Source: a virus (Duplodnaviria > Caudoviricetes). From it: a stretch of 64,000 nucleotides of DNA. The notes below the pieces were generated by a model. That model made no database searches and was not told where the DNA came from. It saw only the letters and a program-made list of their open reading frames with translations. A program made the position numbers and the translations under genes. The stretch lies in IMG/VR virus record IMGVR_UViG_3300044693_000247, positions 21,071 through 85,070 of that record; one strand, 5' to 3'. This document shows, piece by piece, positions 1-64,000 of this stretch (position 1 is its first letter; each line of letters starts with the position of its first letter).

Positions 1-52
1 GCGCCGTGCATCGCGAGCTGACCCGCAACGCGCAGTCGAAGAAGGCGTACTG

Positions 53-691
53 ATGGGTTCCGACGTCACGCGGGTGTGGGTTCTCGGTGGCCTGACGCCG
101 GATTTCCACTTCGACGCCACGGTCCGCGAGTCGCACACGTCCCAGCTCACCGTGACGGACAACCCCGTCGAGACCGGCGTCGTGGTGTCCGACCACGCAT
201 TCATGCAGCCGCTCCGCCTCGAGATCGAGGCAGCAGTCTCCGATACGCCGCTGTCCACGCCCGAGGATGACTCGTTCGCCAGCGAGGTGAGTCGGTCCGC
301 GAAGGCATTCCAGCTTCTGCAGCAGCTTCAGTCGGCCGCGGAACCGTTCAACGTGCAGACCGGGCTCCGCTTCTACGAGAACCTCATCATCGAGACGCTG
401 ACCGCCGAGCAGGACAAGGACACGGCCAACGTGCTGGCGTTCCGGGCGTCACTGCGCGAGGTGATCATCGTCAGCACGCAAACGGTGACGTACCCGCCGC
501 GCGCCGCCGGCAAGCCAACGCGCCAGGCATCTCAGAAGGTCAGCGGCGGTGAGAAGAAGGCCCAGGCGCCCGCGAACGATTCGCAGCGCGAGTCGATCCT
601 GCACTCGCTGATCGCGAGCCAGAAGGTCGACATCGGATCCGCGCTGAAGTCGGCGCTGGGATTCGACAACCCCAACGCTGGCGGACCCTGA
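53..691 (+). CDS. Phage baseplate/tail hub protein (Dit-like)
   Basis: N-terminal FDATVRESHTSQLTVTDNPVETGVVVSDHA motif typical of myovirus baseplate proteins; first gene of a coupled baseplate operon. Confidence 0.8.
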   Translation: MGSDVTRVWVLGGLTPDFHFDATVRESHTSQLTVTDNPVETGVVVSDHAFMQPLRLEIEAAVSDTPLSTPEDDSFASEVSRSAKAFQLLQQLQSAAEPFNVQTGLRFYENLIIETLTAEQDKDTANVLAFRASLREVIIVSTQTVTYPPRAAGKPTRQASQKVSGGEKKAQAPANDSQRESILHSLIASQKVDIGSALKSALGFDNPNAGGP

Positions 692-1590
692 TGCTGGTCG
701 TCCCGCTCACCTCAGATCCCGCGCAGAGCTTCGACGTGCAGCTCGGAGACGACAAGCTCACGATCGAAGCCCGGTTCAACGACCGGTCGAACTCCTGGAC
801 GTTCGACCTGACGGACGCCAACACGCAGGAGACCCTCGTGACCGGCGTCCCTTTGCTCATCGGCCAGGACATGCTGGCTCCGTACGCACTGGGGCGCGGG
901 GGACTGGTAGCAACCGATCTCTCGAGCACCGACACCGACGCCGGCCCCGACGACCTCGGCGACCGGGTGATCGTGACGTGGTTGAGCCCCGACGAGCTCT
1001 CGGCGCTGGCGGCGGCCGGCGTGCCGGGGATCGCGACGTTCCAGGGTGCGCCGGCCGCCGGCGGAACGTCGGGCTCGAGCGGTACCGGGGGCGGAACCGG
1101 CGGCGCGGGCGGTGGTGGAACTGGCGGTGGCGGAACGGGTGGCACCGGGGGCTCAGGCGGTGGGGGCACCGGGGGCGGCACCGGCGGGACGGGCGGAACC
1201 GGAGGGGGAACAAGCCTCGTGGCCGTTCCCTCCGTGCCGCTGGTGCTCAACGAGCAGCACGCCGACTCAAGCGGCGTCGAGGTGCTGGTCGCCGAATGGC
1301 CTGCCGACCTCACGCCGAACGTGGCCGCCACGGTTACGCTGGACATCGCCTTCCTCGCGAGCTCGGCAACCGGAACGGCCACCTACCGCGCCTACGTCGG
1401 AGGGACCGTCGGCACCATCGACGGGACGCTCGTCGGATCGATCACCCGGGCGGCGTCGACGCTCGCGCCGGTCACGATCACGGGCACGATCGGCAACCCT
1501 CGCACGACGGTGCTGGTGAAGCTCACCATGCAGTCGAGCGGCGCCGGCTCGAACGCGGTCATCGACGAGATGACCGGGAGCATCGGATGA
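691..1590 (+). CDS. Baseplate plug-like protein (DUF6983-like N-terminus) with Gly/Thr linker and extra C-terminal beta-rich domain
   Basis: First ~105 aa (VPLTSDPAQSFDVQLG...FNDRSNSWTFDL...GVPLLIGQDMLAPY.LG) match the small protein preceding the hub in such operons; followed by GGTGG repeats. Confidence 0.7.
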   Translation: MLVVPLTSDPAQSFDVQLGDDKLTIEARFNDRSNSWTFDLTDANTQETLVTGVPLLIGQDMLAPYALGRGGLVATDLSSTDTDAGPDDLGDRVIVTWLSPDELSALAAAGVPGIATFQGAPAAGGTSGSSGTGGGTGGAGGGGTGGGGTGGTGGSGGGGTGGGTGGTGGTGGGTSLVAVPSVPLVLNEQHADSSGVEVLVAEWPADLTPNVAATVTLDIAFLASSATGTATYRAYVGGTVGTIDGTLVGSITRAASTLAPVTITGTIGNPRTTVLVKLTMQSSGAGSNAVIDEMTGSIG

Positions 1591-2543
1591 GCACCGCGCA
1601 GCGCCAGTACAAGCGCGAGTGCGAGGTGATCATCGGCCAGGGGACCGTCGGCCAGGGGATTTCCGTCAAGGACCTGCGAATCACGTTCGAGATTACGAAG
1701 ACGATCGGCCGCACGCCGAACGCAGCCCTCATCAAGATCCACAACCTCACCCAAGCCCACGAGAACCAGATCAAGGGCGAGTTCGACGAGGTGCTGGTCA
1801 ACGCCGGATACCAGGGTGGCGCGCTGTTGATCTTCCGCGGCAACATCCGCCACGTCTTCAGGTATCGACAGGAGACGGACTGGATCACGGAGATCGCCGC
1901 CGCCGACGGCGATCGCGACTTCCACAATGCCTTCGTGAACCTGTCCCTGGCCGGTGGTACGTCCACGTCGCAACTGGTGGACAAGGTGGTCGGGACCTTC
2001 TCGGACACCACGCTGGGCCCTGTGACGCTGAAGGAGCGGTCGCGAATTCGGGGCCGCGTGGTCTCTGCTATGGCGCGTGACGTGCTCGACGACATCGCGG
2101 CCGAAAGCAGCGCCCACTGGTCGATCCAGGACGGGCAGCTCCACATCGTTCACGTCGACTCGACGCTGCCCGACGAGGCCATCGTCATCACGGCCGAGAC
2201 CGGGATGCTGGATGCCCCGCAGATAGACGACAAGGGCATCAAGGTGCGCTGTCTGCTCAACCCGCGGATAAAGGTGAACGGAAAGATCTGGCTCAACAAC
2301 AACGACGTCATGCTGCGCGTCCGAAAGCAGCGGGCGTCGTTGCCGGGCGCAAAGCAGCCAGCCAAGAAGAAGCAGCAGCGCCAGATCGCGCGCCTCGACC
2401 CAGACGGCGTCTACAAGGTCTACAAGTTGGTCCACAAGGGAGACACGCGCGGCAACGAGTGGGAGACCGAGGTGCACTGCGTGGCACTCGGAACCTCGAT
2501 ACCTGCAACCCGCGGCGCGCCGGCGATTCCGAAGGAGAACTGA
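1587..2543 (+). CDS. Baseplate hub protein
   Basis: ATGA overlap with previous gene; LRITFEITKT..RTPN.A.IKIHNL, V.VNAGY, WSIQDGQL, ETGMLDAPQ, VRCLLNPRI motifs. Confidence 0.85.
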   Translation: MSTAQRQYKRECEVIIGQGTVGQGISVKDLRITFEITKTIGRTPNAALIKIHNLTQAHENQIKGEFDEVLVNAGYQGGALLIFRGNIRHVFRYRQETDWITEIAAADGDRDFHNAFVNLSLAGGTSTSQLVDKVVGTFSDTTLGPVTLKERSRIRGRVVSAMARDVLDDIAAESSAHWSIQDGQLHIVHVDSTLPDEAIVITAETGMLDAPQIDDKGIKVRCLLNPRIKVNGKIWLNNNDVMLRVRKQRASLPGAKQPAKKKQQRQIARLDPDGVYKVYKLVHKGDTRGNEWETEVHCVALGTSIPATRGAPAIPKEN

Positions 2544-2545
2544 CG

Positions 2546-3316
2546 ATGGACGCCGACACAGCGGACTCCCTGCAGCGAGACCAGCAGCTCGAGGACATCC
2601 GCGACGAGGGCATCCGATCCTTCGTCGAGAATGCGCTCAAGGACGTTCACACCTGCATGCCCGGGATCGTGCAGTCGTTCGACCCCGAGAAGCAGACCGT
2701 CACCGTGCAGCCGGCGATCAAGACGGTCCTGCGGGACGACGGGCCGATCTCGCTGCCTATCTGCCTGGACGTCCCGGTGGTGTTTCCGGCCGGAGGGAAC
2801 TTCGTGCTCACGTTCCCTGTCCAGCCTGACGACGAGTGCCTTCTGGTATTCGCTGAGCGCGCCATCGACTTCTGGTGGGACAGAGGAGGCGTGCAGTTGC
2901 CGTCGGAGGTGCGATTCCATGACCTGAGCGATGGATTCGCGATCGTGGGCGTCAATTCGCGCAAGAAGGCCGAGGAAATTCCACCTGCGGCGACGGATGC
3001 CTGTGAGCTGCGCACGCGCGACGGCACCACGGTCCTCCGCGTCGAGGGAGGTACGATCTTCATCGGCGGAAAGACCGGAGCCGAGCTGGCGATCAAGGGC
3101 GAGACGTACCGGACGGCCGAGTCGACAGTTTCCACGGCGTGGTCGACGTTCCTGGACGCGCTCAACATCTACATCGCTACCATCAAGCCGATCGCTGACC
3201 CAACGAACGCCGCGACGTCTCCGCTCACGGCGGCAGTCCTGACAATGAAGGCTGCCATCGCGACTTTCGAGGGAGGGGCGCCCGGATACCTCGCCCAGAT
3301 CGCGAAGGTGCTCTGA
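2546..3316 (+). CDS. Baseplate central spike protein (Gp138 family)
   Basis: HTCMPGIVQSFDP..QTVTVQPAI, DVPVVFPAGG...TFPVQPDDECLLVFAERAID.W, RFHDLSDGFAIVG. Confidence 0.9.
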   Translation: MDADTADSLQRDQQLEDIRDEGIRSFVENALKDVHTCMPGIVQSFDPEKQTVTVQPAIKTVLRDDGPISLPICLDVPVVFPAGGNFVLTFPVQPDDECLLVFAERAIDFWWDRGGVQLPSEVRFHDLSDGFAIVGVNSRKKAEEIPPAATDACELRTRDGTTVLRVEGGTIFIGGKTGAELAIKGETYRTAESTVSTAWSTFLDALNIYIATIKPIADPTNAATSPLTAAVLTMKAAIATFEGGAPGYLAQIAKVL

Positions 3317-3705
3317 TGGCTACACTGCGCGTGCGGCGTCTCGACGCCAATCACGACATGACCTTCGGCGGCGGCAAGAACAACTACGCCGCCACGGGGG
3401 AGGCTACCGGCCAGCGACTGAGGACCCGCCTGCTCCTAATCCTTGGCGAGTGGTTCTTGGACACCACCGCCGGCGTGCCGTGGCTCCAGCCGCCCGACTC
3501 CGACACCCGCCCGATCATGGGCGGTCCGCGAGATCTCCAGTACAGCGAGGGCGTTTTGAAGGCCGCCATTTTGGGGACCGACGGGGTTGCGACCCTAGAC
3601 TCGTTTTCGATGACGTTCGACGGAACGACACGAAAGCTATCGGTTTCGGCATCCGGTACGACCGCCGACGGTGACGCCTTCAACATCCAGGTGACCGGAC
3701 CATGA
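3316..3705 (+). CDS. Baseplate wedge subunit (gp25-like)
   Basis: RVRRLDANHDMTFG...RLLLILGEWFLDTTAGVPW motif; position between spike and baseplate J. Confidence 0.85.
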   Translation: MATLRVRRLDANHDMTFGGGKNNYAATGEATGQRLRTRLLLILGEWFLDTTAGVPWLQPPDSDTRPIMGGPRDLQYSEGVLKAAILGTDGVATLDSFSMTFDGTTRKLSVSASGTTADGDAFNIQVTGP

Positions 3706-4868
3706 GCGTGACGATCGACGACACCGGGTTTCACCGCGACAGGCTCGACCAGATCGTGGCCGACCTGACGGCGTCGTTCCAGAGCATCTATGGCTCGGAC
3801 ATCGACGTGTCCCCTGACTCTCCCGACGGTCAGCTCATCGGAATCCTCGCCGAGATGGTCTCCGATGCCCAGCAGATGGCCGAGTCGGTGTACAACGCTC
3901 TCGCGCCCGCCGGGGCCACGGGCGCCGCGCTCGCGAGACTGGCACTGCTCAACGGCGTGATTCGCAAGCCGGCTCAGTTCAGCACGTCGTCCGTGAGCCT
4001 CACTGGTACGCCAGGAACCGTGGTGCCCGCCGGATCCCTCATCGGGAGCAGCGACGTCAACAACCCTGCCACGTTCGCGACAGACTCCACCCTCACAATC
4101 GGATCGACCGGTGTCGTCATCGGCACTGCGACGGCCACGACGCCAGGGCCGATCAACGCCGCCGCCGGCACGCTGACGAAGGTGCAGACCGTGATCAACG
4201 GTTGGGTGGCGGTTACGAACACGTCCGCAGCGAGCCCCGGCACCCTGGCCGAGACCGATCCGGCCCTCCGCGTCCGCCGCGCGCAGTCCGTCGCGCTGCC
4301 GTCGCAGGGCATCACCGACGGCATGTTCGCGGCTCTGCTCCAGGTCGCCAACGTCACGGCCGTGGCCGTGTACGAGAACTTCCTCGACACGCCGATCTCC
4401 ATGCACGGCGGCGGGACGCTCGCGCCGCATGCCATTCAGGCCATCGTCGAAGGCGGAGATCCCATCGACATCGCCACCACGATCTGGAACGAGAAGTCTC
4501 AAGGCGTGACCCTCGTCGGCGCTCAGACTCAGGCGATCACCGACTCGCAGGGTACCTCGCAGACCATCAGGTTCGACCGGCCAACGGAGGCCGACATCTT
4601 CGTGACCGTGCAGCTCACGCAGGCCGTGGGCAGCGCCACGAAGACCGCGATCATCAACGCCATCGTCGCCTTCGGCCAGGCCAACGCCGCGATCGGAAAG
4701 GACATCATCTGGTCGCAACTCTTCATCCCGATCAACAGCATTCCCGGCCTCAGCGTGAACTCCGTGTTCCTGGGTCTCGCCGCCAGCCCGACGGCACAAG
4801 TGAACCTGACGATCCCGTTCAACGCTCTTCCGACCTGGAACGCCGCCAACATCGTGGTGACGCCGTAG
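3702..4868 (+). CDS. Baseplate J/gp47 family protein
   Basis: IDVSPDSPDGQLIG, ETDPALRVRR, AVYEN, HAIQAIVEGG, IRFDRP motifs. Confidence 0.92.
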   Translation: MSVTIDDTGFHRDRLDQIVADLTASFQSIYGSDIDVSPDSPDGQLIGILAEMVSDAQQMAESVYNALAPAGATGAALARLALLNGVIRKPAQFSTSSVSLTGTPGTVVPAGSLIGSSDVNNPATFATDSTLTIGSTGVVIGTATATTPGPINAAAGTLTKVQTVINGWVAVTNTSAASPGTLAETDPALRVRRAQSVALPSQGITDGMFAALLQVANVTAVAVYENFLDTPISMHGGGTLAPHAIQAIVEGGDPIDIATTIWNEKSQGVTLVGAQTQAITDSQGTSQTIRFDRPTEADIFVTVQLTQAVGSATKTAIINAIVAFGQANAAIGKDIIWSQLFIPINSIPGLSVNSVFLGLAASPTAQVNLTIPFNALPTWNAANIVVTP

Positions 4869-4869
4869 C

Positions 4870-5484
4870 ATGCCTGTCGCGCCCATCACCGGTGCCCAGG
4901 ACTACGGCGCGCAGGCGCTGAGCCGGGTTGCGGTCCAGTACCGCGAGAGCTCAAAGCTTCTGGCGACGATCTCCGCGCTCGCTGACTTCTACCAGGAGGT
5001 CGAAAACGCCCTGGTCACCATCGGCACGCTGCGGGACATCACGATTGCCGGAGGCGTGAACCTCGACACCGACGGCGAACTCGTGGGACAGAGCCGCGAG
5101 CTCGTGAACGGGGACGTGATCGACGACCCGACGTACCGGACCCTCATCCAGATCAAGATCGCGCGCAACAGCTCGCACGCGAAGAACGAAGACCTCATCG
5201 GCATTCTGGCACAGATCTTCGGTGGTCCGGTCCGCCTGCAGGACTACGGCGGCATGGCGGTCGGCGTGGCCATTCCTGTTCAGCCGACGTCGGACCAGAT
5301 TGCGATCCTGGACGGAGACATCCTCCCGAGAGCGGATGGCGTCCAGATCAACCCTCGCGAGTGGTTCCTGCCGACGAACCACTTCGGCTTCGCGCCGGAA
5401 ACGGGCGGAGATCAGACAGCGCTACCGTTCGGCGAGGGCAACAACCCTGCGCCTCCAGGCGGAAGGTTCGCCGAAATTTTCTGA
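4870..5484 (+). CDS. DUF2612 family baseplate wedge protein
   Basis: QYRESSKL..., GVNLD..GELVGQSR, DDPTYRTLIQIKIARN, ILPRADGV; follows baseplate J. Confidence 0.85.
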   Translation: MPVAPITGAQDYGAQALSRVAVQYRESSKLLATISALADFYQEVENALVTIGTLRDITIAGGVNLDTDGELVGQSRELVNGDVIDDPTYRTLIQIKIARNSSHAKNEDLIGILAQIFGGPVRLQDYGGMAVGVAIPVQPTSDQIAILDGDILPRADGVQINPREWFLPTNHFGFAPETGGDQTALPFGEGNNPAPPGGRFAEIF

Positions 5485-5512
5485 CCCTGTCCGAACGGCT
5501 GAGGATTGACGA

Positions 5513-6703
5513 ATGGCGCGCGCGACGAAACCGGCGGTCCTTCCCTGGTGGGCGGAAACCGCCGCAAACCCGGCGGACATCGAACAGCCGAGTAACTCGT
5601 TCATCACGGCCGGATGGCCATTGTCAGCGATTCCGCCGGCGCGCCAGTTCTTCAACTGGATCCTGAACCGCGCCGACGCCGGACTCCGGTATCTGCTTCA
5701 GCGCGGGATCTCCGACTGGGATTCGGCCGAGGACGGATATGGAGCGGGGGACGTCGTGCGAGACCCCTCGGGGCTGTTCTTCCGGCTCGAGGGCACCGCC
5801 ACGACGGGCCTCGCGCCTGCGGCGGATACCGCGAACTGGCGTCGGTGGTACGCGAACTGGCAGCCGCTCCCCGGCGACGGGTTCAACGCCGAGATCATGG
5901 CGTGGAAGAACGCCGCCGGCCTCGTGCGCGGCGTGATCGACCACCAGGGCAACTACGCTGGCAAGATTCAGCGCTGGCAGGAGCAGTGGGCGGATGCTTC
6001 GATCACCGCGCTCACGGCTCCGAACAGCGCCGGCACTGGGAAGTTCTTCGGTCGCTGGAACTACGGCATCGAGAACAACAACGGCACGCCTGCGATCGGC
6101 CTCCTCGGAGCTGCAGCGGCATCTCTTCAGTGGTCATCGACCCTGAGTTTGCAGTTCGGCAGCGCGCCCGGGACGGCGAATGCTTTGGCCGTCGAGCTCG
6201 CGCACCCGCCGGTCCTCTTCGACCCGGACCTTGGCATCGCATTGCAGTGGGACCACGTTCCACTCGTCGCTGCCACGGGGAACGAGTGTTCGATGGGCCT
6301 CCTGGCTGCCTCGCTGATCGGAACGACCAACAACATCGCCACGCAGGCGCCGGCCGGGTTGGCGTTCGTGCGCCGCTCCGGTGACTCGAACTGGTTCGCA
6401 TACGTGCGTCCGGCCGGTGGCGCGGCGACGTTCACGGACACGGGCGTCTCCGCGAGCGCCGTCCGTCGTCGGTTCCGGATCGACTGGCTGGGCGCGAACG
6501 TCTCGGGCGACACCAACCCGCGCGCGATCTTCATCATCGACGGCAACATCCGCAACAACATCATCGTCGACGTGGTGAACGGAGCGTCTCCCGTTCCAGC
6601 GGCTATACCGTCGTTCAGGCAGCAGGGAACGATCGCGTCGCAAACCCTGATCGGCGTGACGGATTTCTTCGCGAACCTCTGGGCGGGTAGCGTGACGCTC
6701 TAG
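5513..6703 (+). CDS. Tail fibre protein
   Basis: N-terminal baseplate-attachment motif (WAE...GW.....PPARQFFNWILN....LRYLLQRGISDWDSAE.Y..GDVV) then beta-rich C-terminus. Confidence 0.8.
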   Translation: MARATKPAVLPWWAETAANPADIEQPSNSFITAGWPLSAIPPARQFFNWILNRADAGLRYLLQRGISDWDSAEDGYGAGDVVRDPSGLFFRLEGTATTGLAPAADTANWRRWYANWQPLPGDGFNAEIMAWKNAAGLVRGVIDHQGNYAGKIQRWQEQWADASITALTAPNSAGTGKFFGRWNYGIENNNGTPAIGLLGAAAASLQWSSTLSLQFGSAPGTANALAVELAHPPVLFDPDLGIALQWDHVPLVAATGNECSMGLLAASLIGTTNNIATQAPAGLAFVRRSGDSNWFAYVRPAGGAATFTDTGVSASAVRRRFRIDWLGANVSGDTNPRAIFIIDGNIRNNIIVDVVNGASPVPAAIPSFRQQGTIASQTLIGVTDFFANLWAGSVTL

Positions 6704-7116
6704 GGAACGCCGGGGCAGTCGACGACGACCGAGCAGTTGGCGATCATCGCGCCCTTATAGATGCCGTGGACACAGGTCCTCGAGTGCGGCTCTGTCATGG
6801 GGAGGACGTGCGCGGAGATGCACATGGCGCCGTGCTCGACTCTCTTGTCGGAGAGGTGCCTGTGCTCATAGAGCATGGCGGTCGACGACTGACCAAGGCG
6901 TGTCCCATCGCCAGATCGAGACGGTGACGATCCCTGGTCAGTGACGAATCCGCAGGTACAGACGTCCTGGCCAATGTAGTCACCGGCGGAAAGAGCGGAG
7001 AGGGAGGCGGATACGGGCGCCTGGGCACGTACTCCAGTTTTCTGGATCTCGTCGCATGTCGCTGAACCGAGCGCGATAGCGATCAGGAGGCCCCGCACTG
7101 CTGAAGCGCTTCGCAT
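6700..7116 (-). CDS. Secreted Cys-rich hypothetical protein
   Basis: ATG at 7116 within listed ORF 6700..7593; hydrophobic leader GLLIAIALGSATC; several Cys. Confidence 0.55.
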   Translation of the reverse strand: MRSASAVRGLLIAIALGSATCDEIQKTGVRAQAPVSASLSALSAGDYIGQDVCTCGFVTDQGSSPSRSGDGTRLGQSSTAMLYEHRHLSDKRVEHGAMCISAHVLPMTEPHSRTCVHGIYKGAMIANCSVVVDCPGVP

Positions 7117-7120
7117 CGAC

Positions 7121-7660
7121 TTATCGAAACACGCATTCGCTGCAGGCGGCAACGCAGGCGGTGCTGGCGTCGGCGAGACATTCCTGATGGTTCGGGAATG
7201 AGGAATTAGATGGATCAGGACTGCATATCGCGCAGGCGACGTTATGGTTCGCGGGTAGAACCTGGATCTTCGTCGACTGCGTGGTGGTGTCGTACCCCTC
7301 GCAGATCTGCGTGGACGTCGGTGTCCACCCAACCGCGTCCATGCACGTCGGGTAGCTGACGGCGCTGCCACCGGCACCGCCGGTGCCTTGCGCGCCGCCC
7401 GCCCCGGCGGTCGATCCACCGCTGCCGCCAGACGAGCTCGAGGCACCTCCCGCGCCCCCGCTTGCCCCGGCATCCGTCCCCGATGCACCCCCGGTGGCCT
7501 GCGCTCCCCCGGCTCCGCCTGCTCCCGATCCCGCGTCTGATTCGACCGCCGCGCCCCCGCTGCCGGATCCGGCACCCATAGACGAATCGCCATCGCCCGC
7601 GCAGCCCGCCAGCGCCAGCACCGCGCCGATCACCGCTACCAGCATCGTCGTCGCCATCAT
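7121..7660 (-). CDS. Lipoprotein with Gly-rich linker and Cys-rich C-terminal domain
   Basis: Lipobox LALAGC, GAGG-rich low-complexity linker, C-terminal domain with 8 Cys. Confidence 0.8.
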   Translation of the reverse strand: MMATTMLVAVIGAVLALAGCAGDGDSSMGAGSGSGGAAVESDAGSGAGGAGGAQATGGASGTDAGASGGAGGASSSSGGSGGSTAGAGGAQGTGGAGGSAVSYPTCMDAVGWTPTSTQICEGYDTTTQSTKIQVLPANHNVACAICSPDPSNSSFPNHQECLADASTACVAACSECVFR

Positions 7661-7876
7661 GGTCCGCTCCTGACCTCGCTCCGTTAGTCGGACAGGCAGG
7701 GCGCCGGAGCGCGGTCGCCCGCCGAGGGTCATGACTCCCTTGGCTGCCTGTCCGACCTCAAGCGTGGTCCGCCGGGCTGGGTAGCGTCAATGCGGAGCGG
7801 GTGTTCAGTGCGGTGAGCTAGGCTACAACGCCGCATCGGGCGAATATTCCAGCGGGGTTGCGCGCGTCCCCGGAAA

Positions 7877-7904
7877 TTGGTCGGTGACCCGCGGTCGATA
7901 GAAT
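7877..7904 (+). promoter_or_regulatory. Candidate sigma70-type promoter for the large fibre gene
   Basis: TTGGTC-16 nt-TAGAAT ending 9 nt before ATG 7914. Confidence 0.4.
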
Positions 7905-7913
7905 CGGCGGGGC

Positions 7914-10900
7914 ATGGAGCGCGTCGTCGCGAAGTACGACCTCGATCTGGGAGGGGCGCATCACTTGCTCAACCTCCCGGCGCCAGGCGGCCCAGCTGAG
8001 CCGGCCCGCCTCCAGGACCTCGCGCTCACCCTCGGCACCGGCGGCACGCAGCTCGCCCTCGGAGGGGTGACGGCCGGCCAGACGCTCGTCCTCAGCGGTT
8101 CGACGCTGGTGGGCGCCCCGCTGCGCATCACGGTCGATGCCATCAACACCGGATCCGGCACGAAGCTCTCCACCTTCGACGCCACTGGACTCACTGACGG
8201 CACGGCAGCGTGGACGACCTCGGTTCGGCAGGCTTGGGATCTCGTCACCACGGCCGCAGCCGTCGACCACATCACGGTCGAGGCCGCGCTGAACAACCCG
8301 ACGCGGCGGTGGATCCGGCGGAAGCGCGTCGAGCCGACGTGGGCGCTCGAGGCCAACTTTTGGGTTGACCCGTCGAATGTCTCCGGGGTGGCCTCGGACG
8401 AGAACGTAGGTACGAGCAGCGGTACGCCGCTGCTGACCTACCGAGAGCTAGGGCGGCGGCTGTACGAACTGACGATCACGCAGACCACCGTCACCATCAA
8501 TGCCATGTCCGACGTGCTGAGCACGTCCGACGTGTTGTTCCTGGAAGGTTTGAAGTGTGCGAACTCGACGGGGTTCGTGTTCGTCAACGTGGTTGGCCAG
8601 ACGACCACGATCGCTTCAGGACTGACGGTGTCGGCGGCGCACAACATGGCGACGTTGGCAGACCATGACCACTACGAGATCACGATCCCCGGTGCGGTGT
8701 ACACGCCCTGGATTCAGAGGTACCTTCTGCACCGCACGAACGGGACGCAGGGCTGGGCGTGGGCGTACAAGGATCTAGGCAGCAGCAACCTGCACACCTC
8801 GTTGCCCACCACGACGGCCGGCACGTCGTTGACGACATGGGCGGTGGGGGATTCGGTCGACGTGCTCAAGCTGCCGCGGTTTTCCCAGATCACGTTTGTT
8901 GGGTGCGACCCGCTGGTCTTCGGCAAGGTGTCTACGTGCCAAGTGATCGGCGGTCCGATTGGTAATCAGCACGTCGACGTACAGACGTTCGATCGCTGCT
9001 TATTCAACGCCGACGTCAGCTCGTTTGTTGGCTTCGCGTCAGAGAATAGCGACAGGCTGCAATTGTTCAACACGTGCATTACCGGGTGCGCGGTCAGCAT
9101 CGCTGGCCAGGTTACGTTTTGGTCGGTGCTGATCGTGGGAGACGGCGGACAAGTCGGCTCTGGAAAGGCTGTGCAATGTATCAGCAGTGACTCGCTTGGC
9201 GGTAATACGGCTAACACGATCATGCTCGGAAACTGTCTCTTCTCAGTGTCGCACGAGGCGATCTACGAGAAGCTCCAGGTGCTGATCTATGACTGGACGA
9301 ATACTATCACAGGTGCAAGCGTTAGCTTCGATCACCTCGCCAGGGGCACAATCAGCACGATCGGAGGAGAGCGCAACACAGCGGCCTTGCTGTCGGTTGA
9401 CACCGGCAGCACAGTTGTGAACTACGGATTTGATTGGTCGCTCTGGAACTCAGCGATCACAACGTACCCGACGCCGTACTTTGTGGCAGGTGCCGTGTTC
9501 ACGCAGGCTGACCTCGGGATAGGCACCAACATGCTTGCCACGCACGGCTGCGGGATCATCTGGGAGATCGGGCAATGGTCTAACGACCTGTCTGGTACCG
9601 GCATCAATCCCTCCGTCGTCGCCATCCACGAGAGCGGCGGGGGCCGCCTGCCGATCGGTTCGATCCCGGTTGCCACCCCGAACCAGTACCTGCAGTGGAA
9701 CGGCACCGCGATCGTGGGCGTCACCGGGATCTCCCCCGGAGGCTCCGCCGGCGGCGACCTGGCGGGCACCTACCCCAACCCGACGATCGCTGCCAACGCT
9801 GTCACGAACGCGAAGTTCCGTCAGAGCGCTGCCCTCAGCGTAGTCGGCAACGCCACGAACGCCACCGCGAACGTTGCCGACATCTCGACCAGCAGCGGAT
9901 CGGGCGCGGTCCTGCACGAGAGCGGAGGCGCGTTGGTGTGGGGCGCGATCCCGGAGACCGCCGTCACGAACCTGGTCACCGACCTGGCCGCGAAGGCCGT
10001 CGTCACCAGCTCCGCGCCGCTCGACGTCGGCACGTCCGCAGTGGTCGGAACGGCCACCGACGCCGCGCGCTCTGACCACGTGCACCGGCTCCCGTTCGCG
10101 ACGCTGCTCTCGGTACTGGGGGCTGCTTCGAGCTCGATCGCCTTCAACACGCAGCGCCTCACGAACCTGGCCGACCCCGTGGCCTCGAGCGACGCTGCGA
10201 CGAAGGCGTACGTCGACGCGGCAGTCTCCGGCCTGACCGTCAAGCCGTCGGTGCTGGCGTTGTCGACCTCGAACATCGCCTCTCTCTCTGGCCTCGCGAC
10301 CACGGTTGACGGCATTGCGCTCAACACCGACGGGCAGCGCGTTCTGCTCACGGCGCAGACCACCGCCTCCCAGAACGGGATCTGGGTGGTGCACTCGGGC
10401 GCCTGGACGCGGCCGAGCGACTTTGCGACCGGGAGCCACGCCGCCGGCGACTTCACGTTCGTCGAGGAGGGAACCGTCAACGGCGACAACGGCTGGGTCT
10501 GCACGTCGGATCCCGGCTCGGATGTCGTCGACACGAACTCGCTCACCTGGACGCAGTTCTCTGGCGCGGGGCAGATCATCGCCGGTACGGGCCTCTCGAA
10601 GAGCGGCAACACGCTGTCGCTGTCGAACGTGGGGCCTGGCGCCGGAACGATCGGGAGCGCCGGGATCGCGAGCATCACCCTGAACGCGCAGGGTCAGGTC
10701 ACGGCGGCTACCACGGCCACCTACGCGCTTCAGTCCATCGCGCTCACGGGATCCGGCGCCATCAAGATCGCTGGCGACAACCTTGCTCACGACCTCAGCG
10801 CGAACCGCACGATCTCGCTGGCCGACTTCGTCGCCTCGGGCGCCAGCCACGCGGCCGGCGGAGTGCCTGATCCGGGTTCGACTGCCGGCACGCACAAGAT

Positions 10901-11447
10901 GCTGCGCGAGGACGCCACCTGGGCGATCCCGGACGCGCTCCACGAGACCAGCGGCCCGACCGATCTCGTGCTCGGCGCGTGGGCCGACGGCCAGGTGCTC
11001 GCGCGCAGCGGGTCGACGGCGGTCGGCGCAGATCCGTCGTACGTCTGGACGCTGTCGTACTTCGCTGACGCGAACCACGCCTACGGGTCCGGCGACTGGT
11101 TCACCACCAACAGCCCGAACACCACCACGATCAACGCCGAGTATCCGGTGTTCGGTGTGTCGACGGCGACGCCGGCCATCCAGACGACGAAGGCGTTCAT
11201 CGCCTGGAACCTGATCGTCAACGGCCTATCCGGCTCACAGACGTTCACCGTGAGCCTGATGAAGAACAACGTCGCGACCGGCGTGCAGGCGGTGTTCAGC
11301 ACGTCGACCTCGGTGTCGTCGCGCTCGGCTGTCTTCTCGGTGACGGCGGCGGACGGCGACGTCTTCGGCCTTCAGGTCACGTCCAGCAACCTGGGCGGGA
11401 CTGCGGTGTCCATGGTGATCGCGATGACCGCGTTCTTCTATCGATGA
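7914..11447 (+). CDS. Large mosaic tail fibre/receptor-binding structural protein (1177 aa)
   Basis: Fibre-type modules (LTNLADPVASSDAATKAYVD; VDGIAL..GQRVLLTAQT.ASQNGIW; GGDLAGTYPNPTI; AGTGLSKSGNTLS) plus a central beta-rich segment. Confidence 0.75.
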   Translation: MERVVAKYDLDLGGAHHLLNLPAPGGPAEPARLQDLALTLGTGGTQLALGGVTAGQTLVLSGSTLVGAPLRITVDAINTGSGTKLSTFDATGLTDGTAAWTTSVRQAWDLVTTAAAVDHITVEAALNNPTRRWIRRKRVEPTWALEANFWVDPSNVSGVASDENVGTSSGTPLLTYRELGRRLYELTITQTTVTINAMSDVLSTSDVLFLEGLKCANSTGFVFVNVVGQTTTIASGLTVSAAHNMATLADHDHYEITIPGAVYTPWIQRYLLHRTNGTQGWAWAYKDLGSSNLHTSLPTTTAGTSLTTWAVGDSVDVLKLPRFSQITFVGCDPLVFGKVSTCQVIGGPIGNQHVDVQTFDRCLFNADVSSFVGFASENSDRLQLFNTCITGCAVSIAGQVTFWSVLIVGDGGQVGSGKAVQCISSDSLGGNTANTIMLGNCLFSVSHEAIYEKLQVLIYDWTNTITGASVSFDHLARGTISTIGGERNTAALLSVDTGSTVVNYGFDWSLWNSAITTYPTPYFVAGAVFTQADLGIGTNMLATHGCGIIWEIGQWSNDLSGTGINPSVVAIHESGGGRLPIGSIPVATPNQYLQWNGTAIVGVTGISPGGSAGGDLAGTYPNPTIAANAVTNAKFRQSAALSVVGNATNATANVADISTSSGSGAVLHESGGALVWGAIPETAVTNLVTDLAAKAVVTSSAPLDVGTSAVVGTATDAARSDHVHRLPFATLLSVLGAASSSIAFNTQRLTNLADPVASSDAATKAYVDAAVSGLTVKPSVLALSTSNIASLSGLATTVDGIALNTDGQRVLLTAQTTASQNGIWVVHSGAWTRPSDFATGSHAAGDFTFVEEGTVNGDNGWVCTSDPGSDVVDTNSLTWTQFSGAGQIIAGTGLSKSGNTLSLSNVGPGAGTIGSAGIASITLNAQGQVTAATTATYALQSIALTGSGAIKIAGDNLAHDLSANRTISLADFVASGASHAAGGVPDPGSTAGTHKMLREDATWAIPDALHETSGPTDLVLGAWADGQVLARSGSTAVGADPSYVWTLSYFADANHAYGSGDWFTTNSPNTTTINAEYPVFGVSTATPAIQTTKAFIAWNLIVNGLSGSQTFTVSLMKNNVATGVQAVFSTSTSVSSRSAVFSVTAADGDVFGLQVTSSNLGGTAVSMVIAMTAFFYR

Positions 11448-11499
11448 AATCGCCGCGCGCTTTTTGGGTGGCCCACCGAACGAGGCGAGCATCGACCCG

Positions 11500-12105
11500 A
11501 TGAGCGACACAGGAAAGCCGACGATCTGGGACGTGCCGGTAAGCCCGGCCGAGCGGTGGCAACTCGTGAACCTGGTGTTCCACCGCCAGGCGAACATCAA
11601 CACCAGTGGCGAGGGCAAGGAGGTGCGCAGGATGCTGCGGGCCTTCGGCCTCATGCCGATCCGGGACGCGCTGCGCGCGCACGCCAGCGGTGTGAATCCA
11701 GCGATGGCCGAGAACACGGCCCTCGCGCTCCATCACCTCACGATCGGCAACCTGGACGCGCTCGACAAGCTGATCGCGGGCGTGCCGCGGACGACGGGCA
11801 CCGAGGTGGATCTCGGCGAGTTCTTCGACCGCCTCGACGCCGCACGCGCGAACGAGCCCGATCCCGCCTGGGCCGCGCTCCCGAAGTACGACGAGGCCGC
11901 CGAGTCCTGGGCGCCCCCGCGGGAGCCCATGGACCAGCTCGTCTGCCCGAGCTGCCAACAGGCGTTCGACATCGGGGAGGCGCGGACGGCGGCGATCAAG
12001 GCGGCGTCCAAGCCGCAGGCGAGCGCGCCGACGCCAGTCCCTGCCCCGGCCGCCGACGCGGCAGAGGATCCGGTCTTCGTTTCCGAGGCCGCCGCCGGTG
12101 GCTAA
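11500..12105 (+). CDS. Hypothetical protein (possible fibre chaperone)
   Basis: ORF directly after fibre gene, GC-skewed codon usage. Confidence 0.6.
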   Translation: MSDTGKPTIWDVPVSPAERWQLVNLVFHRQANINTSGEGKEVRRMLRAFGLMPIRDALRAHASGVNPAMAENTALALHHLTIGNLDALDKLIAGVPRTTGTEVDLGEFFDRLDAARANEPDPAWAALPKYDEAAESWAPPREPMDQLVCPSCQQAFDIGEARTAAIKAASKPQASAPTPVPAPAADAAEDPVFVSEAAAGG

Positions 12106-12484
12106 GTCCACCTCCACGGACCTCCGCAAGTCCGAGCGCAAGCTCGCGCGTGCCGTCCAGAAGGCCGTCGACCGCATCACGGACCGCGCCAACGCCGTCG
12201 ACCAGGTGCTCAAGGCTGACGCCTTCCGCGAGCGCTTCCGCGACGCCATCGCCGGTCACGAGACGATCGTCGCGACCAGCGGACGAGACTCGATCGTCGG
12301 CATCGCCAGGGACGTGCTCCGACGCATGGGCGTCGACACCACGGACGTCGTGCTAGAGCTCGCGCCGCGTCCCGGATCGGGCCTGGCAACCGTCACGGCC
12401 ACGGTGCCCGCGAACCTGCACGCGCTGGCCAGGGAGATCGCGACCGGCCGACGACAGAACGGGGGGCGAGCCGTCGCGGCGTGA
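12098..12484 (+). CDS. Hypothetical protein
   Basis: Overlapping start, coupled operon. Confidence 0.55.
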   Translation: MAKSTSTDLRKSERKLARAVQKAVDRITDRANAVDQVLKADAFRERFRDAIAGHETIVATSGRDSIVGIARDVLRRMGVDTTDVVLELAPRPGSGLATVTATVPANLHALAREIATGRRQNGGRAVAA

Positions 12485-12487
12485 TGC

Positions 12488-12862
12488 ATGCCGGAGGAGC
12501 GCACCGAGAACAGCACTCTCTTCGACCTGTCGCCGAAGAAGAACATCCGCTTGCGGATCTCGCTCGGTGTGATGGTCGCGATCATCGTCGCCCTGTTCGA
12601 GGGCGGCCGGTTTCTGCTCGGACAGTACATCGAGCTTCGCGACGAGTGGCTGGCCCGCGTGCACCAGCTCGAGGCGCTCTTCCCGAAGGACGTACAGGGC
12701 CGCGCGTGGGAGGCGACCCACGGCGTTCCGGTCGGCGAGTGGCAGTTGAAGTGGCTCGAGGAGCGAGAGCAGAAGGCCCGGGAGGAATTGGAGGAGCGCT
12801 GCAAGGACTACGTGATCCAGTCCGAGCAGAGCGCGCGTATGGGTCGGCGGAAGAACCCGTGA
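12488..12862 (+). CDS. Single-TM membrane protein (possible holin-type)
   Basis: ISLGVMVAIIVALFEGGRFLL hydrophobic segment followed by coiled-coil-like tail. Confidence 0.55.
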   Translation: MPEERTENSTLFDLSPKKNIRLRISLGVMVAIIVALFEGGRFLLGQYIELRDEWLARVHQLEALFPKDVQGRAWEATHGVPVGEWQLKWLEEREQKAREELEERCKDYVIQSEQSARMGRRKNP

Positions 12863-12886
12863 TCGGCGGAACAGGAGACAGGAGAC

Positions 12887-13396
12887 GTGTCCGATGAGAA
12901 AAAGAATGGCCATGGAGATGGCAGCCGCAACGGCTACCGCGACGAGGGCGACGACGCGGTCCCGGAGCCGGCCGGCGGGATCATCATCCCCGGTCCCGAC
13001 ACCGCAGCCGATCGCGTCTCGCGTCTCCGCCGAGCACTGGACGTCGCTGACGGAATCGGTGAGCGACTTGAACGCCGCCTGCGACGAGGCGGCTTCGATC
13101 GCGGATCGATTCCTGACGTCGTAGAACTGGCGGACTACCTCGAGGGCGTGCTCCCGGAGCGGCTTGGCGCAACGGCAAGATGCCTGCGCCTCGTGGTGGG
13201 GCTGCACGAGGACTCGCCGACGCGCGCGCTCAGGGCGCTGGTCTCCGAGGCGCACAAGATCCGATCGAGCTGGCTCGAGCTGAGCACGCACGAGCGACCG
13301 CTGGCGGAGCCCGGGATCGCGGTGCGGCTGAGAGCGCTCGCGAGGCAGATCGAAGAAACAGCCGCGGAATTTGGGCGGCGACCCCAGGGGGCGTAG
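12887..13396 (+). CDS. Hypothetical helical protein
   Basis: RBS AGGAG upstream; helical sequence. Confidence 0.55.
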   Translation: MSDEKKNGHGDGSRNGYRDEGDDAVPEPAGGIIIPGPDTAADRVSRLRRALDVADGIGERLERRLRRGGFDRGSIPDVVELADYLEGVLPERLGATARCLRLVVGLHEDSPTRALRALVSEAHKIRSSWLELSTHERPLAEPGIAVRLRALARQIEETAAEFGRRPQGA

Positions 13397-13405
13397 CACA
13401 GAGGC

Positions 13406-13645
13406 ATGACGATCCGTCAACGACACATCGTCCTCGCGGTCCTCGGCGTGGCCGCTCTTTTGCTCGGCGAGCTGGCGAAGACGCCGCACTTCGCCTGGGC
13501 GGGAGGCGCACTGCTGCTGGTCACGGACCTGCGGCGCGTGCTGGCGGGGGCCGGAGCTGACGCACAGGTGGAGGCGAGCGAGAGGCCGACGCCGCCGAGC
13601 CCGCAGGCGGTGGAGCCGCCGCCCAGCGATCCACCGACGAAGTGA
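13406..13645 (+). CDS. Small two-TM membrane protein (possible holin)
   Basis: Two hydrophobic segments, Pro-rich tail. Confidence 0.5.
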   Translation: MTIRQRHIVLAVLGVAALLLGELAKTPHFAWAGGALLLVTDLRRVLAGAGADAQVEASERPTPPSPQAVEPPPSDPPTK

Positions 13646-13652
13646 CCGCCGC

Positions 13653-13973
13653 ATGAAGCTGACAGACCTCGACCCGCGGTTCGAGAACGCCGTCGCCAGC
13701 CGCCCCAGCCGGTGCGGCGTCACGCTCTCGTTCGCCTGCCCGTGCGCGACGTGCGCGCCGAAGGCCCTGCGTGAGCGCTACCGGATCGAACTGTCGCTGT
13801 CCAACCCGCTCGATGGAGGTGAACCCTACGCCGGCCAGGGCCTCGAGGGGCGCTTCTGGACGCGAGAGGGGAACGGAAGCGACCTCGCGACGCTGACGAT
13901 CGCGGAGGCGATCGACTTCTCGCTGGAGGGGCACTGGGCCGGGAGGGTGACAGGCGGAGAGGTGGTCGGCTGA
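13653..13973 (+). CDS. DUF6527-like protein
   Basis: SFACPC...W.REG...LTI...I....HW.G.V..G pattern. Confidence 0.55.
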   Translation: MKLTDLDPRFENAVASRPSRCGVTLSFACPCATCAPKALRERYRIELSLSNPLDGGEPYAGQGLEGRFWTREGNGSDLATLTIAEAIDFSLEGHWAGRVTGGEVVG

Positions 13974-14413
13974 TGGGCGTCGGCATGCCCGCGTCGCTGT
14001 TCCTCAACGAGTTCGGTTCGCTCGTCTACCACGCCTTCGGCGAGTACCCGTACCACGTCGGGTCCTCGGTCGAGTCCAAGATCTGGCGCGATGTCGACGT
14101 GCGCTTGATGCTCGCCGACGACGTCTACGCGGCGATGGGGCTCGGCGATCCGAAGGAGCCGCACCGCAACCCGCGCTGGATGGCGATGTGCGCGGCATTC
14201 TCGGCGCTGGGAAAGCAGATGACGGGCCTGCCGATTGACTTCCAGATCCAGGCGATCAGCGAGGCCAACGCGCAGTTCAGCTCGAAGGACGGGTGCGTTC
14301 GGTCGTGCCTGGGGATCGTCGGGCTGCCGATGTTCACGATGCCGGAGCCGACCGAGAGGGGGCTTGCAGGCGACCAGGTCATGCGGGATGCCGAGAAGGA
14401 GCGCGGCGTTTGA
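13973..14413 (+). CDS. Minimal nucleotidyltransferase-like protein
   Basis: YHVGSS.....WRDVDVRLML.D resembles the GS...DxD pol-beta motif; later LPIDFQIQ supplies a third Asp. Confidence 0.55.
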   Translation: MGVGMPASLFLNEFGSLVYHAFGEYPYHVGSSVESKIWRDVDVRLMLADDVYAAMGLGDPKEPHRNPRWMAMCAAFSALGKQMTGLPIDFQIQAISEANAQFSSKDGCVRSCLGIVGLPMFTMPEPTERGLAGDQVMRDAEKERGV

Positions 14414-14543
14414 AGCGCTGGACCAACGACTACGGCGACATCCCGCGCTGGTACTGGCGCATACGCCCGACGTGTCTGTCCGCCGGAGAGGAGCGTAGGA
14501 GGAGACGCGCGCGGGCTGCGGTCGCGATGGCGCGGGCCGTGGC

Positions 14544-15044
14544 GTGCTTCTGATGCCGGTGATCGCAGCCTTCGACCCGGGCTCCGTCAAGGCCGGCTAC
14601 GGGGTCATCCGCGCTGATGGCGAGCTGCTGACCTACCTCGAGTGCGGCGTGATCATGGCGCCGGCGGGCTGGGACAAGTATCGGCGCCTGGCCGAGATCG
14701 CTCGCGGCGCCGAGGAGGTGCTCGACGACTTCGCCGCTGACGTCGTCGCGATCGAGGCTGGGTTCGTCCGCTCCCAGATGGGCGCCATCACGCTGGGCGC
14801 CGCGCGAGGTGCGATCGGTGTCGTGGCCGCGCGCCGCGGGATCGCCGTGGTCGAGTACGCGCCGGCGACCGTGAAGCTCGCAGCGGCCGGAAGCGGACGA
14901 GCCGAGAAGGAGCAGGTAGCGCGGATGGTGCGCGCGCGACTGCGGCTGCAGCACGAGCCGGAGCCGGACGCCGCCGATGCGCTGGCGATCGCGATCTGCC
15001 ACGCCCACCACATGGTCGCGTCGAGGAGGGCGCGAGCCGCATGA
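14544..15044 (+). CDS. ruvC: Holliday junction resolvase RuvC
   Basis: IAAFDPG...GYGV, VAIEAGF, EYAP.TVKLAAAGSGRAEKEQV, DAADALAIAICH. Confidence 0.95.
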   Translation: MLLMPVIAAFDPGSVKAGYGVIRADGELLTYLECGVIMAPAGWDKYRRLAEIARGAEEVLDDFAADVVAIEAGFVRSQMGAITLGAARGAIGVVAARRGIAVVEYAPATVKLAAAGSGRAEKEQVARMVRARLRLQHEPEPDAADALAIAICHAHHMVASRRARAA

Positions 15045-15379
15045 CCGATCTCCAACCCGCGCCCGACGGCCGCCACTACATCGACGGCAAGACCGGCCCG
15101 CTCCCCGTCGGTTGCATCGAGCACGACGACGGCACCATCGATGCCGGCCCGTGCCGCAAGTGTGGCGAGCCCACGCTGTCTATCGTCACGCTCGAGCACG
15201 ATGGCCAGGTAATAGCCTCGGCGTTCATGTGCCGGCCCTGCCGCGGCCAGGATGACGACGAGCTGGGGTGGTGGCGTCGGCAGTTCGAGGCGCTTCTGCG
15301 CCGCGGCTGGACGCGCGAGGCGGCGAACGCGGAGATCATCCGGCGCATGGAAGCGGTCGAGGCCGGGCGGTCCGCATGA
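15041..15379 (+). CDS. Hypothetical Zn-finger protein
   Basis: CRKC...CRPC; ATGA overlap. Confidence 0.6.
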   Translation: MTDLQPAPDGRHYIDGKTGPLPVGCIEHDDGTIDAGPCRKCGEPTLSIVTLEHDGQVIASAFMCRPCRGQDDDELGWWRRQFEALLRRGWTREAANAEIIRRMEAVEAGRSA

Positions 15380-15744
15380 TCATCGCCTTATTCGAGTGCG
15401 CCGCCCACGGCTGCCCTGCCCGTTCGCCCAGTGTCGATTCGTCGTCCGGAGCGCTTGCCCGCGCGCGCCTTGAGGCGGTTGCCGTCGGGTGGCGCCTGAC
15501 CCCGCAGCGGGCCTTCTGCCCGAAGCACGCCCATCTGGCGATCGTCGAGCTGGACCAGCGGGCGCAGGTGCTCTCACGGCTTGGTGCCGTGCACTGGTTC
15601 GAGGATCACTGGGTGCACGCCTCCACGTGCGTTTGCCGTCCCGACGCCGCCGATCCTCGCTGCGACGTGGGCGAGGCGCTCTCCAGGCTGGCGCGGGCGG
15701 CGAGGGAAGATCGGCTGGAACCCGAGCACCGACGCTGGATCTGA
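15376..15744 (+). CDS. Hypothetical Zn-finger protein
   Basis: C..HGC...GW...FCPKH motif. Confidence 0.55.
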   Translation: MIIALFECAAHGCPARSPSVDSSSGALARARLEAVAVGWRLTPQRAFCPKHAHLAIVELDQRAQVLSRLGAVHWFEDHWVHASTCVCRPDAADPRCDVGEALSRLARAAREDRLEPEHRRWI

Positions 15745-15791
15745 CCCCTGGCGCGCCGCGCCAGAATCGACATGCCCAGGTGCTTTGATGC

Positions 15792-15821
15792 TTGTCAGTG
15801 ATATCAATTAGTGATATCAAT
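15792..15821 (+). promoter_or_regulatory. Promoter with tandem AGTGATATCAAT operator repeats
   Basis: TTGTCA-17-TATCAA; 12-mer repeated at 15797 and 15810 (13-bp period). Confidence 0.65.
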
Positions 15822-15827
15822 CTAGAC

Positions 15828-16112
15828 ATGACGAACGCCGAGCGTGCCGATCTCATCAAGTACCTCGAGGAGGCCGCGAACGCCGCCGCCCGCGACAGCC
15901 GCGAGGCTGGCTGCACTCCCGAGCAGGCGTGCGAGAACGCCGTCGAGGCAGTCAACGACTACGGCGCCAAGTGCCACCCTGGCCTGGCGATCCGCTGGGA
16001 CGTCTTCGAGCTGCGGATCGTGGGGCTGGATGACGCCGAGGACGAGCCGACCGTCGAGGTGCCGGCGGTGTCCATGGCGGAGTTGGTGTTCGGACGGAAG
16101 GAGGCCGCGTGA
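15828..16112 (+). CDS. Hypothetical protein (probably leaderless mRNA)
   Basis: ATG 7 nt after the -10 element, no RBS. Confidence 0.6.
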   Translation: MTNAERADLIKYLEEAANAAARDSREAGCTPEQACENAVEAVNDYGAKCHPGLAIRWDVFELRIVGLDDAEDEPTVEVPAVSMAELVFGRKEAA

Positions 16113-16693
16113 TGTCCGCTTCGAAGATCACCACCTGGGGCCGGTCCAGCGGCGGCGGCGCCGATCGTCGCGCGTCTAGCTTCTGGGTGGGCGAGGTCGG
16201 CTGCGGTCTGCAAGTCACGGTCGCGCCGGGCGTGGAGGAGACCACGGAAAGCGCGCTGGCGCTCGCGGCCGAACTGGCCGCGCTGGTGGCAGAGCGCAAC
16301 CCGGAGCCGGCCGCCGATGATGCCGCCGATCTGTCCGTGGCGATCGAAAGTGCCGCGCGCACCATCTTCGCCCGTGCCGCTGTCCTTGGTGGCCGCTGCT
16401 CGGCAGGCGCGTGGACGCCTGCTGTCGCCGATGGCTTTGAATGGGCCGTTCTCGACCTTCGAGGCGCTCCGCTCGTGCTGGCCCACGACGTCTACGAGGT
16501 CGCGCGCATGTTCGCGATCTACGAGGCGTACGGCATCCCGGAGGACCTCGACATGCCGATCCGGGTGCCGTCGGATGCTGACCAGGTGGCAGAGCGCCGG
16601 TACGAGAACTGGTGCACGGACTACCGGTTCGCGCCGTGGGGCGATCCGAGGTTCGAGCCGCCGGCGCCCGGCTCGAACGGAGGCCGGACGTGA
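16109..16693 (+). CDS. Hypothetical protein
   Basis: Coupled ORF, GC3-rich. Confidence 0.55.
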   Translation: MMSASKITTWGRSSGGGADRRASSFWVGEVGCGLQVTVAPGVEETTESALALAAELAALVAERNPEPAADDAADLSVAIESAARTIFARAAVLGGRCSAGAWTPAVADGFEWAVLDLRGAPLVLAHDVYEVARMFAIYEAYGIPEDLDMPIRVPSDADQVAERRYENWCTDYRFAPWGDPRFEPPAPGSNGGRT

Positions 16694-17517
16694 GAGACGC
16701 CGGCTCGACCGAGGTATCCGAGCGTCTCCCGATTCATGAGCTCGTGGCCGTTTACCAGAAGGCCGAGGCCGACATCTGCGCCGCCTTCGGACTGATCGAT
16801 GGCGCCCTCGGACGTCTAAATGTCGCCCTGGCTGGCAATCTGGATTTCGGCCTCAAGTCGCGTCTCGACACGAGGGACCGTTACTCGTGGGACGATCCGA
16901 CCGATACGCTCGCGGAGCTTCGCCGCGACGTCTGGGGCCGCCTCCTCGAGCGCATGCAGGTCCGCAAGATGATGAGCGTGCAGGCATGGAAGGATCTGCA
17001 GGATCGCCTCAAGCACGACAATCCGCCAGAGATCACGACCGAGAACGTCGAGTCGTTGGTGGCGCAGTTCCAGGAGGAGGCTCCCGCGATGCTCAAACAG
17101 GCCGTGCTCGAGGTCTTCGAGTGGCTCCGTCCGCCCGGCAGCAAGTACAAGCGCAACAGCGAGTTCGAGATCGGAGAGCGGGTGGTGATCCGATGGATGA
17201 TCGAAGATCCCGCGTTCTGTTCCCACTGGCGCGTGAACTACAACTACGAGCAGGAACTGATCGCGCTGGAGAACGTCTTCCGAATGCTGGACGGTAAGCT
17301 TCGCCGGGATGGTGACGGCTACTACAGCGATGTGTCCACGGCGGTCAAGGCGATCCCGATCGGACAGCCCTGCGCCGGCGTCACCGAATACATCGAGTTC
17401 CGCGGCTTCCGCAACCGCAACCTGCACATGAGGTTTCTCCGCATGGACCTGGTCGCCAAGCTCAACGCCATCGCGGGCGGCGCGCGGCTCAAGCCGGTCG
17501 AGGCGGACGCACGTTGA
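16690..17517 (+). CDS. DUF4942 domain protein
   Basis: W..LL....VRKMMS..., EITTENV, EVFEWLRP...YKRNSEFEIGERVV, LIALENVFRMLDGK, EFRGFRNRNLHMRF.R.DLV.KLN. Confidence 0.8.
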   Translation: MRDAGSTEVSERLPIHELVAVYQKAEADICAAFGLIDGALGRLNVALAGNLDFGLKSRLDTRDRYSWDDPTDTLAELRRDVWGRLLERMQVRKMMSVQAWKDLQDRLKHDNPPEITTENVESLVAQFQEEAPAMLKQAVLEVFEWLRPPGSKYKRNSEFEIGERVVIRWMIEDPAFCSHWRVNYNYEQELIALENVFRMLDGKLRRDGDGYYSDVSTAVKAIPIGQPCAGVTEYIEFRGFRNRNLHMRFLRMDLVAKLNAIAGGARLKPVEADAR

Positions 17518-17554
17518 CCGCCCGCCGCCCGTCCTGATATGCGTATCTGATATG
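17514..17554 (+). promoter_or_regulatory. Promoter with tandem CTGATATG operator repeats
   Basis: TTGACC at 17514; CTGATATG at 17534 and 17547 (13-bp period), the second overlapping the ATG. Confidence 0.6.
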
Positions 17555-17752
17555 GGCTACTCCGAGGACCCGAAGACCAGGCGCCTGCCGCCGATCGCTC
17601 TCACCGAGGTGCAGCACGAGCAGATCCGGAAGCTGGCCGAGCGGTTCAACATGCCGGTCGCGAGCTACGTGCGGGCCCGGGCGTTGGGGAAACTGCATGA
17701 GGCGTGCGTGGATGAATCGGCGCCGTCTTCGCGTCGCGCGCGCAAGAAGTGA
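17552..17752 (+). CDS. Ribbon-helix-helix (MobC/CopG-like) DNA-binding protein
   Basis: PIALTEVQHEQIRKLAERFNMPVASYVRARAL. Confidence 0.8.
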   Translation: MGYSEDPKTRRLPPIALTEVQHEQIRKLAERFNMPVASYVRARALGKLHEACVDESAPSSRRARKK

Positions 17753-17759
17753 CCAATCC

Positions 17760-18221
17760 TCACTCCACCGGCGCCCTCACCCGGACCCCGCCCGGCCCCC
17801 ACACCTTCAGCCGCTCGGGCCGGTCCGGGTTCTGGCTGCAGTAGAACCACCAGCGGCCGTCTGGCAGCTCCGGCGACCGGTAGCAGTGGGCCTTCCCCTC
17901 GCGTGCGATCTCGACCGCCGTCACCCTCAGCATCGCCGCCAGCGTTGGGGCGTGCTCGCCTCCGAGGAGGACCTCGCCACCGCACCACGGACAGCGGAGG
18001 TGCGGGGCGGTCGTGGGCTCAGTGATGGGCTCCGGGGCCTCGAGCGCGCGTAGGGGAGCGGCAGGAGCGATCGGAGGCGTCGGTGGCTCGGCCGGGCCCG
18101 AGGGCTCGTCGGCTACGAGGTCAACGTCGAACGTGAGATCGTCGAGCAGCTCCGGCGGCGGCTCGCGCACCTCGGTGGCCGGCTCGTCGGCGAACTCGTC
18201 TGCGGGGTCGCGGTCGGTCAT
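17760..18221 (-). CDS. Hypothetical protein (acidic Pro-rich N-terminus, CPWCG Zn-finger)
   Basis: ATG at 18221 in ORF 17760..18428. Confidence 0.55.
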   Translation of the reverse strand: MTDRDPADEFADEPATEVREPPPELLDDLTFDVDLVADEPSGPAEPPTPPIAPAAPLRALEAPEPITEPTTAPHLRCPWCGGEVLLGGEHAPTLAAMLRVTAVEIAREGKAHCYRSPELPDGRWWFYCSQNPDRPERLKVWGPGGVRVRAPVE

Positions 18222-18299
18222 GGTAGTCTCATGCACAAGTCCCAAGCGCGTCCGCGATTGCGGAAGGGCACCCCGGGCCAACCGGGGCAACTGCGCCAG

Positions 18300-18329
18300 G
18301 CCCCGGCGGTTATCCTCCGGGGCTTTTTT
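18300..18329 (+). terminator. Rho-independent terminator
   Basis: GCCCCGG-10 nt-CCGGGGC followed by T6. Confidence 0.75.
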
Positions 18330-18504
18330 CGTGCGCCTCCGCTGGCGGTATCTCACCCCGCGCCCCGAACGCCTCTTCGTGCCGCAGGCGTGCGTCCTCG
18401 GTCTGCTCAGCGACCTGGGCAGGGGCATCGGGCGCCACCGGTGCCCGGCCGCCGAAGTCGGGCTCGGCGCGGGCGAGCAGCGCGCAGAGGAGCGCAGCGA
18501 TCAC
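18310..18504 (-). CDS. Small secreted hypothetical protein
   Basis: Signal-like MIAALLCALLARA; overlaps stop of CHAP gene. Confidence 0.4.
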   Translation of the reverse strand: MIAALLCALLARAEPDFGGRAPVAPDAPAQVAEQTEDARLRHEEAFGARGEIPPAEAHEKSPGG

Positions 18505-19013
18505 GCGACACCGGGCGGCGGCTGGGCGGCGCGGTCCATCACGAGGTAGCCGAGGAGCACGCCCCCGTGCGTCTTCTCCGGCTGGCCGCTGTGCCTGGCG
18601 ACGCAGTTCCCTTCACGGCCGCCGTGGTCGTTGAAGGTGTTCCCGCTGATCTCGGTCCCGACGTTGCCTAGGCCGTCCAGGCTCTCGACGATCCCGACGT
18701 GGCCGGTGCTCTCCGAGTGCTTGAGCACGTAGATCGCACCCACGGTTGGATTGCTGTCACGGCAGATGGGCTCGGTCAGCGACCAGAGCTTCAACGTCGA
18801 TCCGGTGCGCGGGAGAGGGTTGACCAGCGTCAGGCGCTTCGCCGCCTCGTCGAACACCGTCCACAGGAACGCGGCACACCACGCCTCGCCCGGCGGCAGG
18901 CGCACGTTCGCCAGGAAGCGGTCGACGTCTGGGCCGCGGTTCTGGCCGCCCTGCTCGTGAACGCCGAGGTACGAGACCGCGATCTCGAGCGCGACTTCGG
19001 TCAGCGTGGGCAT
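18501..19013 (-). CDS. CHAP-domain peptidoglycan hydrolase (endolysin candidate)
   Basis: A.SYLGVHEQGGQNRG..V..F; AWCAAF catalytic Cys; GHVGIVE catalytic His; ISGNT. Confidence 0.9.
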   Translation of the reverse strand: MPTLTEVALEIAVSYLGVHEQGGQNRGPDVDRFLANVRLPPGEAWCAAFLWTVFDEAAKRLTLVNPLPRTGSTLKLWSLTEPICRDSNPTVGAIYVLKHSESTGHVGIVESLDGLGNVGTEISGNTFNDHGGREGNCVARHSGQPEKTHGGVLLGYLVMDRAAQPPPGVA

Positions 19014-19062
19014 GCGCGCAGCGTCGCACGAGGATGCGCGCGCCCAAGTTCCGCGGGGCGTT

Positions 19063-19266
19063 TCAGAAGTAGCGCATCGTCGGGTCCGGCACCTGCATCA
19101 TCACGGGCCGCCTGCGCCGAGTTCGACGCGACATCGTCTCTTTGATCCCCGCCTTCCGCATCGCCTCGCCGGGCGTCCGTCCGCTGCCGATCACGCGGGT
19201 CATGTCCGGGTCGAGGATCACCCACCGGCCGGGCCGCTGGTCCTTGAGCAGGCCGGACAGGTCCAT
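19063..19266 (-). CDS. Small DUF5678-like protein
   Basis: GRWVILD.D.TRVIGSGRTPGEA pattern. Confidence 0.5.
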   Translation of the reverse strand: MDLSGLLKDQRPGRWVILDPDMTRVIGSGRTPGEAMRKAGIKETMSRRTRRRRPVMMQVPDPTMRYF

Positions 19267-20213
19267 CAGAACGCCACCGCGCACCCCGCCCGCCGGCCGC
19301 CCACCGCGCACGCAATCCGGTGCCGCTCCACCAGCCACACCGCTGCCGCCGTCCCCAGGAGCAGCCCCGCCGTCACGTACCCCGTGATCGCCAGGGACCT
19401 TGCTGCAGTGCCGTCGTCGTAGAGCTGCTGGCAGACCAGCCCACCGCGGCCCGTCGCCGCGGCGTTGCAGAAGGGGTTGGCGTCGAACGCTGCCGCCCGG
19501 CTCTGCCACCGGGCGTGCTCGATCACGGCCAGGGTGAGCGGGAGCATGGCGACCGAGGCGAGCGCGACCGGAGCGGTCAGGATCGGAGGCGGCGGGCAGG
19601 CCAGGCAGGGCGCGCGTGGGGCCGGCGGTTGGAGCTCGGGCGCGAGCGGCGGCGGGACGAACGGCGGGGGATCGAGCGGGCGCAGGTCGAAGAACTGCTG
19701 CACCACCGGGGCGACTGGGCCCGGCGCTGGGACTGCCGCCGGCTTCGGCGCCTCCTGTTCCGGTTTTGCCGCCTCATTTGAGGACGAGAAACCGGAAGTC
19801 GGCGCCGCCCGCGCGGCCCGCCGAACGCCTGCGATCTCCCGCGCCGCCCGCAGGCACACCGCCATGTTGCCGCCCGCCCAGGCGGTCGCCCGGTCCGACC
19901 GCATCCGGTCAACGACCCGCCGCTCCACCTCGGCGGCGCCGTGCGCCTTGACCACCATGCCGGATCCGCCGCCCGAGATCGCCACCCGGGTCTCCCGGCC
20001 ATCGGCCCCGTCCGCGCCCTCGGACACCGACACCTTGCCGGCGCCCGTCTCCTCGACGCAGGTCAAGAATGCGACGAACGCCGACGTGAAGCACTCGCCC
20101 TTGTACGGGCGTGTCCCGGTCGGACACCGGGGCGCAGCCGGCGCGCGCTCACCGTCGCTGGCGGCCAGAAGGCCGACGAGGACAAGGCACCAGGCGAGCG
20201 GAGAGCGGGACAC
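19266..20213 (-). CDS. Exported protein with C-terminal TM hairpin
   Basis: Signal peptide, Pro-rich linker, two C-terminal hydrophobic helices. Confidence 0.65.
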   Translation of the reverse strand: MSRSPLAWCLVLVGLLAASDGERAPAAPRCPTGTRPYKGECFTSAFVAFLTCVEETGAGKVSVSEGADGADGRETRVAISGGGSGMVVKAHGAAEVERRVVDRMRSDRATAWAGGNMAVCLRAAREIAGVRRAARAAPTSGFSSSNEAAKPEQEAPKPAAVPAPGPVAPVVQQFFDLRPLDPPPFVPPPLAPELQPPAPRAPCLACPPPPILTAPVALASVAMLPLTLAVIEHARWQSRAAAFDANPFCNAAATGRGGLVCQQLYDDGTAARSLAITGYVTAGLLLGTAAAVWLVERHRIACAVGGRRAGCAVAF

Positions 20214-20743
20214 GGCCGGATCCTCGCACGGGGCGCGGGTGGGCCAAGAAGCGCGGGGCGCTCAGACGCCAACCGGGCACGGCGCGGCGTGGCGGCCCTG
20301 ATCGCCTTCTCTCGACCATTGCGCTCGGCTCCGATCTCGGCCGCCTTCGCGGTCAGTGGCTCGCTAACCTTCGCTGCTTCTTTCGCTGCTGCAAACGCGC
20401 GCTTGGCCTCTGTCTTCGCCGTGCGTGCGGCCTCGAGCCTCCCTCTCAGCTCCGGCGGGATGGCGCGCTTGCGGGTGGCGGCCTTGTGCGCCTGCACTTC
20501 TGTCTGTACGGCGTCGAGCGCCACGATCGCGTCCTTGAGCGCTTGCTCGGCAGCGGCGTACTCGGGGACCAGAGCAGAGCGGGCCTCGCGATAGGCGGTT
20601 CGGGATGCGCGCGCGATCTCGATCCGGTTGTTGTAGTGGCGGCCGTACTCGTGGAATTGGGCTGCGGCTTCCGGCGGCGGTTCGCCATCGGGCGTGAGCC
20701 AGCGAAGGAAGAACTTGTAGGTGTACGACTGCGTTGGTTTCAC
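20063..20743 (-). pseudogene. Truncated TnpB/Cas12m-like N-terminal fragment (no RuvC domain)
   Basis: YTYKFF...QFHEYGRHYNNRIEI...PEYAAAE...KAATRKRAIPPEL...helical pattern matches Cas12m/V-U1-type N-termini as recalled; plausible homology ends near 20290. Confidence 0.55.
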
Positions 20744-21105
20744 GGCGTCCCCATCGTCCACGCCGGACAGTCATCGCACGTCGGACCAGCGCAATACATC
20801 CCGCCCGGCAGCACGCAATCGGTGACCGGCTCCGCCTGCGTGTTCCCCGGCGAGAACTGCAGGCACTTGTACAAGCACGCCGGGTGACCAGGGCACGGAG
20901 ACGAAGGCGCCTCGACCGTCCAGCCGTCGTTCACGGAGCAGGCGGGGCCGGCGTCGAAGCCATCGGAGGCCGTGGTCGCGTCGAGGGCTCCGCCATCGGA
21001 TCCGCCGTCACCCCCGATCACGATCACGGGGTTGTTGTTGAACGTCGGGCAGGCGGGGAAGACAGCGAGCGCGAACGCGAACGCGATCAGAAGAGTGGGC
21101 TTCAA
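20740..21105 (-). CDS. Cys-rich lipoprotein
   Basis: Lipobox-like VFPAC, GGDGGSDGG linker, Cys-rich C-terminus. Confidence 0.7.
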   Translation of the reverse strand: MKPTLLIAFAFALAVFPACPTFNNNPVIVIGGDGGSDGGALDATTASDGFDAGPACSVNDGWTVEAPSSPCPGHPACLYKCLQFSPGNTQAEPVTDCVLPGGMYCAGPTCDDCPAWTMGTP

Positions 21106-22187
21106 GTGGGCCTCCGATTCAGGGTATCACCGAGGGGAAATGGGCCAACATCCGCGTACGCGAACCACCTCTTGAGTCCGCCGATCGGCCTCTCGATCAC
21201 CCACCACGACACGCTGGCCGCCGCGACGGTCACCGCCAACGACGTACCCGCCCACAGATACGTTCCGTGCCGGTGCCTGGTCAGCGGGTACAGCAGCCAC
21301 AATGCCGGCGAGTGGAACAGGTACACCGCGTACGAGATCCGTCCGACGTAAACCGCCGGGCGCCAGCCGAGCACGCGCGCGAACACAGGCGCTCGTCTCT
21401 GCCACAGGTGCAGCACGAGCACCGACGTCCAGACGGCGCAGGCCAGGTACTCCAGCGATATCCCCGCTCGGGCGACGTGGCTTTTCGGCCAGTGGTGGCG
21501 GATCGCCAGCGACGCCGCGTGCACGAGGAACGCGCCGATGCCGAGCCGACGAAGCCTCTCGGCCGGCAGTCCTCGGAGGTCCCACGCCGCAGCGCCCACG
21601 CCTACGGCCAGGGCGTCGAAGCAGAACGGCGAGAAGAACGAGCTGTAGCTGTTGAGGCCCCAGCCGAAGATGACCGCGCGGGAGACCACCCCGATCGCCA
21701 CCAGCGCCAGGCCGAGCGCGATCAGATGCGACGGACGCAAGAGCAAGATCGCCAGCGGGGCCAGCAGGTAGAAGTGCTCCTCGACGCACAGGCTCCAGAG
21801 GTGGACGAGCCGCAGGTGCTTGCCGAGCAGCAAGGCGACGTTGGTGGCGTAGGTCGCGTTCCACGGCAGCTCCGCGCGCACCTCACGGAACACGAACCAC
21901 GTCACCACCAGGAACACCCAGAACACCGGCAGGATGCGCAGCGCGCGGCGCGCGTAGAACGTCCGCAGCTTGTCCCAGATCGGAGCCGCGGACTCGCGCA
22001 GGCGCAACAGGATGCCGCCGATCAGGAAGCCGGACAGCGCGAAGAAGATCCAGACGCCGATATATCCGTGCGCGATGAACGGCAGGTGAGCCAGGCGAGT
22101 CGTGTGCAGCGAGTGATACGCGAAGACCATGAGGCAGGCCACGCATCGGAGGCCGTCGAGGGAGCGGACGTGGCGGCCGGTGGTCAT
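21102..22187 (-). CDS. Acyltransferase family 3 (OafA-like O-acetyltransferase)
   Basis: SLDGLR..A.LMVF.YH, GVWIFFALSGFLI, FYARRALRILP, HLWSLCVEEHFY, GRISYAVYLFH. Confidence 0.95.
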   Translation of the reverse strand: MTTGRHVRSLDGLRCVACLMVFAYHSLHTTRLAHLPFIAHGYIGVWIFFALSGFLIGGILLRLRESAAPIWDKLRTFYARRALRILPVFWVFLVVTWFVFREVRAELPWNATYATNVALLLGKHLRLVHLWSLCVEEHFYLLAPLAILLLRPSHLIALGLALVAIGVVSRAVIFGWGLNSYSSFFSPFCFDALAVGVGAAAWDLRGLPAERLRRLGIGAFLVHAASLAIRHHWPKSHVARAGISLEYLACAVWTSVLVLHLWQRRAPVFARVLGWRPAVYVGRISYAVYLFHSPALWLLYPLTRHRHGTYLWAGTSLAVTVAAASVSWWVIERPIGGLKRWFAYADVGPFPLGDTLNRRPT

Positions 22188-22501
22188 GGGGTCTCGGGGG
22201 GAATGCGCGCGAGCAGATCCAGGATCGCCTTGAACCGCGCGTACCGCTCCGGGTTCTTCTTGGCCACCCATTCGTTCCCTCGTAGTTCGAGAGTCGAACG
22301 GAAGAACTCCAGGTCGGGATCGGAACGGAGCAGAGCCTCCATCTCGGGCGCCAGCTCGGTCAGGGCCTTCACGCGGGGCCATGCCTCGACGCTGTCGTGC
22401 GGATTCCGCGACCAGATCAGAGCCTCGCCGCGGGCGTCTCTGAGCGCACCGTCTTCCCAGCGCCATGGCGGCGGGTGCTTCGCGTCATTGCTCATCGTCA
22501 C
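22184..22501 (-). CDS. Hypothetical phage protein
   Basis: HPPPWRW...LRDARGEAL motif; coupled. Confidence 0.6.
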   Translation of the reverse strand: MTMSNDAKHPPPWRWEDGALRDARGEALIWSRNPHDSVEAWPRVKALTELAPEMEALLRSDPDLEFFRSTLELRGNEWVAKKNPERYARFKAILDLLARIPPETP

Positions 22502-22854
22502 GGTTCTCCGAACGGATCACGTCCGAGTTCGCGGAGCAGCTTCGCCGCCGCATACAGCGTCTCGTCGTACCCGATGCCATCGAACGCGCTTCCACGGCCG
22601 CCGCCGTATTCGCTCGAGTGCTCGTCCAGCCACCCGGCGACGAGACGGTGAATCATTCCGACGAGACGCGGGTCAGCGTGCCGGGCGCGCTCCGCGAGGT
22701 CGCCGATCTCGACTACATCGAGCGGATCGACTCGGAGGCGATCGGCGCACGCCTCGCAGATGATCGTGCCCAACTTCCCGTCGCGCTTCGCCTGATCCAT
22801 CCGAGCGGCGCACGCAGAGCAGAGGTCGGCACTGGTTGGCTTGTCGTCGGTCAT
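22498..22854 (-). CDS. Hypothetical Zn-finger protein
   Basis: CSAC...CEAC; coupled. Confidence 0.55.
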   Translation of the reverse strand: MTDDKPTSADLCSACAARMDQAKRDGKLGTIICEACADRLRVDPLDVVEIGDLAERARHADPRLVGMIHRLVAGWLDEHSSEYGGGRGSAFDGIGYDETLYAAAKLLRELGRDPFGEP

Positions 22855-23234
22855 TCCGTCCGTCCTTTCTCGACCCACCGCCTTCTGCACTCGTTCACGA
22901 ACCTCTCTGCCGCCGGCCACAGGCTCAGGGCAGCGTCTCGCTGGTAGGGCCCGAGGTCTTCCCGGTCTCGCACCTCGTCCGCGAGCTGCGTGATCAACTG
23001 CGACACCGCCCGCGCTCGGTCGACGAACGGCGCATCCGGCGGCGGGATCGGTCTGACGGCCAGGCACACTCGGCAGGTGACCGCGTTCCAATCGGAGGTG
23101 CAGCGGGAATCAGGCGCTTCGCTCGCGACCGTCTGACACGCGGTCGGAGCCCCAGCGGCAGGGCGATGGTGGACCCTGGATGTGGCGGCGGACTCGCGGG
23201 CGGGAGCCGGGTCGGAAAGACGAGGACGGGTCAT
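22851..23234 (-). CDS. Hypothetical protein
   Basis: VTCRVC; coupled overlaps. Confidence 0.5.
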   Translation of the reverse strand: MTRPRLSDPAPARESAATSRVHHRPAAGAPTACQTVASEAPDSRCTSDWNAVTCRVCLAVRPIPPPDAPFVDRARAVSQLITQLADEVRDREDLGPYQRDAALSLWPAAERFVNECRRRWVEKGRTE

Positions 23235-23581
23235 GACGTCACGGTCGCAGCTTGCGGATAAGTGGGAAGCGCTCGCCACCATCGAACGCGATCGTCCGGA
23301 ACGGACGTGTAGCCCCAGAAGGTACCGCCGGGAGCGGGAACCGCGGGCACGAGCCATCCGATCTGGTCAGTCTTTCGGCCGGGCTCGAACTCGACGCGAC
23401 CGTCATCGTCGACCGGCCCGTCCTTGATCTGGTCTTTGAGAGCGCACGAAGCACACAGCAGTTCGATGCGCTCGAGGAACGTCTGGTACTGTCGCCACAG
23501 CTTCACGCCGGTGGCGCCGCACGAGCTGCACCGGTAGGACTCCGGAACGATGACCGCCGGATCGGATGGCGCGGCTGTCAC
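23231..23581 (-). CDS. Conserved-type phage hypothetical protein
   Basis: YRCSSCGATGVKLWRQYQ...TDQIGWLVPAVP...FWGYTSVP....WW.ALP. Confidence 0.7.
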   Translation of the reverse strand: MTAAPSDPAVIVPESYRCSSCGATGVKLWRQYQTFLERIELLCASCALKDQIKDGPVDDDGRVEFEPGRKTDQIGWLVPAVPAPGGTFWGYTSVPDDRVRWWRALPTYPQAATVTS

Positions 23582-24009
23582 GGCCCCTCCCAGATCAACG
23601 CATCCTGATACGTGCATGCCATGGTCCCGCCCCAGACGTACGCGATCGTCTGGTCGACGGTCTTCCCGTCCTCGGACGTCTCCACGGTCACGGTCGCGGC
23701 GTTGTTCGCAGCACCCTGATACATCGCCATCCGGACGCAGTTGTTCGTGCTCGCCGTCGAGCCCGTGAGCACCCAGTCCGGTGAGAGCGGCTGCCCGGGG
23801 TCCGCCCAGTCCCAGGTCATGTCCGGCGAGCACGGCGAGCACTTCGGGTCGCCCGAGACCGCCTGGCAGTGGTCGCCGAACATCCCACCGACGATCGCGC
23901 AGTGGCCCGAGAACGTGGTGTCGCGGATCGGCTCCGGAGCGCCGGGAGAACCGGACGTGGCGTGGGTGCCGCAGCCGATGAGGACGAGGGCGAGGAGGAG
24001 GCGGATCAC
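23578..24009 (-). CDS. Cys-rich lipoprotein
   Basis: Lipobox LIGC after hydrophobic leader. Confidence 0.75.
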   Translation of the reverse strand: MIRLLLALVLIGCGTHATSGSPGAPEPIRDTTFSGHCAIVGGMFGDHCQAVSGDPKCSPCSPDMTWDWADPGQPLSPDWVLTGSTASTNNCVRMAMYQGAANNAATVTVETSEDGKTVDQTIAYVWGGTMACTYQDALIWEGP

Positions 24010-24263
24010 CGGGTGGCCTTCTTCCGGTCACGCTCCCCGGCCTGACCGACGACCTCTTGCGCACGTCGCACGGACACCGACCGGACCCAGATCGATGGCG
24101 TCATCCGGTCGCCAGGCCGCGCCTCGGACTCGATGCGCGCCGCTTCCCTGACCAGTTCCATGCTGGTGTCGTCGAGGTTGATCATAATGCGATTCCGCTG
24201 GCGCTGGGACACAGGTACGGGTGGGCGCCCCCGACCCAGGGGCTCTGATTTCTTGCGGGCCAT
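24006..24263 (-). CDS. Ribbon-helix-helix transcriptional regulator
   Basis: GRGRPP then RIMINLDDTSMELVREAA...PSIWVR; first gene of the leftward operon. Confidence 0.7.
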   Translation of the reverse strand: MARKKSEPLGRGRPPVPVSQRQRNRIMINLDDTSMELVREAARIESEARPGDRMTPSIWVRSVSVRRAQEVVGQAGERDRKKATR

Positions 24264-24304
24264 GTCCTTCGAGTGGTGGCAGACTCGCTCGAAAGAGGCA
24301 AGGA

Positions 24305-24388
24305 TTTTCTGCAATATTCTGCAACATCATACCTGAACAGGATGTCAGTTATTTTTCTGTTGCACGAAATTACGGCGCGAGTTACCTT
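24305..24388 (+). promoter_or_regulatory. Divergent control region; rightward sigma70 promoter and operator repeats
   Basis: AT-rich; TTGCAC(24360)-17-TACCTT(24383); TTCTGCAA at 24307 and 24317; TGCAAC/GTTGCA inverted pair. Confidence 0.7.
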
Positions 24389-24394
24389 CTGAGC

Positions 24395-24736
24395 ATGGAC
24401 ATGACGACGACCTCCGCGGCGGTGAAGGCGACCCGCTACATGATGGCCAAGCCCTGCAAGGACTGCGGCGAGCGGACCAGCGCTCTGCTGACCACACGCT
24501 ACCCGGCCAGCGACGCGACCGGCGGCCCGGTGTTCTACTGCAACGGCTGGATCTGCGTGTCCTGCCGCGGCTGCGGAAAGCCGAAGATCGCGCACCTCGT
24601 TAAGGGCAAGATCTCGCACCAGCACGAGTGCGACGCCAAGTGCATGTCGTCGCGCGGCTTCAAGTGCGAGTGCTCCTGCGGCGGCAAGAACCATGGTGCC
24701 TCGTACGAGGCCGTCGCTTCGGCGGTGGGCGCGTAA
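24395..24736 (+). CDS. Cys-rich Zn-binding early protein
   Basis: CKDC, CVSCRGC, HECDAKC, CECSCGGKNHG. Confidence 0.7.
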   Translation: MDMTTTSAAVKATRYMMAKPCKDCGERTSALLTTRYPASDATGGPVFYCNGWICVSCRGCGKPKIAHLVKGKISHQHECDAKCMSSRGFKCECSCGGKNHGASYEAVASAVGA

Positions 24737-24762
24737 CTACGGAACGGACCCAGGACAAGGAG

Positions 24763-25017
24763 ATGACGATGACCACGATCCTCAGCAGCGGCTACAACAA
24801 CGAGACCAGGCGCTACGAGCGCCGTCTGTCGGACGGCACGGTGGAGGTCCGGCGGTTTGCGGCGGTCGATGCCGACGGTAACGAGATCGGCCGGTTCGCC
24901 GAACGAGACGTCGCGGCCGGCGCGTGCCAGGACGCCGCCCGCGAGGACGACAGCGACGGCGAGGGCTACGAGGTCCGCGAGGTGTTCGTTCCCGCGTCGG
25001 AGCTGGAGGCGGAGTAG
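24763..25017 (+). CDS. Hypothetical early protein
   Basis: RBS AAGGAG. Confidence 0.65.
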   Translation: MTMTTILSSGYNNETRRYERRLSDGTVEVRRFAAVDADGNEIGRFAERDVAAGACQDAAREDDSDGEGYEVREVFVPASELEAE

Positions 25018-25068
25018 CTGACGCCCCCACGCTGGCCCTCTACGGAGGGCGGGCGCGGCGGAATCAGC
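25017..25068 (+). ncRNA. Structured intergenic RNA motif, copy 1
   Basis: GCTGA-CGCCC-CCA-CGCTG-[GCCCTC TACG GAGGGC]-GGGCG-CGGCG-GAA-TCAGC. Confidence 0.6.
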
Positions 25069-25103
25069 ACCGACACCACAACCACAACCACAGGAGAACG
25101 ACC

Positions 25104-25475
25104 ATGATCACAGAGATCAAACACCCGACCCTGAACATTTCCGCCCCTGCCGCCGTGTGGGCGGCTGCCGGGTACACGGTGTACTCCGACGGCCAGATTT
25201 CGCACGGGCCGCACGGATTCGAGGCGCTGCTGGTGCGCTCCCTGGTCCACGTCCCCGACGACGAGCCGGGCGCCGTGCGAGTCGCCTGGGCGATGGACCA
25301 GCGGGCCAAAGAGCATGACGAGCGCACCCGGGTGACCGCCGAGGCCCGGATGGCCGACTCAATCCGTGAGCTGGCCCTGTCGTTGCGGGCCGAGTCGGCC
25401 GAGGCGCTCATCGCGCGCCTTCCGGGAAATATCAGGCCGTACGTGGAGACGGTGTTTCGCGCGCACAAGGGTTGA
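25104..25475 (+). CDS. Hypothetical early protein
   Basis: ACCACA x3 leader and RBS AGGAG. Confidence 0.7.
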   Translation: MITEIKHPTLNISAPAAVWAAAGYTVYSDGQISHGPHGFEALLVRSLVHVPDDEPGAVRVAWAMDQRAKEHDERTRVTAEARMADSIRELALSLRAESAEALIARLPGNIRPYVETVFRAHKG

Positions 25476-25528
25476 CGCCCCCACGCTGGCCCCGGTGGCA
25501 ACACCGGGGCGGGCGCGGCGGAATCAGC
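25471..25528 (+). ncRNA. Structured intergenic RNA motif, copy 2
   Basis: GTTGA-CGCCC-CCA-CGCTG-[GCCCCGGTG GCAA CACCGGGGC]-GGGCG-CGGCG-GAA-TCAGC. Confidence 0.6.
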
Positions 25529-25545
25529 CGAGAGGAGATGAGACG

Positions 25546-25803
25546 ATGACGACGATCCCGCACACGACAGGCAACGCCGCTCCGGACGGAGCGCGTCCAC
25601 GATTCTTCGCCAACGCCCGCAAGGCGCTGGTCGAGCGCTACACCGCCGACGGATGGGTGAGCGAGGAGAAGCCGATCTACTTCGACGCGCGCGACGTCGA
25701 TGATTGGCGCGATCGGTCTGCCGTCGCCAAGGCGCTGGGCCTGCACAACGGCAGCGAAGGGCTCTGGATCGGCAAGCGCATCGTGGCTTTCGTCGAATCG
25801 TAA
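25546..25803 (+). CDS. Hypothetical early protein
   Basis: RBS GAGGAG upstream. Confidence 0.65.
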   Translation: MTTIPHTTGNAAPDGARPRFFANARKALVERYTADGWVSEEKPIYFDARDVDDWRDRSAVAKALGLHNGSEGLWIGKRIVAFVES

Positions 25804-25883
25804 CCACCACATCCCCGCGCCGTGCGCTCGCAGATCGCCTCCGCCTTGCCCTCCTGACCCCCTCTCCTGTAGCTTCCCGGGCC

Positions 25884-26441
25884 GTGTCCCGGGAGCCGGA
25901 CGAAACCGACGCGCACGCCGAGAGACTTCGGCGCGAGGTAGAGCGCTGGCGGTCGGGGCTCCGGAAGATCGTCGAGGAGGCATCCGCCGACGCGCTAAAG
26001 GCGCTGGAGACCGGGGACGCGGCCCGGGCGGCTGAGGCGATGGCCAGGGCCGGCGATGCGCTCCGCCGCTCTGCGATCGTGATCTCGTCCGTTACGAGGT
26101 CTGCCAGCCTCTTGACATCTGAACACGGAGCCGACACAGTCAACACGATGGACGCGATCTCAACCGATGCCCTCCGCAGCAGGTCCGCGCTCTCCGAGGA
26201 TGCGCTCAAGCACGCCTTCGTTCGGGCGTTCACGGACAAGGGCGAGAAGATCGCCGACATCGCGAAGTGGCTCGAGGAGAAGCTCAAGAGGCGCGTCCCA
26301 CGCTCGACCGTGCAGAGCTGGTACAAGGACCCATCCGACCCGGCATACCGGCCGATCCCGGAGGATGCAGAGGAACTGATCCGGGCCAGGTACCGGATCC
26401 CGCGCTCGTCCTGGCATCGCATCCAGGCGAAACGCCGCTAG
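25884..26441 (+). CDS. HTH-like regulator (true start possibly ATG 26148)
   Basis: C-terminal IADIAKWLEEKLKRRVPRSTVQSWY...RPIP; an internal promoter precedes ATG 26148. Confidence 0.55.
   Translation: MSREPDETDAHAERLRREVERWRSGLRKIVEEASADALKALETGDAARAAEAMARAGDALRRSAIVISSVTRSASLLTSEHGADTVNTMDAISTDALRSRSALSEDALKHAFVRAFTDKGEKIADIAKWLEEKLKRRVPRSTVQSWYKDPSDPAYRPIPEDAEELIRARYRIPRSSWHRIQAKRR
26112..26146 (+). promoter_or_regulatory. Promoter with TCAACAC/TGAACAC boxes upstream of ATG 26148
   Basis: TTGACA(26112)-17-CACAGT(26135); boxes at 26120 and 26140. Confidence 0.5.
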
Positions 26442-26471
26442 AAATCGGGGTCTGAGGGAAATCGTACAGAC

Positions 26472-26530
26472 GTGCTCATTTTGTGTTGACTCCGTGTTGA
26501 GCGCGAGTAGACTAGACACAGATCGAGCAC
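26472..26530 (+). promoter_or_regulatory. Early promoter with GTGTTGA operator boxes
   Basis: TTGACT(26486)-16-TAGACT(26508); GTGTTGA at 26483 and 26494; GTGCTC/GAGCAC inverted pair. Confidence 0.65.
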
Positions 26531-26544
26531 AGGAGGGTGAGGAC

Positions 26545-27018
26545 ATGACTACGACGCCAGCGCCGACCGCCGAGACGAACCGCAACGCCGCCAACACGAA
26601 TGCCTCCGACGAGGTTCCGCTCAAGGTCCGGATCATGGGCGCGATGGTCCGCGCCAAGGCCGAGCGGATCCCGCTCATGATCGGGGTGACGGGCCACGGC
26701 GTGGTCTGTACCTCGACGCTCGGGTCTCCGCGCTGGGAGCGCGACCCGAACCAGGCCGGGTGCGACCCGATCGGCTGCCTGATTCTCCAGGAGCAGCCCG
26801 AGGCGACCGACATCGAGGCAGCGGCGGTCGAGGTCACCCGCACGAACCCGCTCTGGGTCGAGGCGTTCCTCTGCGGCCTCGAGAAGCGGGGGCGCGAGGG
26901 CGGCGAGCAGCTCGCGCCGCACGAGCTGCGCTGGGTCCTGCAGGGCTGGGAGGACGGCTCCGTGATCCGGATGGCGATCGCGGGGATGTTCGGTGGCCGG
27001 CTGCCGAGGGTGGGGTGA
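26545..27018 (+). CDS. Hypothetical protein
   Basis: RBS AGGAGG; GCDPIGC motif. Confidence 0.7.
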   Translation: MTTTPAPTAETNRNAANTNASDEVPLKVRIMGAMVRAKAERIPLMIGVTGHGVVCTSTLGSPRWERDPNQAGCDPIGCLILQEQPEATDIEAAAVEVTRTNPLWVEAFLCGLEKRGREGGEQLAPHELRWVLQGWEDGSVIRMAIAGMFGGRLPRVG

Positions 27019-27024
27019 GGGGCC

Positions 27025-27456
27025 GTGACGAACACGGAGAACACGACGGTGAAGCGGAAGCTGTCGGCGAAGGCGATTGAGGCCCTGGGCAAGCTCATGT
27101 CCGCGCCCCGAAACCGCCTGCACGGCAAAGACGGCTGGGTAAACGGCAACGTGTGGAACGCCATGCTCACCAACGGGCTCGTGGCATGGGACAAGCCCGC
27201 TCGCGAGACCGTGCTCATGGAGAAGGGGCGGCAGGCATTCGCGGTCGGGTACTTCATGGCTGAGAGGCACTGCGCCCGGTGCGGCGATACCGACGATCTG
27301 ACCATGTCAGGCGGACTTACCGTGTGCTGGCCATGTCGGTGTCAAGCCGAGGGCTTGTGTACCACGTGCCGCGGCGAGCGCGACGTTCCATGGCAAGACG
27401 GCAGCAGCAAGCGTGCCCCATGCGACGACTGCAACGTCGGAAAGGAGTCCCGCTAA
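27025..27456 (+). CDS. Hypothetical Zn-finger protein
   Basis: Multiple CxxC. Confidence 0.65.
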   Translation: MTNTENTTVKRKLSAKAIEALGKLMSAPRNRLHGKDGWVNGNVWNAMLTNGLVAWDKPARETVLMEKGRQAFAVGYFMAERHCARCGDTDDLTMSGGLTVCWPCRCQAEGLCTTCRGERDVPWQDGSSKRAPCDDCNVGKESR

Positions 27457-27809
27457 TGCAACTCGACGTCGACCACTTCGTGGTGACCGACGAGGAGCGC
27501 GAGGCGTCCGCCTGCCCGCTCTGCGGTGGTCCGTTGGTCGAGAGGCACGCCCCGGGGACTCCGATCGACGGGAGGAACGTGGTCGGGGTGGTGTGCCGGG
27601 ACTGCTCGGCGATCCCGTGCGGGTGCTGCGGGGTGGTCTCCGACGATGTGAACCGGATCGGGCTCTGCGGTGGGTGCCGGGAGACGTGCGCGATCTGCGG
27701 ACCGTCCGGCGAGGACGTGAACGAGAACGGGCTGTGCGCTGACTGCCAGGCCGAGGTGGACAGGCCGGATGCGGACGATAGGGCGGCGGCGGAAGGGACG
27801 GTGGCGTAG
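27456..27809 (+). CDS. Cys-rich Zn-finger protein
   Basis: Repeated C..CG...V...GLC..C units. Confidence 0.65.
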   Translation: MQLDVDHFVVTDEEREASACPLCGGPLVERHAPGTPIDGRNVVGVVCRDCSAIPCGCCGVVSDDVNRIGLCGGCRETCAICGPSGEDVNENGLCADCQAEVDRPDADDRAAAEGTVA

Positions 27810-27811
27810 CC

Positions 27812-28255
27812 ATGGCCGAGATGACGAAGTCCCAGCGTGCCCGGTGGCGGAACCGCATGCGGAAGGCCGGTGACGCGCTGGACACCCTCCGCCACTACCT
27901 CGAGGCGGCGCTTGAAGTCTGCCCGGTCCGCGAGCCCGGCGCGCACGAGAGCAAGCAGGAGGAGTGCGAGGCGCTGGCCGCCGATGCGGTTCGCGACGCG
28001 CTCGGAGCGGCCGAGGGCGTCAAGGGTCTCCTCGGCGAAGCCTGGACGCAATACCGCTGGGAGGAGCACCGAGCGCAACGGGACGCGGGCGTGATCCTGG
28101 CGCGGGCGTTCGCGATCGCCTGCACGGGGTGCGGAGCCGCCAAGCGGACGCCCTGCAGCGTCCATCCCGTCGCGTGCGCCGAGCGGGTGCTAGCCGGGAA
28201 GGCGGCGTGGGATGCCGAGGTCGCTGCGGCGACGGAAGGGAGAGAGGGAACGTGA
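27812..28255 (+). CDS. Hypothetical protein (paralogue of 38840..39313)
   Basis: ESKQEECEALAA...AFAIAC..C...C..HPV.C. Confidence 0.7.
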   Translation: MAEMTKSQRARWRNRMRKAGDALDTLRHYLEAALEVCPVREPGAHESKQEECEALAADAVRDALGAAEGVKGLLGEAWTQYRWEEHRAQRDAGVILARAFAIACTGCGAAKRTPCSVHPVACAERVLAGKAAWDAEVAAATEGREGT

Positions 28256-28629
28256 GCACCGACGAGAACAAATGGCCCTTGAACAACGCCTACGGCAATG
28301 AGCTAGGCATCACGATCGGCGTCCTTCTCGCGTCGGCTGGCGATCGGGTCCTGTGTTTTTGGCTTCCAGGCGAGGGCGTAAGTGTCACGGGGAAGGTGCG
28401 CCGCGTCGCATCTGACAACGTGATCGTCGAAAGCCCGGAGGGTCGACTTGGCGTAATTCCGATCGCGAAGATCGAATACATCACTGAGAGAAGCGACACC
28501 GACCATTGCGTCCAGGTCAGGCGCATCGTGGACGCGGGCGTGTTCTGCGGGCAGACGTGCCTCGCGGCGTACCTGGCGGGTGACCTCGCGGCGCCGATCG
28601 TCGAGGACAAGGCGGAGGCGTCGTCGTGA
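28252..28629 (+). CDS. Hypothetical protein (Sm-like beta pattern)
   Basis: VTGKV..VASDNVIV....GVIPIAKIEYI. Confidence 0.55.
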   Translation: MSTDENKWPLNNAYGNELGITIGVLLASAGDRVLCFWLPGEGVSVTGKVRRVASDNVIVESPEGRLGVIPIAKIEYITERSDTDHCVQVRRIVDAGVFCGQTCLAAYLAGDLAAPIVEDKAEASS

Positions 28630-29120
28630 GTCCGACCCCCGAACAGCTCATGGTCTGGACGTACCAGGACCACCGAGCCGGAGAGCATGAGGACCCCGTG
28701 CGCAATCCGGAGTGCCCGTGGTGCGCGGCGAAGGTGCGACATGAAGATCCGCCGCCACCGCCGGTCAGCGTTGTGAACGCCCGCCTCCGCGAGCTGGCGA
28801 AGCACGTCCGCACGTACCACGGTCGGCCGGGGTCGGTGTTCGGCGAGCCCCGCGTGCTCCGCGAGATCTGCCGCCTGCTCGGAATCCCGGCGGGCGATTG
28901 CCGACACGGACGCGTGTTCCTGTTCGACACGAACCTCCAGCGGCTCGGGCTGCCGACGTCGACCGAGGTGATCGTTTCGCGCGCCCTCTCCCCCGCCGAG
29001 CACTTCCGCCGCCGAGTGCCGCCGTACCCGCCGATCCTCGAGCCGCCGGCGCTGGGCGTGGTTCCGGTGGGGGCGGACGAGACGTGGGCGCACCTGGCGC
29101 CGGGGGAAGTGCTGCCGTGA
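28626..29120 (+). CDS. Hypothetical protein
   Basis: Coupled ORF. Confidence 0.5.
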   Translation: MSPTPEQLMVWTYQDHRAGEHEDPVRNPECPWCAAKVRHEDPPPPPVSVVNARLRELAKHVRTYHGRPGSVFGEPRVLREICRLLGIPAGDCRHGRVFLFDTNLQRLGLPTSTEVIVSRALSPAEHFRRRVPPYPPILEPPALGVVPVGADETWAHLAPGEVLP

Positions 29121-29341
29121 GCACCGCTGTGAAAGAGAACCGCAACGGACTCAAGCTTCTGTGCGATTACGCGCACTGCTCGCCCCGGGCCGAGTTCCGT
29201 CCGCGGCTGCGAATCACGGACGCCGAGTACCTCAGGAGGCGCGCGAGGGCGCAGGGGTGGCTGGCGACGATGTCCAGGGTGACGCCCGGCCTGATTCTGG
29301 ACATGTGCCCCGAGCACGCGGAGGTGGGCCGTGGCCGGTGA
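29117..29341 (+). CDS. Small Zn-finger protein
   Basis: CD..HC...GW...DMCPEH. Confidence 0.55.
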   Translation: MSTAVKENRNGLKLLCDYAHCSPRAEFRPRLRITDAEYLRRRARAQGWLATMSRVTPGLILDMCPEHAEVGRGR

Positions 29342-29612
29342 GGGCGAACGATGGGAGGACCGGGCGCGCAAGCAAGCTCCGGCGGCGTTCAATCGCTGGT
29401 CGTCGATCAACTACGTGGCGCAACTCTATCGGGCGCTGGCCGCCGCCCAGGCAAAGGTAGTCCGCATGTCCATGAGGAATGCAGATCTGCCGCGCGGGGC
29501 GAGCAGCGCCACGGTGTCGATTTCGGGCGCACGTTGGACGCGAGCGTTAGAGGCGCGGGACCGGATCGAAAAGACGATCGCCGAGACTCGAGCGCGGGAG
29601 CGGCTGCCGTGA
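29331..29612 (+). CDS. Hypothetical protein
   Basis: Coupled ORF. Confidence 0.45.
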   Translation: MAGEGERWEDRARKQAPAAFNRWSSINYVAQLYRALAAAQAKVVRMSMRNADLPRGASSATVSISGARWTRALEARDRIEKTIAETRARERLP

Positions 29613-29703
29613 TCCACCTGCTCCTCCGGCTCTGCTGGGGATGCACGCGAGGGCTCGACGAGTCGTGCGAGGAGCGAACGGAGCCCGCGATCAGGAGGTC
29701 ACC

Positions 29704-30006
29704 ATGATCCCGCTCGGCAAACGCGGAACGAAGATCCACGTCCAGCGCAAGGCCGCCAGCCCGTGCCCGAACTGCGGTGCCGACCGCGTGCTCTACGACG
29801 GTGGACCTGACGGCGCGCTGGAGGTCTGCGAGCGGTGCGGTGCGAAGTCGGACGCCGTGCCGGCGGAGCGCGCTCGCGAGGTCACGATCGAGATCGAGGC
29901 CGAGCCGCCTGGGCTGGCGTGGGACGAGCACGAGGCGACCACCGACGTGAACAGCCCGCGCGTGGGGCTGCTGCTCAAGTCGCGTGACCCCGAGGGATGG
30001 ACATGA
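29704..30006 (+). CDS. Zn-ribbon protein
   Basis: RBS AGGAGG; CPNCG...CERCG. Confidence 0.6.
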   Translation: MIPLGKRGTKIHVQRKAASPCPNCGADRVLYDGGPDGALEVCERCGAKSDAVPAERAREVTIEIEAEPPGLAWDEHEATTDVNSPRVGLLLKSRDPEGWT

Positions 30007-30191
30007 GGCGCGCTGTCGAAATCTCCGGCGTTCGCATGGGCAAGGACCCGCGTCCGATCGCGCTCCCGCAGTGCGATTGCGGCACGTTCTACCCGCCGAG
30101 CGAGGACCGCTGCAGGTGCTGGCCGTGCACCCAGCGATGGGAGGCGAGGATGCGCCGGATCGCGGGCGAGCGAAAGGGGGCGGATTCGTGA
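30003..30191 (+). CDS. Small Zn-finger protein
   Basis: CDCG...CWPC; ATGA overlap. Confidence 0.5.
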   Translation: MRRAVEISGVRMGKDPRPIALPQCDCGTFYPPSEDRCRCWPCTQRWEARMRRIAGERKGADS

Positions 30192-30409
30192 CCGCCGCCG
30201 TCGACATGGTAGCGACCGCCCCGCCGCGCGGGCCGTCGAAGTTCGACAAGTCGGCACCGCGCTGGGCCGAGATCTATCGCCACTTGTCGGCCGCGCGCCA
30301 GCGCCAGGTGGAGTTCTCGGCGCGGCTCGCTGGGGTCACCGTCCGCGACTACATCGAGGGCCGGGTGGCGCACGTCCGGAGCCTCCTCGCCCGGGGCGTG
30401 ATCCGATGA
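30188..30409 (+). CDS. Hypothetical protein
   Basis: GTGA overlap. Confidence 0.45.
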   Translation: MTAAVDMVATAPPRGPSKFDKSAPRWAEIYRHLSAARQRQVEFSARLAGVTVRDYIEGRVAHVRSLLARGVIR

Positions 30410-30828
30410 TGCCGATCTCGCGTCGCTTCCTCCGCATGGTCGCCGGCGATCTCCGGCGTGCTCTCCAAGCTCTATCGGCAGGCGATGCCTGCGCCGCCCT
30501 GACAGCCTGGGGAGACGCCAGGGTGGTAGCGAGCCTGGCATTCGCGCACTACGGCCAGTCGGCGTCTCTGACCAGGCTGCAACGCATTGCCGAGAACCTG
30601 CGCCGCTCGATCTGCGCGGAGGTGCAGGCGGTCCCGAAGGCGAGGCCACTCCCGATCGCAACCGCCGAGGACATCGCGATCGTGGTCCGCCAGATCATCG
30701 AGACGCTGAACACCCGCGAGGGGTACCTCATCCCGGAGCGCCTCCTCGATGAGCGGGCCCGGAACGGAGCGCAGGCGATGCTGGGGGCGTTCGAGGTGCG
30801 GATACTGCCGCCGGTGGCGGGAGGGTGA
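30406..30828 (+). CDS. Hypothetical protein
   Basis: Coupled ORF. Confidence 0.55.
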   Translation: MMPISRRFLRMVAGDLRRALQALSAGDACAALTAWGDARVVASLAFAHYGQSASLTRLQRIAENLRRSICAEVQAVPKARPLPIATAEDIAIVVRQIIETLNTREGYLIPERLLDERARNGAQAMLGAFEVRILPPVAGG

Positions 30829-31316
30829 TGATGGGCTGGATCAACGAAGACCACCCGGGACACGAGGGCTACCTGGTCGCGCTGGTAGAGGTCGAGCCGC
30901 CGGTCATCGCATGCTCGCGTGGTTCGAGGACGGCGGAGCGCCACCAGGCCGTGCACCAGTGCCCGCTGCGCAAGAGGATCGGCGGACCATGCGTGCCGGC
31001 GAAGCGCGGTTCCGGAAGCGAGAACCGCGAAGCGTGGTACCGATGGCTCTCTCGCCACCCGCAGTGGCGCGAGCTGCGCTACGCCGACGAGCCGCCGCGT
31101 GAGGAACGGAAGATCTTCCGCGTCCAGGTCGCGTGTGACTGCGGATGGCGCTCCCAGGTGTTGCGGGCGCCGTTCGGAACCACCTGGTCGCCGTCGGTGG
31201 TTTGGCTTCCCGAGGCGTCCGTGCACGCCGAAGCGTGGGAGGAGGCTGCGCGGAAGCTGTGGGGCGAGCACGCGAGGGCGGGCCTGCCGGAGCCGCTGGC
31301 GGCGATTGGAGGCTGA
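30825..31316 (+). CDS. Hypothetical protein
   Basis: HEGY...ACDCGWRS motif. Confidence 0.6.
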   Translation: MMMGWINEDHPGHEGYLVALVEVEPPVIACSRGSRTAERHQAVHQCPLRKRIGGPCVPAKRGSGSENREAWYRWLSRHPQWRELRYADEPPREERKIFRVQVACDCGWRSQVLRAPFGTTWSPSVVWLPEASVHAEAWEEAARKLWGEHARAGLPEPLAAIGG

Positions 31317-31319
31317 CCG

Positions 31320-32273
31320 ATGTCGAACGAGATCGAGTTGAAGGACTACGGAGATCGCGATTCCTGGCTTGCCGCGCGCGCGCAGGGGATCGGCGCCAGC
31401 GAGGCGGCGGCGCTGTTCTTCGATGCCGACGGGCGGTGCATGTCGCCGTTCCAGTCGGCATACGCGCTGTGGCTGGAGAAGACCGGCCAACTCCCTTCGC
31501 TCGAGATCGACGGCGAGTGGTTGGAATGGGGCCAACTGCTCGAGGAGCCGATCGCGCGACGCTACGAGCGCGTGACCGGGCGCCGCATCTGGCAGGGCGG
31601 ACCGTTCTGCGTCGCCGTACACCCGGAGATCCCGTTCATGCGTGCGACGCCGGACCGCTGGGTGATCGAGGCCCCCGATCGCGGTGGCGCCGGCCTGCTC
31701 CAGGTGAAGAACACCCATGCCTTCGCCCGCCACGACTGGGACCAGGGGCCGCCGGCGTTCATTCAGATCCAGGTCCAGCACGAAATGGCGGTGACCGGAC
31801 GCGACTGGGACTCGGTCGCGGTGCTCATTGGCGGCAACGAGTACCGGCACTTCGACGTCGACCGGAACGACGACTTCGCCTGCGAGCTGGTGGAGCAGGT
31901 GCGCTGGTTCTGGGGCCTGGTCGAGAGCGGAACACCGCCGCCGATTGACGGCAGCGAGCACACCCTGGCCGCCATCAAACGCCTGCATGCCGCGGATAAC
32001 GGCGACGAGGTTCGCCTGCCCGATGAGGCGATCGCGTGGTGGGAGGAGATCGAACGCGCCAGGGCCGAAGAGAAGGCTGCCAAGGAAGCGAAGATTGCCG
32101 CCGAGAACAAGCTGCGCGCCGCGATCGGATCCGCCACCTTCGGCGCGCTTCCGGACGGGCGACGCCTGAGTCTCAAGACGCAAGAGGGAGGCGGCTACGC
32201 CTCGAAGGTGGAGCGGTACACGTACAGAACCCTGCGCCTCGAGAAGGCGCCGACGAAAGCGAGGAAGCGATGA
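31320..32273 (+). CDS. YqaJ-like viral recombinase exonuclease (lambda Exo family)
   Basis: WLAARAQGIGASEAAA, WGQLLEEPIA..Y, PFMRATPDR, LLQVKNT, IQVQHEMAVTG. Confidence 0.92.
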   Translation: MSNEIELKDYGDRDSWLAARAQGIGASEAAALFFDADGRCMSPFQSAYALWLEKTGQLPSLEIDGEWLEWGQLLEEPIARRYERVTGRRIWQGGPFCVAVHPEIPFMRATPDRWVIEAPDRGGAGLLQVKNTHAFARHDWDQGPPAFIQIQVQHEMAVTGRDWDSVAVLIGGNEYRHFDVDRNDDFACELVEQVRWFWGLVESGTPPPIDGSEHTLAAIKRLHAADNGDEVRLPDEAIAWWEEIERARAEEKAAKEAKIAAENKLRAAIGSATFGALPDGRRLSLKTQEGGGYASKVERYTYRTLRLEKAPTKARKR

Positions 32274-33463
32274 CCACGGGAAACGGGAACGGCAAGCAGC
32301 AGGAGCCGAAGACGTTGATGGTGCCGCAGGCGGGTGAGGTTGCGCGGCAGGAGTTCGGCGCCCAGCAGCTCGCCGTCACGGGAGAGTTGGCGTCGGCCGC
32401 GATGGCCACGCAGGCGCGAGCCGCAATCGAAGCCCGCTATGTGATGGCCCTGCAGCGACCCCGCGATCTCATGGTAGCGAGGAGCAAGCTTCTCAAGGAC
32501 TGCAGCCGGCCGGCGTTCGCGGACGCCGCGATCTATCGCAAGCCGGTTGGTGACGGCATCGAGGGTCCGAGCATTCGCTTGGCCGAGGCCGCCGCGCGCG
32601 CGATGACCAACATCGACACGTCGACCACCGTGCTTTACGACGACGCGAAGAAGCGGATCTTTCGCGTGTCGGCGACTGACCTCGAGAGCAACTTGACGTT
32701 TACCAAGGACGTCACCTTCTCGAAGACCATGGAACGATCGAGTCTTCGTCAGGGCCAGGTGCCGATCAGCAGCCGCATGAACTCTCGCGGTAAGGTGACC
32801 TACCTCGTAGCAGCCGAGACCGACGACGACATCCTGAATACCGAGAACGCGCTGGCGTCGAAGGCGTTGCGCGTGTGCCTCCTGCGCCTCATTCCCGGCG
32901 ACATCCTCGACGAGGCGATGCGCGAGGCTTACGCCACCCTGGAGAAGAACATCAAAGAGGACCCCGACGCCGCCATCAAGAAGATGTGCGATCGGTTCGA
33001 ACTGGAGCTCGGAATCACGGCGGCCCAGATCAAGGACTACCTCGGGCACCCGATCGGCGAAACGACCGTCGCGGAAATCGCGGTCATGCGCAAGGTGTTC
33101 AACGCGCTTTCCGACGGAGAAACGAATTGGTCCGAAGTCATGCAGAACAAGGGTTCAGCGCCGCAGACCAAGCCTAAGGACGACGCGGAGAAGAAGGCCG
33201 AGGACCAGCAACCGGCGTCGAACGGTGCGCAGTCGACCGCGACCCAGGATGCACCGGGACAGCAGCAGCCTGCGGCGTCGACCAGCGGATCCAGGGCCGG
33301 CGGGCGCGGACAGCAGAACCTCTCCGATGTCGCCCGCTCCACGCGAGCGCGCCGCGAGTCAGCCGCGCAGCCCCCGGCGGCTCCGCCGGAAGACCGCGGC
33401 GACGATCCGATGGACAGCAACCCGAACTGGGACCCGGGCCGCGACACCAAGGTGGACGAGTAG
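32270..33463 (+). CDS. Putative single-strand annealing protein, partner of YqaJ
   Basis: ALQRPRD...C.RP.FAD.A.Y.KP.G..IEGPSIRLAE family; disordered C-terminal tail; coupled to exonuclease. Confidence 0.7.
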   Translation: MTTGNGNGKQQEPKTLMVPQAGEVARQEFGAQQLAVTGELASAAMATQARAAIEARYVMALQRPRDLMVARSKLLKDCSRPAFADAAIYRKPVGDGIEGPSIRLAEAAARAMTNIDTSTTVLYDDAKKRIFRVSATDLESNLTFTKDVTFSKTMERSSLRQGQVPISSRMNSRGKVTYLVAAETDDDILNTENALASKALRVCLLRLIPGDILDEAMREAYATLEKNIKEDPDAAIKKMCDRFELELGITAAQIKDYLGHPIGETTVAEIAVMRKVFNALSDGETNWSEVMQNKGSAPQTKPKDDAEKKAEDQQPASNGAQSTATQDAPGQQQPAASTSGSRAGGRGQQNLSDVARSTRARRESAAQPPAAPPEDRGDDPMDSNPNWDPGRDTKVDE

Positions 33464-33765
33464 CAGCGGACCACCCGTGCTCTACGTCGTCCTCCAACTC
33501 CTCCGCGCCGACGCCGACCGGGTGACCGTCACGGCTGCGTTCGGTGCGTTCGAGACGCCGGAGGAAGCCGAGCGCCGATTCCAATCAGAGCGCCTCATCG
33601 CTCCCGCTGGAGCCCATCACACGATTGTGGAGGTCGAACCGCCTCCGACCGAATGACCCGATTCCCCCGTCCGCGGGCGCTCCGCCCGCTCCTCCCCCCA
33701 AACCCACCCGGGGTGGGGCGCCCGCGGCGAGGGGATCAAACGCAGCGACAGACGAAAGGACACCG

Positions 33766-33969
33766 ATGCCCGCGACCAAGAAAAAGTGCCGACGCAACCA
33801 CCCGCTCACGAAGGCCAACGTCTACGTCCAGATCAACGCCTACCGTCGGCGCAACGGCGAGATCGTCGAGCGCAAGGCGAAGGTCTGCCGCAAGTGCCGC
33901 GCCCTGATCGCCGCCCGCAGGGCGAAGGGGCTGCCCGTCAAGGACATGCGGCGCGAGAGGAGGAAGTAG
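33766..33969 (+). CDS. Small basic protein with C.RNHPLT..N.Y...CRKC motif
   Basis: Motif seen as accessory domain of phage HNH proteins; RBS AAGGA. Confidence 0.65.
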   Translation: MPATKKKCRRNHPLTKANVYVQINAYRRRNGEIVERKAKVCRKCRALIAARRAKGLPVKDMRRERRK

Positions 33970-33971
33970 TC

Positions 33972-34766
33972 GTGGCCGATCTCGCTAGCCTCGTCAAGAA
34001 GGGATCGCCAGCCGCGTGGCCGCACGAGCTGACGATCGTCACCGACCCCCGCGATCCGCTCTGCGACGTGGAGCGGCTCGAGCTGCCCGTCACCGACGAA
34101 CGGATCATCAACTTCGCCGTCCGCGGCCAGATCCAGCCGATCGTGGTCAGGCTCCGCGACGACAAGCTCGTCATCGTCGCCGGGCGTCAGCGGTGGAAGC
34201 GCGCCACCGTGATCAACCACCTGGCCGGCGTGCACATCTACAAGGGGCCGATCAAGGCCGTGCACGAGGCGATCGCGCGACTCAAGGACACCGACGTCGA
34301 GAAGCGGATCGTCGAGAAGTGCCCGAAGGGCGTGAAGCTCAAGATCACGGTCCACCGCGGCTCCGAGGCAGAGGCGGCGCACGCCTCGCTGTCCGAGAAC
34401 GAGCAGCGCGACGAGGACCCGATGATCGCGAAGATCCAGCGCGCGCAGCGGCTCTCGCGCAACGGATTCACGGACGAGGACCTGGCCGACGATTTCGGCG
34501 TGGGCGTGCCCACCGTCAGGCGGTGGCTGGCGCGGGACCTCGACAAGCCGCAGGCGCCGAAGAAGAAGCGCGGCAAGGCGACCAGGCCGGGGCTGCAGCG
34601 GCTCAAGAAGCTGGTGGCGGCCGAGCACTTCGGCGGCCTGCCGGACGAGACCCAGCGCGTGCTGCGGTGGGTGGCGGGCGAGATCGACGACGATGCGCTG
34701 CTCAAGGGCTGGCCGGCGATGGCGCGGGTGCTGGGGGCAACCACGAAGGAAAGGACCGCAGCATGA
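33972..34766 (+). CDS. ParB/Srx N-terminal domain protein
   Basis: GQIQPIVVR....VIVAGRQRWKR, ASLSENEQR.D, C-terminal HTH. Confidence 0.8.
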   Translation: MADLASLVKKGSPAAWPHELTIVTDPRDPLCDVERLELPVTDERIINFAVRGQIQPIVVRLRDDKLVIVAGRQRWKRATVINHLAGVHIYKGPIKAVHEAIARLKDTDVEKRIVEKCPKGVKLKITVHRGSEAEAAHASLSENEQRDEDPMIAKIQRAQRLSRNGFTDEDLADDFGVGVPTVRRWLARDLDKPQAPKKKRGKATRPGLQRLKKLVAAEHFGGLPDETQRVLRWVAGEIDDDALLKGWPAMARVLGATTKERTAA

Positions 34767-35371
34767 ACGTCGACCTCATCAAGATCGATCCCGACGCCGC
34801 CAAGGCCAAGCTCCGCGCCTACCGCAAGGCGATAGCGGAGCGGCACCACTCCGAGACCGCGCGCGCAGCAACTGCCGAGTACGAGCAGATCGAGCAGGCG
34901 TACCGGGCGGCTGCCAGGGGGCTGGCGCTCATCGAGCTGAGCAAGGCCATGGCGACAGGCGGATGGGACGAGCAGGGGAGGCCCAGGTTCGCGGTGTGGC
35001 GGGCGGACCAGAAACAGGTCTGCTGCCGGTTCGAATCCAGCCACGGCGTGCACTTCTACGGCGCTGGAACACGGTCGTACTATTCGCGCCGAACGCACTT
35101 TCGGTTTCGATCGATGCCGCCGCGTCCAGAGAAGTCGTCCTGGAATGGGTGGCGCGAGTTGACCGCGATCGTTCCAATGGTTCCGCCTGACGTTCTCCCG
35201 CGCCCGGATATCGACCTCTCCCGCCGCGTGATCCTGTGGGAGGCCGACTGGCAGGATGCGCCCGTCGACCCGCTATTGCTGCTGCCGCTCGGCGGTAATC
35301 TCTACGCGGTCGAGGCTGCATGGGACCTGTCACCGCTGGAGCGTGCGGTGATATCGGGTCGGCGGCCATGA
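34763..35371 (+). CDS. Hypothetical phage protein
   Basis: GGWDEQGRPRFAV...AIVPMVPP...ILWEADW...DPLLL...LYAV.AAWDLSPLERAV. Confidence 0.7.
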   Translation: MNVDLIKIDPDAAKAKLRAYRKAIAERHHSETARAATAEYEQIEQAYRAAARGLALIELSKAMATGGWDEQGRPRFAVWRADQKQVCCRFESSHGVHFYGAGTRSYYSRRTHFRFRSMPPRPEKSSWNGWRELTAIVPMVPPDVLPRPDIDLSRRVILWEADWQDAPVDPLLLLPLGGNLYAVEAAWDLSPLERAVISGRRP

Positions 35372-35622
35372 AGATCACCATCACCATCACCAAGATGCCC
35401 GGCGATTACTTCGCCGAGGCGTTCATCCCTGGCACGTCGTCCCTGTGCTGCCCGTCCGCCACCGAGGAGGGAGCCGCAGCCCTGGCCGTGGAGCGGGCGC
35501 TCGAGGAGGTGCAGCGCCAGGTCAGGATCGGCAAGCTGCGGGTGGCTGCCGGCGAGACGCTGCTGATCGAGATCGAGCGGCGGACGACGGTGGACGAGTC
35601 GAGGCCGAAGGCCGCCCGATGA
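35368..35622 (+). CDS. Small HicB-like fold protein
   Basis: YFAEAFIPG.....SATEEGAAALA. Confidence 0.4.
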   Translation: MKITITITKMPGDYFAEAFIPGTSSLCCPSATEEGAAALAVERALEEVQRQVRIGKLRVAAGETLLIEIERRTTVDESRPKAAR

Positions 35623-36146
35623 ACGCCCGCGCCGTCCTCCTCCTGGCCGCGCTCTCCGGCTGCACACCCGCCGTTGCGTCTTCCGCCCCGCCGCTCGACG
35701 AGGTGTGCTTCTCGCCCGGGGGCCACTGCGCGGAGCGGGCCATCGCGCTCATCGACCACGCGCGGGCGATTCGCGCGATCGAATACGAGCTGACCGCGCC
35801 GGCCTTCCTCGCCGCCTTCGTCCGTGCCCACGCCCGCGGAGCCGACGTTGCGCTCGTTCTCGACGGCCACCAACAACGCGCGTGCCGGGAGTTGGTGGCG
35901 GCCGGGGTGACGGTACTGTTGGACCACCAGCACGCGATCGCGCATGAGAAAGTGATCGTCCTCGACGGGAAGACCGTGATCAGCGGGAGCTACAACCTGT
36001 CGAGCGCTGCCGAGCGCAAGAACGCGGAGGACATGTTGATTCGCACGAACCGGAAGATCGCAGCCGCGATGCTGGCCAACTACGAGGAGCACCGTGGGCA
36101 CTCGGTCGGGTGCGACGTGGGAACGACGACAGGAGATGGACGATGA
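35619..36146 (+). CDS. Phospholipase D family (Nuc-like) nuclease with lipoprotein signal
   Basis: VCFSPGG; single HEKVIVLDG...SGSYNLS.AAERKNAE HKD motif; lipobox LSGC. Confidence 0.9.
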   Translation: MNARAVLLLAALSGCTPAVASSAPPLDEVCFSPGGHCAERAIALIDHARAIRAIEYELTAPAFLAAFVRAHARGADVALVLDGHQQRACRELVAAGVTVLLDHQHAIAHEKVIVLDGKTVISGSYNLSSAAERKNAEDMLIRTNRKIAAAMLANYEEHRGHSVGCDVGTTTGDGR

Positions 36147-37048
36147 GCGAGACGAAGGTTCGAGTGGGGCAGCGGTGGAAGCAAAATGGCTCCCCGGAAG
36201 CCTCATGTTTCATAGACTGCGCGTTCACAATAACCGGGGTCTCAGACGGACGGGCGTCATACGTTTATGACGACGGGTTCGTTCCAGCCCCGCGACTGGT
36301 CGAGCAAATCATCAGTCGGTGCCGTCTCCTCTCCGACGCCCCCGATCAGAAGACGGAGCGGGACTGGTCGCGCTGGTTGCCGCCGGCCGACACCGAGGAT
36401 TGCGGTATCCCGATGGCCGTCGGGCAGGTTAGAGCCTGGCGAGCCCATGGACGCGCGATCGTGTTCCGAGTGACGGTAGCCAACCCACTGGGCGGCGGGT
36501 CCGAAGTGCTCGCTGGGAGCGACCCCATCGACAAACCAGGATGCTCGCGCGGATGGACGGGCGGCGCTGGCGTCCTCGTCTGCAATCCCGGCGAGGAGCC
36601 CCGCTCGCCTGAGGAGCTGTATGGGGTGGCGAAGTCTTCCAGGGTCGCGTCCGCTGGCGAACAGTCGGCGGCCGACGCCGTTGCAGCCCGCGCCGGCCGG
36701 GTGGAGAAAGCCGGCATTACTTCGTCGCCCCCGGCTGAGACCAAGCCCGCGCTGAAGAAGCACGACTTCAGCAACCCGTATGTCGTGCACGCATGGGTTA
36801 GCGTGTACGACCAAAGCAAGCACGTCGATCGCCTCTGCGTGGACTGCGGCAGCAGTGGGCCGCCGTCGTCGCCGTGCACGCCTCGCCCCGGATGGCGCGA
36901 GCGCTACGAGGCATCGCTGATTCCGGTGCCCCCGCCCGCCCCCACCCGCGTCCCCCGTCACCTCGACTACTCCACCGCCAGCCTCGAGGCCATCATGCGA
37001 GAGCTGTACGAGAGGTCGGGGTTTTGTCCGCCGAGGGGGAGGCGATGA
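36143..37048 (+). CDS. Hypothetical multi-domain protein
   Basis: Two VGQ.W/R repeats; RBS AGGAG. Confidence 0.6.
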   Translation: MSETKVRVGQRWKQNGSPEASCFIDCAFTITGVSDGRASYVYDDGFVPAPRLVEQIISRCRLLSDAPDQKTERDWSRWLPPADTEDCGIPMAVGQVRAWRAHGRAIVFRVTVANPLGGGSEVLAGSDPIDKPGCSRGWTGGAGVLVCNPGEEPRSPEELYGVAKSSRVASAGEQSAADAVAARAGRVEKAGITSSPPAETKPALKKHDFSNPYVVHAWVSVYDQSKHVDRLCVDCGSSGPPSSPCTPRPGWRERYEASLIPVPPPAPTRVPRHLDYSTASLEAIMRELYERSGFCPPRGRR

Positions 37049-37275
37049 GCATCGATTGGATGCGTGCGCGGGACTTCATCGACGAGGGCGATATGATGCC
37101 GCCCCCCGAACTGGTGAAGTCGTCACTCAAACTCTGCCGATGCTGCCCGGAGTGCGCGCCGGATACGCCGCCGTGTCACGGGGCGCTGGTTAGCGGGCTC
37201 TGCGACCAGCAGCGATGTACCTGCAACGACGACGCGCCGGACGACATGGATGACGACGAGGATTACGAGCCATGA
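37045..37275 (+). CDS. Cys-rich hypothetical protein
   Basis: Coupled ORF. Confidence 0.55.
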   Translation: MSIDWMRARDFIDEGDMMPPPELVKSSLKLCRCCPECAPDTPPCHGALVSGLCDQQRCTCNDDAPDDMDDDEDYEP

Positions 37276-37619
37276 AGACCCGCGCCGAGGCAATTCTGGG
37301 GATGGTGAAGGCGCTGCGTAAGATTCGCGACGACCGTGTTGATTGCCTCATGGTCCCTGTCAGTCCGCTGACGTGGTGCCGACAGTGTGGCAATACGGTG
37401 CGCACTCACGCGGACCATGCAGCAGGGTTCCCGTGCGCCATCGCCTCCCAAGCTCTCCGCGACTGGGAAGAGAGCACGCCCCTGGAGCGGGATGCTGGCA
37501 TCGTTTCGGAGGCGGTCCAGGCGGTTTGCGACGGCGTCGCCTACCACCGTGTCGAATCGGGGATAGCGCTGTCCGTGGTTCGCATCGTCGACACCGCCCT
37601 CACGGAGCCCAAGCCATGA
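37272..37619 (+). CDS. Hypothetical protein
   Basis: CRQCG...HA...PC. Confidence 0.55.
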   Translation: MKTRAEAILGMVKALRKIRDDRVDCLMVPVSPLTWCRQCGNTVRTHADHAAGFPCAIASQALRDWEESTPLERDAGIVSEAVQAVCDGVAYHRVESGIALSVVRIVDTALTEPKP

Positions 37620-37795
37620 GCAAGCGCATACCCAGGGACGCGGTCTTGGACGCAGTGGCAGAAGCTCTGGGCGTGGTTAATTGGGGGCGTGGCAATTCAT
37701 TCGCTGGCGCGCTGGAGTATCGCCAGGCCCGTGCCGCAATCCGTGCGTATCTCCGGGCCACGGCGGTGGCCAAGAAGCGGAAGGAGCGAGGGTGA
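37616..37795 (+). CDS. Hypothetical protein
   Basis: ATGA overlap. Confidence 0.45.
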   Translation: MSKRIPRDAVLDAVAEALGVVNWGRGNSFAGALEYRQARAAIRAYLRATAVAKKRKERG

Positions 37796-38253
37796 TGGAC
37801 CACCGAGAGAGGGCGCGCGAGATTGCGTGCGAAATCATCAACCGCAACTGCGACGTGTGTCCCGATGTCGAGCACGCGCCACCATGCAACGCCGCTACCG
37901 CAGCCATCGCCGCCGCGCTAGAAGCGGTGGAGCGAGAGACGCGGTCGGATATCCTACTCATGGGCGAGCCGTTCTCGATGCCTGACGTCGTCGAGAAGCT
38001 CTGCGGAGCCGTCGACCATCTGCTCGGCGCGCACAACTGCGACTCCCACGGCTGGGAGGAGTTGCAAACCGCAGCGTGCGCCGCTAGGGCGTGGCTTCGG
38101 TGGATCAGGGCAGCCGCCCCTCCCGCACCAGTGCCCCGAGAGACGCAGGCGTGTGGTGCATGCCAGGGCAAGGGCAAGCGCCGCAAGATCGTGGCGCGCA
38201 CGCAAATTCACGTCCTGTGCCCGCTGTGTAGAGGAACCGGGAGGAAGCCGTGA
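37795..38253 (+). CDS. Hypothetical protein with C-terminal CxxCxGxG Zn finger
   Basis: CGACQGKG...CPLCRGTG. Confidence 0.6.
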   Translation: MDHRERAREIACEIINRNCDVCPDVEHAPPCNAATAAIAAALEAVERETRSDILLMGEPFSMPDVVEKLCGAVDHLLGAHNCDSHGWEELQTAACAARAWLRWIRAAAPPAPVPRETQACGACQGKGKRRKIVARTQIHVLCPLCRGTGRKP

Positions 38254-38298
38254 CCACGCCCAAGATGCCGAACGCAGAAGACCCAGCAGGAGTTGAGC

Positions 38299-38652
38299 AT
38301 GGCGTCAGCGCTCAGGCTAATTGAAGCCCGCGACCGCCAATGGCAGGAGCAACTCGACGCCGCCAACGAGCGCGCCCTCACCGCAGAGAAGGAGCTGGAC
38401 GAGGCGCGCAAGGAGCGGGACCGGTTATTCGGCGACGTCATGAAGGCGTGCTCGCACTGCCTGAGCCTGGACCGCAAACTCGCCGCAGCCACCGAGAGAG
38501 AGCGGGTGCTCAGGGAGGCGCTGGAGCGGATACGTGACCGGTGGCGCGGGTGTCAGCTGGTCTCGTGCGCAGAAGGCGGCGACCCATGCACATTTCACAT
38601 GTCCGACCGCGCTCTCGCCGCCGCCACCAAAGCCGCCGAGGCGAAGCCATGA
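38299..38652 (+). CDS. Coiled-coil hypothetical protein
   Basis: RBS AGGAG; heptad pattern. Confidence 0.55.
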   Translation: MASALRLIEARDRQWQEQLDAANERALTAEKELDEARKERDRLFGDVMKACSHCLSLDRKLAAATERERVLREALERIRDRWRGCQLVSCAEGGDPCTFHMSDRALAAATKAAEAKP

Positions 38653-38840
38653 GAGTTCCCGACATCGACGTGGTCTCTTGCGACCGGTTACCCGATGACG
38701 AGTTCTACGTGGTGTCCGGAGACCGCATCGTGGCGTGGCGGAATGGCGAGGCAATCAAGCTGGAGGGCGCCGAGAAAGAGCGCGTGCGCCGCTGGCTGAT
38801 CCGAGACGCCGAGGCGAAGCCGGGGAAGGAGACGCCGTAA
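38649..38840 (+). CDS. Hypothetical protein
   Basis: Coupled ORF. Confidence 0.5.
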   Translation: MRVPDIDVVSCDRLPDDEFYVVSGDRIVAWRNGEAIKLEGAEKERVRRWLIRDAEAKPGKETP

Positions 38841-39313
38841 TGCCCGAAATGACGCCCCCGAAACGAATCCGCTGGCGCAACGGGATCTCTCGCGCCGAGG
38901 GGTTGATCGAGCAAGCGATCTGCGAACTGGACCGCGCCCTAGAAGCCAATCCGGAGTCGGCCCACCAACCCGGAGAATCGAAGCAGTCCGAGTGTGACGC
39001 CCTTGCCGCTGAGTGCACGCGGGAGGCGATCGGGACCTTGCGGGGCGCGATCGCGCTGCTGGCGAGCGCCGGGGACCACGAGAACTGGGAGCGCCGCAAG
39101 GACATCCGGAACGCGGAGTTCGCCACCGTGCAGGCGTTTCGAATCGCCTGCCCGAATCCGGAATGCCGGGCCGAGGTCGACAAGCCGTGCGCCGAGCACC
39201 CGATCGTGTGCGCGGTGCGGATCAAAGCCGCGCGCGCCGAGGCCGACAGGGCTCGCGAGGAGATGCGGGCAATTGCATGGGGCGGCCGCCGGCCGAAGAT
39301 GGACACCGAATGA
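38840..39313 (+). CDS. Hypothetical protein (paralogue of 27812..28255)
   Basis: ESKQSECDALAA...AFRIAC...C...C..HPIVC. Confidence 0.7.
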   Translation: MPEMTPPKRIRWRNGISRAEGLIEQAICELDRALEANPESAHQPGESKQSECDALAAECTREAIGTLRGAIALLASAGDHENWERRKDIRNAEFATVQAFRIACPNPECRAEVDKPCAEHPIVCAVRIKAARAEADRAREEMRAIAWGGRRPKMDTE

Positions 39314-40206
39314 CGCCCGCGTTCTCCGCCCCCGCCCGTCTCGCCCGCAAGGCTCGGATCATGTCCGTGGCCCCGTCGGACACCCTCGCCGCCTACCTGC
39401 GCAGCATCAAGCGCTACCCGCTGTTGAGCCGTGAGGAGGAGCGCGAGCTGACCACCCGCTACGCCGAGACCCGGGACCAGAAGATCGCCGACAGGCTCGT
39501 CAACGCCAACCTCCGCCTCGTGGTCACGATCGTCGGAGAGCGTAACCGGAACCGCGAGGACATCCTGGACTTGATCCAGGAGGGCAACCTCGGACTCTAT
39601 CACGCGGTCCGCAAGTTCGACCCGACCGTGGGTGCCAAGCTGAGCGTCTACGCCGTGCCTTGGATCCGGGCCTACGTGATGCGGTACTCGATGGAGAACC
39701 ACCGCCTCATCCGGATCGGCACCACGAAGTGGCAGCGGGACGTCTTCTTCAACGCGAAGAAGGTCCGAGCGAAGACCGACGGCGACGAGGCCGTGGCCGC
39801 CGAGCTCGGCGTCACCGTGGAGCAGTTGCAGGATGCGGAGCAGAGGCTCGGAGCTTCCGAGGTGTCGATGTCGACCCGGGTGCTCGGCGAGGAGGAGGAC
39901 GAACGGACGCTGGGCGACCGCCTGGCCGACGCCGACGGCCGGCGCCCTGATCGGCTCGCCGAGCGCAGGGAGCGCGACCGCATCGTGCGCCAGGTGGTCG
40001 CGGAGCTGTTCGGAGCTTCGAGCCCGCGTGACCGCGAGGTGATCCGAAAGCGCCTGCTGTCCGAGGACCCGCCGACGTTGCAGGAGATCGGGGACGGCTG
40101 GGGCACCTCGAGAGAGCGCGTGCGCCAGGTCGAGGCCCGTCTCGTGAAGCGGCTACGCGCGCACCTCAAGGCGGCGCTCGGGGACGCGGTGTCGGAGGCG
40201 GCGTGA
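39310..40206 (+). CDS. RpoH-like sigma70-family RNA polymerase sigma factor
   Basis: YL..I..YPLLSREEE (1.2), NLRLVV (2.1), DLIQEGNLGL.HAV.KFDP (2.2), RpoH-box-like IGTTKWQRDVFFN, TLQEIG..WG.SRERVRQVE (4.2). Confidence 0.93.
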   Translation: MTPAFSAPARLARKARIMSVAPSDTLAAYLRSIKRYPLLSREEERELTTRYAETRDQKIADRLVNANLRLVVTIVGERNRNREDILDLIQEGNLGLYHAVRKFDPTVGAKLSVYAVPWIRAYVMRYSMENHRLIRIGTTKWQRDVFFNAKKVRAKTDGDEAVAAELGVTVEQLQDAEQRLGASEVSMSTRVLGEEEDERTLGDRLADADGRRPDRLAERRERDRIVRQVVAELFGASSPRDREVIRKRLLSEDPPTLQEIGDGWGTSRERVRQVEARLVKRLRAHLKAALGDAVSEAA

Positions 40207-40323
40207 TCCGATCCTGACAGCGCGCTCGGCGCCGGCCGGACCAACCACACCGCTCAGACGTTAGGGGGACGACTGACGATGCAGACCATAGCGAAGGGGA
40301 AGGGTGCGCCCGCGGCGCGGGGC

Positions 40324-40509
40324 CTACGTGATCTTGATTCCGTCGGCCTGAACGGCCCGGAACACCACGCGCCGGACGTAGCTGGACACGTCGGTCCTGT
40401 GCAGCTTGGCGGCCTCCTCGATCGCCACGCGCTCGCCAGCCGTCACCCGCACGCGGAGGTACTCCTCCCGCTTCGGGACCAGGCGTTTGCGCTTCCGGGG
40501 CCGCTTCAC
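40324..40509 (-). CDS. MobC-like ribbon-helix-helix protein
   Basis: REEYLRVRVTAGERVAIEEAAKLH..DVSSYVRR. Confidence 0.8.
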   Translation of the reverse strand: MKRPRKRKRLVPKREEYLRVRVTAGERVAIEEAAKLHRTDVSSYVRRVVFRAVQADGIKIT

Positions 40510-40548
40510 GCCGCGAGGCTACGGCTCGCGCCTGATGCCTCCAAAATC

Positions 40549-40720
40549 GCACCCCGGTTTGTACCCCGGGCGTACCCCACGTCTGATTACGACGCAGCGC
40601 GTGTATTGTACAAGAGCGAATTGGATCACCCGAAACGATCAATTCGCGCCAGATTTGGCGCATTCGGCGAACGGCGCGCTGCGATTCCGAAATTGCGCCC
40701 TAGGTTTGTAACCTAGAACC
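40549..40720. other. Candidate attP/recombination control region
   Basis: Lower-GC non-coding DNA upstream of integrase; G(C/T)ACCCC direct repeats at 40549, 40561, 40572; inverted repeats incl. CTAGGTT-TGT-AACCTAG. Confidence 0.4.
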
Positions 40721-40766
40721 CGCTTCCAAGGGGCTTATTTGTCGCTGAAAATCAACGACCCTCCCG

Positions 40767-42026
40767 ATGTCGGCGCCCCCGGAGGTAGAGGATCTCCGCG
40801 CAAGCGTGACGACGCTGACGGCCGAAGCCGTCGAGCTGCGGCGAAGGGTGCGGGAGCTCGAGGGGCAGGCTGCAGATCGCAATGCGGCGATCGCGGAACG
40901 CGATGCGCAAATCGCTGCCAAAGACGCCATCATCGTCGAGCGGGACCGGACGATCTGTGACCAGGCCAGGGCCCTCGAACGGGTGACGTCGGAGCTGAGA
41001 TGGCACGGCCTCGACGACGAGGCGCTCAAGATCGCGGAGGGCTATGCCTGGTACGAAAAGACGCGCCGGCACCACCACTCCTGGCCGATCTATCGGCGGC
41101 TGCTGGCCCCGCTGGTGCGTCGCCTCGGTCAGCTCGCATGCCTGCGTCTCGACGCCGAGGCGTGGTCGGACCACCGCTGCGCCAGGCTCGAGGAAAAGGT
41201 CGGGCGCTGGAGCGATCGCAAGCCGACGGAGACGCAACTCGATCACGAGCTGGGAGCCGCGAAGTCCATGATGAACTGGCTCGTGCGCGGCGGAAAGCTG
41301 CCCCGCAATCCGCTGGCCGCGACCGAGAAGGTCGGCGTCCCGCGCCGGCGCGAGACCCGGCTGTCACGTGCGGACGTCGATCGGATCCTGACCTACGCCG
41401 ACACGCTGGCGCTCGACGGTCACGGCCACCGTGACGATCGCCGCCCGCTTCTCTTCCGGGCCTTCTACCTGGCGCTGTATCGAACAGGGTGCCGCTTCGA
41501 GGAGATCCACTCCCTGTCGCGGGCGTGGTTCGTCGACGACGATACCGTCGACATACCAAGACGAGTGACGAAGGCGAAGCGGAAGCGAGAGCCGCGGATC
41601 GTGACCTTCGAACCGGAGACCCTGGCGGCGCTGCGCGCGATCCCGCAGCTCGGCGAGGACCCGCGCGTGTTCACCGTCTCGCGGAAGAAAAATGGGATCG
41701 CGCTCGTCACCGACGAGACGCTACGCGACTGGTGGCGGAAGGTGTGCGCCAAGGCCGGAGTAGCCGCGAAGGCGGCACTGGGCGAAAAGGTGGTACCGCA
41801 CAACCTAAGGCACGCATTCGCCAGCGACGCTGAGGATGCTGGAGCGCACCCGCGAGAGATCCAGCACGGCATGGACCACGCCAGCCTGACCACCACGGAG
41901 TTGTACCTCCACCGCCGTCCGGCGCAGCGAGCACGGCTCTTGGCCGAGACGATGGGCCGACGACCAGCGCAGCGATCTCCGACGGAGAAATCAAAAATCG
42001 AGCAACCTGCGCACGAAAGTTCTTGA
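40767..42026 (+). CDS. int: Tyrosine recombinase/integrase with N-terminal coiled coil
   Basis: TGCRFEEI (catalytic R), TKAK (K), HNLRHAFAS (HxxR), MDHASLTTTELY (H/Y). Confidence 0.93.
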   Translation: MSAPPEVEDLRASVTTLTAEAVELRRRVRELEGQAADRNAAIAERDAQIAAKDAIIVERDRTICDQARALERVTSELRWHGLDDEALKIAEGYAWYEKTRRHHHSWPIYRRLLAPLVRRLGQLACLRLDAEAWSDHRCARLEEKVGRWSDRKPTETQLDHELGAAKSMMNWLVRGGKLPRNPLAATEKVGVPRRRETRLSRADVDRILTYADTLALDGHGHRDDRRPLLFRAFYLALYRTGCRFEEIHSLSRAWFVDDDTVDIPRRVTKAKRKREPRIVTFEPETLAALRAIPQLGEDPRVFTVSRKKNGIALVTDETLRDWWRKVCAKAGVAAKAALGEKVVPHNLRHAFASDAEDAGAHPREIQHGMDHASLTTTELYLHRRPAQRARLLAETMGRRPAQRSPTEKSKIEQPAHESS

Positions 42027-42053
42027 CTGCAAGCACATGCGGAGCGAAACACA

Positions 42054-42132
42054 TGGTACCCCCCACGTGAAAACCCCGCTCGACAGCCGCGAGCTCCCGA
42101 CTAGTTCCGTTCCAGCCGACCGCGTGGGGGGC
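42054..42132 (-). ncRNA. tRNA-like three-way-junction RNA ending in ACCA (not a canonical tRNA)
   Basis: GCCCCCCACG/CGTGGGGGGT-ACCA closing stem, CGGCTGG/CTAGTCG arm, GCTCG/CGAGC arm; G.U pairs favour the minus strand. Confidence 0.35.
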
Positions 42133-42275
42133 CATGACGGCAAGCAGAACGCTGCTCGCCGGGAGCTTGGGGCCTTCGAGCTGTAGCCTGAGGTTGCGAT
42201 GAAATCTGCCAGACGTCCCAGTTTTCGCAGATCACGAGGGCGGAATCGTAGCACCTGCCCATCCCCGGTGCAGGG

Positions 42276-42683
42276 GTGACCGCCCCCGTCGACCCCTCCA
42301 CCCTCCCCGCCTCCGAGCGGGCGAGGATCGTGGGTGAGAGGATCAGGGAGGCGGTAGCGCGAGGGGAACTCCGCCTGGAGCACGGCGGGTACCTCTACGA
42401 AGACGTCCGGCAGCCGGATGTCTGCATGGGCTGTGCGATAGGCGCCGCTGCACGAGTTCTCGGGAACCTGCGCGAGTGCAATAGCAGCAAGGCGTGTCGG
42501 GCGGCGGTATGCGGATCCGGTCTTGTGACCGAGCAGGAGGCCATCGAACTCGAGTGCGGATTCGAGGGCTGGCACGGGATGTACCCCGAGCCCGCCAACC
42601 TGTCCGTCGAGATGACGGAGGCCGATACGTCCAGCCCCTTCTACCTGCTCGGTGCCGCCCTTCGCGCGGAGGCCCGACTGTGA
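42276..42683 (+). CDS. Hypothetical protein
   Basis: CMGCAIGAA...ECGFEG motif. Confidence 0.65.
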   Translation: MTAPVDPSTLPASERARIVGERIREAVARGELRLEHGGYLYEDVRQPDVCMGCAIGAAARVLGNLRECNSSKACRAAVCGSGLVTEQEAIELECGFEGWHGMYPEPANLSVEMTEADTSSPFYLLGAALRAEARL

Positions 42684-43051
42684 CGGCTCTCGCGCAAACC
42701 CTCGACCCCGAGGAGATCCGAGCCGCAATCGCCGAGGTGAAGGCGGACGGGTGGTCGGTGGAGCGGGGCTGGTGGGCCGGGATCTACCGCGGCGAACGGA
42801 AGTGCTGCCCCGTCGGAGCTGCGGTCATCGTTCGGGCGAAGCGGGACGGCCGTGCAATTCCCGGCGCCGTTCTGGATTCGGATCACGCCGCACGTCTGCT
42901 CGGCGTCGACAAGGAGTTCCTTCAGGGATTCGCCGACGGCTTCGACAACGACGCCCCGGAGCCGGAGGAGGGTACGGCTGACGTGTACGCGGCCGGGTAC
43001 GCCATGGGCGAGTCCATCTGGCGCGAGCTGAATCCGGAGGCGGGATCGTGA
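42680..43051 (+). CDS. Hypothetical protein (related to 42276..42683)
   Basis: CCPVGAA...LLGV...GFADGFD. Confidence 0.65.
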   Translation: MTALAQTLDPEEIRAAIAEVKADGWSVERGWWAGIYRGERKCCPVGAAVIVRAKRDGRAIPGAVLDSDHAARLLGVDKEFLQGFADGFDNDAPEPEEGTADVYAAGYAMGESIWRELNPEAGS

Positions 43052-43431
43052 TCGGCCGCCGCAAATTCTCGCCCCCGCTCCGCACCTCGTCGTCGGCAAT
43101 GGTGCCGTCGTGGGACCTCCTTTCTGCGCGGAGCGGGGGCTCTTTCCCGTCGACATGGGAGCGCGCCGCGCGGTGGTTCACGCTGGCGGTGGTGTTTCTG
43201 TTGGCGTCGGCGGTGACGGGGTGCGAACTGCCGGTGACGAACGAGCAAGCGCGCGAAACCGTGAACGCGCACATGGCTTACGCCAGAGACGACAGGACAG
43301 GGCTCTCCTTCGCGTTCATGAGTCGCGGAGTCGGCAACGCGCAGATCGGAAGCCTCACCAACGTTCCGTGCTCCGCGCAGGTGTTGAGCCTGATTTCGGA
43401 CGGCGGAGTGGCATCGAGAGGTGGTCAATGA
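43048..43431 (+). CDS. Putative lipoprotein
   Basis: FTLAVVFLLASAVTGC lipobox; start uncertain. Confidence 0.6.
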   Translation: MIGRRKFSPPLRTSSSAMVPSWDLLSARSGGSFPSTWERAARWFTLAVVFLLASAVTGCELPVTNEQARETVNAHMAYARDDRTGLSFAFMSRGVGNAQIGSLTNVPCSAQVLSLISDGGVASRGGQ

Positions 43432-44270
43432 GCGATCTCGCGTTCCCAAAGCCCGTCCGCGCGAAGCTCGCGCTGAAGGACGGCCAACACCGCCGCAAGC
43501 CAATCCAGCCCTCGAAGTGGCAGCGCACCCCGGCGAAGTCGGCCGCACCGAAGGCCCGCGGCTCGGCCAAGCGCATCGCCCGCACGCCACACGCAGGCGA
43601 CAACCCCGCCCGCGTCGCCTGGCTGCACACGCAGCCGTGCGCTGGCCGCGTCCTCACGGGTCACGTGTGCTCGGGGCCGATGACGGTCAACCACGAGCGC
43701 GTGGACGTGGGCGTGGGCCAGCGGGCCTCGGACAACCGCACGCACGCGGCCTGCCTCGGCCTGCACGTCACCGGCGACGGAATGGCCAACCTCGCCGGCC
43801 CGATGACGGGATGGACGCGCGAGGACCTGCGGCGGTTCGTGGCGGGTGCGATCGCGGACGCCGATCGTCGCTGGGCGAGCTACTCCGCGTTCGCGGCGGC
43901 GCTGCCGTGCTGCGCCTCGCACCTCGGGGACTGCTCCGGCGACGTCTCCGCGACGGTGGCCGGGTTCCCGATGTGCTCCGGCCACGGTGAGGACTGGCTC
44001 CGGCGCTGCGGCGTCTTCGCGGGCTGGCGCAACCCGGAGCGCTTCGCCTGGGCGGACGAGCGCCTCGTGTGGGCGGCGAAGGCGTGGCGCGATGGGCGCG
44101 TTCCGAACGAGGCGCCGGTTGGAGCCGAGGAGCGCCTGCGCAACCTCAAGCTGTCCCGGGAGTATTGCGAGGCGGACAGCTCGTGCCGGGATGTGTGCGT
44201 GCACGAGAGGGCGCGGGCGTGGCTGCGGCGGTTTGGGGGCGTGGCGAGGAGGGCGGGGCACAGTGGGTAA
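43428..44270 (+). CDS. DUF968/HNH-like Zn-binding protein
   Basis: WLHTQPC...VCSG...NH.....QRASD..T...C..LH. Confidence 0.55.
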   Translation: MSDLAFPKPVRAKLALKDGQHRRKPIQPSKWQRTPAKSAAPKARGSAKRIARTPHAGDNPARVAWLHTQPCAGRVLTGHVCSGPMTVNHERVDVGVGQRASDNRTHAACLGLHVTGDGMANLAGPMTGWTREDLRRFVAGAIADADRRWASYSAFAAALPCCASHLGDCSGDVSATVAGFPMCSGHGEDWLRRCGVFAGWRNPERFAWADERLVWAAKAWRDGRVPNEAPVGAEERLRNLKLSREYCEADSSCRDVCVHERARAWLRRFGGVARRAGHSG

Positions 44271-44862
44271 AGCGCAGTCTGGTGACCGCAATCCGTTCTG
44301 GAAAGGCGGTCGCGTCATAGCCTCGAACGGATACGTCCTCATCCGCGTCGGAAAGGATCATCACCTAGCCGACGTGCGGGGCTACGCATACGAACATCGC
44401 GTCGTCGCTGAGCAGAAGATAGGCAGGCGCCTGGCCGCCGGAGAGCAGGTTCACCACGTCGACGGGAACCCGCTGAACAATGACCCCTCCAATCTGGAGG
44501 TGATGGGAAACATCGCGGAGCACATGCTCGAACACCGAGCCCCAGGCGGAATAGCGCTTCGCATGCCCGGCGAGCCAAATCGAGCGATCCTGTGCGGCTG
44601 CGGCTGCGGGACGGAATTTCCGATGTTCGACGACAGCGGGCGTCCGCGACTGTTTGTCGCCGGTCACAACTCAGGTCAGTCCGGCGAATCTGAAGCCGAG
44701 GTGATACGAGCGCTAGCCCAGGGCCCACTCCATCGCGAGGACATCGCAAGGATAACCGGCCGTGACGTGCACGTCATTGCCTCCAGGCTCACGAAGCTGA
44801 AACACAAGGGGATCGCGGTCAACGACAAGGGACAGTGGCGCATCGGAAAGGCCGCTTCATGA
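44263..44862 (+). CDS. HNH endonuclease
   Basis: NPFWKGG...GYV...YEHRVVAE..IGR.L...EQVHHVDGNPLNNDPSNL; CGCGCG motif. Confidence 0.9.
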   Translation: MGKAQSGDRNPFWKGGRVIASNGYVLIRVGKDHHLADVRGYAYEHRVVAEQKIGRRLAAGEQVHHVDGNPLNNDPSNLEVMGNIAEHMLEHRAPGGIALRMPGEPNRAILCGCGCGTEFPMFDDSGRPRLFVAGHNSGQSGESEAEVIRALAQGPLHREDIARITGRDVHVIASRLTKLKHKGIAVNDKGQWRIGKAAS

Positions 44863-45821
44863 GCGACAAGTCCACAATCGAGTGGACGGACGCGACCTGG
44901 AATCCCGTCCGCGGATGCACGCGCATAAGCCCAGGCTGCGGTGGCGCTTCCGGCGTCGGCGGCTGCTACGCCGAGGTGATGGCGGCCCGCTTCTCCGATC
45001 CGGGCTACTGGGGACACGGCTTCGCGCGCCGCGGTCAGAACGGTGGCCGGTGGACGGGGAAGGTTGCGCTGATTCCCGAGAAGCTGGAACTGCCGATCCG
45101 GTGGAAAAAGGGCCGGCGCATCTTCGTGAATTCCACCTCTGATCTTTTCCACGAGAAGCTGGCCAACGAAGAGATCGCGGCCGTCTTCGGCGTGATGGCC
45201 GCCTGCCACCAGCACACGTTCCAAGTGCTCACGAAGCGAGCGGAGCGGTTACCGCAGTGGTTCGCGTGGTTCGAGGACTACGCCTCATCTAAGGATGGAT
45301 TCGGCCACGTCGTAGAACACCAACGGTGCCTGTTTGCGATCCGTCATTTGGCGTATCAGAAGATGGTACCGGACAACAATCGCAAGTTCACGCTTGGCTG
45401 CGCCGAGCGCTGGCCACTGCCCAACGTTCACGTCGGCGTGTCGGTCGAGAGCGCCGACTACAAGTTCCGGATCGATCACCTCCGCGCCATCCCGGCGGCG
45501 GCCCGGTTTGTATCGTACGAGCCAGCGCTCGGACCACTCGGCCCGCTCAACCTCGACGGCATCGCCCAGGTCATCATGGGCGGAGAGAGCGGGCCCGGCG
45601 CGCGTCCCTGCAACGTCGAATGGCTGCGCAGCGCGGTCGCTGAGTGCAGGCGCGCTGGCGTTGCCGTGTTCGTCAAGCAGCTCGGCGCCTACCCGGTCGA
45701 CAACAGCCGCCGGTCAAGCTTCACGATCGGAACCGACCACGTCCACATGACCCATAGCCGCAAGGGCGGCGATCCTGACGAGTGGCCCGAGGACCTCCGC
45801 GTGCGGGAGTTCCCCCGATGA
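44859..45821 (+). CDS. Phage Gp37/Gp68 (DUF5131) protein
   Basis: STIEWTDATWNPVRGCTRISPGC...CYAE, IFVNSTSDLFHE, HTFQVLTKR, FVSYEPALG, GGESGPGARP, VFVKQLG. Confidence 0.95.
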   Translation: MSDKSTIEWTDATWNPVRGCTRISPGCGGASGVGGCYAEVMAARFSDPGYWGHGFARRGQNGGRWTGKVALIPEKLELPIRWKKGRRIFVNSTSDLFHEKLANEEIAAVFGVMAACHQHTFQVLTKRAERLPQWFAWFEDYASSKDGFGHVVEHQRCLFAIRHLAYQKMVPDNNRKFTLGCAERWPLPNVHVGVSVESADYKFRIDHLRAIPAAARFVSYEPALGPLGPLNLDGIAQVIMGGESGPGARPCNVEWLRSAVAECRRAGVAVFVKQLGAYPVDNSRRSSFTIGTDHVHMTHSRKGGDPDEWPEDLRVREFPR

Positions 45822-46180
45822 GCCTCATTCGCCGCCTCCGCAATCTGATCCGCACCGCGGCCCCCGACGCCGCCGAGTCACCGCCCGCCCTCGAAACGAA
45901 GCGCGCCATCGTCCGCGAAGGCGAAGACCTCCTGCGCGAGATGCTGGCGATCAGGGTCCAGCAGAGCATCGAGCCCCCGATCCACGTCGTGGCTGTAGAC
46001 GTGATCGAGACCTGCTGCGCTGACCATCGCGCCGTCAGCGTCCGGTGCGTCGACTGCTGTCGATCTGGAGTGTGGGACGGGATCACGATGGCGCTGGCGG
46101 ACCTCGATCGGTGGTCGGCGATCGAGCATGTGGCGCGGGGGCGGGCGAGCAACCGGGCGGAAGAGAGGCGTCCGTCGTGA
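45818..46180 (+). CDS. Hypothetical protein
   Basis: ATGA overlap. Confidence 0.55.
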   Translation: MSLIRRLRNLIRTAAPDAAESPPALETKRAIVREGEDLLREMLAIRVQQSIEPPIHVVAVDVIETCCADHRAVSVRCVDCCRSGVWDGITMALADLDRWSAIEHVARGRASNRAEERRPS

Positions 46181-46368
46181 CCGCATCCGCAATCGCCAAC
46201 GGCGACGACACCGCTTTCGTAGACCTGTCCACTCCGCCGCGAACACTGGCCGATGCCCTGGCCATCGAGAGGCACGGCCACCGCCATGTCGAGTTCGTTG
46301 ACGGTATCCCGGTTCTCATCGAAGGGCCGCCCCGGTTCCCGATTCCTCCGTCGAGGATCGTTCGATGA
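46177..46368 (+). CDS. Hypothetical protein
   Basis: GTGA overlap. Confidence 0.45.
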   Translation: MTASAIANGDDTAFVDLSTPPRTLADALAIERHGHRHVEFVDGIPVLIEGPPRFPIPPSRIVR

Positions 46369-46796
46369 AGCACATGTCACCTCAGCAGCAGCGCGAGACG
46401 GTCGTGAAGATGTTCCGTGAAGCATTCCGTCGTACTGCCGACATGGACGAGGCTGCCTGGATGCTCTGGAAGGTAGCAACCGCCGACCGAGACGCCGATG
46501 TTGCCGATGCTCGGACGATCGTCGCCAAGGTCGCGGCCAACTACGGCGTCACCATGGCGCAGATCATGTCCCGCCGTGGCCACAGAACCGTATCGGCTGC
46601 GCGCCAAGAGGCGTACTGGCGCCTGAAGAACCGGCCGGTCCGGCCACTGTCGTACCCGGAGATAGCGAGCCTGTTCGGACGGAGCGACCACCAGGCGGTC
46701 ATTTATGGCGTGCGAAAGCACGAGCAACGGATAGCGGCGACTAGGGCGGCGCTGGTCGAAGGCGGCACGGGCGGATCGGACAGGAGCGCCGCATGA
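46365..46796 (+). CDS. DnaA C-terminal (domain IV)-like HTH protein
   Basis: VA.NYGVTMAQIMSRR....VSAARQ.AYW.....LSYPEIASLFGRSDHQAVIYGVRK. Confidence 0.85.
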   Translation: MKHMSPQQQRETVVKMFREAFRRTADMDEAAWMLWKVATADRDADVADARTIVAKVAANYGVTMAQIMSRRGHRTVSAARQEAYWRLKNRPVRPLSYPEIASLFGRSDHQAVIYGVRKHEQRIAATRAALVEGGTGGSDRSAA

Positions 46797-47282
46797 AGTT
46801 CTGGTCCGTGACATGGCGGGCAGATCCTCGCGCTCGAGCGATCGCTGACCGCCACTACAGCCGCCAGAAACCCGGATCGCCACAGTTCGTGCCGCCGGGC
46901 CGCTGCCTCGTGCTCTGGGGTCCGGGAGCTGCGTGGATCACGTCGTGGCCATTCGCCCGCTACGTCAAGCACGAGTGGGGGGGGGGCGTGGATCAATTCG
47001 CTGTTCCGCCGCGAGGACGGACCCCAGGCCAGCGACCTGATCCGCGAAGCCATCGCCATCACGCGCTGGCGCTGGCCCGACGTTCCGGACTTGGGGATGG
47101 TCACGTTCGTCGACGCAGAGAAGGTGCGCCGCAAGCGCGACCCCGGACGGTGCTACCGCAAGGCCGGATTTCGGCACGTGGGATTCACCAAGGGCGGCCT
47201 CTGGACGTTTCAGATGCTCCCGTCGGACATGCCAGCGCCGATGGCTCCGGTCAACCGTCTCGACCTGGAGTGTGCGGCGTGA
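46793..47282 (+). pseudogene. Putative GNAT/Mom-like DNA-modification protein interrupted by a +1 frameshift at a G10 tract
   Basis: N-half ADRHYSRQKPGSPQFVPPGRCLVL..WITSWPF and C-half WINSLFRRE...VTFVD..KVRRKRDPGRCYRKAGF join if G10 at 46977-46986 is G9. Confidence 0.7.
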
Positions 47283-47464
47283 TGTCCGAACGCACGATCC
47301 GACTGTGGCGCGACGAGCAGGCGCGCTCGCTCGCAGGGTGGAAGGAGCCCGACGGCTGGCTCGTACCGACGGAATCAGATCCCGAGGAGCGAGAGCGCAT
47401 CCGCGAACGCCTGCAGGCGCAGGTGTACACGCTGAACAAGGTACTCGGGGAGGCTGGCGCGTGA
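47282..47464 (+). CDS. Hypothetical protein
   Basis: TGATG overlap. Confidence 0.5.
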   Translation: MSERTIRLWRDEQARSLAGWKEPDGWLVPTESDPEERERIRERLQAQVYTLNKVLGEAGA

Positions 47465-48447
47465 CGCCGGAACTCGAAGCGAAGCTCGCCGGCCGGCGCG
47501 TGGTCGCATCGATCAGCGGAGGCAAGGACTCGGCCGCGATGTCGCTGTGGCTGACGGAGCAGGAAATCGAGCACGACCGGGTGTTCTGCGACACCGGCTG
47601 GGAGACGCAGGAGACGTACGACCACCTGGCGTACCTGGCCGAGAAGCTGGGGCCGATTACCTGGCTCCGCGGCGAGCGGCAGATGGAAGCGCTGGTCGAG
47701 CACAAGGGCATGTTTCCGCAACGCACGCGGCGGTTCTGCACCCAGGAGTTGAAGGTCAAGCCGATCATCGCCTATGTCCATGCGCTCCTCGACGGCGGCG
47801 CTTGCCGTGGATCGTGCGGCGGTACTGGCGATATCGGAGGCGGCCCACCGGAGGTCCAGGGCTTCGCCTGCCAGACCTGCAACGGATCGGGGCGCCGTCC
47901 GCCGGTCGACGTAATCAATGCAGTCGGCATCCGAGCGGGCGAGTCGGAGGCGCGCCGCAACATGGCTGAGTGGGAATGGTCGAAGGATTTCGACTGTGAG
48001 GTGTGGCGGCCGCTTATCGGTTGGTCGGAAGAGGACGTCATCGAGATCCACCGTCGGCACGACGTTCGGCCGAATCCTCTGTACCTGTTGGGCGCCAGCC
48101 GCGTTGGCTGCTTCCCGTGCATCTTCGCGCGCAAGGCCGAAATCCGGTTCATCGCCGACCATCATCCCGGGCAGATCGTCCGCATTCGCCAGCTCGAGGA
48201 GCGCGTGCAGGCGGCAGCGTTCAAGCGACAGGAAGCGCGTGGAGAAGGCGGCCTGTACCACCCGCCGACGTTCTTTCAGGCGCCCATCCGGGACGCCGAA
48301 GGCAAGCGTCTCCACACGCCCATCGATGAGATCGTGGCCTGGTCACGGACATCGCGCGGCGGCCGGCAAGTCGAGCTGTTCGCTGGCGGCGCCGCCGAAG
48401 AGGGCTGCATGCGCTGGGGTCTCTGCGACACCGGGAGCGCGTCATGA
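47461..48447 (+). CDS. PAPS reductase-family (DndC/CysH-like) protein
   Basis: SISGGKDS PP-loop, FCDTGWE, RFCTQELKVKP, GIRAGES..R, RPLIGWS, NPLY..GASRVGCFPC. Confidence 0.9.
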   Translation: MTPELEAKLAGRRVVASISGGKDSAAMSLWLTEQEIEHDRVFCDTGWETQETYDHLAYLAEKLGPITWLRGERQMEALVEHKGMFPQRTRRFCTQELKVKPIIAYVHALLDGGACRGSCGGTGDIGGGPPEVQGFACQTCNGSGRRPPVDVINAVGIRAGESEARRNMAEWEWSKDFDCEVWRPLIGWSEEDVIEIHRRHDVRPNPLYLLGASRVGCFPCIFARKAEIRFIADHHPGQIVRIRQLEERVQAAAFKRQEARGEGGLYHPPTFFQAPIRDAEGKRLHTPIDEIVAWSRTSRGGRQVELFAGGAAEEGCMRWGLCDTGSAS

Positions 48448-48728
48448 CCTCCGCGCCCAAGCGCCTCGATCACTGGTACCCGTGCCTGCTCAATGGCTAC
48501 TACGCCATGCCGGACGAAAATCGGCGCGTACGACTCGCAGGCTCCGTCGGTGGCAAGGACATCTACACGTCGCGGGTCGCGTCCACGTCCGGTCGCCTCG
48601 TGACGACGGAGAGCGGCAGCGTCTACGAGCTCGGCGAGGCCGATCCGGAGTGGGTGGCGTGGCTGGGGGCGCTTGGAATCGCGCTGGATGCTGAGAGGCC
48701 GATGCGGGTCGGAGGCCAGCCGCGATGA
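48444..48728 (+). CDS. Hypothetical phage protein
   Basis: G.V.G..I.TSRV......VTTESGSVYELG. Confidence 0.65.
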   Translation: MTSAPKRLDHWYPCLLNGYYAMPDENRRVRLAGSVGGKDIYTSRVASTSGRLVTTESGSVYELGEADPEWVAWLGALGIALDAERPMRVGGQPR

Positions 48729-49216
48729 GCAACCGCCTGCCGTACTCGGAGTTGCTGCGCGATTCGCGCTGGCAGCGTAAGCGCCTAGCCATCATGCAGC
48801 GCGACGACTTCCGCTGCCGCGAGTGCAGGGCGACCGACGTCTTCCTGAACGTCCACCATCGGCGTTACGGGAAGCTTCCCTGGGAGATCGAGGACCGGTA
48901 CCTGGTCACGCTCTGCGAGCCCTGCCACAAGCGCATCACGGAGTTGATGAAGCGGGCGACCGAGATCCTGTCCGAGCTGAACCTGTACGAACTGCCGATC
49001 GCGGTCGCCAGCCTCGAGCGCGTGTTCCCCGACCAGGTGGCGATCAGCCCACGCCCGGACATCGAGCTGCGCAACATCGAGGCTGAGAAGTCGATGCTGC
49101 TGGCCGCGCCGTTCTCGCGCGAGGCTAGCTTGCGCATGGAGGAACTCGACGAGCGCCGCGAGCAGATCGTGGCCGCCATCGACGCAGAAACGCAACGCAC
49201 CTACGGAGCCGCCTGA
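48725..49216 (+). CDS. HNH endonuclease
   Basis: RWQRKRL.IMQRDDFRCREC.....LNVHH..Y...PWE.....LVTLCEPCH. Confidence 0.88.
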   Translation: MSNRLPYSELLRDSRWQRKRLAIMQRDDFRCRECRATDVFLNVHHRRYGKLPWEIEDRYLVTLCEPCHKRITELMKRATEILSELNLYELPIAVASLERVFPDQVAISPRPDIELRNIEAEKSMLLAAPFSREASLRMEELDERREQIVAAIDAETQRTYGAA

Positions 49217-50170
49217 GTGTTCTTGGAGATCGACGAACACTTCCACATGCACCGCAAGAGCGTGGATCTTTGCGCGCGTCTCATGAACCCAGTGGCCTGG
49301 GCGTACGTCCAGAAGCTCTGGGCGTGGGCCTGCGGAAACGCCAAGGATGGCGACCTCACGGACTGCACGCCGGGCGCCATCGAGTTCATCGTCGGGTGGC
49401 ACCTGGCCGACGGCAAGTTCTACGACGCCTGCGTGGCGGTCGGGTTCATTGACGAGGACAGGGACGACGCCGGGAAGGTGACCGCTAGGAGAATCCACAA
49501 CTGGATGAAGCGAACGGGCGCGGCGATCGCACGCATGCAGGCGGCCGCCGAGGCGTCCAAGAAGCGGAAAAAGGACTGGAGGGAACGCAACAAGAGACAA
49601 AAGGGAACGCGTGACGGAACGCCAGGGGGACGCGACGAGGACGGAACAGAGCTGTTAACCGATGGGACAGACTCCGTTCCGGAACGTGAGAAGAACGCTG
49701 ATGGGACGCACCAAGACAAGTCTAGTCAAGGCAAGGCAAGTCAAGACAAGGCCAAGCAAGATCAGGGGGGGTTAGATCCCGCCCCGCTCGCGAAATCGTC
49801 GCACTGGTCCGCCCTCGAGTGGCTCCGGAAGTTTGGCATCGCGTGGGCTCGGCAGTACCAGACCGCCAGCTACGGCCGTGGAGACAGCGACGCGAAGGCG
49901 ATACGGGATCTCGACGACCTCCTGGCGACCCTGACCGAAGGCGAGCGCATCGAGGCGCAGACCAACGCCAGCCAGATAATCGGCCGGTACTTGGCGGACA
50001 AGGCGGCGGCGCAAGCGAAGCACCCGTTCAAGTGGTTCGCCGAGCGCTTCAATGGCTTGCGCATCCCGCCGGCTGCAGCGCGGCGGGATCCCGTGATCGC
50101 GACAGCGGTTGCCGCGTCTGGCGGCCGTCCCTACCTGCCGCCGAAGGAGGCCACCGGTGGCGCTCGCTGA
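49217..50170 (+). CDS. Phage replication initiator/replisome organiser
   Basis: N-terminal winged-helix-type region (KLWAW...DGDL...GFID...IHNW), basic RKK helix, low-complexity linker; upstream of primase-helicase. Confidence 0.7.
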   Translation: MFLEIDEHFHMHRKSVDLCARLMNPVAWAYVQKLWAWACGNAKDGDLTDCTPGAIEFIVGWHLADGKFYDACVAVGFIDEDRDDAGKVTARRIHNWMKRTGAAIARMQAAAEASKKRKKDWRERNKRQKGTRDGTPGGRDEDGTELLTDGTDSVPEREKNADGTHQDKSSQGKASQDKAKQDQGGLDPAPLAKSSHWSALEWLRKFGIAWARQYQTASYGRGDSDAKAIRDLDDLLATLTEGERIEAQTNASQIIGRYLADKAAAQAKHPFKWFAERFNGLRIPPAAARRDPVIATAVAASGGRPYLPPKEATGGAR

Positions 50171-51944
50171 GATCCTGCAACGACTGGCCGATCACCGGCT
50201 GAAACCGGCCGGCGACGGTCGCTGGATGGCGCTCTGCCCTGCACACGGAGATCGCACGCCGAGCCTGTCTGTGGCCCGGGGGACCGGCGGTAAAGCTCTC
50301 GTCCACTGCCACGCGGGATGTACCGCCGAGTCGGTCATGAGCGCGATCGGACTCGGGATCGGAGACCTGTTCGACGGCGACGACCGCAAGGAGGCCCGAG
50401 AGACGCTGCCGCCGGACAAGTGGCCTGTGACCGCCACGTACACGTACGAGGACGCCTCTGGCAAGCCGCTCTATCGCGTGCTCCGCAAGACCAGCCAGGA
50501 CAGCGGGAACAAGACCTTCCGCCAGGAGCGGTTCTCGGACGGCCGGTGGCTGCCCGGCATGGAGGGCGTGGAGCGCGTGCTTTACGGTATGCCACGCCTG
50601 GCGGATCCGGAACTCGCCGACGAGACGGTGTTCCTGGCGGAGGGCGAGCGCGACGCCGACAACCTGACCGCGATCGGAGTACTGGCGACCACGAACGTCG
50701 GCGGTGCCGGCAAGTGGCTTCCGCAGTACAGCGAGTCGCTGCGAAAGCGCAACGTCGTCATCCTTCCGGACAACGACGATCCCGGAGAGAAGCACGCCGC
50801 AGTCGTCGGCGACGCATTGAATGGGACCGCCGCCAGCGTCCGGGTGCTTCGCCTTCCGGGCCTGCCACCGAAGGGCGACGTCACCGACTGGATTGGGAAC
50901 GGAGGGACCGCCGAGCAGCTCCGCGCGATGGTTGAACGGTTGGCCAAGGGAGCGTCGTTCATGCCATCGCCGAAGCGGTTGGTCGGCGAGCGCGCCGACC
51001 GCATTCACGCCGGCCGACACCTGCTCTCGTTCGGAGTGAAGTTCCTCGACGATGCTCTCGGTGGAATCACGCGCCGCGACCTGATCCTGCTCGGTGCGAA
51101 GACCGGTGCCGGCAAGACGCAGCTCGCGCTCAACATCGCGATTGCCAACTGCCGCGCGAACCGCAAGGTCCACTACTTCGCGCTCGAGGCCGAGGAGCGC
51201 GAGATGGAGAGGCGGATGAAGTTTCAAATCCTCGCCGATGCCTACTATCGCGAGGCCATGGCGGCAGAGCGGCTGCGATTCATTGACTGGTACAACGGCA
51301 AGCTCGATGGCGTGCTGGCGTACTTCGAGGATCGCGCCGATCGAGAGGTCGCGGACCTGACGCGGAACCTGCACACGTTCTACCGCGTGGACAGCTTCAC
51401 AGGCTCCGACTTCTCGAAGCAGCTCGACGCGATCCGCGAGGACACCGATCTCGTGGTGCTTGACCACTTCCACTATGTCGACTCCGAGGACACGAACGAG
51501 AACCGGGCGGCGAAGAACCTTGTCAAGCAGATAAGGGACTGCGCGCTCCGCGCTGACCGGCCCGTGCTGGTGGTCGCCCACGTCCGCAAGTCAGATCCGC
51601 GCTATGCACCGCTCGTTCCGACCGAGGAGGCGTTCCACGGCTCCAGCGACCTCGTGAAGATCGTGACCAAGGCGATCATGCTGGCGCCCGACTACGAGAC
51701 GCAGACCGGCGACCCGTCGCTGTGGGCGACCTACATGCAGATCGTGAAGTGTCGCCAGGACAGCACGCTGACGAGATTCGTTGCGCGCCTGACCTACGAC
51801 ACGCGAATGGATGCCTACCGTCCAGAGTATTCGCTCGGGCGTCTGACCGACGGCGGACGGATGTGGGAACCGATCCCGCCGTACTCGATGCCGAGATGGG
51901 CGGAGCAGCATCGGGTGCAACCGGACTTTCCGATCATCGACTGA
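50157..51944 (+). CDS. Primase-helicase (Zn-binding domain + TOPRIM + DnaB-like SF4 helicase)
   Basis: CPAHGDRTPSL...HCHAGC, VFLAEGERDA, ILPDNDDPG, GAKTGAGKT Walker A, VVLDH Walker B. Confidence 0.92.
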   Translation: MALAEILQRLADHRLKPAGDGRWMALCPAHGDRTPSLSVARGTGGKALVHCHAGCTAESVMSAIGLGIGDLFDGDDRKEARETLPPDKWPVTATYTYEDASGKPLYRVLRKTSQDSGNKTFRQERFSDGRWLPGMEGVERVLYGMPRLADPELADETVFLAEGERDADNLTAIGVLATTNVGGAGKWLPQYSESLRKRNVVILPDNDDPGEKHAAVVGDALNGTAASVRVLRLPGLPPKGDVTDWIGNGGTAEQLRAMVERLAKGASFMPSPKRLVGERADRIHAGRHLLSFGVKFLDDALGGITRRDLILLGAKTGAGKTQLALNIAIANCRANRKVHYFALEAEEREMERRMKFQILADAYYREAMAAERLRFIDWYNGKLDGVLAYFEDRADREVADLTRNLHTFYRVDSFTGSDFSKQLDAIREDTDLVVLDHFHYVDSEDTNENRAAKNLVKQIRDCALRADRPVLVVAHVRKSDPRYAPLVPTEEAFHGSSDLVKIVTKAIMLAPDYETQTGDPSLWATYMQIVKCRQDSTLTRFVARLTYDTRMDAYRPEYSLGRLTDGGRMWEPIPPYSMPRWAEQHRVQPDFPIID

Positions 51945-51955
51945 AAGGACAACCC

Positions 51956-52738
51956 ATGTTCGAGCTCCAGTGCGAAGCCGCGATCGAGAACGTCACCATC
52001 AAGGCCAAGGTCGGCAAGATCGGCACCGTCATGAAGCGATGCCGGATCAAGCTCTCGCGCGAGTTCGATGCCTTGATCGCGCGGGCCATCGGCGGTGACG
52101 CGCTCGACTTCCTCGAGAGCGTGTCGTCGGGCGCCGTGGAGAAGGTGGTCATGCCGATCGACGCCGTGGTGGCCGAGGGGACGCTGCGAGCGCTCGGCGG
52201 CGAGCAGGTCACGATCAAGGCGCTCTACGGCGTGAAGGCGACGGCAACCGCTCCGAAGGAGGATGAGGACCCGCCGCTCATCCGGATGGAATTCGACTTC
52301 GGCTACGACGGTGAGGTGTGGCGGTTCCTCGGCGACCACGCCGGAGCCGTGGCGAGCGTAACGATCACGCCGGCGCAGTTGGAGATACCGGGAACGAAGG
52401 AAAGCGCCGTCGACCGCGCAGCGCGGGCCTTCGTGGACTCGCTGCCGAAGGGGACGAAAGTGACAGCGACCGTGGCGGGGAAGAGCTTCGAGATGGGCGT
52501 TGGCGGCGGAGATCCGGACGACGACGAGGACGAACAAGACGACGACGACCTCGACCCGCAGGACGCCGCAACGCCCGAGGAGGCGGAACGCATCCGCGAG
52601 GAACGCCTGCAGCGCGAGGCCGCCGAGGCGCTGGTGGCCGATGCCGAAGGCGACGCTCTGCCGGAGGCCGGGACCAAGCGCGGGCTGGTGGTCCCGATGA
52701 ACGGGCCGAGGCCGCGGCGGCACGGGAAGGCGAGCTGA
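51956..52738 (+). CDS. Hypothetical protein with acidic C-terminus
   Basis: RBS AAAGGA. Confidence 0.7.
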   Translation: MFELQCEAAIENVTIKAKVGKIGTVMKRCRIKLSREFDALIARAIGGDALDFLESVSSGAVEKVVMPIDAVVAEGTLRALGGEQVTIKALYGVKATATAPKEDEDPPLIRMEFDFGYDGEVWRFLGDHAGAVASVTITPAQLEIPGTKESAVDRAARAFVDSLPKGTKVTATVAGKSFEMGVGGGDPDDDEDEQDDDDLDPQDAATPEEAERIREERLQREAAEALVADAEGDALPEAGTKRGLVVPMNGPRPRRHGKAS

Positions 52739-53048
52739 CCGTGAACGAGTTTCCGAAAGCCGAGGCGGGAGGTGCAGGCGGCGGGGCTGCCGCCGGTGCC
52801 GACGATCGCCGTGAGGTAGGCGCTGGTCGACGCGCCGCCGGGGGCCGCGACGGGGCTGATCACCTCGACGCGGGTTCGGCCTCCCCGGTCAAGTCGGCCG
52901 TTCGAGAGGCGGCGCGAATGATTGTGTTCGACCGCCGGCGGGGCTGCGACCCGGTGAGCACGCAGCGGTGGATTCGGATCGGGTTCCGTGGGGTGTCGTT
53001 GCTCGCGGCGTACCGGGAGGCGAGCGCGATCGAAGGGCAGGCGCACCG

Positions 53049-53396
53049 ATGACCTTCATCGCCGTCTGCGGCGGCCGCAAGTACGCCAACTTCAACGCCG
53101 TCCGCTCTGCGCTCCTCGCCGTTCAGCGCGAGCTTGCCGACGAGATCGTGGCTGTGCACGGCGCCGCCACCGGAGCCGATTCGCTGGCGGACGCAGCCGC
53201 TCGGCAGCTCGCGATGCAGCCGATCGCGGTCCCGGCATTGTGGAGCGTATGGAAGGACAGCGCCGGACCGCGACGAAACGCAGTGATCGCCAAGCTGCCG
53301 ATCCGGTTGCTGCTGGCGTTCCCGGGGAACACGGGGACGGCGGACATGGTCGATAAGGCGAAGGCGGCTGGGATCGAGGTGCGGGAATGCGGGTGA
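53049..53396 (+). CDS. SLOG family (DUF2493/YspA-like) protein
   Basis: AVCGGRKY, VHGAATGADSLA, AGPRRN..I, LAFPG..GTADMV. Confidence 0.9.
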   Translation: MTFIAVCGGRKYANFNAVRSALLAVQRELADEIVAVHGAATGADSLADAAARQLAMQPIAVPALWSVWKDSAGPRRNAVIAKLPIRLLLAFPGNTGTADMVDKAKAAGIEVRECG

Positions 53397-53929
53397 TCTC
53401 GCTGCTGCAACCGTGGGCATCGCTCTGGCTTGCGGGCGCTCCGATCGGCAAGGGCATCGAAACCCGATCGTGGGGAACGAAGTACCGCGGCGTGGTCGCC
53501 GTCCACGCGAGCAAGACGATGGACGAGGAGACGCTCAAGCTCTGCTACACGTCGCCCTTCCGGGAGGCGCTCACGTCGCTGGGCTTCGACACCGCCTCGC
53601 AATTGCCGCTCGGAAAGGTGCTGGGGACCGTGGTGTTGACGGGGTGCCTGCGGATGTCGCAGACGTACACCCAGGAGATCGTCAACAGGCACCATCAGGA
53701 CGCGACGATCTCCGTCATCGACGATCCGAGGCTCACGGTTCGCGAGCGAGCCTTCGGAAATTACGCGCCTGGCCGATACGCCTGGATAACGGCGCCCGAT
53801 CCGCGCGTGCGCCTCGCGGATCCGATCCCCATGCGCGGATCGCAGGGGCTGCGGAAACTGGTGCCCGAGATCGCCGAGCGCATCGCAAGGGCGGATACGG
53901 TGCCGGCTGCGCCGAGGAGGTCAGCTTGA
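53387..53929 (+). CDS. ASCH domain protein
   Basis: ISLLQPWASL...KGIETRSW.T.YRG.VAVHAS; LPLG.VLG.V; GNY.PGRYAW; G.QGL. Confidence 0.9.
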   Translation: MRVISLLQPWASLWLAGAPIGKGIETRSWGTKYRGVVAVHASKTMDEETLKLCYTSPFREALTSLGFDTASQLPLGKVLGTVVLTGCLRMSQTYTQEIVNRHHQDATISVIDDPRLTVRERAFGNYAPGRYAWITAPDPRVRLADPIPMRGSQGLRKLVPEIAERIARADTVPAAPRRSA

Positions 53930-54168
53930 GCGCCGCCACCTCCCCGTTCGAGTTCGCCGACGGACGCATCCAGGACGTCACGCACGATCTGGCCAAGCGG
54001 CTGGTCCGCCTCGTGCGACTGGTGGCGAAGTCCGGCGTCGACGATCGCCTGATCGAGGAGGCGCGACAGATCGCGTCCGAACTGGACGTTCGGCGCCATC
54101 GTCGGATCGGGCCGACGCTGCGCGAGGCGCGACGCAGGCGAACCAAGCAAGGAGGCACGACACGATGA
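53926..54168 (+). CDS. Hypothetical protein
   Basis: Coupled ORF (TTG start). Confidence 0.4.
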   Translation: MSAATSPFEFADGRIQDVTHDLAKRLVRLVRLVAKSGVDDRLIEEARQIASELDVRRHRRIGPTLREARRRRTKQGGTTR

Positions 54169-54494
54169 GATACGCACTGTCCGGAACGATCTTCTTCCTG
54201 GCCCTGATCTTCGGCATCACCTGGGCCGTCCAGGGCAACGATTTCTTTCTCTACAAGGTGTTCGCGCCGAAGTACGAGGCGGCCCGGCGGCAGACCTTCG
54301 AGGAGTCGAAAGCCTACAACGAAGGCATGGCGCAAGAGCTTGCCGCCGCCGAGCTGGACTACGCGAAGGCGAACGCCGAGCAGAAGGCCGCGATACGGTC
54401 GGTCCTGATCCAGCGCTACGCCGGATACGACACCACGCGGTTGCCGCCGGATCTGCGGCAGTTCCTCGACACCCTCAAAGGAGACTCCCGATGA
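54165..54494 (+). CDS. N-terminally anchored membrane protein
   Basis: TM helix then FAPKYEAARRQTFEESKAYNEG. Confidence 0.75.
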   Translation: MRYALSGTIFFLALIFGITWAVQGNDFFLYKVFAPKYEAARRQTFEESKAYNEGMAQELAAAELDYAKANAEQKAAIRSVLIQRYAGYDTTRLPPDLRQFLDTLKGDSR

Positions 54495-55003
54495 AAGCGC
54501 TCGCCCGTCTCGTTCCCGCCATCGTCGCTGTGCCGTTGCTGCTGGTCTGCATGGGGGCCAACTCTTGCGACGTCGGCCCATCTGCTGACGACGTTCAGCG
54601 GGCGCAGCAGGAGCGGATCCTGCGCGAAGGCACGTCCGAGATCGGCATGCCGGCGATCAAGAACTTCCGCGAGCGGCGCTTGCTCAAGCAGATCCTCGAA
54701 CTGCGCGACCAGGCCGATCTCGTGACGTACACGTACACCTACTCGGAGATGACCGGGAAGCTGGTCTTCTTCTGCACGAGCATCGGCTACGGCATCCCGT
54801 ATGCGACGCAGTTCACGAATCCGCAGAAGACGGACATGGGCCGCGAGGGAATCACGACGCTGGCGCAGGCGGATCCCAACGGGCTGTTCTCGCCGGCATC
54901 GGCTGAAGGGACCTGGGTCATGTGCAAGGACCCGAAGGCCGATAGCGTGCGCCCGGTGTATGTGGAGCCTCGCGTGGTTGTCTCGCCGTTCGCGCTGCAA
55001 TGA
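54491..55003 (+). CDS. Conserved-type phage lipoprotein
   Basis: Lipobox-like ANSC; GMPAIKNFRERR, SIGYGIPYATQFTNP, QADPNGLFSP.SAEGTWVMC. Confidence 0.8.
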   Translation: MKALARLVPAIVAVPLLLVCMGANSCDVGPSADDVQRAQQERILREGTSEIGMPAIKNFRERRLLKQILELRDQADLVTYTYTYSEMTGKLVFFCTSIGYGIPYATQFTNPQKTDMGREGITTLAQADPNGLFSPASAEGTWVMCKDPKADSVRPVYVEPRVVVSPFALQ

Positions 55004-55127
55004 CACGCCTTCAGGCACAATCGACCGTCTCCGGCCCCCACCGCGGTCGTCGCCCCCTCTCCCTCCTCTTTTGCGGAGCCGTGGCGCTGGCGATCTTGGC
55101 GGTGGGACGCGTGATGTTGGAGGGGAT

Positions 55128-55658
55128 GTGACAGCGAAGCCGCGCAAGATGCCGCGCCAGAAGCCTCACCGATCGGAGCAGGCCGTTGGCACGCCGCCGG
55201 AGTTCATGAACGCTGTCGCGAGCAGGTTCGGTCAACCAAAGTGGGATCTTGCGGCCAACGCTGAGAACAGCGTGTGCGGACCTCTGTTCTACGGACCGGG
55301 AGGCAGGTACGAGAACGATTCGCTCTCATTTTCGTGGTCACGCGACCATCGTGGACAACTACTTTGGCTCAACCCGCCATATTCCAACATCTCGCCCTGG
55401 GCGCAGAAGTGCGCCGAGGAGAGCGCGAAGGGGGCGCGCATCCTCTTCCTGGTTCCGGCGTCCGTCGGCTCGGCCTGGTTCAACGATTGGGTGCGGCCGT
55501 TCGCGTATGTGCTTGAGCTATCGCCGCGAATCCGCTTCCGAGGCCACGAGACGGGCTATCCCAAAGACCTCATTCTCGCCGTCTACACCCGCGAGCGCTT
55601 CATCGGCCGTGCTCCATGGCGCTGGGACACCGACTTCGACGGGATGACGACGCGATGA
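55128..55658 (+). CDS. Phage DNA N6-adenine methyltransferase (Dam_phage type)
   Basis: TPPEF, WDLAA, WLNPPYS.I.PW..K, FLVPAS.GSAWF, RIRF. Confidence 0.88.
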   Translation: MTAKPRKMPRQKPHRSEQAVGTPPEFMNAVASRFGQPKWDLAANAENSVCGPLFYGPGGRYENDSLSFSWSRDHRGQLLWLNPPYSNISPWAQKCAEESAKGARILFLVPASVGSAWFNDWVRPFAYVLELSPRIRFRGHETGYPKDLILAVYTRERFIGRAPWRWDTDFDGMTTR

Positions 55659-55882
55659 AGACGATCCTCTGGCTCATTTTCGCGCCATCTGCCGCGCCCC
55701 ACGATCCCGGCCGATGGGGCGTCCGTCCCTACGACATCACCAAGGGCAACGGCTCCGGGGACTGGTGCGGGCCCAGGATCGAGGCGTCCTCTCTGGAGTC
55801 GGCGCGGAGGCTCCTGCCGGTGAGGGCGGAAAGAGTGGTGGTTGGGGACGAGATTCCGCGGGTTGCGGAGGCGTGGTGCTAG
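55655..55882 (+). CDS. Hypothetical protein
   Basis: ATGA overlap. Confidence 0.45.
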   Translation: MKTILWLIFAPSAAPHDPGRWGVRPYDITKGNGSGDWCGPRIEASSLESARRLLPVRAERVVVGDEIPRVAEAWC

Positions 55883-57075
55883 AGGCGCTGAAGATCGGAT
55901 CGCTGTTCTCAGGCGCGGGCGGCATCGAGCTCGGGCTGGAGATGGTGTTCCCACGCGCCCGGGTCGCGTGGCAAGCCGAGAGCGACCCGCACGCGCTGGC
56001 GGTGCTCGCCCACCATTGGCCCGAAGCACGCCGCTACACGGACGTGAGGGAGATCGACGAGCATGCAGAGCGACCCGACATCATCTGCGGCGGGTTCCCC
56101 TGCCAGGACATCAGCCTCGCCGGAAAGGGAGCCGGCATCGACGGTGAGCGATCCGGCCTCTGGTCCGAGTTCGCCCGCGTGCTTAGCGTTCTACGACCCG
56201 ATCTCGCGTTCGTGGAAAACGTCGCAGCTCTCGTTGGTCGAGGGCTCGACCGCGTACTCAGAGATCTTGCCGAAATCGGGTTCGATGCGGAGTGGGAGAC
56301 TCTTCGCGCGTCCGACATCGGAGCGCCCCACCGCAGAGAGCGAGTCTTCGTGCTGGCCTACGCCGACCGCGACCGAGTACGGCAGCTCGCAGAATGGGGA
56401 TCATGGCGTGGGCCGCGAGAACGAACGGCCGAGCGCGAACACGCCGAGTCTCTGGACGATGGCGCGGCACTGGCCGACGCCGATGGCGAGGGACGGAGAT
56501 CCGGCGCGGGGGACGCCATCGGCAGCGACGGCGGCGGCGAGGTTCCGATCGGGCCGGCGCAATCTCGACGACGCCGTGGCACTGTGGCCGAAGCCGACGG
56601 CCGCGGACAGTGGCAGAGCGAGCGGGACCTACGCGCGAGGGAACGCCACGCTGACGGGAGCGGCGAGGTCAAGTTGGCCGACGCCGACGGCTCGGGACGC
56701 GAAGGGAACGGGTTCGGAGAACCACCCGGAGCATGGAGGTCCGACGCTGCCGAATGTGGTGCGCGCTCTCTGGCCGACGCCAACGGCAACGGATGCGAAG
56801 GCGAGCGGCTCAGCGGCGTACTCGGACGAGAGCGGGCGGCACACGGGGGCGACGCTAACGGACGCCACGGTTCGCTCTGGCGCCACCGATTCCCGCCGGG
56901 CCCGGCCTGGATCGCCGGATGGGATGGTCCTCAGCCCGCGATTCGTCGAGGCGATGATGGGGTTCCCGGACGGTCACACCGCCTGCGCCTACTTGGGAAC
57001 GCCTGCGTCCCGCAGCAAGCGGCGGAAGCGTTCGTCAGGTTGATAGCGCGCGCCGATGGTCGGGAGGCCGCATGA
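55876..57075 (+). CDS. dcm: DNA cytosine-5 methyltransferase, alpha chain
   Basis: Motif I SLFSGAGG, IV GGFPCQ, VI ENV, VIII HRRERVF, X LGNACVP; motif IX not evident in this frame. Confidence 0.95.
   Translation: MLEALKIGSLFSGAGGIELGLEMVFPRARVAWQAESDPHALAVLAHHWPEARRYTDVREIDEHAERPDIICGGFPCQDISLAGKGAGIDGERSGLWSEFARVLSVLRPDLAFVENVAALVGRGLDRVLRDLAEIGFDAEWETLRASDIGAPHRRERVFVLAYADRDRVRQLAEWGSWRGPRERTAEREHAESLDDGAALADADGEGRRSGAGDAIGSDGGGEVPIGPAQSRRRRGTVAEADGRGQWQSERDLRARERHADGSGEVKLADADGSGREGNGFGEPPGAWRSDAAECGARSLADANGNGCEGERLSGVLGRERAAHGGDANGRHGSLWRHRFPPGPAWIAGWDGPQPAIRRGDDGVPGRSHRLRLLGNACVPQQAAEAFVRLIARADGREAA
56063..57043 (+). CDS. Nested +1-frame ORF, probable beta chain of the C5-MTase
   Basis: 326-codon open frame entirely inside dcm; five WP(T/K)PxAx(D/E) repeats; motif IX-like LSPRFVEAMMGFP. 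Confidence 0.7.
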   Translation: MQSDPTSSAAGSPARTSASPEREPASTVSDPASGPSSPACLAFYDPISRSWKTSQLSLVEGSTAYSEILPKSGSMRSGRLFARPTSERPTAESESSCWPTPTATEYGSSQNGDHGVGRENERPSANTPSLWTMARHWPTPMARDGDPARGTPSAATAAARFRSGRRNLDDAVALWPKPTAADSGRASGTYARGNATLTGAARSSWPTPTARDAKGTGSENHPEHGGPTLPNVVRALWPTPTATDAKASGSAAYSDESGRHTGATLTDATVRSGATDSRRARPGSPDGMVLSPRFVEAMMGFPDGHTACAYLGTPASRSKRRKRSSG

Positions 57076-57767
57076 AGCACCACGATCGCGACGTCCCCCA
57101 CCCGCGCACCAAGCGCGTGAAGACGGTCGAGCACTTCGTCGAGACGGAGCGTGCGCGGAGGCGAGTGCGCAAGGCCGATGGATCGTCTTGGCCGGCGCAC
57201 GCCGTCGGTCCTGGTGTAGCGCCGCGGCGTCCGCCGATTTGCATGCTGTTCGATGACCTCGCAGATCCCAGCGACCAGCCCGAAGGCGTGTTCGGGATGT
57301 ACCCCGCTGCCCTGATCCCGAAGCTCCTGCCCTACCTCCGCTGCGCGCGCCGCGAGGTCCTGCACGTCTGCTCGGGCGGGCTTCCACGGGGCGAGGGTAT
57401 TCGCGTGGATCTCAGGCCGGCAGCCCGGCCAGATTACGTCGCCGACGGCTGCGCGCTCCCGTTTCGCGACGGTACCTTCGCGGCGGCTCTGATCGACCCG
57501 CCGTACTCCGAGCACTACGCGCGCGAGCTCTACGGCACGGCTTACCCGCTGCCGTCTCACCTGCTTCGGGAGGCGGCGCGGGTCGTGCGACCGGGCGGAC
57601 GGATCGGATTCGTGCACTACCTCGTGCCCAACCCGCCGCCTGGCTGCCACCACGTCAAGACCTTCGGGCTGTCGATGGGGTTCGGATACCCGATGCGGGC
57701 GGTGACGTTGTACGAGCGCGATCAGGATGTGCTTCCCGGCGTCGGCGCGAACGAGGTCCCGACATGA
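57072..57767 (+). CDS. SAM-dependent DNA amino-methyltransferase-like protein
   Basis: LHVCSG, VDLRP..RPDYVAD...LPF.DGTF, DPPY. Confidence 0.8.
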   Translation: MKHHDRDVPHPRTKRVKTVEHFVETERARRRVRKADGSSWPAHAVGPGVAPRRPPICMLFDDLADPSDQPEGVFGMYPAALIPKLLPYLRCARREVLHVCSGGLPRGEGIRVDLRPAARPDYVADGCALPFRDGTFAAALIDPPYSEHYARELYGTAYPLPSHLLREAARVVRPGGRIGFVHYLVPNPPPGCHHVKTFGLSMGFGYPMRAVTLYERDQDVLPGVGANEVPT

Positions 57768-58696
57768 AGGCGCCGTTCCCATATTTCGGCGGCAAGCGAA
57801 CCGTCGCGCCCGAGGTCTGGCGTCGTTTCGGATCGCCGAAGCAGTACATCGAGCCGTTCTGTGGATCGGCCGCGATCCTTCTCGCCGCCCCGGCCCCCGC
57901 GTCGCTCGAAGTGATCGGCGACATGAACGGATTCATCGCGAACTTCTGGCGAGCGGTTGTCCATCAGCACGCCGAGGTTGCGCGATGGGCCGACTACCCC
58001 GTCTCTCACGTCGACCTGCACGCGCGGCACGCCTGGCTGATGGAACGGCGTCAAGCTTTGGCCGCCGGCCTCGAAGACCCTGAATGGACCGGCAACGCTC
58101 AGGCAGCCGGATGGTGGTTGTGGGGTCAGTGCTGCTGGATCGGGTCGGGGTGGTGCGAGTGGGATCGCGATCGGCAACGCGGGCATGGGGATTCAGGCAG
58201 CGGGCAAGGTCAGGTCCCGCACGTCGGCAACGCGGGCATGGGGATTCAGGCAGCGGGCAAGGTCCCGCACGTCAGCGACGGGGGCAGGGGCGCTCCGTGG
58301 ACGTCATCAGGAGCCGTCGCAATGACCTGGCTCGCGAAGCTATCCGCCCGCATGGAGCGCGTGCGCGTCGTTCACGGCGACTGGAAGCGATGCCTTAACC
58401 ACCACTACGGCGGCAACAACACCGCCGTCTTTCTCGATCCTCCGTACGAGGGGTACGAGGGTCTGTACGGCGCTCGTCCGATCGCCGCCGATGTAGCCGA
58501 TTGGTGCCGCGAGAATTCGGGCCTGAAGATCGCGCTCTGCGGGCACCGCGGGGACTACCAGCTCGAAGGGTGGTCGGTGTTCGAGTGGGAGCGCGAGCGG
58601 AACACGTACGGTGGTGACAGCACAAAAGGGGACGAGGCGATCTGGTTTTCGCCATCGTGCGCTCAAGGCGGTGGGCAGCTGGAGTTGTGCGCATGA
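57764..58696 (+). CDS. D12-class DNA adenine methylase
   Basis: PFPYFGGKR, YIEPFCGSAA, GDW, VFLDPPY. Confidence 0.92.
   Translation: MKAPFPYFGGKRTVAPEVWRRFGSPKQYIEPFCGSAAILLAAPAPASLEVIGDMNGFIANFWRAVVHQHAEVARWADYPVSHVDLHARHAWLMERRQALAAGLEDPEWTGNAQAAGWWLWGQCCWIGSGWCEWDRDRQRGHGDSGSGQGQVPHVGNAGMGIQAAGKVPHVSDGGRGAPWTSSGAVAMTWLAKLSARMERVRVVHGDWKRCLNHHYGGNNTAVFLDPPYEGYEGLYGARPIAADVADWCRENSGLKIALCGHRGDYQLEGWSVFEWERERNTYGGDSTKGDEAIWFSPSCAQGGGQLELCA
58171..58271 (+). repeat. Tandem 53/48-bp repeat inside the D12 methylase gene
   Basis: TCGGCAACGCGGGCATGGGGATTCAGGCAGCGGGCAAGGTC..CCGCACG at 58171 and 58224; first copy has an extra AGGTC. Confidence 0.9.
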
Positions 58697-58842
58697 GACA
58701 GCCCCCGATCATGCTCGCCCTCAAGTTCGTCGGCGCATGGGTGATCAGCGACCGCTTCCCGTTTCCTGCCGGAATCGTGGCGTGCTGGATCTGGATGCTG
58801 GCGATCGATCTGCTCTGGTGGCAGAGGCCGAGGTGGCGATGA
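58693..58842 (+). CDS. Small membrane protein
   Basis: Hydrophobic; ATGA overlaps. Confidence 0.45.
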   Translation: MRQPPIMLALKFVGAWVISDRFPFPAGIVACWIWMLAIDLLWWQRPRWR

Positions 58843-59675
58843 GCGCGAACCAACTAAGCTTCCGCCCGTGGACGCCCGCCGAAGACGCCGTGATCCGCGA
58901 CCGCTACGTCACCGCCGGATCCGCAGCCGTCGCCCGCGACCTCGGCCGCACCGTCTCGTCGGTCTGTCACCGCGCTCGTCGCCTCCGCGTGCTCTCCCGC
59001 CGTCGCTGGACGCCCGCCGACGACAACCGCCTCCGCAACCTCTGGGGCAGCCACCCGGTTGCCCACGTCGCGAAGATGCTGGGTCGCACCGAGGCGACCA
59101 CGTACTGGCGCGCCCAGAAGCTCGGCCTTCCGCTCGGCTGCCCGCAGGGCATGGAGTACCTCACACACGCGGCAGAGCGGACCGGGTACCAGACCTCTCA
59201 GCTCACCCGGATCCTGCGGTGGGCCGGCGTCCCGGAATACCGCTCGGCATCGCGGAAGACCGGTGCCGCGCGACACTTCCACGTCGTCGATCCGTTCGAT
59301 GTCGACGAGGCCATCGCCGCTTGGCTGAAGACCGAGACCGCGGAGTTCGCGGCGAAGAGTCGGGGCCTCGTCACCGAGACCATGGTGCGGATCTTGGAGC
59401 AGTTCGGAGAGGGCGTTCCACCGCGACCGAAGAAGCGGAAGGCACACTGGCGGATCCCGACCGAGGTCATCGACGCCGCGATCGCGAAGCGAGACCAGTA
59501 CGAGACGCTGTCCGAGGCCGCACGACGGAACGGTATTGCGGTCTGGAGGATGTGGCGGCGGGCGAAGGCGGCCGGCGTGGAGAGACCGCCGGGAACGAAG
59601 CTGTGGCTGATTAGGCGGGAGGATGCCGATCGGCTGGCGGCGGAGATGGGCGCGAGAAAGGAGCGGGCTGCGTGA
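58839..59675 (+). CDS. Multi-HTH (Myb/SANT-like repeat) DNA-binding protein
   Basis: Two WTPA(E/D)D..(I/L)R...VA..LGRT repeats plus further HTHs. Confidence 0.8.
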   Translation: MSANQLSFRPWTPAEDAVIRDRYVTAGSAAVARDLGRTVSSVCHRARRLRVLSRRRWTPADDNRLRNLWGSHPVAHVAKMLGRTEATTYWRAQKLGLPLGCPQGMEYLTHAAERTGYQTSQLTRILRWAGVPEYRSASRKTGAARHFHVVDPFDVDEAIAAWLKTETAEFAAKSRGLVTETMVRILEQFGEGVPPRPKKRKAHWRIPTEVIDAAIAKRDQYETLSEAARRNGIAVWRMWRRAKAAGVERPPGTKLWLIRREDADRLAAEMGARKERAA

Positions 59676-60187
59676 CCGCCCCCTTCGCCCTCGTGACCGA
59701 AGAGCGCACCGCCGACGTCTCACCCGACAGGCGCTACCGCTACTCGTTCGTCTGGCGCTGGGCAAGCGGTCCCCGCGCGCTGGTGGTCGGAATCAATCCC
59801 TCGGACGGTGACACGCACGAGCCCGACGCGACGATGCGGAAGTGGCGCGGCTTCTGCGGGCGCCTTGGCTTCGGAAGCTACGAGGCGGTGAACCCGTACG
59901 CGCTCCGCTCCCCGGATCCGAGCGCATTGCTCTCCTGCGACCTGGCCACGGCCATCGGACGGCTCAACGACGCCGCGATCGCTGTCGCGCTCGATCGCTG
60001 CGACGAGGTGATCGCCTGCTGGGGCCGCGTCCCGGCGAAGGCGCTGCAGCCCCGGATCGATGAGGTGCGGGACGTGCCGATGAAGAGTGGGAAGCGCGTG
60101 CGCTGCTGGGGCTACACGGCGGACCGGCAGCCGAGGCATCCGCTGATGCTCGCGTACGACACGCCGCTCGAGGACCTGCGACCATGA
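59672..60187 (+). CDS. DUF1643 protein
   Basis: DRRYRY...W, VGINPS.....DATMRK, NPYALRS.DP, VIACWG, QPRHPL. Confidence 0.92.
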   Translation: MTAPFALVTEERTADVSPDRRYRYSFVWRWASGPRALVVGINPSDGDTHEPDATMRKWRGFCGRLGFGSYEAVNPYALRSPDPSALLSCDLATAIGRLNDAAIAVALDRCDEVIACWGRVPAKALQPRIDEVRDVPMKSGKRVRCWGYTADRQPRHPLMLAYDTPLEDLRP

Positions 60188-60435
60188 CTCCAGCCCTCGT
60201 TCCGATGCCGCCGTGCGTGAATCCCCGACGCGATGGCTCGCGCTGCCGAACGTGCTGGTATTGCCAGCAGACGGAGGCGCCGCTCAGAGCGAAGCTCCAT
60301 GATCCGAACTCGACGCTGGCCGACCTAGTGGATGCCGCCTTCGCTGTCGGGCTTCGAGTCATCGCGCCGGTGCTCGTTCCGATCGGAGGCCCGTACGCTG
60401 CCGGCTGGAGGAAGTGGGGAGGACCCAAGAAGTGA
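60184..60435 (+). CDS. Hypothetical protein
   Basis: Coupled ORF; Cys cluster. Confidence 0.45.
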   Translation: MTPALVPMPPCVNPRRDGSRCRTCWYCQQTEAPLRAKLHDPNSTLADLVDAAFAVGLRVIAPVLVPIGGPYAAGWRKWGGPKK

Positions 60436-60620
60436 CGCCGCGGGAGCAGATCGCCGCCGGCCCCAGGTTCACGCTGGCCACCACACCCGACGGCAAGAAC
60501 GCGCCCGCGGCCGACTGCGCGTGCTGCGGCTGGAACGACTATCTCGACAGGGAGACGGGGCTCTGTCGCGCGTGCTTCCGGGCGTGGCGGTTCAGCGAGG
60601 GCGCGAAAGGGGTCCGGTGA
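60432..60620 (+). CDS. Small Zn-finger protein
   Basis: CACCG...GLCRAC. Confidence 0.5.
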   Translation: MTPREQIAAGPRFTLATTPDGKNAPAADCACCGWNDYLDRETGLCRACFRAWRFSEGAKGVR

Positions 60621-61570
60621 GCGCGCGGGCTGCCACGAACGACCGACGCCGGAGCCGGCCGCCGGGACATCGAAGAATCAGCACGCGCAGGCGGGATGCG
60701 ACGCCAGCGGTCGAGACGCCGGAGGAAACGCCGGGTGGCGAGCCGCCGCGTGGGCCGGACAACCGCCGCGCCCTGCAACTGTCGCTCAGGCCGCCCGAGA
60801 TCTTCATGCAGATGGATCACCTCCGGACGCTGCTCGGTCCAGCGCCTCCGGAGCTCACCGACGAGGCCGCAGCCCGCGTGATCGCAGTGGTCCGCGAGGG
60901 ATGGACGAAGCCGCCCAACATCGCCGCTTGTGCCGGTGTCGGGGAGGGCGCTCTGCGCCACTGGCTCCGCCGCCGAACCAAGGCCGAGGACCCGCGCCTC
61001 TGGGCATTCCAGCGCGAGGTCGCGAAGGCCAAAGCGGAAGCCGACGAGAACCTCAAGACGTGGCAACCGCGGCTCCGCCTCCGCGTCCCGTTCCGACTGC
61101 CGACGATCAAGGGCCACAGCCTCGGCGCCGCGAAGCTGTCCCGGACGGAGCGGGCCGACCGCCAGATGGTGCTCGGCGAGGAACTTCCGCTCCGACCGCC
61201 GACCCGCGGCGACTGCCGCTACGTCCCGCGCCCTTGTCCCTTCGTGAGCTGCACCAAGCACCTCAAGTACGACGAGCGGATCCTGGCCGACGGTCGAGGC
61301 AGCATCCTGAAGGACAACTTCCCCGAGTTCGACATCGCCGACATGGAAGAGACCTGCTCGAGCGACGTCGCTGACGACGGTCCCCAGGAGGCGACCCGGA
61401 TCGCGCGGCTGATGAATCTGACCCCGCAGCGGGTATTGCAGATCCAGCAGGTCGCCTTGCTGAAGATGCGGCGCGCGCTCGAGGACAGCATCGGGCGCAC
61501 GGTGACCTCGGAAGAGATGCAGGCCGCGATCGAGATCCTGAAGCAGGGCGAAGAAGAGGACGAAAAGTAG
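60617..61570 (+). CDS. HTH + Cys motif + sigma70 region-4-like DNA-binding protein (late regulator candidate)
   Basis: PTRGDC...RPCPFVSC..HL...NFP...ETCS.DVAD.G...IARLMNLTPQRVLQIQQ.AL.K. Confidence 0.8.
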   Translation: MSARAATNDRRRSRPPGHRRISTRRRDATPAVETPEETPGGEPPRGPDNRRALQLSLRPPEIFMQMDHLRTLLGPAPPELTDEAAARVIAVVREGWTKPPNIAACAGVGEGALRHWLRRRTKAEDPRLWAFQREVAKAKAEADENLKTWQPRLRLRVPFRLPTIKGHSLGAAKLSRTERADRQMVLGEELPLRPPTRGDCRYVPRPCPFVSCTKHLKYDERILADGRGSILKDNFPEFDIADMEETCSSDVADDGPQEATRIARLMNLTPQRVLQIQQVALLKMRRALEDSIGRTVTSEEMQAAIEILKQGEEEDEK

Positions 61571-61597
61571 CCCGCGGAATTTTCATGACGGCCTGGC

Positions 61598-62098
61598 ATG
61601 GCTGACCCTGGCCACATGAACCCACGCCCGTTTCTCCTCGCCGCAGCGCTCGCCCTCGCGCTCTCCGGTTCCACGTCCTGCGCCGCCTCGAAGATCCCGC
61701 CCGTGGTCGACAACCTCGTCGGCATCGCGGTCGACTGCGGGAAGGTCGTCGCCACGAACCTGCTGGAGACCGAGGCCGTCAAGATCGGCACCGACCTGAC
61801 CGCGCTCGACTTCACGCAGGCCGACACCGACGTGCGCAAGGACGTCTCCGATCTCGTGAGCCACGGCATGGGCGTCGAGGCCGCCTGGCAGGCCGTCGCG
61901 TGCGTCGTCGAGGACGTCATCAACCGAGCGCAGGTGCACAGCGCCGCCACCAACGGTGACGACGAGATCGCCAGCAGACAGATCACGAACGGCAAGCGCT
62001 GGATCGACGTGCACCAGGTCGTCTACTCGCCGGGGGCGAGTACCGGGGCATGGTTGGTGCCCGATCGGTGGCGGTGGCCGAGCTGGCGGTTGGCGTGA
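61598..62098 (+). CDS. Putative lipoprotein
   Basis: Hydrophobic leader ending STSC; helical body. Confidence 0.65.
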   Translation: MADPGHMNPRPFLLAAALALALSGSTSCAASKIPPVVDNLVGIAVDCGKVVATNLLETEAVKIGTDLTALDFTQADTDVRKDVSDLVSHGMGVEAAWQAVACVVEDVINRAQVHSAATNGDDEIASRQITNGKRWIDVHQVVYSPGASTGAWLVPDRWRWPSWRLA

Positions 62099-62247
62099 AG
62101 CGCCTCCTGATCGCATTCGCGCTGCTGGCCGCCGCCCGCTGGCTGGCGAGCTGCTACCACGGCGACCCGCCATGGCCAGGGCCGGATCCGACGGCGCCGC
62201 CGCAACCGGTGTTCGAGAAGGCGGGACGCGACGGAGGGAACGGCTGA
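62095..62247 (+). CDS. Small putative lipoprotein
   Basis: LLIAFALLAAARWLASC, Pro-rich tail. Confidence 0.45.
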   Translation: MKRLLIAFALLAAARWLASCYHGDPPWPGPDPTAPPQPVFEKAGRDGGNG

Positions 62248-62576
62248 TGTCCATCGCTGCAGGAAGAACCACGCGGCGCCTGCTCGCCCGCGGAATTGAT
62301 CCGGTCGCTGTGGCCAACGGAGGTAAGCGAACCGACGAGATGGTCCATCTGTGGCGATTCGTGATGGGTCGCCGATACGTGCGGGCGGTCGATCTGGTTC
62401 CCCCGCCGCGACTCGTGCCGTCACCTGACGAGGCGCCCTACACGAAGGCGAAATGGAGGGTGTTCGTCGGACGAGTTCGCGTCCCGCGCGGAAAGCGATG
62501 CGACCGCAGCGCTCAGATCGTGAGCGAAGCGCGCGCCGCGTGCGAACGACAGAAGGCTCCGAGGGCCACAGGATGA
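62247..62576 (+). CDS. Hypothetical basic protein
   Basis: TGATG overlap. Confidence 0.45.
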   Translation: MSIAAGRTTRRLLARGIDPVAVANGGKRTDEMVHLWRFVMGRRYVRAVDLVPPPRLVPSPDEAPYTKAKWRVFVGRVRVPRGKRCDRSAQIVSEARAACERQKAPRATG

Positions 62577-63310
62577 CCACGCCAGAAATCGGCATCTTCA
62601 ACCGCTCATCGCTATCCGACCGCGACCTCGCCTTCCAGGTGGCCGCCGTCGACGTGCAACTCCGCGAGCACTTCATCCCGGCGTGGTCCGGCATGCACTG
62701 GTACGCGCTCGGCATGGACTACCGACTGCCGGAGGGTGACCTGCCGTGGCCGCTGCAGGCGTTCACCGATCCGAGCCTGCTTCCGTCGGGGAGGTTCTGG
62801 CCGCTGACCGTGCTCGACCAGGTGCCGCAGGGCGAGGCCGGCGACCACGATGACGAGTCCGGTCTGATCAGCGCGCGCTGCCTCGCGAACCCCAAGGACC
62901 CGCTCGACGCCACCGTGATCTCGCACGAGGCGCTCGAGATGCGCGGCGACCCATCGTGCGACCTGTGGATGCCGACGTCGCCGACCGTGCAGGTGGCCGT
63001 GGAAGCGGCCGATGCCGTCGAGGACGACTGGTACACGATCCCGATCGAGCTGGGCGGCGAGCTGCGCCAGGTTAAGGTCTCGAACTTCGTGCTTCCGGCG
63101 TGGTGGGTTGCCGGCGCCGCGCCGCCGTACGACTATCTCGGCCTCTGCACGAAGCCGCAGGAGATCCGACCCGGCGGCTACGTCATCCAGCGGCAGGACG
63201 GCAAGCTCTCGAACGTCTTCGGCGACGAGCGGGGGCAGGCGCACTTCGAGGCGAAGCGCGTGCGACGGGACACCCGGGTGGCGCTTCGGATCGCGAAGGC
63301 GAGCCGATGA
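62573..63310 (+). CDS. Zincin-like metallopeptidase-type protein
   Basis: GDH, VISHEALEM..DP, EAADAVE..WY, VSNFVLPAWW, GGY. Confidence 0.6.
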   Translation: MTTPEIGIFNRSSLSDRDLAFQVAAVDVQLREHFIPAWSGMHWYALGMDYRLPEGDLPWPLQAFTDPSLLPSGRFWPLTVLDQVPQGEAGDHDDESGLISARCLANPKDPLDATVISHEALEMRGDPSCDLWMPTSPTVQVAVEAADAVEDDWYTIPIELGGELRQVKVSNFVLPAWWVAGAAPPYDYLGLCTKPQEIRPGGYVIQRQDGKLSNVFGDERGQAHFEAKRVRRDTRVALRIAKASR

Positions 63311-63642
63311 GACTGTTCTCTGGCCCGCTCCCCGGACAGAAGGCATTGATCGCCTGGCGCGGAGAAGGTCGATGGCCGAAGGGCAACTGTATCGCCGCAC
63401 GGGCATCGGTTGCTCTCCGCCGAGTGAATGCACCGAAGGGTTACCGCGTCGGCCTACTGGACTGGATCTGCGTGATCCTCCACCTGCTGATCGCGAACTC
63501 GGTTCAGCGGACCTGGTTGGAATGGCTGCGCGGGCAACTCCGGTTCACCTGGCGGCAGTTGAAAGACTGGCGCGCGGGAAAGCAGGTGGCGAGGCGCTGG
63601 CCGACGAAGCGATCAGAAAGGCCAAAGCCCGAAGCGGCGTGA
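63307..63642 (+). CDS. Hypothetical protein
   Basis: ATGA overlap. Confidence 0.45.
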   Translation: MRLFSGPLPGQKALIAWRGEGRWPKGNCIAARASVALRRVNAPKGYRVGLLDWICVILHLLIANSVQRTWLEWLRGQLRFTWRQLKDWRAGKQVARRWPTKRSERPKPEAA

Positions 63643-63753
63643 GCGCGATCGGAAAAGTAGGGCTGGAATTTTAGTCGGCGCCTCGCGCGCTGAGAATCGA
63701 TCGGGACAAGAGGCCGCCTCTCGGGTGGCCGAGACCACCAGGAGGAAACGAAC

Positions 63754-64000
63754 ATGGGCGCAGCGATTCAGAGCACCGGGACCAACACGGCGGCGGCCAA
63801 GACCGCCCTCAGCGTGATCGCGGGGACCACCGTCCGCCCGCGCATCACCGACTTCACGCTGTGGACGACCGGCGCGCCGACTTCGGACGCAGGCGTCGAA
63901 GTGCAGGCGAAGCGGTTCACGGCCGACGGCACCGGAACCGCGGTCACCCCTCAGGTCGTCGACCCGAACGCGCCGGCGGCGATCGCTACCTCGAAGTCGG
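63754..64000 (+). CDS. Beta-rich probable virion structural protein (runs off window end)
   Basis: Strong RBS AGGAGG; Thr/Ala/Gly-rich beta pattern. Confidence 0.55.
   Translation, partial: MGAAIQSTGTNTAAAKTALSVIAGTTVRPRITDFTLWTTGAPTSDAGVEVQAKRFTADGTGTAVTPQVVDPNAPAAIATSKS

What the first reader, a model, noticed from the sequence alone, without database searches (positions are those of the whole stretch)
20290..20743. Cas12m/TnpB-like N-terminal fragment without a nuclease domain
Residues 1-150 (YTYKFF..., QFHEYGRHYNNRIEI, PEYAAAEQAL..., KAATRKRAIPPELRGRLEAARTAKTEAK..., ERNGREKAIR) follow the strand-helix-long coiled-coil pattern I recall from type V-M Cas12m and related TnpBs. They stop just where the conserved YW motif should begin. 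The gene is still coupled (GTGA) to the upstream gene, and no RuvC remainder or CRISPR array is in the window. It is either a decayed OMEGA-type element or a retained fragment acting as a decoy or inhibitor of host type V/TnpB systems.
Basis: inference. Interest (0 to 1): 0.72.

Follow-up and report, generated by a model that had tools for sequence, protein, structure and literature searches.

The report
Leftover front end of phage Cas12m
This phage gene is the first quarter of a CRISPR protein (Cas12m, an RNA-guided DNA binder) whose remaining three quarters and guide array are gone, so it is most likely a recent leftover of a lost phage CRISPR system and not a working tool, although a role as an inhibitor is not excluded.

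Summary
On the minus strand, codons 1-153 (20743 to 20285) are the N-terminus of a type V-M Cas12m. An exhaustive phmmer search found 550-690-aa proteins aligned at their own N-termini (best 3e-49, about 68% identity). The family profile matches solved Cas12m structures end to end (E 9e-139), and PADLOC's Cas12u1 model hits the fragment directly (3e-9).

Homology ends three residues before the family's YWGTYL motif, whose Trp is the PAM-reading Trp152 of MmCas12m2. The ORF does not stop there. It runs 73 more unrelated codons to 20063, across the ribosome-binding site and first 50 codons of the next gene.

No WED core, RuvC, zinc ribbon or CRISPR array exists anywhere in the 85-kb phage record. 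Intact relatives, including about 40 phage contigs, usually carry an array just 3' of the gene.

Best reading (0.6): a recent deletion or replacement left a remnant in a lysogenic-conversion island. It is probably still translated but cannot do RNA-guided binding.

The fragment shows no excess substitutions (59 of 60 subclade-invariant residues kept), so retained function as a decoy or inhibitor stays open (about 0.2). I found the truncated form only as isolated cases; two other independent N-terminal-only copies turned up elsewhere. Earlier notes of this scan already describe decayed phage Cas12m loci on other DNA. Interest is modest.

The parts
20285..20743 (-). Cas12m-homologous coding segment, codons 1-153. 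It comprises the orphan first WED strand (YTYKF), the REC1 helix 1, the REC2 coiled-coil hairpin and the start of the return helix. It ends about 3 residues before the PAM-reading Trp of the YWGTYL motif.
   Evidence: phmmer E 3e-49 to P0003 and 32 other hits, most of them 500-700 aa and aligned at or near their own N-termini. tblastn 67% identity over 20734-20285. Alignment A1. PADLOC Cas12u1 E 3e-9. AF2 model pLDDT 91: coil 1-23 and four helices. Foldseek top hits are Cas12m2 8hhl/8hio.
20063..20284 (-). Non-homologous read-through tail: 73 codons plus TGA, rich in Arg/Pro/Ser/Ala. It is translated out of frame across the RBS, the start and the first 50 codons of the next gene.
   Evidence: GC2 rises to 0.8 and the codon-position signal switches to the next gene's frame. 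No homolog found for the tail. The tail length is about what a random frame gives at this G+C (my estimate of about 46 codons, not a tool result).
20740..20743 (-). GTGA start/stop overlap with the upstream gene (translational coupling). The start position matches the native N-terminus of relatives (M-x-x-QSYTYKF).
   Evidence: Sequence; N-termini of P0004, P0005 and L004.
20740..21105 (-). Upstream gene: a 121-aa Cys-rich predicted lipoprotein of no known family.
   Evidence: ORF and signal/lipobox-like N-terminus. No Pfam, PHROG, NCBIfam or PADLOC hit.
19266..20213 (-). Downstream gene: a 315-aa exported or membrane protein with a signal peptide and its own GAGGA ribosome-binding site (20221-20225). 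It sits where the rest of cas12m and its array would be expected.
   Evidence: ORF; GC3 0.89; RBS read; no family hit.
17760..24064 (-). Minus-strand accessory island that holds the fragment. It includes an AT3 O-acyltransferase (21102-22466), lipoproteins, a CHAP peptidase (18501-19013) and small unknown genes, set between plus-strand phage modules.

Best explanation
The ORF is the 5' quarter of a phage-borne type V-M cas12m gene. It was left behind when a deletion or replacement removed the rest of the gene (WED core, PAM-reading REC1 helix, RuvC, zinc-ribbon TNB) and, most likely, the CRISPR array that normally lies just 3' of it. An exported-protein gene now sits in that position.

Shown: the identity of the piece, the exact end of homology, and the absence of every other part from the 85-kb record.

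Inferred: the piece is probably still transcribed and translated with the surrounding accessory operon, because the native start is kept and is coupled to the upstream gene. Translation would give a 226-aa product: a helical REC1/REC2 hairpin plus a 73-residue nonsense tail. This product cannot bind a crRNA scaffold, read a PAM or act as an RNA-guided DNA binder. The truncation is recent relative to the split from its nearest full-length relative, and the piece has no selected function of its own.
For: 1. Family and position. The hits are mostly 500-700-aa proteins aligned at or near their own N-termini. The family profile matches solved Cas12m chains over their full length: 23vw 9e-139, 8hhl/8hio about 1e-76, 8pm4 1e-71.
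2. Nothing else of Cas12m is present in the window or the whole record, and there is no array or V-M-type repeat.
3. Intact relatives have an array directly 3' of the gene: L002, L005/L006/L010, MV-1, and 18 of 24 and 17 of 27 phage loci. One event removing the 3' part would therefore take the array too.
4. The tail is frame-shifted junk that overruns the next gene's RBS and start by 151 nt. This looks like an unpolished junction.
5. The truncated form occurs once: its cluster has 1 member on 1 contig, and no close copy is in IMG/VR.
6. Among 26 assessable phage loci found by the N-terminal motif, 25 are full length and 1 is a similar stump. That rate is what sporadic decay would give.
7. The first WED strand is predicted as unstructured coil without its barrel.
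Against: The 153 codons have no stop or frameshift. They keep 59 of 60 positions that are invariant in the three other subclade members. They carry fewer lineage-specific changes (4-6) than the full-length sister P0003 (7-10). So either the cut is very recent or the piece is still under constraint. The native start and its coupling to the upstream gene are kept. Two other independent N-terminal-only copies break within about 25 residues of this one (L003, L067), which could hint at a favoured module.
Confidence: 0.6

Rival explanations
1. Retained, functional fragment. The free REC1/REC2 'sickle' acts in trans on a Cas12m of the host or of a competing phage. It could be a dominant-negative or anti-CRISPR that occupies the site where a second Cas12m protomer docks on the Cas12m-crRNA complex, or it could compete for the displaced DNA strand.
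For: No relaxation of constraint is visible in the fragment lineage. The frame is intact and the native coupled start is kept. [quoted passage not shown] Viral cas homologues co-opted as anti-CRISPRs are experimentally established for other types (10.1101/2023.06.24.545427). N-terminal-only copies recur independently (L003, L067). Cas12m is present in about 8 of 301 sampled Polyangiales genomes and on many phages, so targets exist in high-GC communities.
Against: The truncated form is not a conserved family. Each case occurs only once and has a different break point and tail. The 73-residue nonsense tail and the 151-nt overrun into the next gene look unselected. No acr/aca-type or other anti-defence neighbour was detected. 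The host is unknown, so no cognate Cas12m is identified.
Confidence: 0.2
2. Split effector. The C-terminal three quarters of Cas12m are encoded elsewhere in the phage (CheckV rates the record 82% complete), and the two halves assemble.
For: About 18% of the genome is missing.
Against: No second piece lies in the 85 kb held, and no array is present. The break lies inside a helix just before the YW motif and not at a domain linker. The junk tail argues against a designed split.
Confidence: 0.04
3. Assembly artefact. The contig is chimeric at about 20285 and the real phage has a full-length gene.
Against: G+C, strand, codon pattern and gene spacing are continuous across the junction. The downstream gene has its own RBS and belongs to the same co-oriented island. 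Both flanks are phage DNA.
Confidence: 0.05

Closest known systems
Type V-M Cas12m effectors (MmCas12m2, PDB 8hhl/8hhm/8hio; GoCas12m 8pm4; Cas12m 23vw; UnCas12m4a 23vu)
   Same: The N-terminal 153 residues are homologous to the WED strand 1, REC1 helix 1 and REC2 coiled coil of these proteins. The family's YW Trp aligns with the PAM-contacting Trp152 of MmCas12m2 (PMC10442227).
   Different: Everything after about residue 149 (MmCas12m2 numbering) is missing: PAM-reading residues, WED barrel, RuvC, TNB and CRISPR array. It is a fragment of a member, not a working member.
Phage-borne V-M loci, such as MvCas12m of myxophage MV-1 (bioRxiv 10.64898/2026.09.14.751636), and about 40 IMG/VR contigs found here
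   Same: A Cas12m gene carried by a high-GC phage without adaptation genes. MV-1 (= G014:C476) has cas12m plus 9 repeats, and most other phage loci have an array 3' of the gene.
   Different: Here only the 5' quarter survives and no array is present. The fragment is not close to MV-1's protein (no tblastn hit at E 0.01). Its nearest relatives are P0003 (about 68%) and the L002-L004 group (about 50%).
Anti-CRISPRs derived from viral cas genes (Katz et al., 10.1101/2023.06.24.545427)
   Same: An orphan cas homologue in a viral genome, away from any array or cas operon.
   Different: Those examples are types I, II, III, IV and VI and have tested activity. They are conserved proteins, some of which sit next to acr genes. 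This is a type V piece found once, with a junk tail and no known anti-defence neighbour. Its activity is untested.
TnpB/OMEGA elements of IS200/IS605
   Same: Distant common ancestry of the whole Cas12m family, with a shared RuvC/TNB end.
   Different: The retained part includes the REC2 coiled-coil insertion that TnpB lacks (PMC10442227). No TnpB-type match, IS end or omega-RNA-like element was found.

Membership tests
Type V-M Cas12m effector | Sequence or profile homology to Cas12m | tested here: met
   Met for residues 1-153 only: (Cas12u1 HMM E 3e-9). Foldseek's top hits are 8hhl/8hio, but at a marginal E of 7.6e-3.
Type V-M Cas12m effector | Complete WED-REC1-REC2-RuvC-TNB architecture | tested here: not met
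   Only P0003 residues 14-170 match anywhere in the window or the 85-kb record. There is no PF07282 or RuvC hit.
Type V-M Cas12m effector | PAM-reading REC1 residues (Trp152, Asn156 and Gln197 equivalents) | tested here: not met
   Homology ends at ...AATP, three residues before the YW motif.
Type V-M Cas12m effector | Adjacent CRISPR array | tested here: not met
   No array in the whole record. No V-M-type repeat. No Rfam hit.
TnpB/OMEGA (IS200/IS605) | Closest profile match is TnpB, with IS ends, omega RNA or TnpA nearby | tested here: not met
   TnpB and Cas12f structures match only profile positions of about 420-560, at E 1e-5 to 1e-14, against 1e-139 full length for Cas12m. No OrfB or HTH_OrfB Pfam hit. 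No Rfam hit.
cas-derived anti-CRISPR | Orphan viral cas homologue away from any array or cas operon | tested here: met
cas-derived anti-CRISPR | Conserved as such across phages and/or located in an anti-defence cluster | tested here: not met
   The cluster has one member. No close copy in IMG/VR. Neighbours have no acr, aca or defence hit.
cas-derived anti-CRISPR | Inhibits a CRISPR system | not testable with these tools
   This needs an interference assay.

The most novel reading that the evidence does not exclude
The free N-terminal REC1/REC2 'sickle' of Cas12m is a naturally occurring trans-acting module. It would be a phage anti-CRISPR, or a regulator, against type V-M systems. It would work by mimicking the second protomer that docks on the Cas12m-crRNA complex, blocking crRNA maturation or R-loop completion. 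This would make it the first type V cas-derived inhibitor, and it would explain why N-terminal-only copies arose at least three times with break points within about 25 residues.
Probability: 0.13. Interest if true: 0.75.

Novelty: new member of a known kind. Interest (0 to 1): 0.36.

Why it matters
The finding shows that this phage lineage once carried its own DNA-binding CRISPR system and recently lost it. It also adds to evidence, gathered here in passing, that phage-borne Cas12m loci and their decayed forms are much commoner than the one published case suggests. If the stump proved active against Cas12m, it would be a compact natural off-switch for Cas12m-based base editors and gene-silencing tools. 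As a relic, it is mainly of value for correct annotation and for dating gain and loss of viral CRISPR systems.

Tried and rejected
- Pfam, PHROGs and NCBIfam gave no hit to the fragment. phmmer against PDB with the fragment alone gave only a chance coiled-coil match.
- Foldseek ranks Cas12m2 first, but only at E 7.6e-3 among generic coiled coils. It supports the sequence evidence but is not decisive alone.
- A baseplate-protein search shows no homologue on a contig of that length, so that contig is probably not a close relative of this phage.
- Neighbour genes gave no related phage loci. Flanks of L002-L004 and of the other Cas12m loci show no synteny with this phage.
- Host test: no prophage with more than 34% baseplate identity in 301 Polyangiales genomes. 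A myxobacterial host remains unverified.
- The N-terminal-only match in G063 is a contig-end artefact.
- dN/dS was not attempted. The relatives with DNA are only about 50% identical, so synonymous sites are saturated, and the closest relative has no DNA available here.
- A broad-family alignment was too diverse for the genome scan, and the subclade patterns found nothing in genomes.

Full report
**What is there.** The window is part of an 85,070-bp high-GC (about 67%) myovirus-like phage record. It carries baseplate, tail fibre, RecE-like exonuclease and primase/helicase genes. Between plus-strand modules lies a minus-strand accessory island (about 17760-24064). It holds an AT3 O-acyltransferase, Cys-rich lipoproteins, a CHAP peptidase and small unknown genes.

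The finding is one ORF of this island. It starts at GTG 20743, which overlaps the TGA of the upstream lipoprotein gene as GTGA. It runs to TGA at 20063, giving 226 aa, identical to the protein called in the public record. Codon-position GC supports this frame only down to about 20290. Below about 20230 the signal belongs to the next gene, which starts at 20213 with a signal peptide and its own GAGGA site. The ORF therefore has a well-coded head of about 153 codons. Its 73-codon Arg/Pro/Ser-rich tail is read out of frame over the neighbour's ribosome-binding site and first 50 codons.

**What the head is.** Curated libraries of general families gave nothing. An exhaustive phmmer search of 1.84 billion representative proteins gave 33 hits. 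Most are proteins of about 500-700 aa aligned at or near their own N-termini. The best is P0003 (613 aa, E 3e-49). P0003 matches a solved Cas12m (23vw) at E 4e-31.

A profile of the family matches solved Cas12m chains from end to end: 23vw 9e-139, MmCas12m2 8hhl/8hio about 1e-76, GoCas12m 8pm4 1e-71, 23vu 1e-63. TnpB and Cas12f match only the RuvC/TNB end. PADLOC's Cas12u1 model (the old name of V-M) hits the fragment itself at E 3e-9.

An AlphaFold2 model built with the family alignment has pLDDT 91. Residues 1-23 are coil, followed by four long helices. Foldseek ranks Cas12m2 structures first, though only at E 7.6e-3 among generic coiled coils.

Using the alignment to 8hhl and the published structure (PMC10442227), the piece corresponds to:
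- the first WED strand;
- the first REC1 helix;
- the REC2 coiled-coil insertion;
- the start of the return helix.

It ends about three residues before the Trp of the family's YWGTYL motif. That Trp aligns with the PAM-contacting Trp152 of MmCas12m2.

**What is missing.** tblastn with five full-length relatives finds nothing but residues 14-170 in the window. The same holds for the whole record. This rules out a simple frameshift and a displaced remainder within the 85 kb.

No CRISPR array is present. The only spaced repeat is a 53-bp tandem inside a gene. There is no V-M-type repeat and no copy of the repeat of the closest relative that has DNA. There is no Rfam hit.

Intact relatives are CRISPR-linked. 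L002 has its 36-nt repeat 60 nt after the gene. L005, L006 and L010 have arrays directly 3' of the gene. The published myxophage MV-1 (found here as G014:C476) has nine repeats. Of phage loci retrieved from IMG/VR, 18 of 24 and 17 of 27 have an array starting 60-450 nt after the gene. The parent of the fragment was thus a CRISPR-Cas12m and not an OMEGA/TnpB element. One event removing the 3' part of the gene would be expected to take the array as well.

**Relic or retained?**
- *For a relic:* the nonsense tail and the 151-nt overrun into the next gene look unselected. The truncated protein occurs once in about 15 billion sequences and has no close copy in IMG/VR. Of 26 assessable phage loci found through the N-terminal motif, 25 are full length and one is a comparable stump, a rate that sporadic decay would give. 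The first WED strand has no barrel to join.
- *Against a long-dead relic:* there are no stops or frameshifts. Of 60 positions invariant in the other three subclade members, 59 are kept. The fragment carries fewer lineage-specific changes (4-6) than its full-length sister (7-10). The sample is small. Either the cut is recent relative to the ~31% divergence from P0003, or the piece is still constrained.

Two further N-terminal-only copies exist. L003 diverges after YWGTYLMA from a >90% identical intact allele and likewise reads a junk tail over the next gene. L067 lies on an 83.6-kb phage contig, with no other Cas12m piece within 3 kb and no array. The three break points fall at family positions of about 157, 168 and 180. 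This clustering is suggestive, but my searches could only find pieces that keep the N-terminus, and other partial forms of unknown status exist. I do not treat it as evidence of function.

**Mechanistic reading.**
- *Most likely (0.6):* a recent deletion or replacement in a fast-turning accessory island left the 5' quarter of cas12m. It is probably still translated through coupling to the upstream gene, but it cannot bind a crRNA scaffold (the WED/RuvC groove is gone), read a PAM or hold DNA.
- *Main rival (about 0.2):* the free REC1/REC2 'sickle' acts in trans on a Cas12m of the host or of a rival phage. [quoted passage not shown] Viral cas homologues are proven anti-CRISPRs in other types (no type V case is listed there).
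- *Minor rivals:* a split effector with the other half in the missing ~18% of the genome, and an assembly chimera. Neither has positive evidence.

**Context and novelty.** Cas12m occurs in about 8 of 301 sampled Polyangiales genomes. No related prophage was found there, so the host remains unverified. A 2026 preprint calls MV-1's protein the first phage Cas12m. My two motif scans found about 40 distinct IMG/VR contigs with full-length relatives. Earlier notes of this scan describe several decayed or truncated phage Cas12m loci in other genomes. This stump is therefore a new member of a known kind: a decayed viral cas gene. It is well characterised and of modest interest unless an inhibitory activity is shown.

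**Limits.** As a result, the nearest relative's locus, read support for the junction and any binding prediction are all missing.

Noticed in passing
L023-L073 (IMG/VR contigs): About 40 distinct viral contigs carry full-length Cas12m relatives, and most have a CRISPR-like array 60-450 nt 3' of the gene. Phage-borne type V-M is therefore far commoner than the single 'first' case reported in bioRxiv 10.64898/2026.09.14.751636.
   Followed up: partly
L067:2950-3420 (IMGVR_UViG_3300021178_000012, 83.6 kb): A second phage has an N-terminal-only Cas12m ORF of about 157 aa. Its REC2 is shortened and it ends soon after YWGTYL...NDPR. No other Cas12m piece lies within 3 kb and there is no array.
   Followed up: partly
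L003:170-892 (Ga0209169_10170859): A third N-terminal-only copy is over 90% identical to an intact allele (P0004) up to YWGTYLMA. It then has a 75-aa junk tail that runs over the RBS and start of an unrelated downstream gene, the same layout as in the window.
   Followed up: partly
L002:2409-2519: The closest relative with DNA (full length, about 49% identical to the fragment) is followed by two copies of the 36-nt repeat CTGATTGTGCCTTCGGAGGGGCGTTGTTCTTCCGAC at the contig end. The subclade is therefore CRISPR-linked.
   Followed up: yes
L014 / L018 (G014:C476, 40,687-bp contig): This appears to be the published myxophage MV-1: a full-length cas12m followed by nine repeats (eight spacers).
   Followed up: partly
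KX853510.1:112528-114204 (Virus Rctr197k): A 197-kb GenBank virus carries a Cas12m-like gene (28% identity to P0003 over 91%) annotated only as similar to a transposase.
   Followed up: no
window 58174-58290: A 53-bp tandem repeat of 2.3 copies (87% matches) lies inside a coding region. It is the only spaced repeat in the whole record and is not CRISPR-like.
   Followed up: no
window 21102-22501: The long ORF of the AT3 acyltransferase (454 aa from ATG 22466) overlaps the 105-aa ORF 22184-22501 in another frame. The Pfam match starts at residue 101, so the true acyltransferase start is probably near 22187.
   Followed up: no
A1/A3 alignment (P0006, P0011, P0019, P0031): Several roughly full-length family members lack the zinc-ribbon cysteines or the whole TNB end. 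C-terminal erosion therefore also occurs in this family.
   Followed up: no

Follow-up and report, generated by a model that had tools for sequence, protein, structure and literature searches.

Why would a phage carry two copies of one GC-rich hairpin in the same operon, 454 nt apart, on either side of a gene without known homologues? We examined this question in a 64,000-nt stretch of viral DNA, called the window below, which corresponds to bases 21071-85070 of an 85-kb IMG/VR virus record with 67.5% GC and an estimated completeness of 82% (label G000). The element turned out to be a hairpin motif not known before, which is present in at least three phage lineages and stands at the 3' ends of mobile orphan genes. 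What it may do there is considered after the evidence for its structure, its distribution and its association with a gene cassette.

Gene layout around the hairpin copies

The gene layout was taken from a GC3-based gene map, which agrees with the gene calls from an independent assembly of the same phage. The features referred to in the text are the following.

Ends near 24185, leftward: leftward gene block (GC3 map and gene calls of the independent assembly)
24186..24400, no strand: AT-rich region of 215 nt with repeated TTCTGCAA-like boxes, separating the leftward and rightward blocks
24401-24736, + strand: Cys-rich ORF of 111 aa, the first ORF of the rightward block
24763..25017, + strand: gene A, 84 aa (82 aa from an alternative start at 24769), with its TAG at 25015-25017 abutting copy 1
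25017..25068, + strand: hairpin copy 1, -38.7 kcal/mol, z -4.95, 76.3 bits with covariance model R1
25017-25021 with 25064-25068, + strand: P1 of copy 1
25035-25040 with 25045-25050, + strand: apical stem of copy 1, 6 bp, loop c(UACG)g at 25041-25044
25104..25475, + strand: gene B, 123 aa, between the two hairpin copies, with its TGA at 25473-25475
25471..25528, + strand: hairpin copy 2, -48 kcal/mol, z -5.23, 87.1 bits with model R1
Within copy 2, + strand: apical stem of 9 bp, loop g(GCAA)c at 25498-25501
25546..25803, + strand: gene C, 85 aa, 3' of copy 2

Located about 620 nt upstream of copy 1, the AT-rich region is probably the early control region, and the layout suggests that genes A, B and C are early genes. 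None of the three belongs to a Pfam or PHROG family. For gene B we found zero homologues among 5.8 billion clustered proteins and in IMG/VR, and no relative of the phage that lacks gene B. The only homologue of gene A is distant (59% identity) and has about 50 further residues after the position at which gene A stops at the hairpin. Genes A, B and C are paralogous neither among themselves nor to the 69-aa ORF that precedes the hairpin in a second phage (ORF69 of L087, below). A plain tandem gene duplication is therefore rejected, because the genes that flank the copies are not paralogous.

Two direct repeats with variable tips

An initial annotation of this DNA had described two intergenic copies of a shared motif, each beginning at the upstream stop codon and ending shortly before the next ribosome binding site (RBS). 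Our measurements agree with this description. The two arms, GACGCCCCCACGCTGG and GGGCGCGGCGGAATCAGC (a 16-mer and an 18-mer), match without mismatch only at 25020/25474 and 25051/25511, respectively, and are absent from shuffled sequences; the whole 85-kb record contains exactly two copies of the hairpin. An alignment of the copies shows identity in two blocks, one running from TGACG into the first three pairs of the tip and the other from its last three pairs as far as AATCAGC. Their borders are sharp, with unrelated sequence beyond them, and the element has a GC content of about 79%. The 5' edge of copy 1 is the last base of the gene A stop codon, and P1 of copy 2 includes the TGA of gene B, which places gene B between two direct repeats. 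From the end of the hairpin to the next RBS there are 25 nt for copy 1 and 3 nt for copy 2. Two further claims, that P1 tolerates a C-to-U change as a G.U pair and that the central hairpin varies while remaining paired, are likewise confirmed: P1 is G(C/U)UGA with UCAGC, and the apical stems of 6 and 9 bp are fully paired beneath their UACG and GCAA loops.

Fold of the element

Each window copy is predicted to fold into one long imperfect hairpin of 52-58 nt. None of 200 shuffles was as stable, and both copies rank among the most stable 60-nt folds within the 64-kb window. Read from the foot, the lower stem consists of P1, a 2x2 loop of CG against AA, CC/GG, a C.C mismatch, CC/GG, an A.C mismatch, CGCU/GGCG and a G.G mismatch; the tip opens with GCC/GGC and then diverges. 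The stem has 22-25 pairs in total, broken by 1x1 and 2x2 loops.

For the first three copies (the two in the window and that of L087), 98.4% of the cells are paired. Three compensatory pairs and a 3-bp change in length are found, all of them in the tip, together with one G.U change in P1 and zero change in the lower stem. Thus, the covariation that had been claimed is real at the tip and absent from the lower stem, which is invariant in these three copies. The wider proposal of selection on a structured RNA fares better: the element is duplicated, its fold has a z of about -5, and pairing is kept at the variable tips.

The initial annotation also suggested a pseudoknot between CGCUG and CGGCG, and here the energies point the other way. 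The nested hairpin has -37.0, -43.1 and -43.1 kcal/mol, compared to -24.2, -30.3 and -30.2 kcal/mol for P1, P2 and the tip hairpin, which represent the nested part of the pseudoknot only; that is, the alternative is worse by 12.8-12.9 kcal/mol. The minimum-energy fold pairs the same bases in another register (CC/GG, CC/GG and CGCU/GGCG). In addition, the pseudoknot helix would be left with 0-nt linkers at three of four positions, namely towards the tip, towards P2, and from GGGCG to CGGCG. A loop of 0 nt is unable to cross a 5-bp helix in an H-type pseudoknot, and by this rule of geometry the pseudoknot would be sterically disfavoured. Because the pseudoknot is energetically worse and its linkers have zero length, we read the element as a plain imperfect hairpin.

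A search of Rfam 15 gave no match at the gathering score in the whole window and none at E<=10 in positions 24950-25600. The element had been said to match no known ribozyme or riboswitch, which stands. The further suggestion of a self-cleaving element or ligand sensor does not, given the same empty search and a plain hairpin whose loops are 1x1 and 2x2, a fold that therefore offers no multi-helix core or pocket.

Copies in unrelated phages

We found four distinct copies of the element: the two in the window and one each in L087 and G001. The L087 copy was found by a gapped pattern search over JGI metagenomes. Its arms are identical to those of the window copies, and its tip is a third version of 9 bp, with CCGCGCTC/GAGCGCGG past the shared G-C pair and a UCCG cap. 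L087 is a soil phage contig of 54.5% GC with small ORFs, a ParB-like protein and a DNA polymerase B of the protein-primed type (PolB); comparison with the genome of the window by blastn and tblastx showed nothing else in common. This phage is present across many samples at 99.4-100% identity. In one variant the TGA of P1 is changed to TGT, by which one pair is lost and the upstream ORF is extended by 22 codons. Relatives identified by their ParB (L107-L112, 48% identity) have no copy.

The G001 copy was found by a pattern in which the unpaired positions were left free. G001 is a complete temperate phage genome of 43.6 kb and 66% GC with terminal repeats, and the neighbours of its hairpin are a DUF932 protein and an Mgm101/Rad52-like protein. 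Its 3' arm GGCGGGCGCGGCGGAATCAG and inner 5' arm ACGCTGGCC have the same letters as the window copies, and a 5-nt loop closes its CCCCGG/CCGGGG tip. The outer 5' arm is diverged, with about 8 extra bases; the sequence still folds end to end at -33 kcal/mol, with P1 kept through a compensatory swap of G-C to C-G. The 3' arm is therefore letter-perfect in all four copies, including the one with a decayed 5' arm. Beyond the hairpin, no DNA is common to G001 and the genome of the window, and just two weak, distant protein matches link them (31-35% identity). Across the three carriers (G000, 67.5% GC; L087, 54.5%; G001, 66%), we found no other common DNA and no common neighbouring protein.

Other searches were negative within their scope. 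Seven exact and gapped patterns applied to IMG/VR added only G001, all other matches being chance occurrences inside coding sequences. BLAST of the element against GenBank phages and plasmids returned noise (E>0.1), and nothing in GenBank phages matched the 3-kb neighbourhood in a BLAST search. The strict pattern had a single match in 185,579 species genomes (L088), which we rejected as a chance event since it sits in a TolB/PD40-like reading frame and forms no hairpin. We also sampled 401 Acidobacteriota genomes, chosen on a guess at the host of L087; nine matches to the 3' arm with one mismatch were found, none of which scored above 13 bits with model R1.

Traits common to the four copies

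All four copies are in sense orientation within a series of small ORFs, in a non-structural region of the genome, and at its foot each hairpin touches the stop codon of the ORF before it. The stop is a TGA within P1 in two copies and a TAG directly 5' of the element, inside a common GAGTAGC, in the other two. The distance from the hairpin to the next start codon is variable, from 17 to 48 nt. By a rough estimate, four independent abutments of this kind would occur by chance with a probability of 1e-5 to 1e-6, given spacers of 70-100 nt. Recoding, whether as SECIS, read-through or a +1 frameshift into the next gene, was considered and rejected, as the frame relations are inconsistent between copies: the frame of the downstream gene is open through the G000 copies and not through the L087 copy.

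The tips indicate which strand matters. Three of the four (UACG, GCAA and UCCG) are UNCG or GNRA tetraloops with classical closing pairs, and they are so on the sense strand only; their antisense complements CGUA, UUGC and CGGA belong to no special tetraloop class. About 12 of the 256 tetraloops fall into these classes, so that by our own arithmetic the chance of three such loops running is near 1e-4. Sense-only tetraloops in combination with sense orientation argue that selection acts on the transcript. G.U pairs do not discriminate, since each strand gains and loses them about equally, and the strand is thus set only by the tetraloops and the orientation of the genes.

A cassette in the L087 lineage

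The L087 lineage shows both presence and absence at the site of the hairpin. In a sister contig, an identical 80-aa protein and a 98% identical ParB are separated by 65 nt. At the same site, L087 and a dozen other contigs have 379 nt, which hold ORF69 and the hairpin. A perfect 34-nt direct repeat in L087 (936-969 and 1248-1281, offset 312) brackets exactly the RBS, ORF69 and the hairpin, and loss of one repeat unit predicts a spacer of 67 nt, within 2 nt of that in the sister contig. We conclude that ORF69 and the hairpin form a cassette of 312 nt that has been gained or lost, in which the hairpin occupies the 3' end of ORF69.

The two parts of the cassette can also be parted. A homologue of ORF69 (92% identical) in another phage context diverges at its C-terminus a few codons before the position of the hairpin, and only 28 nt separate it from the next gene; ORF and hairpin are therefore separable. 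The edges of the L087 indel are formed by the 34-nt repeat, which is distinct from the hairpin, whereas in the window it is the hairpin itself that is repeated around gene B. Recombination may take place at the hairpin arms, with the proviso that the one indel seen in L087 is bounded by the other repeat.

Transcription signals near the hairpin

A GC-rich stem-loop directly after a gene is one of the marks of an intrinsic terminator, and the element has it. The sequences behind the four copies, ACCGACAC, CGAGAGGA, CGATAGCA and CCACCCCA, contain zero or one T each and thus no U-tract. We therefore rejected a canonical intrinsic terminator, there being no U-rich tract within about 8 nt after the stem, and a scan of the window with the intrinsic-terminator consensus listed neither copy. 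The missing U-tract weighs little, because terminators with U-tracts are not enriched anywhere in the window (20 found versus about 29 expected). With a strong terminator before gene B, gene C or the ParB and PolB genes, these genes would depend on a promoter behind it or on antitermination. We detected no sigma-70-like promoter in or beside either window copy; TTGACG is present in copy 2 only, with no -10 box at the right spacing.

A proposed transferable RNA module at gene ends

The explanation that we tentatively favour, and about which we are nearly evenly divided, is that the element is a horizontally exchanged RNA module for gene ends, which serves as an attenuator or a barrier to decay and whose arms double as patches for recombination. 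It builds on what is observed, namely the structure, the strand, the position of the stop codon, the spread over three lineages and one cassette indel, and it supposes an effect on the transcript and recombination at the arms. During transcription of the early operon, a very stable hairpin would form from the 52-58 nt that follow the stop codon of a small accessory gene, with a lower stem of fixed sequence and constant mismatches and a variable tip closed by a UNCG or GNRA cap. This hairpin would form or protect an RNA 3' end. By attenuating read-through, by blocking 3'-to-5' decay, or by both, it would adjust the dosage of the upstream cistron against that of the following genes. Ribosomes would halt at the foot of the hairpin, so that each translation termination would open the lower stem and may couple the two processes. 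At the level of DNA, the invariant 20-nt arms would be patches of homology common to otherwise unrelated phages, where small orphan genes could be gained, lost and swapped; gene B would be one such cassette.

One feature does not follow from a role at gene ends. Because any GC-rich hairpin stops an exonuclease, this reading leaves the letter-perfect 20-nt 3' arm and the mismatches unexplained. Their preservation in three unrelated phages of differing GC content points to recognition by a factor or to recent selfish spread.

Recognition by a factor is an unlikely account overall, though the first we would turn to should the gene-end module fail. A trans-acting RNA-binding protein or nuclease would read the fixed, mismatched lower stem and ignore the tip. 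Examples would be processing of the RNase III type, as between the early genes of T7, or a loading site for an antitermination factor or a translational regulator. This would account for a lower stem that is invariant down to its C.C, A.C and G.G mismatches and its CG/AA loop beside a tip that is free to change, and for a 3' arm that is identical in four of four copies even where the 5' arm has decayed. A helix of about 22 bp interrupted by small internal loops is also the general shape of phage RNase III signals, and the placement between cistrons of an early operon suits such a role. On the other hand, the carriers share no phage protein near the element (the matches between G000 and G001 are the two distant ones at 31-35% identity), so the factor would have to be a host protein conserved across hosts of 54-67% GC. 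Moreover, the element matches no known protein-binding RNA family, and on reading the sequence we see no K-turn or loop-E consensus.

A selfish miniature palindrome, similar to REP or MITE elements, or the scar of one, is a rather improbable alternative. A recombinase in trans would mobilize it, and it would insert at gene ends together with stop codons of its own. The same 58-nt unit with sharp borders does occur in three unrelated genomes, with about 79% GC even in a genome of 54.5% GC; homology of the upstream ORF stops a few codons before the element, and a TGA, in two copies with a TAG, stands at its 5' edge. However, we found no target-site duplications and no terminal inverted repeats besides the hairpin, there are one or two copies per genome, and neither G000 nor G001 encodes a Y1 transposase of the REP/IS200 type. 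Apart from the one match in coding sequence, there were no copies in the 185,579 species genomes, the 401 Acidobacteriota genomes, GenBank phages or plasmids. Sense orientation in four of four copies and tetraloops of the RNA type speak for selection on the transcript instead.

A further reading, to which we assign a slightly smaller probability than to a selfish palindrome, is that the hairpin is an autonomous, sequence-specific mobile signal of accessory-gene cassettes. It would be either a folded recombination site outside the integron system or a horizontally acquired decoy or handle RNA for a conserved host factor. Such a signal would explain why a letter-perfect 3' arm stands beside a tip and a 5' arm that can change.

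The initial annotation had raised an attC-like site, that is, a recombination site of folded single-stranded DNA that tags the gene cassettes of phage early regions. We consider this very unlikely, despite a similar plan: a conserved outer stem, an unpaired spacer, an imperfect conserved inner stem and a variable terminal structure, behind promoterless small ORFs, with two co-oriented copies around gene B and an indel of ORF plus hairpin in L087. Specifically, RYYYAAC and GTTRRRY boxes (the R''/R' consensus) are missing on either strand, the ends reading GYTGACG and GAATCAGC; the mismatches are symmetric rather than extrahelical bases, and the tetraloops are of the RNA type. The sole tyrosine recombinases of G000 and G001 are ordinary phage integrases, 9-16 kb away, which score 29.6 and 26.5 bits with TIGR02249 against a cut-off of 265 for integron integrases. 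In L087, finally, the hairpin lies inside the cassette and the indel edges are the 34-nt repeat.

A pseudoknotted catalytic or ligand-sensing RNA (a self-cleaving ribozyme or a riboswitch) is hardly credible: CGCUG and CGGCG are complementary and the conserved unpaired bases could in principle form a core, but the nested hairpin is better by about 13 kcal/mol, the linkers have zero length, Rfam is empty at E<=10, internal loops are just 1x1 and 2x2, and in G001 the hairpin persists although the 5' segment of P2 is replaced and carries an 8-nt bulge. In sum, the ribozyme, riboswitch, attC and pseudoknot readings are not supported.

Implications

Early regions are the main store of orphan genes in phages, and how these genes move and how their dose is set is poorly understood outside the T4-type phages. 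Here, in three phages that are not related to each other, one small hairpin of RNA type stands at the end of unrelated orphan genes, and it moves together with, or next to, a demonstrable cassette. The distribution across phages and the behaviour of the cassette carry most of the interest, and of all the features of the element the invariant 3' arm most deserves experimental work. If the element is a transferable gene-end signal, it would extend the idea of the promoter-early stem-loop (PeSL) to GC-rich temperate phages and to exchange between lineages, and it would provide a compact part for the control of read-through in high-GC hosts. If the invariant arm binds a factor, the two would be a new pair for RNA-protein recognition. 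Either way, the element is a candidate for a new RNA family, and a covariance model (R1) exists for finding further members.

Comparison with known systems

The put sites of HK022 and the nut sites of lambda resemble the element in being sense-strand RNA, repeated in early units just behind the stop codon of an early gene. A put site has two stem-loops, and nut consists of boxA and a 15-nt boxB that is read through its loop; the element is a single stem of 22-25 bp with a loop free to vary, and both copies are in one operon. The put-like antitermination RNA proposed earlier is improbable, as the element is a single stem-loop without the two-stem architecture of put. Integron attC sites share the conserved outer and inner stems, the unpaired spacer, the variable terminal structure and the place at the 3' end of a cassette ORF, all of which the element has. 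It lacks their core consensus, extrahelical bases and integron integrase, and the observed cassette boundary lies elsewhere.

REP elements and BIMEs are imperfect GC-rich palindromes just behind the stop codons of operons, with sequence conserved between copies, as in our case, and REP elements are known to stabilize upstream mRNA. They differ in numbering tens to hundreds of copies per host chromosome and in their association with a RAYT Y1 transposase; the strict pattern gave no genuine copy in 185,579 species genomes, and G000 and G001 encode no such transposase. The RNase III signals between the early genes of T7 leave a protective 3' hairpin after cutting. They lie between cistrons and recur within one early transcript, each as a hairpin of about 50-60 nt with internal loops, and the predicted fold of the element is likewise largely paired over roughly two helical turns, with internal loops. 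The two are not similar in sequence, and the T7 sites are limited to one phage group while the element crosses lineages.

In the moron units of temperate phages, a gene is flanked by its own promoter and a factor-independent terminator. The likeness lies in a stable hairpin that immediately follows a small accessory ORF, the two being inserted between backbone genes and present or absent among close relatives. Unlike the terminator of a moron, the element has no U-tract, and from phage to phage one hairpin sequence is combined with unrelated ORFs.

The PeSLs of T4-type phages lie between genes, where they begin at the stop codon of the preceding gene and flank ORFans; in reporters they terminate transcription, and they mediate indels and mini-circles (Arbiol et al. 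2010, PMC2839356; Comeau et al. 2014, PMC4122927). Our element is similar in that it is a repeated intergenic stem-loop that begins at the upstream stop codon, in a plastic early or accessory region next to ORFans, with indels between near-identical phages. It differs in several respects. A PeSL has a strong sigma-70 promoter, and none is detectable in or beside the element. A T4-type genome has about 50 PeSLs, which are AT-rich and have polyG/polyC stems, compared to one or two copies of about 79% GC here. Termination has been seen in PeSL reporters, while the element is known from its sequence and predicted fold. We know of no description of letter-for-letter conservation of PeSLs across unrelated phages. 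The element is not a PeSL in the strict sense; PeSLs are its closest documented analogue.

Cassette boundary and a natural variant

The third copy of the hairpin element lies on a contig (L087) of an unrelated phage of 54.5% GC, where it forms a 312-nt cassette with an RBS and ORF69, a 69-aa reading frame upstream of the hairpin. We found that the boundary of this cassette is a perfect 34-nt direct repeat, and a variant of the same hairpin copy was found on a second contig (L117).

L087 936-969 and 1248-1281: direct repeat, AGGTAAAATTGCGGCAATTCGCCGCATGAAAGGG
L117 2076-2137: natural variant of the L087 element copy, TGA to TGT in the basal stem P1

The substitution in L117 removes the stop codon, so that ORF69 is extended from 69 to 91 aa and reads through the hairpin. 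In L087 the repeat carries the box TAAAAT as well as a small hairpin, GCGGC/GCCGC, and one copy precedes each of ORF69 and the downstream ParB gene.

Reading frames through the element

In the window, the frame of the downstream gene stays open through both hairpin copies (24924-25475 for the first, 25366-25803 for the second), and the open frame is identical relative to the element, GAC GCC CCC ACG CTG GCC .... Because the L087 copy is not open in the frame of its downstream gene, the open frame in the window copies is probably a matter of chance in GC-rich DNA. Between the first copy and the RBS of the gene that follows (25104-25475) is a CA-rich leader, ACCACAACCACAACCACA (25075-25092), that could serve as an unstructured enhancer of translation.

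The single match in a scan of 185,579 species genomes, in a Candidatus Acidiferrales MAG (L088 3479-3530, minus strand), matched both element arms at 25 specified bases. We rejected it as a chance match: the site falls inside a coding frame of TolB/PD40-like type, and the hairpin is absent.

Other repeats and hairpins in the window

58171-58211 and 58224-58264: perfect 41-nt direct repeat (family D16) inside a coding region, spacing 53 nt
1006-1065: very stable local hairpin, -49.8 kcal/mol
33671-33730: very stable local hairpin, -40.1 kcal/mol
43073-43150: very stable local hairpin, followed by TCTTTCCC

The last, with TCTTTCCC after it, is the most terminator-like site that we noticed. Across the whole window, 20 hairpin-plus-U-tract sites resembling terminators were counted against approximately 29 expected from shuffles, with neither strand enriched. 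It seems that neither the phage nor, presumably, its host depends on canonical intrinsic terminators.

Start of the rightward operon

24401-24736, plus strand: Cys-rich gene, first in the operon, 111-aa product

This protein carries numerous Cys pairs (CKDC, CNGWIC, CRGC, CDAKC, CECSC); searches of Pfam and NCBIfam assigned it to no family, and it looks like a zinc-ribbon protein. Upstream, an AT-rich stretch of 215 nt (24186-24400) with repeated boxes, TTCTGCAA(T/C)A and TTCTGTTGCA, separates the leftward from the rightward gene block, and probably represents the immunity region's divergent early promoters together with its operators.

Follow-up and report, generated by a model that had tools for sequence, protein, structure and literature searches.

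C5 DNA methyltransferases are built from a large domain, which carries motifs I-VIII together with motif X, and a small domain comprising the variable region and motif IX (PMC3404938). In M.EcoHK31I from E. coli HK31 (recognition sequence YGGCCR), a heterodimeric C5 methyltransferase reported by Lee, Kam and Shaw in 1995 and described in two later papers (PMC2836561, PMC3404938), the enzyme is divided between two polypeptides. According to the first of these papers, the β chain is encoded in another frame of the α gene, both chains are required for activity, the N-terminus of β matters for association and internal Met codons of β can act as starts (PMC2836561). The two-frame layout is already proven for this one E. 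coli enzyme, which is the closest known case. M.AquI (CYCGRG) is also a two-subunit C5 enzyme, with a natural split after motif VIII that generates catalytic and recognition chains (PMC3404938).

The locus described here belongs to a phage (Duplodnaviria; Caudoviricetes) and lies within the window, the whole 64,000-nt stretch of DNA that was analysed. A stretch of ~1.2 kb holds two overlapping reading frames (Table 1), which most likely encode the catalytic and the DNA-recognition halves of one DNA cytosine methyltransferase. Motifs I, IV, VI, VIII and X are found in frame A, and motif IX together with a set of repeats in frame +1; the ten-motif C5 set is complete only for the locus as a whole, and motifs IX, X and I-VIII do not occur in one chain. 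Both features that define the M.EcoHK31I type are present, as the β ORF lies wholly within the α ORF in frame +1, and α carries motifs I-VIII and X with motif IX in β. The motif division coincides exactly with the boundary between the large and small domains of C5 methyltransferases, and on sequence grounds α is the putative large domain (I-VIII and X) and β the putative small domain (recognition repeats and IX). We consider it probable that two genes, overlapping on the same strand, specify the subunits of a heterodimeric DNA (cytosine-5) methyltransferase. The analysis shows the anatomy of the locus, the conservation of its two open frames, the selection acting on both and the predicted fold of α; translation of β, assembly and activity are inferred. 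A preliminary description of this DNA had reported motifs I, IV, VI, VIII and X without IX in frame A, a +1 frame of 326 codons preceded by GGAG, and five WP(T/K)PxA repeats in that frame; ORF and motif reading recovered all of these elements at the same positions, and the motif IX near the end of the +1 frame is canonical. The α/β interpretation offered at that time, with M.EcoHK31I as precedent, is supported by the open frames of lower-GC relatives, by double selection and by the division of motifs.

Table 1. Features of the two-frame methyltransferase locus (positions refer to the window; frame B is frame A+1)
Feature	Position	Strand	Remarks
GGAGG, likely Shine-Dalgarno of α	55867..55871	+	4 nt before GTG 55876
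α ORF, frame A, 399 aa: putative large domain, predicted disordered linker, motif X	55876..57075	+	GTG start
Motif I FSGAGG, AdoMet binding, frame A	55906-55923	+	
TGA closing the upstream +1 frame	56045-56047	+	With AGGGAG, embedded in α codons D-V-R-E
AGGGAG, likely Shine-Dalgarno of β	56048-56053	+	9 nt before ATG 56063
β ORF, frame A+1, 326 aa: N-terminal module, five repeats, motif IX	56063..57043	+	
Motif IV FPCQDIS, catalytic Cys, frame A	56095-56115	+	Frame B reading is SPARTSA
First doubly selected zone: α VI-VIII over β residues 41-97	56183..56353	+	β FYDP.S.SWKT ... LP.SGSMRSG
Motif VI ENV, frame A	56215-56223	+	
Motif VIII RERVF, frame A	56335-56349	+	
Five WP(T/K)PxA cores, frame B, putative target-recognition region	56354..56788	+	At 56354, 56471, 56585, 56675, 56771
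α linker, residues 180-365, frame-A reading of the β repeat region, stop-free	56413..56970	+	
Second doubly selected zone: β IX over α W..(E)P...R....G.P.R..RL preceding motif X	56920..56994	+	
Motif IX LSPRFVEAMMGFPDGHT, canonical, frame B	56930-56980	+	
Motif X GNACVP, frame A	56995-57012	+	Frame B is the family C-terminal T-P-(A/S)-S-R

The phase of GC3 changes to frame A at about 55870, and an upstream ORF (55616-55882) terminates inside the start region of α. The match of α to PF00145 is limited to residues 6-167 (E 6e-39), while TIGR00675 (dcm) is matched with 116.8 bits, against a cut-off of 100.65. Motif IX is absent from frame A over the whole α ORF (55876-57075). The AF2 model of α displays pLDDT values of 90-98 for residues 1-175 and 76-96 for residues 366-399, and values below 50 across the entire linker, a 186-residue stretch that is predicted to be disordered. 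The model aligns with M.HhaI (PDB chain 2i9k_A; Z of 22.6 and rmsd of 3.4 over 202 aligned residues), the alignment spanning residues 3..399 of the model and 10..327 of the chain, C-terminal helix included, and with M.HaeIII (Z of 19.3). In this prediction, which is not a solved structure, α has the fold of the large domain, and the motif X helix at its C-terminus packs against the Rossmann core.

The start of β is conserved across the family, either as a double start NTGAATG (~60 loci) or as an internal Shine-Dalgarno sequence followed by ATG, as observed in the window; gtGAgg(g)ag with a start codon, located 32-74 nt upstream of motif IV, is also present in four relatives. The start and stop positions of β are common to the family. 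Where β overlaps motif IV, the variants found among relatives (SPAKTS, SHAKTS, SRARTS and SPVRTS) correspond to synonymous codon variants of FPCQD. The WP(T/K)PxA cores are spaced by 117, 114, 90 and 96 nt and belong to units of 30-39 residues with an 8-residue core, which occur in 1 to 6 copies in relatives. More than 944 homologues of β were identified, none of which has a Pfam domain, and β matches phrog_1008 (E 7e-39). In addition, β residues 289-323 match positions 441-472 of phrog_116, and the span of this family matched by α residues 3-386 (positions 206-486) encloses the positions matched by the motif IX region of β. When modelled alone with AF2, β folds poorly (pLDDT of 62), with hairpins at residues 42-53 and 73-82 (pLDDT of about 80). 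No match to β was found in the PDB by Foldseek or by profile search of PDB sequences, nor among 48,161 chains by VIA-align. Thus, β is identified as the small domain from its motif IX, from where it lies and from a single-chain relative.

The layout is the rule in a very large phage and prophage family and not a peculiarity of the window gene. It is shared by 115 of 141 classified related loci, with motif IV in frame A, repeats and motif IX in A+1 and motif X in frame A, and frame A extends to motif X in every one of these (115/115). They derive from many phyla and from viral contigs and span GC contents of 47-74%, and the two-frame layout is conserved in well over 100 unrelated phages and prophages. 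At lower GC, the Acinetobacter phage ABMM1 presents two co-extensive ORFs of 304 and 298 codons. A three-motif classification assigned 22 loci to a single frame, but in 21 of them the repeats lie in +1. The remaining one, L046, is the sole true single chain and carries the same repeats and motif IX in frame between motifs VIII and X. An arrangement of the M.AquI type, where α ends after motif VIII and both IX and X are in β, was found in three relatives, and genes 54/53 of Gordonia phage Upyo display a split layout in which A is followed by a B that carries IX and X. The order of these layout changes is only indicative, because a quick tree was used rather than a careful maximum-likelihood tree. 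A search of E. coli genomes revealed only four prophage copies of the family, and the one examined, in PCP07014, is truly broken in both frames. No published description of a widespread two-frame family was found in the literature searched, which does not prove that none exists.

Conservation of the open frames was evaluated against synonymous shuffles. Using loci retrieved independently of frame A, frame A was open over the repeat and motif IX region in 94 of 94 tested loci, compared with 6.9 expected, and frame B was open over motifs I-VIII in 71 of 94, compared with 10.7 expected. The third frame was open over the same two regions in 0/94 and 3/94 loci, respectively. For the window alone, frame A remained open across the 603-nt repeat and motif IX region in 2.5% of the shuffles, which kept the β protein and codon usage, and the chance of an open frame was 11.5% for frame B; the third frame has 3 stops within the same 603 nt, and frame B is interrupted by a stop upstream of motif IV. 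As the DNA is 67-69% GC, the open frames of the window are only suggestive, and the family data are decisive.

Codon choice provides evidence that, towards either end of the overlap, both frames are under amino-acid-level selection on shared nucleotides. Among family members, variability is highest at the third codon position of frame A in motifs I-VIII and at the third codon position of frame B in the repeat region. Within α motifs VI-VIII, codons are chosen that keep residues of β: GTG (68/69) retains W, GGG (85/90) G, GCC (84/84) P, CGA (75/77) D and GCG (71/82) R, while GAT, used at 71% versus 26% elsewhere, retains M. Equally conserved Gly codons of motif I show mixed codon use. Conversely, in the motif IX zone β codons keep residues of α: GGT (62/64, p 1e-103) retains W, GTC (83/94) and ACC/ACA (89/90) each retain R, CTG/TTG retains E and AAC retains P. 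The window retains the β-preserving codons of the family (GTG, GGG, GCC, CGA, GCG and GAT), and a rare GAT codon preserves α W349 (56920-56922). The p-values treat related sequences as independent; the double selection was reproduced on independently retrieved loci, obtained with α alone. When off-frame amino-acid identity was compared globally with that of synonymous shuffles, it exceeded the control frame only slightly, and double selection is detectable only site by site. The reading suggested by the global test, that both spacers are unconstrained, is ruled out by the site-wise test for β residues ~41-97 and for the α segment preceding motif X; it holds for the α linker and for β upstream of motif IV. 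In principle, an RNA- or DNA-level function could alternatively account for the conserved synonymous bases.

Across the repeat region no site-wise codon bias was detected in the α linker, nothing beyond the avoidance of stops. The preliminary description had proposed a dual-coded repeat array with a potential for multispecificity or reshuffling. The α frame does read (L/V)AxA(D/N)G at each core, but the array is not functionally dual-coded, since the α linker, for which disorder is predicted, shows no codon-level selection other than the avoidance of stops. The α-frame repeats are a passive by-product, and genuine dual coding lies at either end of the overlap. With its unconstrained sequence and predicted disorder, the linker is also unlikely to recognise DNA.

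These data bear on three other explanations of the locus. Programmed recoding, by a +1 shift after motif VIII and a -1 shift after motif IX, or by polymerase slippage, would join the frames into one canonical chain and leave the long ORFs incidental. A single chain would require the order found here, A (I-VIII), B (repeats, IX), A (X), and relatives of the Upyo type would need just one +1 shift. We nevertheless judge it very unlikely. A canonical -1 slippery heptamer (X XXY YYZ) was present between motifs IX and X in 0 of 115 loci, with homopolymers of no more than 4 nt, the formal scan being limited to this interval. Recoding leaves unexplained why frame A is open through the repeats (94/94) and why frame B is open from the 5' end (71/94), and the family conserves a second start codon that either has its own Shine-Dalgarno sequence or shares one. 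Moreover, β residues upstream of the supposed shift site, over α VI-VIII, are selected, and a ribosome that shifts could not produce these as well as the α residues. As both zones are doubly selected and one ribosome pass cannot yield both products, two polypeptides are inferred to be made. A decayed gene or an assembly error, i.e. a canonical gene with two compensating indels whose frames are open merely because of the 67-69% GC content, is hardly credible and is already contradicted by the comparative data. Although the open frames of the window are only mildly improbable taken alone (2.5% for frame A over the repeats and 11.5% for frame B), and a truly broken copy is known in E. coli PCP07014, both frame junctions are found again in 115 diverged loci, at GC contents down to 47% and with both frames intact. 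The window also keeps its β-preserving codons and the rare GAT for α W349, and β has a conserved Shine-Dalgarno sequence and ATG.

There is a small chance that β is an overprinted protein with a role of its own, for example in regulation or anti-defence, and that α works alone through its linker or a host factor. Every catalytic motif is already in α, β has no Pfam or PDB relative and its N-terminal module is unknown elsewhere. Against this, β ends in the canonical motif IX that α is missing, within the span of phrog_116 that α matches end to end, and the single chain of L046 carries the same repeats and motif IX between motifs VIII and X. The unconstrained, predicted disordered linker of α makes a poor candidate for DNA recognition.

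In the favoured two-subunit enzyme, α would be initiated at GTG 55876 to give the catalytic large domain with motifs I-VIII, followed by a spacer of ~186 residues that need only be translated through, then by a short segment that is conserved and by the helices of motif X, which would fold back onto the Rossmann core. β would be initiated at ATG 56063 through its own ribosome-binding site, located inside α codons just upstream of motif IV. Its N-terminal module of ~55 conserved residues possibly docks onto α, and the five WPTPxAxD-type repeats, whose role in sequence recognition is inferred, would form the target-recognition region ahead of motif IX. The two chains would assemble as in M.EcoHK31I, and the resulting enzyme would methylate phage DNA. 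Three further methyltransferase genes surround the two-frame locus in this phage, which is consistent with protection against host restriction, an anti-restriction role being inferred only. A more tentative proposal, which remains possible but doubtful, is that β acts as an exchangeable specificity subunit whose target sequence is determined by how many WPTP modules it has and by the sequence of these modules. The α-β interface would then be encoded by the two dual-selected zones, where partner-matching residues share nucleotides and must co-evolve. The overlap would lock the catalytic core to its own recognition subunit, leaving the intervening repeat array free to vary, with repeated moves among four layouts: two-frame with motif IX in β, two-frame with only the repeats in β, split and single chain.

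If the two-subunit reading is true, the overlap (981 nt in the window, and whole-gene in relatives) ranks among the longest that are conserved between same-strand genes of DNA viruses, and very many phage and prophage proteins annotated as "DNA cytosine methyltransferase" represent only half an enzyme. The other half would be unannotated or filed as a hypothetical protein, with hundreds of homologues lacking a Pfam domain. It would constitute a ready-made, naturally split methyltransferase whose recognition subunit is modular, which would be useful to methylome prediction, phage-host restriction biology and engineered targeted methylation. The two zones of dual selection provide a rare and clean test case for two functional proteins sharing codons.

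The multispecific methyltransferases of Bacillus phages SPR, phi3T and rho11s are phage C5 enzymes in which tandem units of a modular variable region confer several specificities. They are single chains, and their recognition units are larger than the 30-39 residues of the window. The analogy with these enzymes underlies the idea of multispecificity, and in the window no link is established between how many units there are and how many targets. M.HhaI and M.HaeIII share with the window α the catalytic fold, the ten-motif logic and the division into large and small domains, but they consist of one chain encoded in one frame, and their recognition domain lacks WPTP repeats. M.AquI differs in that its α ends after motif VIII and its β has both IX and X, whereas in the window motif X is in the α frame and α runs through the whole β gene to 57075. 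The locus resembles M.EcoHK31I in that β is encoded in an alternative frame inside the α gene. In contrast with that enzyme, in which, according to the published accounts, α also holds the recognition domain and β contributes only motif IX (PMC2836561, PMC3404938), the window has its recognition repeats in β, and the stretch of α opposite them is an unconstrained spacer, predicted to be disordered, within an overlap of 981 nt.

By motif content, frame A from 55876 to 57075 encodes a C5 DNA methyltransferase (alpha, 399 residues) within a window of ~67% GC that derives from an 85-kb IMG/VR virus record. Frame A displays no protein-like sequence and no motif IX between motifs VIII and X, and the PF00145 match in Pfam is confined to alpha residues 6-167. 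The frame-A ORF extends further upstream, where GC3 phase assigns 162 codons to a different gene; the alpha start was therefore placed at GTG 55876, with GGAGG just 5′ of it. The ORF in the +1 frame (frame B), termed beta, contains five repeats and terminates in the canonical motif IX LSPRFVEAMMGFPDGHT. Thus, the frame-A motifs lacking IX, the 326-codon +1 frame, the five repeats and the motif IX reported in the preliminary description were all borne out. Similarity among the repeats is limited to cores of ~25 nt, indicating that they are repeats at the protein level and not recent DNA duplications.

Features of the two-frame locus and of the neighbouring methyltransferase genes
Feature	Position	Strand	Frame or basis	Remark
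Motif I	55906	+	frame A	
Motif IV FPCQDIS	56095	+	frame A	
Motif VI ENV	56215	+	frame A	
Motif VIII RERVF	56335	+	frame A	
Motif X GNACVP	56995	+	frame A	
Beta ORF	open from 56048; ATG 56063 to 57043	+	+1 frame	326 codons
AGGGAG ahead of beta ATG	56048-56053	+	sequence	
Five WP(T/K)PxA cores	56354, 56471, 56585, 56675, 56771	+	beta frame	
Dam-like gene	end 55658; true start probably near 55150		PF05869	1st of four methyltransferase genes
Two-frame C5 gene	55876-57075			2nd of four
Methyltransferase-like ORF, 231 aa	57072-57767		DPPY motif	3rd of four; ATG overlaps alpha stop
D12-class N6-adenine enzyme	57764-58696		PF02086	4th of four

The locus belongs to a row of four methyltransferase genes (54801-58696). 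A short 88-codon ORF (55616-55882), marked by a strong GC3 signal, ends in a TAG (55880-55882) that overlaps the alpha GTG at 55876, an arrangement that suggests translational coupling. Just upstream of the cluster (49217-51944) lie genes whose products match phrog_9474 (replication initiation protein) and phrog_239 (primase/helicase), so that the methyltransferases fall within the early, replication-related part of the phage genome.

The AF2 model of alpha, built with 65 alpha sequences, presents pLDDT values of 90-98 at residues 1-175, below 50 at 180-365 and 76-96 at 366-399. It matches M.HhaI with a Z score of 22.6 over 202 residues, in an alignment that extends over chain residues 10-327 and takes in the large domain with its C-terminal helix. 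In C5 methyltransferases, motifs I-VIII and X form the large domain, while the variable region and motif IX form the small domain (PMC3404938). The frame boundaries of the two-frame gene thus coincide exactly with the boundaries between these domains, which explains why motif X must return to the alpha frame and why alpha is read through the beta gene. The model of beta alone is weak (pLDDT of 62), its better parts being hairpins 42-53 and 73-82, helices 130-205 and motif IX, and no PDB relative of beta was identified by any method tried.

More than 944 beta homologues of 200-530 residues were found, all without a Pfam domain; beta matches phrog_1008, which is annotated as DNA methyltransferase. 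Alignment revealed that the N-terminal signature of the family, SPARTSA, is FPCQDIS read one base later, and that the variants SPAKTS, SHAKTS, SRARTS and SPVRTS reflect synonymous codons of alpha FPCQD. By the same offset reading, beta SWKT corresponds to alpha FVEN(V), SGMMRNG to LGYDAEW and the C-terminal TPSSR to NAVVPQ of alpha motif X. Each of these database proteins must therefore show an equivalent overlap with a methyltransferase gene.

Using the beta alignment, 160 loci were fetched from viral contigs and from genomes spanning many phyla, and were sorted by the frames of motif IV, the repeats, motif IX and motif X. The layout of the window (A, A+1, A+1, A) was displayed by 115 loci with GC contents of 47-74%. 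Three loci, such as Gordonia phage Upyo, where two "DNA methylase" genes are annotated, have the order A, A+1, A+1, A+1, and one further locus falls outside the four layouts solely through a stray match of the motif X search pattern. In 21 actinomycete loci (L021, L023, L026, L028, L045 and 16 others) only the repeats are in +1, motifs IX and X being again in A; because such a gene satisfies all motif checks for a complete methyltransferase, its second ORF escapes annotation. In Acinetobacter phage ABMM1 (50% GC in the gene region), the co-extensive ORFs have 304 and 298 codons and the first alone is annotated. Relatives contain 1-6 repeats, the five of the window being at the high end. Two loci with identical catalytic-part sequences, filed in the same study as a Microbacterium MAG (L041) and a Luteolibacter MAG (L042), probably represent a single phage or result from an artefact of binning.

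Only one true single-chain relative was found, in Micromonospora sp. (L046:1948-3687), where motifs I-VIII, six LLPTPxAxD repeats, IX and X follow each other in a single frame. This arrangement identifies the repeats plus IX as the usual occupant between VIII and X, i.e. the variable/recognition region. In a quick tree L046 is nested within a clade having the repeats in +1, so its single chain may have arisen secondarily by fusion; WPISGMTRSG and one LLPTPRASD are still readable in its +1 frame.

Synonymous codons of the evidently coding frame were shuffled and the cases in which another frame stayed open were counted. In the repeat/IX region frame A is open in 94 of 94 loci (6.9 expected) and the third frame in none (0.6 expected); over motifs I-VIII, frame B is open in 71/94 (10.7 expected) and the third frame in 3/94 (2.1 expected). 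Since the loci were retrieved by the beta protein, the sampling was blind to whether frame A is open, and likewise to whether frame B is open ahead of motif IV. A frame-B ORF almost never opens downstream of motif IV. The window alone gives modest figures (P = 0.025 that frame A stays open), and its frame B contains one stop, TGA at 56045, upstream of the beta start.

Within the family, codon variability peaks at position A3 over motifs I-VIII (0.57 vs 0.36 and 0.28) and at B3 in the repeat region (0.56 vs 0.42). When off-frame amino-acid identity was compared globally with shuffles, the excess over the control frame was small. Testing individual sites was decisive: synonymous codons of alpha VI-VIII are nearly fixed where the beta residue depends on the choice: GTG for V of FVENV (68/69; W of beta SWKT), GGG for G of LGY (85/90 vs 18% background), GCC for A of LA.LG (84/84; beta P), CGA for R of LRP (75/77; D of beta YDP), GCG for A of DA.W (71/82; beta R) and GAT for D of GYD (71% vs 26% elsewhere; beta Met). 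The motif I glycines, which are just as invariant, are encoded by all four codons. Reciprocally, the beta motif IX uses GGT (62/64; alpha Trp), GTC (83/94; alpha Arg), ACC or ACA (89/90; alpha Arg), CTG or TTG (alpha Glu) and AAC (alpha Pro), preserving the alpha segment W..EP.VGRVA.GVP.RVDRL directly before motif X. As beta-based retrieval could enrich beta-like codons, the test was repeated on 65 loci found by searching with alpha only, with the same outcome (GGG 45/45, GCC 41/44, GTG 18/19, CGA 26/29). The window has all these codons, plus a rare GAT retaining alpha W349. Thus, ~56183-56353, which includes both beta hairpins, and 56920-56994 are under amino-acid selection in both frames simultaneously; as one ribosome pass cannot yield the two readings together, synthesis of two polypeptides is required. 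No site-wise codon bias was seen in the repeat region. The (L/V)AxA(D/N) repeats previously described in the alpha frame are real as a shadow of beta WPTPxA, but the proposed functional dual coding of the array does not hold: the alpha linker is free of constraint and disordered by prediction.

The alpha and beta starts lie 4 nt apart in about 60 of 94 loci and share one Shine-Dalgarno sequence. The junction, NTGAATG (e.g. L007, L013, L041, L044 and L003:1296-1302), is made up of the start codon of alpha, a single A and the ATG of beta, and its internal TGA terminates the +1 frame coming from upstream. In a subgroup that includes the window, beta starts internally, 32-74 nt ahead of motif IV, and the alpha D-V-R-E codons (gtGAgggag) provide both the stop closing the upstream +1 frame and the Shine-Dalgarno for the ATG. 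Its nearest relatives, L113 (catalytic part 70% identical) and the Myxococcota MAG locus L005, have the same start arrangement. A family-wide internal frame-B ATG also occurs at beta residue 75 (56285-56287), ~22 codons before the first repeat, arising from the rare GAT of alpha G(Y/F)D; it may serve as an additional start for beta, as is reported for internal Met codons in M.EcoHK31I beta, or encode a functional Met.

Recoding of the two frames into a single chain is contradicted by these observations: a heptamer search between IX and X found a slippery site in 0/115 loci, selection acts on the open frames and also on beta residues encoded ahead of every conceivable shift site, and the second start is conserved. 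Gene decay and misassembly are likewise contradicted, because the layout is conserved family-wide and a truly broken copy looks different. In the E. coli PCP07014 prophage (L165:800-1580) both ORFs are broken at one point (~1165-1178), and RefSeq lists the copy as a pseudogene, citing an "internal stop"; family copies are detectable at the DNA level in 4 of 5,426 complete E. coli genomes. That beta has a function unrelated to methylation is unlikely, as it carries motif IX and as the single-chain Micromonospora relative exists.

The locus is a real, conserved cytosine methyltransferase encoded by two genes in one locus, and a two-subunit mechanism is probable, its translation, assembly and activity being inferred. 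A literature search found no publication on a widespread two-frame family, which is not proof of absence. The single known instance in which experiments have established a beta chain read from a second frame within the alpha gene is M.EcoHK31I; the alpha chain of this enzyme contains motifs I-VIII and X, its beta contains IX, and both are required (PMC2836561; PMC3404938). The two-frame locus is inferred to work in the same way. In contrast with the published description of M.EcoHK31I, the window has its recognition region in beta, an overlap of 981 nt and an extra conserved N-terminal module in beta.
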